Shown: positions 1 to 20,000 of the stretch, in pieces
How positions within the stretch are numbered: the first letter of the stretch is position 1
Layout of the letters: the number at the start of each line of letters is the position of its first letter
IMG/VR virus record: IMGVR_UViG_3300023171_000012
DNA: 20,000 nt
Reading direction: 5' to 3' (one strand)
Source: an uncultured virus (IMG/VR IMGVR_UViG_3300023171_000012)
Lineage: Duplodnaviria > Heunggongvirae > Uroviricota > Caudoviricetes
Program-made: the position numbers and the translations under genes
The notes under the pieces: generated by a model
What the model saw: only the letters and a program-made list of their open reading frames with translations
The model's database searches: none
Told to the model about the DNA's origin: nothing

Positions 1-105
1 CCATCCAATACACCTACCGACTAACACTGAAACACGATGAAATTGATCCTTGACACCACCCCGTCCGCGTAGGATTCTCCCCTCGCTGTTTCATGTGTGT
101 ATCTG

Positions 106-147
106 AGACCCGTCTGTGCTTCCCTTAGTGCAGGCGGGTTTTTCTTT
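106..147 (+). terminator. Rho-independent terminator of the upstream transcription unit
   Basis: AGACCCGTCTGTGCT pairs with AGTGCAGGCGGGTTT (several G-U pairs), followed by a T-rich tract. Confidence 0.65.
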
Positions 148-149
148 AC

Positions 150-178
150 TTGACGACACCCCTACAATCTTGCAATCT
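150..178 (+). promoter_or_regulatory. Sigma70-like promoter (TTGACG-N17-CAATCT)
   Basis: -35 TTGACG at 150-155, 17-nt spacer, -10-like CAATCT at 173-178; lies just before ATG 187; spacer motif is shared with the promoter at 4312. Confidence 0.6.
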
Positions 179-186
179 GACGCCAG

Positions 187-450
187 ATGAATGTTGAACA
201 GTCCCTGCGTGAGATCACACGCCGCACCCCCAAGCCCCCGAATGTCCGTGCGGGACATGGCCAATGGATCGACCCCGCCCGCGTGGTCCAGGGACTTGTG
301 GAGAAAGGCTGGAGTGTCTCCGACGCCGTGCGCGAGGTCATTGCCAGCCACAAGCTGCATCCACCGGACAAGGCATTCAAGGGCATCCGCGCCGCGTATT
401 ACGTCGTGGTGAAGCAGTCGAAGGAACCTGTTGAGGATTTTGAGGTATGA
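187..450 (+). CDS. Hypothetical basic protein (87 aa), possibly DNA-binding
   Basis: ORF directly after the promoter, phage-like codon usage, ATGA overlap with the next gene. Confidence 0.7.
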   Translation: MNVEQSLREITRRTPKPPNVRAGHGQWIDPARVVQGLVEKGWSVSDAVREVIASHKLHPPDKAFKGIRAAYYVVVKQSKEPVEDFEV

Positions 451-737
451 TGGACCCCGTGAATTGCGACTGGTGCCACTGCTCTTTCGTCCCTACGCCG
501 GACAGCTTCGTGGAGACAGGATTTGGTGTCTTCCCCGAGACCGAGGACTGGCAAGGCCCACAAGAGCCTGTCGGCGGTCTCGACATCACCAATATCCCTG
601 AAGAACAGAAAGCCGAATTAAAGGAAGCCATGCAGCTCGATGACGAGCAGCTCACCCAGCTTCTGAAGGAAGGCGTCATTGACAAGGAGACTTCCTGCCT
701 GTGCCCGGACTGTCTCGACACGGAGGGCTGCGACTGA
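447..737 (+). CDS. Hypothetical acidic Cys-rich (putative Zn-binding) protein
   Basis: N-terminal CDWCHC and C-terminal CLCPDC motifs; coupled to the upstream ORF. Confidence 0.7.
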   Translation: MMDPVNCDWCHCSFVPTPDSFVETGFGVFPETEDWQGPQEPVGGLDITNIPEEQKAELKEAMQLDDEQLTQLLKEGVIDKETSCLCPDCLDTEGCD

Positions 738-741
738 TTTT

Positions 742-1026
742 ATGAACCTACTCCCTGACCCCACACCCGAAGGCATCGCCTGCCTCGACGATTCCTATGC
801 GTATGCCCTCATCGGCCGCACGATCCACCCTGACGGCGAGACCCGGTTCTGCTACTCCCTGAGCAAGATGCTCAAGCGCGAGAATGTGGCTCCGGCGGAG
901 ATCTTCAAGCTCGTCCAGGAGGTCACTGCGGATCTCGGCGACCGTGCTCCGCTGTTCATCGACGACTCTGTTTCCACCGAGGAGAAGGTAAGGATTCTCG
1001 GACCTTCGGGGGAATTGCTGAACTGA
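742..1026 (+). CDS. Hypothetical phage protein (94 aa; start at ATG 742, MNLLPDP...)
   Basis: In-frame ATG 4 nt after the upstream stop; stop lies 2 nt before the terminase start. Confidence 0.7.
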   Translation: MNLLPDPTPEGIACLDDSYAYALIGRTIHPDGETRFCYSLSKMLKRENVAPAEIFKLVQEVTADLGDRAPLFIDDSVSTEEKVRILGPSGELLN

Positions 1027-1028
1027 GT

Positions 1029-4000
1029 ATGAGCAGAGGAAGACCACCTAAGATTACCCCCGCACCTGCGCTGAACTATTACGGTTTGGAGCGGTTGGGG
1101 TATGCCAGTGCAATCCCCCTGACAGGTGACTATTTTGCAGATCAGCTCACTATTGAGTTTATCTGCTTTCGTATTTCACATCGTCGGAGTGAAGGCGGTC
1201 TGGATAGGTTTGGGCACATGAAGAAGGGCATCGACCTTCTTTACAATAACCCGGATCGGCCCTCCATGAAGTCGCTGGTCTGGAACCCTTGGGCCGAGCG
1301 CATGATGAGGAAAGCCTGTGAGTGCTCAGAGCTTTCGGTCGCTGGCCCGACCTCCGCTGGAAAATGCTGGTCCCCTGAAACGCCCATTCTCCGATTTGAT
1401 GGCACAATATGCCGGGCTGATGAAGTTCGGCCGGGGGATCTTCTCATGGGCGATGACAGTCAGCCGCGAACCGTCCAAGAAGTGCATTCGGGAACCGGCC
1501 CGATGTATCAGGTCACACCAATTCAAGGCGAACCATGGAGATGTACACCCGAGCATGTTCTCGTCTTGAAGAGAGCCTTCGCTCCTAAAAAATGCTGGAG
1601 ACGCGTGGGGGAGATTACAGAAGTATCGGCAGAGGATTATTTCAATGCCAGCATTCAATTCAAACGACAACATAAGCAGTTCTGTGTTGGCGTGGAATTT
1701 CCTGAACAACCAGTCCCCTTCGATCCCCGTTTGCTTGGGATATGGCTCGGCGACGGACACTATCATGGCTGCCGCATTTCCATACCCGACATCGAGCCTG
1801 ACGTTCTAGCATACGTCCGTGAATGGGCAGGTCCCGCAGGGTATCAGGTTGTGGTTCCAAAAGATTGGAACCCCGGCTGCCCGAGCTACCCAATCTATCC
1901 AGTAAAACAGATAGAAGGTTTTGGGAGAGGCCGTAACCCGTTGGCTCAGTTTTTCAAAAGCAATATACGGGATGGAGAGAAACGCATCCGTCCCGAGTAT
2001 CTCATCAATTCCCGGAAAGTCCGGCTGGAGCTTCTTGCCGGGTTGCTTGACACGGATGGGCATGCTGCCGGGACATACTTTGAAATAGCCACAAAGTATG
2101 GAGGGTTGAAAGATGATATTCTTTTCTTGGCACGATCTCTCGGATTTCGTGTGACGGCGACACACCGCTTGGCAACATGCCAGGGGAAAAAATTCCCATC
2201 TTGGAGAATCAATATCATGGGGGAGCTGTCGGAGATTCCTACTCTTCGGAAGAAGTGCCGAGACAAAACTCTCCGGGTGAATTCAGACCAGACAGGAATC
2301 ACGGTCTCCAAGGTGGAAGATGGCCCTTGGGTCGGCTTCTCCGTGGACGGGAATCACCGGCTCCTGCTTGGAGACTTCACTGTGAGTCACAATTCAGACC
2401 CTTACGCCGCGTATGCCCTGTTCAGCTATATTGCGGACCCGACACACACCAAAGTCCTCATCATGTCCACCACGTTGGACGGTGCGAAGCTGCGGATCTG
2501 GAAAACTTTCCGAGAATATGTGTCCGCGCTGCCCAATCTTCCGGGAAAACCTCAATGGAGCACCAACCGGATTCAGGGGCCAAATTACGCAGGAGATGGC
2601 TACGGCGATTCCTCCGGGGTTATGCTTCTGGCATCTGAAAAGTCTCGGGAGAGGGATGCCTTGGAAAAGATGCTGGGGATCAAGGCCCCCATGACAGGTC
2701 GGCCGGACAAGACTTTCGAGGCTCTGAAAGCTCGACCGGAGTTTGCCGATCTCGCAGAACAGTTCGATGATGAGTATCTTGAAGACCTGCTCCCCCGCTT
2801 GGCCAATCTCACAGATGACCGCGCCGGGAAGTTGATCTTAATCGTCGATGAAGCAACAGGACTCTCTGAATCCCTACTCCAAGCGATCAACCTGAACATG
2901 AAGCCCGGCAACGCCGGAAACCTTCAGGTCATTATGATTGCCAACCCGCATCTACATTGGGACGCCCACGGAATTTTCAGTGAACCAAAAGTCGGGTGGG
3001 AGAATATCACTATCGACGATGAGGAGTGGGAGACAAAAACCGGAGGAACTTGCATCCGATTCAACGGTGAAAAGAACCCGCGTCTCACAGAGAAGAACGA
3101 GCGATATGTCTGGATGCTTTCCCAGCAACGGATCGAAGATATTGCCCGCGACTCCGGCGGAAAAGGCAGTATCGGGTACTGGCGAATGGTTTTAGGGGCC
3201 TGGCTACCACAAGGTTCTGATTCGGGCATTTACAGCCAAGCAGACATCGAGCAGGCGGGAGCGATGAAGAAGGCGGTTTGGGGGTTCAGGCCACCAATCA
3301 TAATTTCCGCGCTGGATACCGCCTACACCAGCGGCGGGGACAAATCGAGCTGTTCATTCTTCAATTTTGGGCTTGATACCGAAGGCATCCAGACCTTGGA
3401 GCTTATCGAGCAAATCGCCATCAAGACGGACATCAATGACCTGAGCCGCCCGATTAGCTACCAGATGGTCCATAACTGGCGGAAAGAGTGCAAGGCTCGC
3501 GGTGTGCTGCCGGAGCATGCTTGCTTCGATTCCACTGGTGGCGGGATCTCATTCGCGGACATCGTGAAAACCCAATGGTCTTCTCAAGTGCTCGGAATCA
3601 GCGCAGGCGGCAAAGCCCCGAAGGTTGCCGTCGGCAGTGAAAAAGACCGCGATGGCAAGCCTGTGCTGGCCTCTGACCGCTTCTTCAACAGAGCCACCCA
3701 GTTGTGGCTTGGAGCGATGCCGTTCCTGCGCTCCGGCCAGATAAAAGGTATCCCCATGGCACTCGCCAAGGAAATCATCTCCAGGCAGTATGACAAGACC
3801 GGAGCTGCCGACGGACGGACGCTGAAGATCGAAGGAAAAAGAATTTTCAAGTCGCGGGAGAAGCACTCTCCCGATGATTCAGACAGCTTCTTCCTCGGCA
3901 TCGAGTTGGCGAAGGTCCGTCTCGGATTCAAACCTTCGGAACAAGCGGCAGCACCTGAAATGGTGACAGGCCGAAGTGGTGTCGGAACGTGGAAAGCGTT

Positions 4001-4046
4001 TTGCAACAAAGCCCGGCGCATCACGACGAAAAGAGGTCTCCAATGA
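1029..4046 (+). CDS. terL: Terminase large subunit, intein-containing
   Basis: Walker A GPTSAGK|S split by an intein, Walker B LILIVDEA, C-terminal RNase H-like nuclease acidic motifs (ALDTAYTSGGD, FDSTGGG, SPDDSDS); lies upstream of the portal-like gene. Confidence 0.9.
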   Translation: MSRGRPPKITPAPALNYYGLERLGYASAIPLTGDYFADQLTIEFICFRISHRRSEGGLDRFGHMKKGIDLLYNNPDRPSMKSLVWNPWAERMMRKACECSELSVAGPTSAGKCWSPETPILRFDGTICRADEVRPGDLLMGDDSQPRTVQEVHSGTGPMYQVTPIQGEPWRCTPEHVLVLKRAFAPKKCWRRVGEITEVSAEDYFNASIQFKRQHKQFCVGVEFPEQPVPFDPRLLGIWLGDGHYHGCRISIPDIEPDVLAYVREWAGPAGYQVVVPKDWNPGCPSYPIYPVKQIEGFGRGRNPLAQFFKSNIRDGEKRIRPEYLINSRKVRLELLAGLLDTDGHAAGTYFEIATKYGGLKDDILFLARSLGFRVTATHRLATCQGKKFPSWRINIMGELSEIPTLRKKCRDKTLRVNSDQTGITVSKVEDGPWVGFSVDGNHRLLLGDFTVSHNSDPYAAYALFSYIADPTHTKVLIMSTTLDGAKLRIWKTFREYVSALPNLPGKPQWSTNRIQGPNYAGDGYGDSSGVMLLASEKSRERDALEKMLGIKAPMTGRPDKTFEALKARPEFADLAEQFDDEYLEDLLPRLANLTDDRAGKLILIVDEATGLSESLLQAINLNMKPGNAGNLQVIMIANPHLHWDAHGIFSEPKVGWENITIDDEEWETKTGGTCIRFNGEKNPRLTEKNERYVWMLSQQRIEDIARDSGGKGSIGYWRMVLGAWLPQGSDSGIYSQADIEQAGAMKKAVWGFRPPIIISALDTAYTSGGDKSSCSFFNFGLDTEGIQTLELIEQIAIKTDINDLSRPISYQMVHNWRKECKARGVLPEHACFDSTGGGISFADIVKTQWSSQVLGISAGGKAPKVAVGSEKDRDGKPVLASDRFFNRATQLWLGAMPFLRSGQIKGIPMALAKEIISRQYDKTGAADGRTLKIEGKRIFKSREKHSPDDSDSFFLGIELAKVRLGFKPSEQAAAPEMVTGRSGVGTWKAFCNKARRITTKRGLQ
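1365..2393 (+). mobile_element. Intein (343 aa) with LAGLIDADG homing endonuclease
   Basis: Starts CWSPETPI, block B CTPEHVL, LAGLIDADG-like motifs LLGIWLGDG and LLAGLLDTDG, ends VSHN followed by Ser+1. Confidence 0.93.
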
Positions 4047-4303
4047 CCGAACAAGAAGCAGAAGAACTGATCCAGAGCACGGCAGCGAAGCTCGGCGAGC
4101 ATTTTGACGCCGTGCAGATTCTCGCTTCATGGACCGAAGAGGGGGCCACCACCTGCGTGAAGCGCGGAGCAGGCAACTGGTACGCCCGGCAGGGCATGTG
4201 CCATGAGTTCATCACTTCCAGCGTTTCCGAAGAAAATGCCGCAGCCCTTTCACGGGTTCTCCCACAGCCGCCGTCCGATGATTCCGACTCTTGGAAAGAC
4301 TGA
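4043..4303 (+). CDS. Hypothetical protein (86 aa; MTEQEAEE...)
   Basis: ATGA overlap with the terminase stop; globular-looking sequence (GEHFDAVQILAS...GNWYARQG). Confidence 0.75.
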   Translation: MTEQEAEELIQSTAAKLGEHFDAVQILASWTEEGATTCVKRGAGNWYARQGMCHEFITSSVSEENAAALSRVLPQPPSDDSDSWKD

Positions 4304-4311
4304 ATCAAACA

Positions 4312-4340
4312 TTGACAACCCTACAATCTTAAATCAATCT
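4312..4340 (+). promoter_or_regulatory. Sigma70-like promoter (TTGACA-N17-CAATCT)
   Basis: Consensus -35 at 4312-4317, 17-nt spacer containing CCCTACAATCTT, -10-like CAATCT at 4335-4340; in an intergenic gap. Confidence 0.65.
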
Positions 4341-4356
4341 TCGCGCCTCAACCAAC

Positions 4357-4968
4357 ATGGTAATCTGCATCCCTTTCCATCCGAACCTCACGGACTACCG
4401 CCAACTCGCCGCCGAACTGAAAAAGCGCGGCAACCTGAGCAACCACGTCCTGCTGGTGATCTCGGAAGCGGAGCATGAGGATGAAGCGTACCAGTTCGGC
4501 ACCGAAGTTGCGGATCTGTTCCTCAAATCCCTCTCGAAGACCCTGCCTGCCGTCGAACGTCGGAAAGCGCAGCTCGCCAATGACCTGTTCATCACCGCAG
4601 CCCGGTTCGTCTATCGTTACAAGGCCCAAGATGACGAAATCCCAGATCCCGCGCTGTTGTATTTCGATCCGACCTTCCGGCCGACGAAATCAGGCTGGCT
4701 CGATGCCATCCAGTCCGAGTATTACCTGATGCAGGCTCCGCAGATTTTCGGAGCTGCCACGGTGGACACCGAAGGTGCCAAGATCTTCAACGGTCCATTG
4801 GTGATTTCGAAGGAATTCGCCCCGAATTCGGGTCTTCTTGACTTTATCCCGGAAAATGTGCATTGGAGAACCCATCTGCGCTGGGAATTGACCAAGAATT
4901 CCCGTGAGACCCGTCTCATCGGACCAGGTGCCGAGTCAGTCCTCAAGCTGCCACCCGTCAAAAAATGA
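4357..4968 (+). CDS. Hypothetical protein, possibly a degenerate GT-A (glycosyltransferase-like) fold
   Basis: 203-aa ORF; N-terminal hydrophobic strand VICIPF, then LLVIS and LLYFDP...GWLDAIQSEY, a pattern reminiscent of GT-A folds; function is inferred. Confidence 0.6.
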   Translation: MVICIPFHPNLTDYRQLAAELKKRGNLSNHVLLVISEAEHEDEAYQFGTEVADLFLKSLSKTLPAVERRKAQLANDLFITAARFVYRYKAQDDEIPDPALLYFDPTFRPTKSGWLDAIQSEYYLMQAPQIFGAATVDTEGAKIFNGPLVISKEFAPNSGLLDFIPENVHWRTHLRWELTKNSRETRLIGPGAESVLKLPPVKK

Positions 4969-7244
4969 CCGACTCTGAAGAAACCACCTTCGCTCCATCC
5001 GTGAGCGACATGCCACTGCTCTCGATGTCCGAAACCGGAGCGGTGCCGAAAAGCCGTCTCTGTAAAGCCTCGGCCCAGCGGTCGATTTTCAAACGGATGT
5101 ATGAGGATGACCGCACCAATGCCTTCAACCGGGCGCAGATCCAGGATCTCCTCGACGGCGGCACTCCCTACTCCCAAGCGGAGCTGAACGAGGCCAACCA
5201 GCCGGACACCACCAATCTCAATTTCGGCGGAGCCGAGGAGCAGCTTGAGAAGGCCATGGCTCCTTACTACGACCTCGTGCAGTCGCCGGAGGACATTGTG
5301 TCCGTCTGCACCCTCCACGGGGCTGAAGAGAACCGCGCCGACTGGAATGCAGGTCTTTCCGAGGAAATCTCGCGCACCATCCGCGACGCCGAGCAGTTCA
5401 CTTTCCAGACCTCCCGTCTTGCCCAGAAGCACGTCTGGGATGGTGTCGGCGTCGGCTATTGGCCGGATGAACTCGATTGGCGGTACATCGGCTCCGGTCT
5501 CGGGCAGTTCTACTTCCCGCGCCAGTCCTTCGCCTGCGAGTCCGAACTCCCTGTGGTTTGTGCGATCCAGGAGATGACCGTGACCCAGCTCTACAAGAAG
5601 GTCGCCAACCAAGTCGAAGGCGAGGAGACCAAGAGCAAGTGGAACAAGAAAGCTGTCGAAGAAGCCATCAGAAAGGTCACGACGAATTCCCCGGACTACG
5701 CGAACTGGGAATACCTGATGGAGGAGATCAAGAACAACGATCTCGGAGTGGACAGCAGGACGCCGATGATCCGCCTGATCCACACGTGGGTCACGGAGTT
5801 CGACGGCAAGATCAGCCACCACATCACCACCGAGGAAGACCAAGGCACGGAAGTGTTCATCTACTGCTGCCACGGCAAGTATTCCGCGATGCGTCAGGCC
5901 CTCGTCATGTTCCCCTACGGACTGGGAACCAACACCAAGACCCACGGCATCCGGGGTCTCGGCTACAAGATTTATGCCTTCGAGCAGCAGCGCAACCGCT
6001 CGCTCTCCCGGCTCATCGACCAAGGCAATCTGGCTTCCAGTCTGATGATGCAAGCGGCGGACGAGAGTTCGCTCGCCAACATCGGTCTCCAGTATTTTGG
6101 CAACCTCGCCGTCATCCCGCCGAATGTTACCATCGCGGATTACACGCCGCCGGATCTCTCCAAAACGGTCATGCCCGTGCTCGGCGAGATGGAGCGTCTC
6201 CGCAACAACCGCACCGCTGGATACAGCTCCGAGGCCGCGTTCGACGGCGACCAGCGCAAGACCAAGTTCGAGATTTCCTCGCAGCTTCAGCAGAACGCCG
6301 CGCTCTCCGACACCCAGCTCGATTTCTGGAACGTGCCATTCAACCGCCTGCTCCAGGAGACCGTGCGGCGCATGGCCCGTCGCAACTTCGTCCCGATGGA
6401 CCCGGGCGGTCAGGAGATCGCCGAGCTGCGTCTGCGGCTCACCAAGCGGGGCATCCCACTCGAAGCCCTCTTCAAGCTCGACTTCAAGGCCACCAAGCTC
6501 GTCCCTGCCATCGGCGCGGGTAGCGCATCGGCCCGCACGCTCAAACTGGAGAAGATGGAAGTCCTGCGCCCCCGCATGGATGATGTCGGCCGGGCCAACC
6601 TCGACCGCGACCTTGCCACCGACACCGTGGGTGCCGAACGGGCCAACCGTTACTTCCCCAAGGACCAGCAACCCCGCTTCACCTACGACACGTCCATCGC
6701 CATCCTCCAGAATGGTCAGTTGCTCAACGGCATCGAAGTCCCGGTCCTCCCCGGCGACAAGCACCTCGCCCAAGCGCGGGAGCACATCAAGCCGTTGCTC
6801 GAAGGCTTCCAAGCCGAACAGCAGGGACTGGTACCAATCGAAGAATTTGCCGACGGTTCCCGTCTGCTGTTCCTCCACACCGTCGAACACGTCGATATGG
6901 TGGAGAACGACCCGGCATCCGCCGAGGAAGCCGCAGCACTGCGCCAGGCACTCCAGCAGATCGGGGAAGTGGTGTCGAACGGACTCCGCAAGATCCAAGC
7001 CGCAGAGGCCGATGCCCAGGAAGAAGGCGACCCTGCGGCCGCACAAGACATCGCCGAGGTAGAGATGTCCCGCGAGAAGCTCCGCCAGTCGCAAGAAGCC
7101 CACAGTCTAAAGCTCCAGCAGATGCAGGAGACAGCCCAGTTGAAGAACGAACTGACAGTTCAGTCTTCAAGGGTCAAGGACGCGATTGCCGATGCCCGTG
7201 AAGCGGCGAACATCCGCCGCACACCCAAGAAACCAGCAAAATGA
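4965..7244 (+). CDS. Probable portal protein (759 aa)
   Basis: Size, helical character, Q/E/A-rich coiled-coil C-terminus, position between terminase and scaffold/capsid; strong GC3 codon bias. Confidence 0.7.
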   Translation: MTDSEETTFAPSVSDMPLLSMSETGAVPKSRLCKASAQRSIFKRMYEDDRTNAFNRAQIQDLLDGGTPYSQAELNEANQPDTTNLNFGGAEEQLEKAMAPYYDLVQSPEDIVSVCTLHGAEENRADWNAGLSEEISRTIRDAEQFTFQTSRLAQKHVWDGVGVGYWPDELDWRYIGSGLGQFYFPRQSFACESELPVVCAIQEMTVTQLYKKVANQVEGEETKSKWNKKAVEEAIRKVTTNSPDYANWEYLMEEIKNNDLGVDSRTPMIRLIHTWVTEFDGKISHHITTEEDQGTEVFIYCCHGKYSAMRQALVMFPYGLGTNTKTHGIRGLGYKIYAFEQQRNRSLSRLIDQGNLASSLMMQAADESSLANIGLQYFGNLAVIPPNVTIADYTPPDLSKTVMPVLGEMERLRNNRTAGYSSEAAFDGDQRKTKFEISSQLQQNAALSDTQLDFWNVPFNRLLQETVRRMARRNFVPMDPGGQEIAELRLRLTKRGIPLEALFKLDFKATKLVPAIGAGSASARTLKLEKMEVLRPRMDDVGRANLDRDLATDTVGAERANRYFPKDQQPRFTYDTSIAILQNGQLLNGIEVPVLPGDKHLAQAREHIKPLLEGFQAEQQGLVPIEEFADGSRLLFLHTVEHVDMVENDPASAEEAAALRQALQQIGEVVSNGLRKIQAAEADAQEEGDPAAAQDIAEVEMSREKLRQSQEAHSLKLQQMQETAQLKNELTVQSSRVKDAIADAREAANIRRTPKKPAK

Positions 7245-7528
7245 CTCCCGAAGAATTCCAAAGCTCCGAGACTCATCGGACCGAACTTGCCATCCTTTTG
7301 AAGAATCCGATTCTCAAGGATGCGTTTGCCGCGCTGAAGTCCGAACTGGAACCCTCCTCCGGCAACAATGCCGTCGGCAACCCTGTGGTGGGGGCCTCGC
7401 GTTTCCAGCAGATCGCCGGAGCCAATCACATCATCAACGGGCTGGATGGGCTGACGAAGCCATACACCAAGCCCAAGAAACTCGTCGGCAAGACTCTCCG
7501 TCATGAAGACACACCTGAACTAACCTAA
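7241..7528 (+). CDS. Hypothetical head-module protein (95 aa)
   Basis: ATGA-coupled to the portal; small helical protein at a position typical between portal and scaffold. Confidence 0.75.
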   Translation: MTPEEFQSSETHRTELAILLKNPILKDAFAALKSELEPSSGNNAVGNPVVGASRFQQIAGANHIINGLDGLTKPYTKPKKLVGKTLRHEDTPELT

Positions 7529-7532
7529 TTTT

Positions 7533-8651
7533 ATGCCTGATCCAGACCCCATTGATGAAGCCTTTGCCAACCTCGCCGCGAGTTCACCCGAACCCGTTGC
7601 AGAGGGGCCGAACGCATTCCTTGAAAACTTCGCGGAGCTTCCTTCCGCCGATGAACCCGCAAAACCCGATGACACACCTACGCCGACTGAAACGAAGCCT
7701 GATGCGGACACTGACACCGATGGCTTTCCTGACGAACCGCCGAACAAGTCTTCGGAATCCGCCGGAAATGTCTGGAAAGGTCTGAAGACCGAGCTGAAGA
7801 AGACCAAAGCCGACCTCCGCGCCGAGCGGGATACCAAGGCCCAAGAACTCGCCGCCCGCGACACCGAGCTGAACGAGCTGCGGGAGAAGACTTCCAAGCT
7901 GCCTGATCTGGAGCAGAAAGCCGCCTTCGTCGAAGAAGCCGAACGGAAGATTGCCATTCTCGATGTCAAACAATCCCGTGAATACAAGCAGGCCATCGAA
8001 GCCCCGCTTGACGCCATCGACGCTGCGGCCGAGATCATCGCCAAGGCGAACGAGGTCAAGCTGACCGATCTCCAAGATGCCATCATGGAAGCCGATCCGG
8101 TGAAACGCCGGGAATTGCTCCGCACGGTCGTTGCTGACATGGACGACGTGGACAAGGCCGAAGTCATCCAGATGGCGAAGGACACCCAAATCATCCTTGC
8201 CCGTGAGCGCGAGATGAGTTCCAGAGCCTTCGAGGCTCGCAAGGAGTTGGAAGCCATCACCAAGGAGAATGAGACCAAAGCCCAGGAAGCCGCTCGCAAG
8301 ACCTTCGAGACGGCTACTGAAAATTCGGTCGCAGAACTCCGCAAGCGTGTCCCGTTCGCAGAACTCACCGCCGGGGAGACCGCCGACGGTGTTTTCGGGA
8401 ATGTCCTGACGAAAGCAAAAGCCGTGAATCTCGACACCGCCACTCCGGCGGTCAAGGCATTCGCCGCCGCCGCCGGTATCTTGCTCCCCCGGGTCGTGGC
8501 TCAGTACGTCGCTGCTCAAGCGGAGATCAAGACCCTGAAAGCCCGTATTGCCGGAGAAAATGCCGACCTTCCCCGGGTCAGTGGTGATCCGACACCGACG
8601 CTGAATCAAAGCAAGGAAGTCGATTTTGCGAATTTCACACTTCCCACTTGA
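7533..8651 (+). CDS. Probable capsid scaffolding protein (372 aa)
   Basis: Acidic, Pro-rich disordered N-terminus followed by a long A/E/K coiled coil; upstream of the capsid gene. Confidence 0.65.
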   Translation: MPDPDPIDEAFANLAASSPEPVAEGPNAFLENFAELPSADEPAKPDDTPTPTETKPDADTDTDGFPDEPPNKSSESAGNVWKGLKTELKKTKADLRAERDTKAQELAARDTELNELREKTSKLPDLEQKAAFVEEAERKIAILDVKQSREYKQAIEAPLDAIDAAAEIIAKANEVKLTDLQDAIMEADPVKRRELLRTVVADMDDVDKAEVIQMAKDTQIILAREREMSSRAFEARKELEAITKENETKAQEAARKTFETATENSVAELRKRVPFAELTAGETADGVFGNVLTKAKAVNLDTATPAVKAFAAAAGILLPRVVAQYVAAQAEIKTLKARIAGENADLPRVSGDPTPTLNQSKEVDFANFTLPT

Positions 8652-8679
8652 CGGCACTGCAAGGATGTAGTGTTGTCGG

Positions 8680-8806
8680 GGTGTCAGCAGAGGACACCAC
8701 TTCGCTGCGCTGTTCGTTAAAGGCAGTCACCGGAAAAACAGATTCGTCTGCCGGGACCGAGCTGCGAACAGCGGCACAATTTTTAGAACATAGCGGGTAT
8801 CCCCGC
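8680..8806 (+). ncRNA. Structured leader/small RNA upstream of tmRNA (unassigned)
   Basis: Hairpin GGTGTC/GACACC; long imperfect hairpin GCTGTTCG...CGAACAGC with inner CCGG/CCGG and CAGA-TTCG-TCTG; hairpin GCGGG/CCCGC. Confidence 0.4.
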
Positions 8807-8811
8807 AACCA

Positions 8812-9171
8812 GGGACGCTTCCGGTTTCGACTGAACCGGGTATCCTATTGATAGCATGCAGAGGTTGATCGGTGGGCCTCTTAAAAAGCCGATCAAGAAT
8901 CCAAATGGCAATAACGTCATCAGCTTCAGCCGCAACGTCGCAAAGTCTTCGGACCTCGCGCTTGTAGCCTAAGCGAAAAACGGTCCCCGCAATGATCCGA
9001 TAAGCGGGAGACTCCAAACCGGATCAACAAACGGAACCCAGAGCCGTAAAGACTGGGTGGTGGATGGCGAGGAGGTTTTTACCAAAAGACCGAATCCCCC
9101 AAATATAAGCATGTTTGAAGTCAATAGGTAATCGGTTCAGGACAGGGGTTCGACTCCCCTGCGTTCCACCA
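8812..9171 (+). ncRNA. ssrA: tmRNA (one-piece, 360 nt)
   Basis: Acceptor stem GGGACGC/GCGTTCC with G3:U70 alanine determinant and encoded ACCA end; T-arm AGGGG-TTCGACT-CCCCT; P2 helices CTGAACCG/CGGTTCAG, CCTATTGA/TCAATAGG, GCATG; PK1 GAGG/CCTC plus TTGATCGGT/GCCGATCAA; tag reading frame follows. Confidence 0.95.
8907..8972 (+). other. tmRNA tag reading frame: (A)GNNVISFSRNVAKSSDLALVA*
   Basis: Resume codon GGC shortly after PK1, 21 codons, TAA stop; hydrophobic Ala-ending C-terminus. Confidence 0.8.
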
Positions 9172-9196
9172 CTTTCAGCCGAAAGGCATCAATATC

Positions 9197-9267
9197 GTGT
9201 GAAATCCCGGTTCGACTCCGGGCTTCTCCTCTGAAGAGGAGAGGTAGTTTAACGGCAGAGCGCACAC
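9197..9267 (+). ncRNA. Circularly permuted tRNA-like cloverleaf (YrlA/Y-RNA-like or permuted tRNA)
   Basis: Order on the genome: GTGTG (anticodon stem 3' strand), AAAT, CCCGG-TTCGACT-CCGGG (T arm), CTTCTCC, linker TCTGAAGA, GGAGAGG (acceptor 5' strand), TA, GTTT-AACGGCA-GAGC (D arm), G, CACAC (anticodon stem 5' strand). Confidence 0.8.
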
Positions 9268-9299
9268 CCTCAATTTCCCTGTAACAAGGGGACTCATAA

Positions 9300-9672
9300 A
9301 CACCAGAGGACCAATCACAAGCCCACCGTGTGACCGAAGGTGCCCGTCGTTTGTCGGGAATTTCTAGCCCAGTCGAGTGTCTGACTGGAAAACGGGGGAA
9401 GGCACACCACATTTCAGTTCACTGTCATTGAGGGGAATCAGAAAATCAGCGGCCAGCCAACGCCAGTCGAAAGGAACCCGGAGCGATCCGGTAATACTGA
9501 ACTCTGATTTAGCGACCTGAGCAGTGAATTGAAATGTGGTAACAGAAGGCTGTCTCTCACGAGTTGCCACATACGAGAGATAGTGCGGCCGAGCGAGTAA
9601 TCGCGATAGCCACCTGCATCCAGAAGATGCGCGGGAGAGCTGAACCAAGCCCGTAAAATCCTACACTCAGTT
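9300..9672 (+). ncRNA. Large structured ncRNA of unknown class (~370 nt; boundaries approximate)
   Basis: No credible ORF; 19-bp helix 9406-9424/9522-9540; nested helices GAATCAGA/TCTGATTT and CCGGA-GCGA-TCCGG; GTGCC/GGCAC enclosing CCAGTC/GACTGG; CTGTCTCTC/GAGAGATAG; GCGA-GTAA-TCGC; GCATC/GATGC. Confidence 0.65.
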
Positions 9673-9674
9673 AT

Positions 9675-9706
9675 CCCGATGTCGGAATTCCGACATCGGG
9701 GTTTTT
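9675..9706 (+). terminator. Rho-independent terminator closing the RNA cluster
   Basis: Perfect 26-nt palindrome CCCGATGTCGGAATTCCGACATCGGG followed by GTTTTT. Confidence 0.8.
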
Positions 9707-9746
9707 GCTTGATACCCGCCTGGATACCCGCTATTCAGGAAGGACT

Positions 9747-9869
9747 ATGAAACTGATCCTCCTCGCGCTTTGTCTCTGTGTCGTTTCCTGCGGAACTTCG
9801 ATCACCCTCACCCCAGATGGTGTGGTGATTACTCCGCCAACTGCTCCAATCGTCATTCCTACAAAATAG
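9747..9869 (+). CDS. Small lipoprotein (40 aa; MKLILLALCLCVVSCGTSITLTPDGVVITPPTAPIVIPTK)
   Basis: AGGAAGGA upstream of ATG; basic N-terminus, hydrophobic core and lipobox VVS|C; below the ORF-track length cutoff. Confidence 0.75.
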   Translation: MKLILLALCLCVVSCGTSITLTPDGVVITPPTAPIVIPTK

Positions 9870-10040
9870 ATGTCCATCGGAACCAGACAACAGCCTGAAA
9901 AATGGCTGGATTTTAAATTCCGCCACAAGACGAGATCGCGGAAGTGGGAAAAGCAGAAGAAGAACCGAAAACTCCGGCATCTGGCTTCGGTGAACCCTGA
10001 AGTAGGACCGCAGCCTAAGTATTGTGGCTGGGAGTGGTAA
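9870..10040 (+). CDS. Small highly basic protein (56 aa; MSIGTRQQPEKWLDFKFRHKTRSRKWEKQKKNRKLRHLASVNPEVGPQPKYCGWEW)
   Basis: ATG immediately follows the lipoprotein TAG; ends just before the capsid promoter; K/R-rich. Confidence 0.6.
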   Translation: MSIGTRQQPEKWLDFKFRHKTRSRKWEKQKKNRKLRHLASVNPEVGPQPKYCGWEW

Positions 10041-10048
10041 ATTTCATG

Positions 10049-10078
10049 TTGACATTCCAACAGTTTTTCAATAAACCT
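10049..10078 (+). promoter_or_regulatory. Putative sigma70-like promoter for the capsid gene
   Basis: TTGACA at 10049-10054, 17-nt spacer, TAAACC(T) as -10-like box; intergenic. Confidence 0.5.
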
Positions 10079-10255
10079 CCTCGCGAAGCAATTCTCAGCT
10101 TTTTCAAAAAGAGGATCTCTCAATACTACTGAGTGTTTAATCCGGCTGCAAGGCTGGCCGTTACCGGGCACGGGTCACGAACTGAAGCTTACCAGCATTC
10201 TGCTGCGTAAGGAACCAATTCCACCCCTTCTACCGGCCCATGGCCAACCCCTTTT

Positions 10256-11470
10256 ATGCCCGCACCCGACCTGAATGATTTGCTCGCGAGAAATGAGATT
10301 GCCCTTGCTGGGCAAATCTACAAATCCTCAATTAACGATTCCATCTGGAATGCTTTGGTCCGTAAGTCCCCTTGGCCTAACGGCATGGCGGACACGCTCC
10401 AAGTGCTCACCGTTGAGCGCAATCTTCCCGCCAACATCGACACATGGACTCCGTTGACCCCCAACGAAGACTCCAACACCTGTGTTCCTATCGCCGATGT
10501 CGTGCCTCGTGGCAACACCACTCGCAGCTATTCGCTGGAGCAAAAAGCCATCGAATCGGAAGACATCTGCGTCAACGACACGCGTAACGCCTTCAGTGTA
10601 AGCGACCAGATCCGGCACATGTTCGAAGGTCTCCGCGACGTGATTTCCTACACTTGGAAGCGCAAGGCCCAGCTCGACTACACCCGTATCTCCGAGCACA
10701 AGATCGTTGCCACCAACGGACTTCCCGAGTCTTCGAGCCACATGCCGACCCTCGCGGCCACTTCGCTGCTCACCCAGAAGATCCTCAACAAGATCTACGT
10801 CCAACTCATCGCGAACTCCGCGCAGCGTGACGGCGGTTCCCTCGGCATGCAGGACGGTCGCCCTCAGTTCATCCTCGTGACGGACATGGAGACCTCCGAC
10901 GACATCCTCCGTGAGGATTCGACCAACGCCGCTTTCCTCTACAACGGCAAGCGCGTTCCCGAACTCCTCGCCCCCCTTGGTGTGGATCGTGCCTTCCGTG
11001 GTTTCTACCACACCATCGACAACCTGCCACGTCGCTTCAACTTCACGGCTGGTGCTTGGGTGGAAGTTCTCCCTTACGTCACGACCGCCGCGACCAAGGG
11101 CGTCAAGGCTGCTCTCAACCCTGACTACCTGTCCGCGCCGTTCACCGACTCCTACGTGTTCCTCCCAACGGTTTTCGAATTCGTCGTTCCAAACTCCATT
11201 GGTTCGGTTGGCTCCGGCACCCAGTTTGCTGCTCAGGAATACATCGGCAAGATGAAGTGGCTCAACATCGCCGACCGCGAGGTCAACCCCGACAACAGCT
11301 ACGGCTTCTATCGTGCGGTCCTCCAGTCCGGTTCGAAGCCCATCAAACCACAGTTCGGTTTCGTCATCCGTCACCTCCGCTGCCCATCCGACATCGGTCT
11401 CCAGGCTTGCCCTGCGGGAACCTCGGGTGACTCCGCAGATCTGGATTCCGGCGAATCCTTCTTCGTCTGA
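10256..11470 (+). CDS. Probable major capsid protein (404 aa)
   Basis: Size, very strong codon bias (suggesting high expression), own promoter and terminator, position after the scaffold. Confidence 0.75.
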   Translation: MPAPDLNDLLARNEIALAGQIYKSSINDSIWNALVRKSPWPNGMADTLQVLTVERNLPANIDTWTPLTPNEDSNTCVPIADVVPRGNTTRSYSLEQKAIESEDICVNDTRNAFSVSDQIRHMFEGLRDVISYTWKRKAQLDYTRISEHKIVATNGLPESSSHMPTLAATSLLTQKILNKIYVQLIANSAQRDGGSLGMQDGRPQFILVTDMETSDDILREDSTNAAFLYNGKRVPELLAPLGVDRAFRGFYHTIDNLPRRFNFTAGAWVEVLPYVTTAATKGVKAALNPDYLSAPFTDSYVFLPTVFEFVVPNSIGSVGSGTQFAAQEYIGKMKWLNIADREVNPDNSYGFYRAVLQSGSKPIKPQFGFVIRHLRCPSDIGLQACPAGTSGDSADLDSGESFFV

Positions 11471-11481
11471 TCCACCCCCGG

Positions 11482-11514
11482 GAGAGGGAGTCTTCGGACT
11501 CCCTCTCTTACTTT
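11482..11514 (+). terminator. Rho-independent terminator after the capsid gene
   Basis: GAGAGGGAGTC-TTCG-GACTCCCTCTC (11-bp stem, UUCG loop) followed by TTACTTT. Confidence 0.85.
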
Positions 11515-11523
11515 AGACCAATC

Positions 11524-11748
11524 ATGAAAATCACACTTCCCGATGGTTTCGAGCTTCCTGAAAATGCCCAGCCCGGCGAACCTTTCGAGGTCGTAGCCAC
11601 ATTGGAGCTTGAGGAAGACGGATCTTTCCAACTCGTTGCCATTGATGGTGTGGAGCTTCCCGACTCCGAAAAGGAGGATGATGAGCCGGATGAAGATCCG
11701 GTATCCCGTCGAAATGCGGAAGTAGTGATGCCCTGGCCTGAAGCATAA
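11524..11748 (+). CDS. Small acidic hypothetical protein (74 aa)
   Basis: ORF filling the gap after the terminator; D/E-rich. Confidence 0.75.
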   Translation: MKITLPDGFELPENAQPGEPFEVVATLELEEDGSFQLVAIDGVELPDSEKEDDEPDEDPVSRRNAEVVMPWPEA

Positions 11749-11767
11749 CCCCTGAAAAACCAATTCA

Positions 11768-12808
11768 ATGATTACTGACGAACTTCTTCTCGATGCCGAT
11801 CCTCCGCTGATGAGGCCACCTCCTTCCGGCGTGGTTTCCCTCCGCTGGAGTCCAGAGCTTGGCCGCGTCCTCGCAATCAACTACCTCGACGAGGAAATTG
11901 ATATCGGCGCAGGCGTCCCACAGCCCGGCACCCCTGTCAACGGTGTGAAATCCGTTGCCACCCTCACCGGCGACGGCACAATTGTCACCACTGGCGACAA
12001 TATCCAGATCAACGACAAGACCTACACGTTCCGCAAGTTCAAGGCGTCCAATACCCTCACTGGAACCGCGACGAATGTTTCCAACGGTGACACCGTGACC
12101 ATTGGTTCGAAGGTCTATACCTTCCAAACCACGCTCACCAACGTCAATGGCAACGTCTTCATCGGCGCGTCCGCCGCTGCTTCGCTGACGAACCTGTTCT
12201 ATGCGATTAACGCCTCTGGCGGTGTCGCAGGCACCAACTACGCCCTCGCCACCACCGCGAACACCCAAGTCGTCGCTACCAACCCTTCCGGGACGACTCT
12301 GGTTGCCACGGCAATCCTCGCGGGCACCGCACAGAACGCCATCGCCACCACCGAAACCGCCGCACAGCTCTCGTGGGCGGCTACCACCCTTGGCGGTGTC
12401 GGCGCAACTACGATCTCCACTGGTGGTCTGGCTGATGGTGATGTCAACATCAGCACCACCGCTGCCCTGACCCTCACGAACCTGTTCCGTGCGATCAACG
12501 CGGCCGGTGGCACCCAAGGCACGGATTACACCGTCTCGGCTGCCAACCCGCTGTTCATCGCCACCAACCCTTCAGGGACCACGGTGACGATCACCGCCCG
12601 TGGAGCCGGAGTGGCCTACAACGTGGCCATCTTCGAGACTTCCACCCACCTTTCGTGGAGTGGAGCACTCACCGCTGGCGGCATCGACGCCACTGTCGCC
12701 CGTGCCGGAGACCAGAAGTATGACGCTTCGTTCCTATACACGGCACACGGGGACATCACCATCGAGTCCACCTCCGGTTGGTACAAGAACGCCGAAACCG
12801 CACTGTAA
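11768..12808 (+). CDS. Thr/Ala/Gly-rich virion structural protein (decoration/fibre-like) with a duplicated domain
   Basis: Beta-rich T/A/G composition; repeated LTNLF.AINA.GG, ATNPSGTT and ET...LSW motifs; high codon bias. Confidence 0.75.
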   Translation: MITDELLLDADPPLMRPPPSGVVSLRWSPELGRVLAINYLDEEIDIGAGVPQPGTPVNGVKSVATLTGDGTIVTTGDNIQINDKTYTFRKFKASNTLTGTATNVSNGDTVTIGSKVYTFQTTLTNVNGNVFIGASAAASLTNLFYAINASGGVAGTNYALATTANTQVVATNPSGTTLVATAILAGTAQNAIATTETAAQLSWAATTLGGVGATTISTGGLADGDVNISTTAALTLTNLFRAINAAGGTQGTDYTVSAANPLFIATNPSGTTVTITARGAGVAYNVAIFETSTHLSWSGALTAGGIDATVARAGDQKYDASFLYTAHGDITIESTSGWYKNAETAL

Positions 12809-13371
12809 TGACTCAAGCACAAATCAAAACTCTTCAGTCTCGTATTGGAACAGTTCCCGATGGTTTCTGGGGGCCGAAGAGTATTGCCGCGTGCCAGAAG
12901 CATCTGAAAAAACTGATGCCAAGTGCCAGCCCATGGCCGGGAACATCGCAAGTGGAACTCTCTGCTTTCTATGGCGCGGCCGGGGACGAGTCGAAACTGG
13001 TGAATCTCAACGTGTCGGATCTCAACGTCCGCTACGAAGGGACCAAGGTGAAGACCGTCCGCTGCCATGGCAAGGTTGCCGAATCGCTGAAAAGGGTTCT
13101 GGTTTCTCTGAGTCAGACAAACCCGGAAGTCCTCACCGACTACAACGGCTGTTTCAATGATCGGGCGATGCGGGGCGGCTCAACTCCTTCTCTGCACGCT
13201 CGTGGGGCAGCCATCGACTTTTGCGCCGGAACCAATGGAAATCTCACTTCATGGCCGGTGAAAGCAACCATGCCGATTGAGGTTATGGAGGCTTTCGCCC
13301 GGGAAGGATGGCTTGCTGCCGGAGCATGGTGGCAACGCGACGGAATGCACTTTCAAGCAACGAAACTCTAA
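12808..13371 (+). CDS. Endolysin: peptidoglycan-binding-like N-terminus plus M15-family Zn peptidase
   Basis: LQSRIGTVPDGFWGPKS (PG-binding-like); R...SLHARGAAID and DGMHFQ M15 (VanY/L-Ala-D-Glu peptidase-like) motifs; TAATG coupling places the start at 12808. Confidence 0.85.
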   Translation: MTQAQIKTLQSRIGTVPDGFWGPKSIAACQKHLKKLMPSASPWPGTSQVELSAFYGAAGDESKLVNLNVSDLNVRYEGTKVKTVRCHGKVAESLKRVLVSLSQTNPEVLTDYNGCFNDRAMRGGSTPSLHARGAAIDFCAGTNGNLTSWPVKATMPIEVMEAFAREGWLAAGAWWQRDGMHFQATKL

Positions 13372-13710
13372 ATGACCTTCACCCGTGAGCCATTGGACAT
13401 CACAATCGACCGAGGGAACGCCCTCTCGTTCGCTTTGACGTTCTACGATGCGCTCTCGAACACGGAGATCGACATGGAGGCATACGCCCCCTTCGTGGGA
13501 ATCGTTCGTCACGCCACCCGTACCGATGTTCTCGCCACCATGGCTGTAACAGCCGACGGCGGGAAATTGGACATTCTGCTCGAACCTTCGGACACTGCGG
13601 ACCTCGCCCTCACAGGCAATGTTCCACACATCTGGGGCGTTCGTGATTCGCAAGGAACCCTCTGGATGCGAGGCGAAGCCCGGGTCGTCGGTAGCCCCGC
13701 AGAACTCTAA
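13372..13710 (+). CDS. Virion structural protein (112 aa), Ig/BppU-N-like adaptor
   Basis: LDITIDRGNALSFALTF...LLEPSDTADL pattern typical of small beta-sandwich tail proteins. Confidence 0.6.
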   Translation: MTFTREPLDITIDRGNALSFALTFYDALSNTEIDMEAYAPFVGIVRHATRTDVLATMAVTADGGKLDILLEPSDTADLALTGNVPHIWGVRDSQGTLWMRGEARVVGSPAEL

Positions 13711-13714
13711 CCCA

Positions 13715-13969
13715 ATGCCATCAGAAGTCATTCTATGCAAAGTCGGACCCCAATACAAGATTGTGGTCAGTGGCGGACCTGGCACTCAAGGCAAATCGGC
13801 ATACCAATCCTACGTTGACACCACCACAGATGATCCGGTGAAGACCGAAGCTCAATGGGTGGACTCCTTGGCCGGAGGAATCACCGTGACAAATGGCATC
13901 GGAACTTTTTCCGATCAGAACGGCACCCCTCAATACTTCCCAGTCTCCCCAACCAACCCTTTCCCATGA
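13715..13969 (+). CDS. Small fibre-associated protein (84 aa)
   Basis: GTQGKSAYQ...TEAQWVDSL motif, common next to collagen-like segments of phage fibres. Confidence 0.7.
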   Translation: MPSEVILCKVGPQYKIVVSGGPGTQGKSAYQSYVDTTTDDPVKTEAQWVDSLAGGITVTNGIGTFSDQNGTPQYFPVSPTNPFP

Positions 13970-15663
13970 TTACTGAGAAAACTCGCTACACAGCAACCCG
14001 CGCCCCAACGATCCCACCAGTGGGGACGGTGGACTTCTTTTTTGACCATGACCTCCAAACCATGGTGTGGCTTGATCCGCAAGGAGCGAAACACTCACTG
14101 TCTGAGGGAGCGAACGCGGATTTGACAAACCCGTATCCCGCTCTGACACCGGATCAGGTTTCTGGGTTGCAGTTGTGGTTCAAAGCGGACGCGATCACCC
14201 CTGTTGCAGATGGGACCGCTCTGTCCACTTGGGCGGATAGCTCTGGTTTTGGCCGCGATCTCACCAGCGTGTCCACGGCGAGGCCTCTCTACAAGACGGG
14301 CATGCTCAACGGTCTTCCATCCGTCCAGTTTGACGGCACCAACGACTACATGCTCACCCCGAGTATTGGAGATTCTTCGTGGAACGCTGGAGGAACCATC
14401 ATTGTCGTTGCTCGCAAGAGAGGTGTGGCGAACGGTTGTATGCTTTCCGCCGCCTGCTCGACAGGTAGCTACTACTTCGGCAACTGGATTCAAGAGGCGT
14501 CCTTCCACGTCCATGGCGCGACGGTCTGGGATGTCGAAGTCCCCAACCACTATGGAACCGAGCCAATCAATGCGAAGGTGTATGGCTTGCTCTGGAACGG
14601 AGCCACGGATGAAGTGCGCATCAACGGAGCGATTGCTGGTCGCTATGGATCGGTGAACACCCAAACCCCTTCGCTCAATGGTTCGTTCTACCTGGGATGT
14701 CTTGCTTCAGTCGCAACGTTCTTCAATGGAGACATCTTCGAGGTCATTGTCTATAAACATGCGCTCTCCCGCACGGAGATGACACAGATCGACAAGTATT
14801 TGAAAGCCAAATACAATGTTGGAAATGGCGCGAATGTCACCGCCATTGGTGATAGCCTTACCCGTGGCTACACCTACACGGAAAGCAGCTACCCAAAACA
14901 AATGGCCGATTTGCTCGGAACCAGTTTGGATGTGGTCAATTCCGGTATTGATTCCAAAACCCTGGCCTCCATGGTGACAGAGGGTGCTGAAATTGTAGAT
15001 GCGGTGAATCGCCAGAACGTTCAGAACATTCTTCTCGCATGGGCGGGAACCAACGACATCGGCACCGGCTCAACAGCAGTGCAGACGCATGATAGGCTGG
15101 TTGCTTATTGCAAGGCCCGTCGTCTGGCGGGTAAAAAGGTCATTGTTGGAACCTGCATCGACCGTCTCTGGACCACAGGATCTGATGCCATCAGGACCGC
15201 CTACAATGATTTGATTCTCGCAAACTGGAGATCCTACGCTGATGGATTGGCTCATTTCGCAGGCGATCCCGCTCTCGGAACTGTGGGCGCGTCCAACAAC
15301 ACCACCTATTACAACGCTGACAAGCTCCACCTTAAAACCACTGGATATGCCAAAGCGGCAGCCATCGCGGCAGAAGCGGTTCGTGAGGTGTTGGGAATCG
15401 GCACTGTCACCATCATTCCAGCTGGAACCACAGGAGCACAAACCATCCTGGCCAAACGTGGCCGCGTCAATTTCGCCGCAGCAGCCACATCCCTTGTGGT
15501 GACGAACTATCTGTGTCTTTCCACCAGCATCATCGAATGCCAGATTGCCACCAATGATTCAACAGCAGCAGGCTTGAAAGTCGTTCCAGCGAACGGCTCA
15601 TTCACCATCTACCTCACCACTGCACCCACAGCAGAAACGGCGGTATCCTTCACCATTCGATAA
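13966..15663 (+). CDS. Tail/receptor-binding protein: LamG/concanavalin-like domain plus SGNH (GDSL) hydrolase
   Basis: LQLWFKAD...WADSSG...VQFDGTND (LamG-like); SGNH blocks AIGDSLT, NSGIDS, GTND, DKLH; short beta C-terminal domain; ATGA coupling at 13966. Confidence 0.8.
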   Translation: MITEKTRYTATRAPTIPPVGTVDFFFDHDLQTMVWLDPQGAKHSLSEGANADLTNPYPALTPDQVSGLQLWFKADAITPVADGTALSTWADSSGFGRDLTSVSTARPLYKTGMLNGLPSVQFDGTNDYMLTPSIGDSSWNAGGTIIVVARKRGVANGCMLSAACSTGSYYFGNWIQEASFHVHGATVWDVEVPNHYGTEPINAKVYGLLWNGATDEVRINGAIAGRYGSVNTQTPSLNGSFYLGCLASVATFFNGDIFEVIVYKHALSRTEMTQIDKYLKAKYNVGNGANVTAIGDSLTRGYTYTESSYPKQMADLLGTSLDVVNSGIDSKTLASMVTEGAEIVDAVNRQNVQNILLAWAGTNDIGTGSTAVQTHDRLVAYCKARRLAGKKVIVGTCIDRLWTTGSDAIRTAYNDLILANWRSYADGLAHFAGDPALGTVGASNNTTYYNADKLHLKTTGYAKAAAIAAEAVREVLGIGTVTIIPAGTTGAQTILAKRGRVNFAAAATSLVVTNYLCLSTSIIECQIATNDSTAAGLKVVPANGSFTIYLTTAPTAETAVSFTIR

Positions 15664-16580
15664 TGCCCACTTCTTCACTATTCACTGAGCGCATTGACGG
15701 AATCAACGGTTTCGTCAACATTCCTGCCGCGAACAGCACCCTGTTCTGGCGGAATGGCTCCGGTGTGATTGGAACTCTTCCGACGAGCACTTTTGTTACA
15801 CCATCGGGGGATAATGAATTTACCGGAGCGAACTACTTCTCGAACATCATATTCAATGATTCCGTTGAGCATTCGGGAGCTTCCGTCCTCTACACATCGA
15901 GTAACTTCACATTCGATGAGGACTCCAAGGATGCCCTCCTTGGTGCGCTGGAACTGGATACCGTAGCCAAGAAAGACGCGGCCAACATCTTCACCGGAAC
16001 CACGACATACAGTGCCACGGCAGGGTTCAACTACGATACCGCTGCTCAGATCGCACACCGCACTGCTCTTGGCCTGGGAACTCTTGCCACACAGAGCGGC
16101 ACATTCACATCTTCCAGTGTCTCCGGTTTTCATTTTGTCATTGAGGCGGCTCCAGCTCCAACAGACCAAGGCTATTTGGCTTTCGACACCGTGACGAACC
16201 AGTGGAAATACGGCAACGGTATCTCCACCTACCAACTGATTGACAGCAACACGATTCAGACAGTTTCCAACAAAAGGGTCCAGTCTTGTAGCATCCTCAA
16301 CAACATCGGAACACGCACTTCCCCCTTCACTGCGGACGACGATGATTCTACAATCCTGTGCAATACGGCAGGAGGGGGATTCACCATCACCCTTCCGGCG
16401 GCTTCCATAAACACCCGCCGAGTTTACACCATCAAGAAGATTTCGAGCGATGGAAACACCGTTACGATTGACGGCAACGGGGCTGAGACGATTGACGGCG
16501 TGACTACCAAAACCCTCACCACACAATGGCAGTTCATCACCATCAAATGCAATGGCACCGGATGGTTTGTCATCGGGTGA
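15663..16580 (+). CDS. Tail fibre-like protein (305 aa)
   Basis: T/S/G-rich; RTALGLGTLATQ fibre motif; C-terminal TITLPAA...TIKK...VTIDGNGAETIDG domain typical of phage fibres. Confidence 0.7.
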   Translation: MPTSSLFTERIDGINGFVNIPAANSTLFWRNGSGVIGTLPTSTFVTPSGDNEFTGANYFSNIIFNDSVEHSGASVLYTSSNFTFDEDSKDALLGALELDTVAKKDAANIFTGTTTYSATAGFNYDTAAQIAHRTALGLGTLATQSGTFTSSSVSGFHFVIEAAPAPTDQGYLAFDTVTNQWKYGNGISTYQLIDSNTIQTVSNKRVQSCSILNNIGTRTSPFTADDDDSTILCNTAGGGFTITLPAASINTRRVYTIKKISSDGNTVTIDGNGAETIDGVTTKTLTTQWQFITIKCNGTGWFVIG

Positions 16581-16627
16581 TTATTCCTCGACATTTCCAA
16601 TTATTCCGACCTTAATCCAGCACCCCA

Positions 16628-16921
16628 ATGACTTCAAAACATTTCGGAGATCCTATCACCGCGAACGACACGTATTACTTCCTCGTGCCCGAGCCGAACA
16701 AGGAGTATATGGTGGAAGTGGCCGACACTTTCGGCGGTGCCACAGTGACTCTTGGCTACCTGAGTCAGAGTGGTGTGGCAATTCCCTACCTTGACATTGA
16801 CCCGATGACTGCCGGGGCGGCTTGGCCCGTTCTGGTCCCTGCGGCCGGACGGTTGACCCTTCTCGTTGCGGGGTCTTCCGGTACAACCTCCATCACTCTC
16901 ACGGCGCATATCTTGGAATGA
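16628..16921 (+). CDS. Small beta-rich hypothetical virion protein (97 aa)
   Basis: ORF coupled (ATGA) to the next gene. Confidence 0.7.
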   Translation: MTSKHFGDPITANDTYYFLVPEPNKEYMVEVADTFGGATVTLGYLSQSGVAIPYLDIDPMTAGAAWPVLVPAAGRLTLLVAGSSGTTSITLTAHILE

Positions 16922-18294
16922 GCCTTTCACGGTCATTATCCAGGAGTCTCTCCCGCTCCCTGAGTCGTGGTTTGGTTCCCCACCAAACAACACCAAATAT
17001 GTTTGATCTGGAAGCGCAGTATGCCCGTATCGCGTCTGATGGTGGGACAGTTGCAAATTCCAGCATCCTTGAGTCCTTGTCCTTACAGCTTGGGGAGGCA
17101 CACCTACCAAAACCCTATGCGTTTTACCCAACGCAAACTACCAAAGTCGTTTCGGGACAGGTAGAAAAAGTTTATGACATCTCGGGTAACAGCCGAGATG
17201 CGGTTCGCGTTGCTTCTGGTCAGGTTTTGCAGACTGTTGAGGGTGTTCAATGTATCCACACCATTTCCGCTGGCAAATCTTTTGCTACCACAGGAACGAC
17301 CATTACCCAACCGGCATCACTGTTTGTAATTTACCGTCGTCCAGGAACAGGGTTGAGAGTTTTAATCGGCGACGGGACACGTTACATGGGAACCGGGAAC
17401 TCAGTCCAAGGCCGAGCCTTGGCGTTTGGCACGGGCCTCGTCATTGATGAACCCGAAGACTTGTTCTATCTTGTGGGCGGTCGCGTTGACGGAATGAACA
17501 GCCGGATTACGCGAAATGGCGTCCAGCGCAAAGCGGGCAACGGTGGATCTAATGGGCTGGCCAATTATGCGTTGGGAGGATTCCCTGCCAACTCTTTCGT
17601 CCCAACAGGTGAATTTGCCATGTGGGCACTTTGGCAGAATTTAAGTGTGGCACAGGAGAACGCAATCGCGGCGATCCTTGTCAATTCTTATATGCCAATT
17701 CTGTCTCAAATCCCGCTGGTTGTCTGCGACGGAAATTCGCTTACAGCCGGATCTGGATCAACAGCACCTCAATACACATATCCGAACCAACTGCGTGAAA
17801 TGTTGGGAGGTTCCACATTGGTCAATCTGTTTAATTTTGGCGTTCACGGACAAACCACCCCGATGATGATTGCTGATGCCGCAACCCAAGTTGACCCTCT
17901 TTACTTGGCCGAGCATCGGGCCAACATTCTGGTCGCATGGGAAATCCGCAATCACATGGTTGGGGACGGCGCGACAAAAGAGGTGGCATATGCTTCCTAT
18001 GTTTCCTACTGTCAGGCAAGGCTCGCAGCGCATTACAGTGTTTGTGCCGTAACAGTTCTCCCCTCGTCAGGGCTGAATAACACCGACCGCGCTTGGGTTA
18101 ACAACCAGATCAGAGCCAATTATCTCACGTTCGCAACCGTTCTAGCCGATGTTGCGGCCGATCCTGATATGGGGCCAGATGGAGCAAACCTGAATCTGAC
18201 CTATTACACCGCCGATCAGATCCACATTACAGACCTTGGATACACAAAAATTGCCACCATTGTCTATAATGCCATCGACCCTTTATTCCCTTAA
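16918..18294 (+). CDS. Second LamG-like plus SGNH hydrolase virion protein
   Basis: N-terminal (SLSR)x4 repeat; VYDISGNSRDA (LamG-like); SGNH blocks DGNSLT, NFGVHG, EIRNH, DQIH. Confidence 0.75.
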   Translation: MSLSRSLSRSLSRSLSRGLVPHQTTPNMFDLEAQYARIASDGGTVANSSILESLSLQLGEAHLPKPYAFYPTQTTKVVSGQVEKVYDISGNSRDAVRVASGQVLQTVEGVQCIHTISAGKSFATTGTTITQPASLFVIYRRPGTGLRVLIGDGTRYMGTGNSVQGRALAFGTGLVIDEPEDLFYLVGGRVDGMNSRITRNGVQRKAGNGGSNGLANYALGGFPANSFVPTGEFAMWALWQNLSVAQENAIAAILVNSYMPILSQIPLVVCDGNSLTAGSGSTAPQYTYPNQLREMLGGSTLVNLFNFGVHGQTTPMMIADAATQVDPLYLAEHRANILVAWEIRNHMVGDGATKEVAYASYVSYCQARLAAHYSVCAVTVLPSSGLNNTDRAWVNNQIRANYLTFATVLADVAADPDMGPDGANLNLTYYTADQIHITDLGYTKIATIVYNAIDPLFP

Positions 18295-18345
18295 AAGAGG
18301 GGAGGATAATTTGATCTGGCACATTGACTGCGAAATACCACAGCC

Positions 18346-18807
18346 ATGAACTTCCCATCCTACATCTGTCAAACCCCTCCCCCTGCTAAAGCCATGTCAT
18401 TCGCCCAAGACCGTATTCTCTTCACTATCACATGGCTCGGTTCCATCGTGTCCAGTTATGCGGGGATTGCGGTCAGCCCGGCGGAGCAGCGTTGGTTTTT
18501 CATCACCCTCTGCGCGGCCTTCGTAACCAGTGGTTTTTTGACCCTTGGTCTCAAAGGAGATGGGGAAACCATTCGCGTCATCATCGGCCGCGCCGGAGTC
18601 TCCCTGTTGTTCGGTATTTTCGTCACCTACCCTGTGGTAAACTACTTCGGCTGGGAGTCCGCCCACACCAGTTTGGTGGCTCTGGGAGGCATCGCATCCC
18701 TGGTGACGGGTGTTGGTTTCTTGTTTGGCTACACTGGGTTGGAGGTTCTGATGCGTCGTCGTGCGGCGTACACGGAGAAGCTCATCAAGAAGTGGATGCC
18801 GAAATAA
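18346..18807 (+). CDS. Multi-pass membrane protein, probable holin (start may be 18394)
   Basis: About four hydrophobic segments and a basic C-terminal tail (RRRAAYTEKLIKKWMPK). Confidence 0.6.
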   Translation: MNFPSYICQTPPPAKAMSFAQDRILFTITWLGSIVSSYAGIAVSPAEQRWFFITLCAAFVTSGFLTLGLKGDGETIRVIIGRAGVSLLFGIFVTYPVVNYFGWESAHTSLVALGGIASLVTGVGFLFGYTGLEVLMRRRAAYTEKLIKKWMPK

Positions 18808-18843
18808 AGGCATTTTGCACACAAATGGTGCGGAATGCAGGTC

Positions 18844-18872
18844 TTGACCCTCGTTGCAAATAAGTATTAACT
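18844..18872 (+). promoter_or_regulatory. Possible promoter
   Basis: TTGACC followed by AT-rich TAAGTATTAACT in the intergenic gap before ATG 18882. Confidence 0.35.
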
Positions 18873-18881
18873 CGTCCCGAG

Positions 18882-20000
18882 ATGCCTTTATCGAACGAGC
18901 GGTCCCAAGTAAAGAGTTACCCGACTCCGCTTCCTCTTGATCTGATTTTCTATCAGACACAGAACAGCGACCTGCCGAAGAATGCCCTTTGGAACTACGG
19001 AGACCCACATCCCGACAAAACCAAGTACCCGAACCATTTCCTCGTCTTCGTCACTCCGGCGGATGACAAAGGTCTGGAGAAGTGCTACTACGCGGCACGC
19101 CGGGAGTGCCAGGATCTCTACAATTTCGAACGGACGGACGCCGACATCGGCGGCGAACGGTTTGAGACGGTCAGCCGAGACTATGTGACGCTACGCAGTG
19201 AGTTTGATGCCCAAGCTCCGGCGATGGGCGCGGCGATGCCCAACGTTCCAGTGGGCAAATTTGCCCCTGGCAGCGACGACGCCACGGTTCCGGGATTCGT
19301 TCTGGCCGGACGCAAGCAGGGTCTGATGGATCAGCAGGAGTTGAATTCACTCTTTATCGTCGAGCATATGGTGTATGCGCGTCGGACGCCCATCTCCGAA
19401 GTGAAGCTCGATCTTCAGACGGGTCGCAGTAAATACAGCGTCTCGAATTGGTACTATCGCGGTGAACTGGTTGATGGCACTGCCATCGAAGTTCTCGCCG
19501 CAGATCCCGGCAACGCCTACTGGGGCCTTCAGGCTTCCGGCATCTTCCGTGAGCTGATCCAGCCAACGACGAACTGGTTCATTGTCACCGAGTCCCGAGC
19601 CTACCCGGAGGATTCGGTGATCGGCCCGGACAATCCCGCGAGAACCCGCGTCATTTCGTATCCTACACCGAACGGCCCGGGCCGCATCAGCCCGCTGAAA
19701 ACGGATGTCATTTTCATCGAAAGGGGGGCAATGCCCACCCCTGAGCCGGAGTATGGTGATCCGCACTACGACACCGCCACATGGCCGAGCCACAAGCTGG
19801 TGTTCGTGAAGCCTGCGGGGGATGATGCGGGGAAACTCTACGATTTCTACTACGCGGCCGACCGGATCAACCAAGACCTCTACAATTTCGAGGACAGCAA
19901 TGGCGAGGCGTTTTACCGCACCTATCTCCTGACCCGTGCTGAGTATCTCTCGGTGTCTCCTTCGTATTTCACCACGCTGAAGGCCACTGTTGGTGATGAC
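18882..20000 (+). CDS. Large hypothetical (probably virion) protein with an internal repeat, truncated by the window end
   Basis: Open frame from ATG 18882 (MPLSNERSQVKSYPTP...) to the end of the window; missing from the ORF track because it has no stop in the window. Confidence 0.8.
   Translation, partial: MPLSNERSQVKSYPTPLPLDLIFYQTQNSDLPKNALWNYGDPHPDKTKYPNHFLVFVTPADDKGLEKCYYAARRECQDLYNFERTDADIGGERFETVSRDYVTLRSEFDAQAPAMGAAMPNVPVGKFAPGSDDATVPGFVLAGRKQGLMDQQELNSLFIVEHMVYARRTPISEVKLDLQTGRSKYSVSNWYYRGELVDGTAIEVLAADPGNAYWGLQASGIFRELIQPTTNWFIVTESRAYPEDSVIGPDNPARTRVISYPTPNGPGRISPLKTDVIFIERGAMPTPEPEYGDPHYDTATWPSHKLVFVKPAGDDAGKLYDFYYAADRINQDLYNFEDSNGEAFYRTYLLTRAEYLSVSPSYFTTLKATVGDD

Follow-up and report, generated by a model that had tools for sequence, protein, structure and literature searches.

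According to PMC9004378, 402 of 18,146 phage genomes (2.3%) carry a tmRNA gene. The OM43 phage Melnitz, described in the same source, and mycobacteriophage Bxz1 are alike to the phage analyzed here in having a complete ssrA in a lytic-type phage with no SmpB in view. Melnitz is described there with a glutamine riboswitch at the 3' part of ssrA, whereas here a tRNA mimic and an RNA without an Rfam family come after the gene. Moreover, the present tmRNA is of the one-piece type and is located in a phage of ~72 kb, inside a cargo slot of the head-gene block, not in a 141-156-kb myovirus. YrlA RNAs (RF02553), as described by Chen et al. (PMC4201824), share with the mimic the order of closing stem, variable loop, T arm, capped acceptor, UA, D arm and closing stem. 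They also possess a GNCGAAN0-1G motif near the 5' end, and a match to it lies near the presumed 5' end of the present RNA too. The acceptor stem has 9 bp here, compared with 7 bp and cleavage by RNase P in the M. smegmatis YrlA of that account. The Bxz1 RNA adjoining the Ro60 gene has the architecture of the mimic. The Bxz1 tmRNA scores 73.9 bits and its YrlA-like RNA 32.5 bits, the latter below the Rfam cut-off; the two are 30 kb apart in that phage, together with Ro60, whereas the mimic begins only 25 nt downstream of the tmRNA. The novelty of the present locus thus consists of a tmRNA and a YrlA-type RNA placed together, without Ro60, with a further RNA, in a slot that holds anti-defence genes in sister phages.

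The window, which is the whole 20,000-nt stretch of DNA analyzed, belongs to a phage contig of 72,094 bp. The last gene of its portal-p95-scaffold unit (7533-8651, + strand, 372 aa) has homologues with 26-53% identity at the equivalent position in 31 related loci; it matches neither Pfam nor PHROGs, and the label scaffold denotes its position only. The major capsid gene (10256-11470, + strand, 404 aa) encodes an HK97-fold protein with 182 homologues. Its AF2 model (pLDDT 75) gives the capsids of cyanopodophage Pan3 and N4 as best Foldseek matches (E 4-5e-9, probability 1.00). Closer relatives have capsid proteins with 71-86% identity (P0002-P0005). The gap between the two genes is 1604 nt, compared with 237-373 nt in 25 of the 31 related loci and 571-724 nt in the other six. 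Neither tRNA nor tmRNA genes were found in any of 46 related loci, and tmRNA, YrlA and TROVE are all absent from two complete relatives and one 53%-complete record. The island is supported as an insertion separating two head genes that normally adjoin, and the first-pass annotation was right in noting about 1.6 kb without a large ORF between them. Of the RNAs it placed there, the tmRNA stood in the Rfam and ARAGORN searches and the permuted tRNA-like module through its predicted fold and a weak Rfam match to YrlA; the large RNA has a folding prediction and recurrence in its favour and matches no Rfam family.

Four of the six enlarged gaps of relatives carry Tad2-like or Acb2/Tad1-like anti-defence genes. 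The L039 slot encodes a Tad2-like protein (PF11195, 69.4 bits), the L014 slot an Acb2_Tad1_hairpin protein (28.1 bits, cut-off 27) and L032 a matching content, and L019 a member of the same family at 25.1 bits, which is below that cut-off. The remaining two are L012 with phrog_6978 and L031 without a clear ORF. The island has the same position and orientation, from scaffold stop to terminator, as these moron slots with Tad2 (PF11195) and Acb2/Tad1 (PF24729), but its cargo is RNA, not protein. Occupation of a slot that holds anti-defence genes in sister phages fits the earlier idea of a module that acts on ribosome rescue or RNA quality control or that counters host defences, an argument from gene neighbourhood. 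We read 8652-9702 as an RNA-only accessory cassette in the 3' cargo slot of the portal-scaffold unit, with a probability of roughly 0.45.

The tmRNA gene with an encoded CCA (8812-9171, + strand) was predicted by both ARAGORN and Rfam RF00023, as had been annotated from the letters alone. It scores 112.5 bits (E 1e-43, gathering score 47) and covers model positions 1-374 of 374 without truncation. The acceptor stem possesses the G3-U70 pair. A tag frame at 8907-8972 (+ strand), with the resume codon placed by the Rfam alignment, encodes GNNVISFSRNVAKSSDLALVA before a stop and terminates in LALVA. ARAGORN gives a different frame (8932-8967, ATSQSLRTSRL); the former is most likely the tag, as inferred from its hydrophobic C-terminus. 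No SmpB gene is present within the 20-kb window. The 160-nt stretch between scaffold stop and tmRNA (8652-8811, + strand) is probably the 5' leader of a tmRNA precursor. Hairpins at 8652-8675, 8709-8772 and 8793-8806 are predicted in it with base-pair probabilities of 0.7-0.99, and the 150-nt segment 8660-8809 has a folding z of -3.97. The hairpin 8709-8772 with its short T run is a weaker terminator-like site upstream of the tmRNA. The promoter scan detected no sigma-70-like promoter in 8652-8811.

The predicted fold of the module at 9197-9267 (+ strand) is that of an inside-out tRNA. A closing stem (9197-9201 with 9263-9267) encloses a 4-nt variable loop (9202-9205), a T arm (9206-9222), a 9-bp acceptor hairpin capped by the loop UGAA (9223-9244), the dinucleotide UA (9245-9246) and a D arm (9247-9261), all on the + strand. 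Each of the 23 pairs in its four helices is standard or G-U. The cloverleaf-type structure has -26.8 kcal/mol compared with -27.8 for the MFE. The tRNA-elbow positions were read directly from the sequence: in the usual tRNA numbering, the module retains U8, A14, A15 with U48, G18 G19, A21, G53-C61 and the T-loop UUCGA. ARAGORN detects no tRNA at 9197-9267. A local match to YrlA RF02553 covers 9205-9261 (model 30-81) with 16.3 bits, far lower than the gathering score of 69 and with an E value of 1.5 over all families. The module is a putative tRNA mimic of the known YrlA/Y-RNA design; the permuted tRNA-like RNA annotated before is real as a module, and its design is already described.

Two-piece permuted tmRNA genes share with this region the order of T arm, acceptor 3' strand, linker, acceptor 5' strand and long downstream RNA. 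The present region differs in that ARAGORN finds no such gene, pair 3-70 is A-U, no CCA is encoded, and inspection by eye revealed no tag-like ORF in the trailer's short frames. The Rfam tmRNA_permuted match at 9139-9217 (16.2 bits) is largely the T arm of the first tmRNA.

The YrlA likeness raises the alternative of a bona fide Y RNA system, in which 9172-9672 would be one or more Y RNAs tethering Ro60 to an exonuclease, as in bacterial Rsr/Y RNA/PNPase, with Ro60 either encoded by the phage in the 52 kb that the window does not cover or supplied as host Rsr. The topology speaks for it, as does the GNCGAAN0-1G match GCCGAAAG (9178-9185, + strand), located 7 nt past the tmRNA CCA and able to fold into a predicted GAAA-capped mini-hairpin; topology and motif are those of the published YrlA description (PMC4201824). 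A second match is found at 9466 within the long hairpin described below, and Bxz1 carries tmRNA, YrlA and Ro60 together. However, the + strand of the window holds 27 occurrences of this motif, so that the match at 9178 is weak evidence. No Ro60 (TROVE) gene was found in the window or in the two complete relatives, and there is no rsr within 4 kb of the mimic, although nearly all YrlA genes lie at most 4 kb from rsr on the same strand, according to Chen et al. (PMC4201824). The 5'/3' terminal stem is not predicted here either; the 3' side continues for ~400 nt, and forced pairing of 9174-9179 with 9640-9645 costs 12.6 kcal/mol. We consider a genuine Y RNA system improbable.

The putative trailing RNA (9268-9672, + strand) is supported by predicted folding, lack of protein signal and recurrence of its parts. 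Rfam contains no family that resembles it at E<=10; a search of 9172-9720 at this threshold returned only the weak YrlA match and two matches on the terminator hairpin. GOLLD and ROOL, which are families in Rfam 15, are comparable as large ornate phage-associated RNAs near tRNA genes. They are likewise structured RNAs of several hundred nt beside tRNA-like genes in phages, but no such match was found in 9172-9720. The folding z is -5.24 for 9172-9705, and for 9268-9560 it is -2.79 on the + strand vs -1.44 on the - strand. The 150-nt segments within 9200-9649 are unremarkable (z +1.7 to -1.4), and the overall value comes from the terminator and a 19-bp hairpin. This long hairpin domain (9406-9540, + strand, inverted repeat I2) has a stem with one G-U pair and predicted pair probabilities of at least 0.90, enclosing 97 nt with at least three inner helices. 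A single contig of low depth from another metagenome study (X2) links 9417 to 9529, omitting 111 nt, and the interior of the hairpin may be optional.

Two other metagenome studies, X2 and X3, contain pieces of the trailing RNA from inside 9281-9558 with 94-99% identity; none of their contigs spans the mimic 9197-9267. The X3 contig covers 9281-9431 with 2 differences in 151, and X2 contigs cover 9288-9417 with 1 difference in 130 and 9374-9543 with 10 differences and 1 gap in 170. At the extremes, capsid-gene pieces of X2 show 3 differences in 340 and 24 in 157. The near-identical pieces may represent close strains of one phage. That the stretch instead consists of small unrecognized genes on either strand is extremely unlikely, although minus-strand stop-to-stop frames reach 98 aa. 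None of the 14 stop-to-stop frames of at least 30 aa in the trailer has a Pfam or PHROG match at E<=0.1, a search of 5.8 billion proteins gave no homologue of the 94-aa minus-strand ORF, the neighbouring genes are all on the + strand where the longest frame of the stretch is 50 aa, and the X2 variant of 9374-9543 has a gap of 1 nt.

A second tmRNA gene was found in the same sample on a 2,083-nt contig (X1 record 3). It resembles the tmRNA of the window at the ends only, namely 8852-8896 (2 differences) and 9105-9177 (7 differences, 2 gaps). This cellular-type contig departs from the window 6 nt past the CCA, with a loose end at 9177, so the trailer is not the flank of the X1 gene. It bears on the possibility that a cellular ssrA and its flank were captured passively by illegitimate recombination; the tmRNA may then be used or unused, the module would be a remnant of two neighbouring tRNA copies, and the rest would be a functionless 3' trailer. 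The X1 contig shows that close cellular or viral relatives of the tmRNA exist, the island has no counterpart in the 46 fetched loci, and ssrA capture by phages is treated in PMC9004378. The 5-mer UCAAU was read outside either strand of the closing stem (9191-9195 and 9270-9274), which would be compatible with rearrangement involving two copies of a single anticodon loop, and the intact pairs of a two-tRNA leftover would reflect youth, not selection. Yet the boundaries of the module coincide exactly with a closing stem of 5 bp, and a 4-nt loop caps its acceptor, features that a random pair of deletions need not yield. The 23 pairs and the positions forming the elbow are preserved without exception. 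In two other studies, stretches of the trailer persist at 94-99%, also in a relative with capsid-gene pieces that differ by 9-15%. Together with the divergence from the X1 flank, these observations leave passive capture a rather unlikely explanation.

An intrinsic terminator of 13 pairs and a T run is located at 9673-9702 (+ strand), and the terminator scan found no site with more than 6 pairs on the + strand of 8652-9672. The terminator shares 94% identity with L019 (1916-1946) over 31 nt, 91% with L039 (4757-4788) over 32 nt and 82% with L024 over 33 nt, and a strong hairpin with a T run follows straight after the scaffold stop in about 20 of the 31 relatives. These alignments mark it as the ancestral scaffold-unit terminator rather than one that came with the island. 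The strong single terminator that had been placed at 9675 exists as a homologue of the scaffold-unit terminators of relatives. The co-orientation of the RNAs, also as annotated, and the absence of a strong terminator between them suggest one precursor ending at 9702 as the simplest reading. The capsid gene possesses its own promoter (TTGACA-17-TAAACC) and a leader of ~200 nt (10046-10255, + strand), conserved in alignments A2 and A3. The leader includes an H-type pseudoknot at 10085-10116, which is found at equal offset in 13 of 24 sequences with stem 2 covarying. The island thus belongs to the portal-scaffold unit and is no part of the capsid transcript.

The block from tmRNA to terminator is bracketed by a 13-nt inverted repeat (I3, 8790-8802 and 9722-9734), 100% complementary with 919 nt between the arms. 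Its right arm and a promoter-like TTGATA-17-TATTCA, which is our reading and absent from the promoter scan list, are overlapped by a tandem 12-nt repeat (D4, 9708-9737, + strand, CTTGATACCCGC / CTGGATACCCGC). These perfect repeats could delimit a selfish cassette, 8790-9734, moving among phage genomes with RNAs that serve the element, for example as guide or recognition RNA. The terminator is shared at about 90-94% with L019 and L039, whose capsids reach just 55-59% identity, a pattern suggestive of joint transfer of terminator and cargo, and the X2 contigs part from the window beyond ~9543-9558. Nevertheless, about three inverted pairs of 13 nt are expected by chance in 20 kb by our estimate. 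The block and its immediate neighbourhood contain no gene for a transposase, integrase or nuclease, no target-site duplication was seen in the sequence, and exact-pattern scans of IMG/VR found no copy. A mobile element is accordingly very improbable.

If 8652-9702 is an accessory RNA cassette, transcription would read through from the scaffold gene or start at an unrecognized promoter and end at 9673-9702, giving one precursor. RNase P and 3' trimming would free the tmRNA, which with its G3-U70 pair, encoded CCA and LALVA-ending tag would act together with host AlaRS, SmpB and EF-Tu to rescue stalled ribosomes and tag nascent chains for proteolysis. The trailer, beginning 1 nt past the CCA, would provide the YrlA-type mimic and then the further RNA of ~400 nt. 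The mimic would display a tRNA elbow and acceptor without anticodon and most likely bind host proteins that recognize tRNA or control RNA quality. Candidate partners are RNase P, modification enzymes and, in a host that possesses it, Ro60/Rsr; RNase P may cleave the mimic in the capped acceptor, as with M. smegmatis YrlA. As nucleotide-sponge anti-defence genes occupy the slot in some sister phages, the cassette is probably host-takeover or counter-defence cargo, which may keep translation going while RNA is cut. This would suggest an RNA-only cargo acting on host translation in an anti-defence slot.

The small ORFs annotated after the terminator as a lipoprotein and a basic peptide are both present, and they constitute a second, separate insertion between terminator and capsid promoter. 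Micro-ORF 1 (9747-9869, + strand, 40 aa) encodes a candidate small lipoprotein with a signal peptide, a lipobox-like VVSC and a Pro/Thr-rich tail. No match was found in Pfam, 50,697 phage records or the related loci, and only weak ones to phrog_12984 'lipoprotein' (E 0.049) and an Rz-like spanin (E 0.58). The ATG of micro-ORF 2 (9870-10040, + strand, 56 aa) adjoins its stop; the product has 15 Lys and Arg residues, a pI of 10.55, and no homologue or family. Atlas feature matches of 0.92-0.93 connect it, as a lead only, to unnamed small-protein clusters, two of which are mostly viral.

Single-protein queries were insufficient to gather relatives of this phage: searches of IMG/VR with the capsid protein and with the scaffold protein returned no close relatives. 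The related loci were reached via an alignment search. Of the 46 loci fetched, 35 come from metagenomes, ten from IMG/VR and one from a MAG, and their capsids show 31-67% identity; the capsid proteins P0002-P0005 are closer, at 71-86%. L015/L016, L020/L021, L014/L032, L006/L037 and L026/L046 are near-identical pairs among them. The gene order portal, p95, scaffold, capsid and p74 is kept across the related loci. In the window, the genes called 'portal' (4965-7244) and 'scaffold' (7533-8651) are named by position only. The scaffold and capsid genes are 1604 nt apart in the window. Of the 31 loci with both genes, 25 have a gap of 237-373 nt and six have one of 571-724 nt. Neither tRNA nor tmRNA was found in any of the 46 loci, and two complete relatives (68,417 and 71,093 bp) possess no tmRNA, no TROVE protein (Ro60/Rsr) and no YrlA, the bacterial Y RNA. 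The island itself gave no blastn match in 50,697 phage records.

The relatives share a baseline plan in this region. In about 20 of the 31 loci the scaffold stop is followed, within about 15-40 nt, by a strong hairpin and T run, and directly past this terminator come a TTGAC-N16/17-TAAnnn promoter, a conserved leader of about 200 nt and the capsid ATG. Both ends of the plan are retained in the window. The intrinsic terminator at 9673-9702 (+ strand; 13 pairs, eight of them G-C, a loop of 4 nt, then TTTTTG) shows 94% identity over 31 nt to L019 and 91% over 32 nt to L039, and the promoter and leader at 10046-10255 align with those of the relatives. The extra DNA therefore consists of two insertions, one carrying the RNAs from the scaffold stop to the ancestral terminator (8652-9672) and the other carrying the micro-ORFs from the terminator to the capsid promoter (approximately 9703-10045). 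The first-pass annotation had described one inserted RNA island; the insertion is borne out by the gap lengths, but it is better read as two, with a terminator that was there before. A 160-nt stretch (8652-8811) separates the scaffold stop from the tmRNA and folds unusually well, with a z-score of -3.97 for 8660-8809; it contains a long imperfect hairpin (8709-8772) followed by a short T run. This stretch may represent a leaky terminator, or else the leader of a precursor.

In five of the six enlarged gaps, the additional DNA amounts to one co-oriented ORF that follows the scaffold stop and precedes the terminator. The ORF of L039 (4348-4725) is Tad2-like (PF11195, 69.4 bits, E 4e-19). That of L014 (4396-4683) matches the Acb2/Tad1 hairpin family (PF24729) with 28.1 bits against a cut-off of 27, and the slot of L032 matches it; the ORF of L019 (1595-1888) scores 25.1 bits for the Acb2/Tad1 hairpin family, just under the cut-off. 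L012 encodes a protein of phrog_6978 with no assigned function (3964-4179), and L031 has no clear ORF in its slot. This slot is a hot spot for cargo inside the head module. Its occupants in relatives include Tad2-like and Acb2/Tad1-like proteins, and the island thus lies where some sister phages place anti-defence sponges.

The island carries a full-length, one-piece tmRNA at 8812-9171 (+ strand). The tmRNA proposed on first reading is upheld by ARAGORN and Rfam, which concur on this call. The match to RF00023 scores 112.5 bits (gathering score 47; E 1e-43) over model positions 1-374 of 374 and is not truncated. As read from the sequence, the acceptor stem pairs GGGACGC with GCGUUCC, followed by ACCA, and its third pair is G-U, so that the stem has the alanine identity pair G3-U70 and the CCA is encoded; the T loop reads GGUUCGACUCC. 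In the Rfam alignment the resume codon, GGC, falls at 8907, and the frame 8907-8972 encodes GNNVISFSRNVAKSSDLALVA, with a hydrophobic C-terminus, before a stop. ARAGORN gives an alternative frame, ATSQSLRTSRL. We favour GNNVISFSRNVAKSSDLALVA for its hydrophobic LALVA end, and the exact tag is best taken as putative; we take it to be reminiscent of cyanobacterial tmRNA tags. No SmpB domain was detected in the ORFs of the window, and host SmpB is assumed to be the partner. The tmRNA 3' end had no exact-pattern match in IMG/VR. The variable pseudoknot part is also matched by contigs from X2, one of three metagenome sequencing runs (X1, X2 and X3) with contigs matching pieces of the window. A 2,083-nt contig of run X1 (record 3) carries a second tmRNA gene, different from that of the window and alike only at its ends, matching 8852-8896 with 2 differences and 9105-9177 with 7 differences and 2 gaps. 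Its matching ends are separated by 222 nt versus 208 nt in the window, and its downstream flank is different; it may be the host ssrA or belong to another phage.

The tRNA mimic (9197-9267) starts 25 nt downstream of the tmRNA CCA. On the + strand it folds with a closing stem of 5 bp (9197-9201 with 9263-9267), a variable loop of 4 nt, a T arm with the loop UUCGACU (9206-9222), a 9-bp hairpin with a UGAA cap in the acceptor position (9223-9244), which is followed by UA, and a D arm (9247-9261). Each of the 23 pairs is either standard or G-U. The energy of the cloverleaf-type fold is -26.8 kcal/mol versus -27.8 for the minimum free energy fold of the module, and in the full 501-nt context the cloverleaf-type fold costs 5.2 kcal/mol. 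Following established tRNA numbering, the positions of the tRNA elbow retained in the sequence are U8, A14, A15 with U48, G18 and G19, A21, G53-C61 and the T-loop. Two other folds were rejected. A Y-RNA-like stem joining the 5' and 3' ends, when forced, is unfavourable by 12.6 kcal/mol; a two-piece permuted tmRNA would have A-U as its 3-70 pair and no CCA after the acceptor 3' strand, and ARAGORN does not call it.

The order of T arm, acceptor stem-loop, D arm and closing stem is the architecture of YrlA RNAs, whose design as presented in PMC4201824 is the same. The RNA immediately upstream of the Ro60 gene in mycobacteriophage Bxz1 shares this architecture and is likewise under the Rfam cut-off for YrlA (RF02553), at 32.5 bits. 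Among the 4227 Rfam families, YrlA alone matches the mimic, and only locally (16.3 bits over model 30-81, E 1.5), below the gathering threshold of 69 bits. YrlA RNAs are also recognized by a Ro60/TROVE gene on the same strand within about 4 kb, which is missing here: no long ORF of the 20-kb window, which belongs to a contig of 72,094 bp, matched TROVE/Ro60. For the low score and the missing gene, we regard the mimic as resembling the YrlA type and do not file it as a member. The permuted tRNA-like RNA of the first-pass annotation shares the known design of YrlA. The sequence GCCGAAAG at 9178-9185 fits GNCGAAN0-1G, the motif close to the 5' end in YrlA RNAs that PMC4201824 gives as a putative Ro60 contact; with 27 occurrences of this motif on the window's + strand, the match is weak evidence. 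According to Chen et al. 2014 (PMC4201824), the M. smegmatis YrlA, with an acceptor stem of 7 bp, is cleaved by RNase P and receives CCA. By analogy, the 9-bp acceptor stem makes cutting by RNase P and the adding of CCA plausible for the mimic. The two IMG/VR contigs that share a 21-mer with the mimic, L047 and L048, were discarded as relatives because of their ordinary arm order, insertions and unrelated contexts. Their odd tRNA-like genes (L047 1500-1610 and L048 1500-1650, both on the - strand) are not called by ARAGORN and agree with the mimic in their T arm and in the 3' strand of the acceptor; that of L048 has an insertion of about 100 nt and that of L047 a long extra arm.

The trailing RNA (9268-9672) is matched by no Rfam family at E<=10. 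None of its 14 stop-to-stop frames of at least 30 aa matched Pfam or PHROGs, and a 94-aa ORF on its minus strand has no homologue among 5.8 billion proteins. A 19-bp stem is predicted between 9406-9424 and 9522-9540 with a probability of at least 0.90, around a branched interior of 97 nt, together with several further short hairpins. No significant complementarity was detected, either to the tmRNA or elsewhere in the window. The folding z-score is -5.24 for 9172-9705, and for 9268-9560 it is -2.79 on the + strand versus -1.44 on the - strand, while 150-nt windows inside 9200-9649 fold unremarkably. The main rival explanation, that the RNAs were captured passively and the trailer is functionless, we consider somewhat unlikely. 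The best evidence that the trailing RNA matters is its recurrence elsewhere. Contigs of run X3 match 9281-9431 with 2 differences, and those of X2 match 9288-9417, where they differ once, and 9374-9543, where there are 10 differences and a gap of 1 nt; capsid-gene pieces in X2 range from 3 differences in 340 nt to 24 in 157. One X2 contig lacks 9418-9528, and the X2 contigs part from the window after about 9543-9558. The matches of X2 and X3 lie outside 9197-9267 and 9672-10005, and X1 is probably the source sample of the window and not independent. A 20-mer of the trailing RNA and both arms of the long hairpin gave 0 matches in exact-pattern scans of IMG/VR. The trailing RNA is a candidate new structured RNA, and three independent metagenome studies contain pieces of it that lie inside 9281-9558.

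Beyond the terminator, micro-ORF 1 (9747-9869, + strand) encodes 40 aa that include a signal sequence and VVSC, which resembles a lipobox. Searches of Pfam and PHROGs, of the phage records and of the fetched loci gave only weak matches: a PHROG 'lipoprotein' with E 0.049 and an Rz-like spanin with E 0.58. Micro-ORF 2 (9870-10040, + strand) encodes 56 aa with a pI of 10.55, and a search for its homologues was negative. A promoter-like TTGATA-17-TATTCA precedes the two ORFs and overlaps a tandem 12-nt repeat (9708-9731). This repeat also holds the right arm (9722-9734) of a perfect 13-nt inverted repeat, whose left arm (8790-8802) lies just upstream of the tmRNA, so that the pair brackets the block from tmRNA to terminator; it could be a regulator site or mark the cassette ends.

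The anatomy of the island, its insertion and its slot position are shown; its working is proposed as follows. A single transcript from the scaffold unit would end at 9702, and RNase P and 3' trimming would release the tmRNA, which would act in trans-translation with host factors. The trailer would offer a tRNA elbow and acceptor with no anticodon to host tRNA-binding or RNA-quality-control proteins, and the purpose of the cassette would be host takeover or counter-defence, a role suggested by the slot. We give this co-transcribed RNA cassette, with tmRNA rescue, tRNA-mimic trailer and takeover or counter-defence together, a probability of about 0.45. A more specific version is speculative and unlikely. 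It holds that a counter-defence module made of RNA only, in which the tmRNA, a Ro60-independent Y-type mimic and a new structured RNA of about 265-400 nt come from one precursor, was swapped into the slot where some sister phages have protein sponges against Thoeris and CBASS; it would soak up tRNA-recognising effectors and clear the stalled ribosomes they leave, and so disarm host systems that cleave tRNA or mRNA, or outlast them.

Phage tmRNAs and YrlA-like phage RNAs are already known: PMC9004378 gives 402 of 18,146 phage genomes with tmRNA, and PMC4201824 describes YrlA-like RNAs in 22 phages, found by searching beside Ro60. A superficial check of the literature found no report of a tmRNA directly followed by a Y-type mimic, nor of a phage YrlA without Ro60. 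What is new is the adjacency of tmRNA and mimic before a single strong terminator, with no strong terminator in the 25 nt between them, no Ro60 in the 20-kb window, a conserved unassigned RNA, and a slot used for sponges in some sisters. The island bears on why phages carry tmRNA and on what the tRNA-like domain of Y RNAs does. As a compact, deletable 1 kb with natural 'empty' and 'protein-cargo' comparators, the cassette would suit asking whether ribosome rescue and tRNA mimicry oppose RNA-cutting host defences.

The capsid gene downstream (10256-11470) encodes a major capsid protein with 182 homologues, and its AF2 model (pLDDT 75) best matches the HK97-fold capsids of Pan3 and N4 (E 4-5e-9). 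This gene has its own conserved sigma-70-like promoter immediately past the scaffold terminator. The leader of about 200 nt opens with an H-type pseudoknot, further conserved blocks coming after; in the window, stem 1 pairs 10085-10089 with 10098-10102 and stem 2 pairs 10091-10096 with 10111-10116. Stem 2 covaries in the relatives (CCGA/TCGG, GCCGA/TTGGC, CTCGC/GCGGG, CCTGA/TCAGG, TCCGGC/GCCGGA and ATTCTC/GAGGAT). In 13 of 24 sequences, namely the window, L003, L006, L007, L008, L018, L019, L020, L025, L033, L035, L038 and L039, a script located the pseudoknot at an identical offset, and RNAalifold returned no structure from the leader alignment. The leader is a candidate new cis-regulatory RNA. 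L014 (2227-3147) and L032 (2268-3188) carry a second, divergent capsid-like gene between p95 and scaffold, 31% identical to the window capsid over residues 6-375. The large terminase (1029-4046; 1005 aa; PHROG E 1e-11) contains an intein with a homing-endonuclease domain; residues 113-185 match Hom_end_hint and residues 327-395 match Hom_end.

Follow-up and report, generated by a model that had tools for sequence, protein, structure and literature searches.

The locus studied here raises the question of what the two halves of a tRNA, arranged in reverse order, are doing directly behind a phage tmRNA. Partnership with Ro60 is the defining trait of YrlA-type tRNA mimics, and to our knowledge the role of YrlA's tRNA-shaped half has not yet been established. 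We asked whether the reversed tRNA is a genuine RNA module, to which of the known classes it belongs, and how it relates to the tmRNA and to the structural genes around it.

The permuted tRNA module and its relatives

By the window we mean the whole 20,000-nucleotide stretch of DNA that was analysed. Judged from the 19 ORFs examined, the window is phage DNA. It encodes a large terminase (1029-4046) that is split by Hint and homing-endonuclease domains, as well as an endolysin, GDSL-lipase-type proteins, a virion structural protein and a capsid-like protein (10256-11470), the record of which gives a 72,094-base contig. The RNA genes lie between a scaffold-like gene (372-aa product) and the capsid-like gene. 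A one-piece tmRNA with an encoded CCA end (8812..9171, plus strand) was identified there by ARAGORN and by Rfam (RF00023, 112.5 bits, model positions 1-374), and it was the sole RNA gene called by ARAGORN and by Rfam at the gathering threshold. The original prediction that standard finders would overlook the module behind the tmRNA was therefore correct. Cultured phages gave no match to positions 8700-10300 (blastn) or to two neighbouring proteins (tblastn), and the 372-aa neighbour protein found no relative in viral_contigs.

The original prediction placed the 3' half of a tRNA ahead of its 5' half, 25 nt after the tmRNA CCA. Every part that it listed is present at 9197-9267 and was correctly located, and the spacing also agrees, with the tmRNA ending at 9171 and the module starting at 9197. 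All parts of the module and its flanks are on the plus strand. By sequence and fold, the 25-nt linker (9172..9196) contains a GCC-GAAA-GGC hairpin (9178-9187), which overlaps the string GCCGAAAG (9178-9185), and the linker ends in the first copy of a 10-mer direct repeat (9187-9196). Next come GTGTG (9197-9201), equivalent to the tRNA 39-43 strand of an anticodon-like stem, a 4-nt variable loop AAAT (9202-9205), and a T arm CCCGG/TTCGACT/CCGGG with a 5-bp stem (9206..9222), for which the sequence, the Rfam alignment and ARAGORN are in agreement. The acceptor is closed by a loop: CTTCTCCTC (9223-9231) and GAGGAGAGG (9236-9244) are joined by a TGAA cap (9232-9235). Its helix has 7 bp, of which six are Watson-Crick and one is G-U, and is lengthened by 2 bp to a 9-bp hairpin. 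TA (9245-9246) then represents U8-A9 and is followed by a D arm GTTT/AACGGCA/GAGC (9247-9261) that has two G-U pairs and the GG dinucleotide, as read from the sequence and the ARAGORN drawing, by a G at 9262 equivalent to G26, and by CACAC (9263-9267), the tRNA 27-31 strand, which pairs 5/5 with GTGTG. The second copy of the 10-mer (9268-9277) is identical to 9187-9196 at 8/10 positions. Further into the 3' flank are TTTCCCTG (9274-9281) and, in the predicted fold, a local 6-bp hairpin (9275..9292).

The tRNA core positions, read directly from the letters, are complete: U8, A14, A15 with U48, G18 and G19, and G26 with A44. The T-loop core positions T54, T55, C56 and A58 are likewise present when tRNA numbering is assigned by reading. 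As had been claimed, no CCA could be read on the element.

Re-permutation of the two halves was used as a check of the fold. In the construct a 7-nt loop drawn from the natural flanks linked 9238-9267 to 9197-9230, and ARAGORN at default settings called a tRNA in 8/8 loop variants, as the original prediction would have it. The same program called none with shuffled halves (0/500) and none when an equal cut-and-join was made elsewhere in the window (0/1514). We also applied a strict scanner that demanded a 5/5 T stem with a TTCRA loop, a 7/7 closed acceptor and a 4-pair D stem with GG. It found one match in the window, whereas 71 related phage loci, 320,986 bases in all and searched on both strands, gave none. 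The permuted cloverleaf was predicted at -26.8 kcal/mol, against a minimum free energy of -27.8 (a difference of at most 1 kcal/mol), and the fold of 9172-9300 was better than those of 198/200 shuffled sequences. The ARAGORN calls and their empty controls, the strict scanner and the fold energies together indicate that the module is not a chance match.

Relatives of the element were found in metagenome runs; of the 17 runs listed, none is recorded as RNA. A leaf-litter run contains the whole stretch and is possibly where it comes from, and four aquatic or freshwater runs (X2 to X5), which were compared over 8780-9720, contain parts of it. In X2, X3 and X4 the stretch 9228-9543 is represented by short contigs that differ little from the window. 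In the X4 contig (9228-9408, 4 differences, depth 4.8) an A to G change at 9264 converts the A-T pair with T9200 to G-T, and the pair is kept. The X5 contig (260 letters) matches the tmRNA 3' end at 9104-9180 with 12 differences and one gap. Its loose end, read for 30 letters, then skips 9181-9199 and continues through TGAAAT (6 nt) into a T arm with a GCGGG/CCCGC stem, a TTCGAGC loop and a different 7-letter acceptor strand. Compared with CCCGG/CCGGG in the window, both strands have changed at two T-stem pairs, and pairing is kept. This T arm starts 15 nt after the CCA, which is too close for an ordinary tRNA. Missing from the X5 contig are the GNCGAA-type string, the 10-mer repeat on the upstream side and part of GTGTG. 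Compensatory changes in homologues, on which the original prediction had laid weight, are present at the two T-stem pairs in X5; the comparative support as a whole is thin and consists of one 30-letter end from X5 and one low-depth contig from X4. So the 3'-half-first layout appears to recur in a diverged relative (one X5 contig with a 30-letter end), in which, at the level of sequence comparison, the T arm is shown to be conserved by compensation.

The 10-mer repeat, CATCAATATC and CCTCAATTTC, abuts both strands of the enclosing stem (P ~0.0006 per random pair). Because the repeat fits an origin by tandem duplication, it leaves room for a non-functional remnant, that is, the junction of two tandem tRNA or tRNA-like copies that have lost their outer halves and have no function of their own. 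The repeat stands exactly where a duplicated loop would be expected, and recent copies of one gene would give perfectly complementary halves. However, the repeat is 10 nt long and an anticodon loop 7 nt, and the outer halves are untraceable: only 15 nt lie between the tmRNA end and the repeat, and nothing like a T arm is seen in the 3' flank. The acceptor has moreover been lengthened by 2 bp and capped with a tetraloop, and the T arm is compensated in the X5 relative, with 12/77 positions differing at the 3' end of its tmRNA. Decayed tandem tRNAs are unlikely, and we consider such a remnant an improbable explanation of the locus. Our best explanation is that the module is a genuine, selected, circularly permuted tRNA-shaped RNA of the YrlA type.

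Comparison with YrlA RNAs and permuted tRNA genes

YrlA-type permuted tRNA mimics are already known, including examples from phages. In the Rfam alignment the YrlA consensus has an outer stem, an internal loop, a second stem and a 4-bp stem, and the 4-bp stem encloses a 4-nt variable region, the T arm, the acceptor hairpin, UA and the D arm. A permissive search of 9100-9700 found a match to the Rfam YrlA model (RF02553) that takes in positions 30-81 of the model's 114. Over 9205-9261 its T arm, closed acceptor and D arm follow one another as in the element, which bears out the YrlA topology proposed for the element. The enclosing stem, the short variable region and the UA are also alike (RF02553; PMC4201824; 10.1101/312249), and in the available descriptions of YrlA the tRNA tertiary positions, the lack of a CCA and the occurrence in phages are common to both. 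The element has the exact architecture of the YrlA tRNA-like module and nothing of the remaining YrlA parts.

We searched IMG/VR for a T loop followed after 18-34 nt by a D arm like that of the window, and obtained at least 120 loci (at least 124 matches including the window's own). Among the matches listed, 20 have a 7/7 closed acceptor and 9 have 6/7, and the distribution of acceptor complementarity is clearly two-peaked, which sets closed-acceptor elements apart from ordinary tandem tRNAs. There are exceptions among the 7/7 cases: at least one locus (L069) is a tandem tRNA gene pair, and another (L040) overlaps a called tRNA. None of the 20 closed-acceptor loci among the matches listed reached the YrlA gathering score. 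At E ≤0.01, 14/16 loci among the matches listed matched the YrlA model with 32-43 bits, many over the full model. A TROVE (Ro60) gene was present on 4/5 such contigs tested, adjoining the RNA where this was checked. Phages carrying YrlA with Ro60 are thus common, and already known.

These findings bear on whether the element is a true Y RNA, an orthologue of YrlA in which the module is tethered to a Ro60 site in the 5' linker, GCCGAAAG, with the Ro60/Rsr protein encoded by another part of the phage genome or by its host. The element does share the topology of YrlA, and phage YrlA-like RNAs are common, as the IMG/VR loci illustrate; Chen et al. (2014) describe YrlA in 22 phages (PMC4201824). 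The covariance model did not, however, support the membership in the Y RNA family that had been suggested. The element scored 16.3 bits (E 1.6) with the core alone, against a gathering score of 69 and against the 32-43 bits of the phage YrlA-like RNAs in IMG/VR.

The GNCGAAN0-1G-type motif noted in the original prediction does exist (GCCGAAAG, 9178-9185), and it begins 19 nt before the enclosing stem, compared with 21 positions in the Rfam consensus as read. The motif is nevertheless part of its own hairpin and falls in the stretch (9181-9199) that the X5 relative lacks. The pairing of GCCGAAAG with TTTCCCTG that had been proposed is poor by eye. In the folds no Ro-binding stem formed from the 5' and 3' flanks; the linker folded instead as GCC-GAAA-GGC and the 3' flank as its 6-bp hairpin, each flank forming a local structure of its own. 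A duplex between the 25-nt linker and the 3' flank was predicted at -4.2 kcal/mol, no better than shuffled sequences. By the same measure 15 YrlA-like elements from IMG/VR gave -8 to -28 kcal/mol (14/15 at or below -11), although these controls did not beat shuffled sequences either.

A Ro60/TROVE gene within ~4 kb on the same strand serves as a criterion for YrlA in the account given in PMC4201824. The earlier observation that the window holds no such gene was upheld: 0/19 ORFs encode a TROVE protein, and these ORFs cover more than 4 kb on either side of the element (the window being part of a 72-kb contig). TROVE and tmRNA were also absent from three related viral contigs, one of which is complete, with terminal repeats, at 68,417 bases. 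We regard a true Y RNA as a rather unlikely reading of the element.

The original prediction had left a choice between an orphan Y-like RNA and a tRNA mimic. The tRNA mimic and the lack of TROVE in the window stand, and the Y RNA side is supported neither by its score nor by a Ro-binding stem. Because a demonstrable Ro60-binding module is missing, the name that we prefer, with moderate confidence, is orphan YrlA-type tRNA mimic rather than Y RNA. Unlike YrlA, the element has neither a recognisable Ro60-binding helix nor a nearby TROVE gene, its acceptor helix is 9 bp long, and it is embedded in a longer predicted transcript right behind a tmRNA.

The order of the halves is also that of the permuted tRNA genes of Cyanidioschyzon (PMC3978253; 10.1101/312249). 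In Cyanidioschyzon merolae, other algae and archaea, as portrayed in PMC3978253, the 3' half comes first and the acceptor is closed by a short sequence, and genes of the Cyanidioschyzon type yield decoding tRNAs by way of a bulge-helix-bulge motif and a circular intermediate. By analogy, the transcript from the phage would be circularised or ligated at its open end and opened at the acceptor to yield a decoding tRNA, with anticodon UCA if the loop is taken from the 3' flank. ARAGORN indeed reports anticodon TCA when 9268-9274 serves as the loop. That loop, CCUCAAU, has C33 where tRNAs have U, and the flanks do not provide a canonical 7-nt anticodon loop (U33, purine 37), the 5' flank ending in CAAUAUC. 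The element differs from the algal type in having no bulge-helix-bulge pairing between its flanks in the folds, no canonical anticodon loop, and a bacterial host. According to 10.1101/312249, bacteria are not reported to have a splicing endonuclease, and no RtcB or other ligase is encoded among the 19 ORFs. The long ORFs are open under table 11, so that recoding of stop codons is not needed. A functional permuted tRNA gene therefore seems highly improbable, and the orphan mimic remains the reading that we prefer.

The RNA cassette and related phage loci

The module is part of a ~1-kb non-coding cassette that consists of the tmRNA, the 25-nt linker, the mimic, ~400 nt of structured RNA and a terminator. 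The further structured RNA (9293..9672, plus strand) is recognised by its fold and an inverted repeat; it contains a long hairpin (9406-9540) with 19-nt arms. The region 9172-9710 folds at -198.4 kcal/mol, compared with -163.8 +/- 7.7 for shuffled sequences (z -4.48), and 0/100 shuffles were as good. No Rfam family matched the ~400-nt RNA within 9100-9700 at E values up to 10. In the X2 run, changes at 9442, 9504 and 9510 each keep an inner-stem pair, a T to C change at 9414 breaks one pair in the long hairpin, and one contig skips 9418-9528, the interior of that hairpin. The cassette is closed by a strong intrinsic terminator with a 13-bp stem and a T run (9673..9702, plus strand), which is 93.5% identical over 31 nt to positions 1916-1946 of L145, a relative without a tmRNA. 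The arms of a 13-nt perfect inverted repeat (left, 8790..8802; right, 9722..9734), to which no strand applies, bracket the tmRNA, mimic and terminator.

Two candidate duplications within the cassette were rejected. A degenerate second copy of the module at 9328-9408 agreed in only 40/102 columns, and its fold did not stand out from shuffles (z 0.23). We likewise discarded an att-type duplication, in which the 3' half would have been copied from the 3' end of the tmRNA; beyond the T loop, only 3/7 acceptor-strand letters agree by eye. We note separately that the stretch 9328-9408 and the module have CGTGTGA and AACGG..GCACACC in common.

The tmRNA context brings in one more class of permuted RNA. 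In two-piece tmRNA genes (Rfam RF01849-RF01851, RF04321) a T arm is followed by an acceptor that is closed by an excised loop, and the element, with its T arm, closed acceptor and 5' strand in the same order, could represent the tRNA-like end of a second, two-piece tmRNA. Weak local matches were obtained to tmRNA_permuted (16.2 bits) and cyano_tmRNA (15 bits), but the gathering scores of 47 and 70 are both far above these values. The third acceptor pair is A3-U70, not the alanine identity pair G3-U70, and the element has a full D arm. ARAGORN reports no permuted tmRNA, no tag-like reading frame is found in 9268-9705, and the neighbouring tmRNA is an ordinary one-piece gene. This alternative is already largely refuted and we give it almost no weight.

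The capsid-like protein was used to collect related loci. It has 182 homologues, 35 of which were aligned, and these led to 68 metagenome and 3 viral loci, 71 altogether. ARAGORN found a tRNA or tmRNA in 0/71 of these loci. The gap between the scaffold and capsid genes measures 183-730 bp in the 31 relatives that have both genes, compared with 1604 bp in the window. The relatives have in common a terminator, a TTGAC-type box and a structured leader ahead of the capsid gene. Because the 71 relatives have no tmRNA, their gaps are shorter and the terminator is common to them, the window lineage has gained ~1 kb, comprising the tmRNA, the mimic and the ~400-nt RNA, between the upstream gene and an ancestral terminator.

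We also looked for the combination of tmRNA and permuted mimic in other contigs. No match in viral_contigs was obtained with a 39-mer or with a 36-mer of the locus, both searched as exact strings. The pattern CCACCA, 5-35 nt, TGAAAT, T loop matched 4 viral_contigs loci, which all belong to another tRNA-array RNA and none of which has a tmRNA; in genome_contigs it gave 16 loci, of which 15 were chance occurrences without an RNA gene and one was an ordinary tRNA. The looser pattern TCCACCA, 5-35 nt, T loop gave at least 119 loci in viral_contigs, and no tmRNA ended at the match among the matches listed. The arrangement of a tmRNA plus a permuted mimic was thus not found again among the matches listed for viral_contigs.

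Proposed processing and significance

The absence of a promoter-like site from 8500-10400 and the position of the cassette between a late gene and the operon terminator suggest that it is transcribed as a single precursor, probably by read-through of the late structural operon. In such a precursor the module would fold into the tRNA L-shape and could be handled by the tRNA enzymes of the host.

YrlA from M. smegmatis offers a precedent. In the accounts of PMC4201824 and 10.1101/312249, it is the only YrlA among those tested with a 7-bp acceptor, and it is cut by RNase P, after which CCA is added; in most YrlA RNAs the acceptor is shorter or longer than 7 bp and remains closed. The phage element has the full 7 bp (plus 2), like M. 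smegmatis YrlA, and would be expected to be an RNase P substrate; by this analogy (PMC4201824) a cut is predicted between 9237 and 9238. The same helix makes the label of a non-chargeable RNA, which had been attached to the element, insecure. Cleavage would part the tmRNA-bearing 5' portion from the RNA that lies downstream; the tRNA mimic would then carry a nick, and its 3' strand could be trimmed and given a CCA.

The mimic may then work as a signal for processing ('punctuation'), or provide a tRNA-shaped handle or decoy, or combine these functions. As punctuation it would do only part of the job, because a cut 66 nt past the tmRNA CCA is not in itself enough to generate the 3' end of the tmRNA. 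As a working analogy we use the mascRNA of MALAT1, in which, as presented in 10.1101/312249, a tRNA shape lies within a longer non-coding RNA and an RNase P cut sets the RNA ends. Signals of the mascRNA type differ in that they are eukaryotic and not permuted, and in that RNase P directly frees the upstream 3' end. Overall, we lean about evenly towards an orphan YrlA-type mimic that would be co-transcribed with the tmRNA and probably opened by RNase P. A more far-reaching version, which we hold to be a long shot, is that one precursor gives both the tmRNA and the permuted mimic, and that opening by RNase P yields a nicked, CCA-tailed, tRNA-shaped particle whose strands are joined to the tmRNA trailer and to the ~400-nt RNA, respectively.

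What is new at this locus is the combination of a YrlA-type mimic with no Ro-binding module, no nearby Ro60 gene and an extended, capped 7-bp acceptor, and its fusion with a one-piece tmRNA in one cassette inside a structural operon. A limited full-text search, judged by titles and abstracts, found no published description of a phage permuted tRNA arranged with a tmRNA. The IMG/VR comparison also carries a caution for annotation, in that many viral closed-acceptor permuted tRNA-like elements, among the matches listed, fall under the Rfam YrlA threshold.

If the more far-reaching version were true, the particle would represent a novel type of phage RNA, made of two pieces and headed by a tRNA, that acts on the machinery of translation or of tRNA surveillance, and phages would be seen to embed RNA genes in a late mRNA operon by means of back-to-front 'tRNA punctuation'. 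If the cassette is expressed and processed as proposed, a ~1-kb construct would allow direct tests of cleavage by RNase P, of the addition of CCA and of any influence on how the tmRNA matures. The tRNA-shaped half stands here without the Ro-binding half, beside a phage tmRNA, and under the same proviso the tRNA-like module would serve a purpose in its own right, as a processing signal, an enzyme handle or a decoy.

The tmRNA tag and the ends of the cassette

ARAGORN called ATSQSLRTSRL as the tmRNA tag (region 8896-8970). Translation of this region in another frame gives a reading that ends in ...DLALVA, which resembles typical degradation tags more closely than the ARAGORN prediction does. A perfect 13-nt inverted repeat (8790-8802 and 9722-9734) flanks the entire RNA cassette, from the tmRNA through the terminator. 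The 9-mer at the core of the repeat has just three occurrences in the whole window (8793, 9711 and 9723). The repeat could correspond to the ends of a mobile insertion, to a set of protein-binding sites or to a long-range RNA pairing. In some relatives, an ORF of 71-97 aa separates the scaffold-like gene from the terminator (L145, 1586-1916, and the gaps of L140 and L138), at the place that the RNA cassette occupies in the window. Elsewhere in the window, the large terminase gene (1029-4046) carries an intein with Hint and homing-endonuclease domains.

RNA downstream of the tRNA mimic

The segment at 9328-9408 starts with CGTGTGA and ends with AACGG..GCACACC, as does the tRNA mimic, and has hairpins at similar places. 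The segment could thus represent a second copy of the mimic that has decayed, but overall identity between the two is low, and the segment folded no better than its shuffled versions. A long hairpin with 19-nt arms follows at 9406-9540. In one contig from an aquatic run, position 9417 is joined straight to 9529, skipping the 111-nt hairpin interior, and this interior is therefore optional among close relatives.

Region preceding the capsid-like gene

The stretch from the terminator to the capsid promoter contains two small plus-strand ORFs, one at 9748-9870, which starts with a lipoprotein-like signal (MKLILLALCLCVVSCG), and the other at 9870-10040. Upstream of the capsid-like gene there is then a conserved TTGAC-type box, and after it a structured leader of ~200 nt (10060-10255 for the region). 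The same arrangement is present directly upstream of this gene in the related loci L195, L129, L131, L138, L140, L145 and others. Across 20 sequences, covariation was observed in two helices; one base pair, for example, reads AU in 9 of them but GC in 6.

A recurring RNA in tRNA-array viral contigs

Another RNA recurs in viral contigs with tRNA arrays (L198-L201, around the match, and L019, L064, L093 and L101). In its layout, a stem and a CAGCAA-type motif enclose tRNA-like arms, and the end is formed by ACAGC-stem-GTT. Several of these RNAs score 32-43 bits on YrlA, a bacterial Y RNA family; despite these scores, they look like a distinct subclass.
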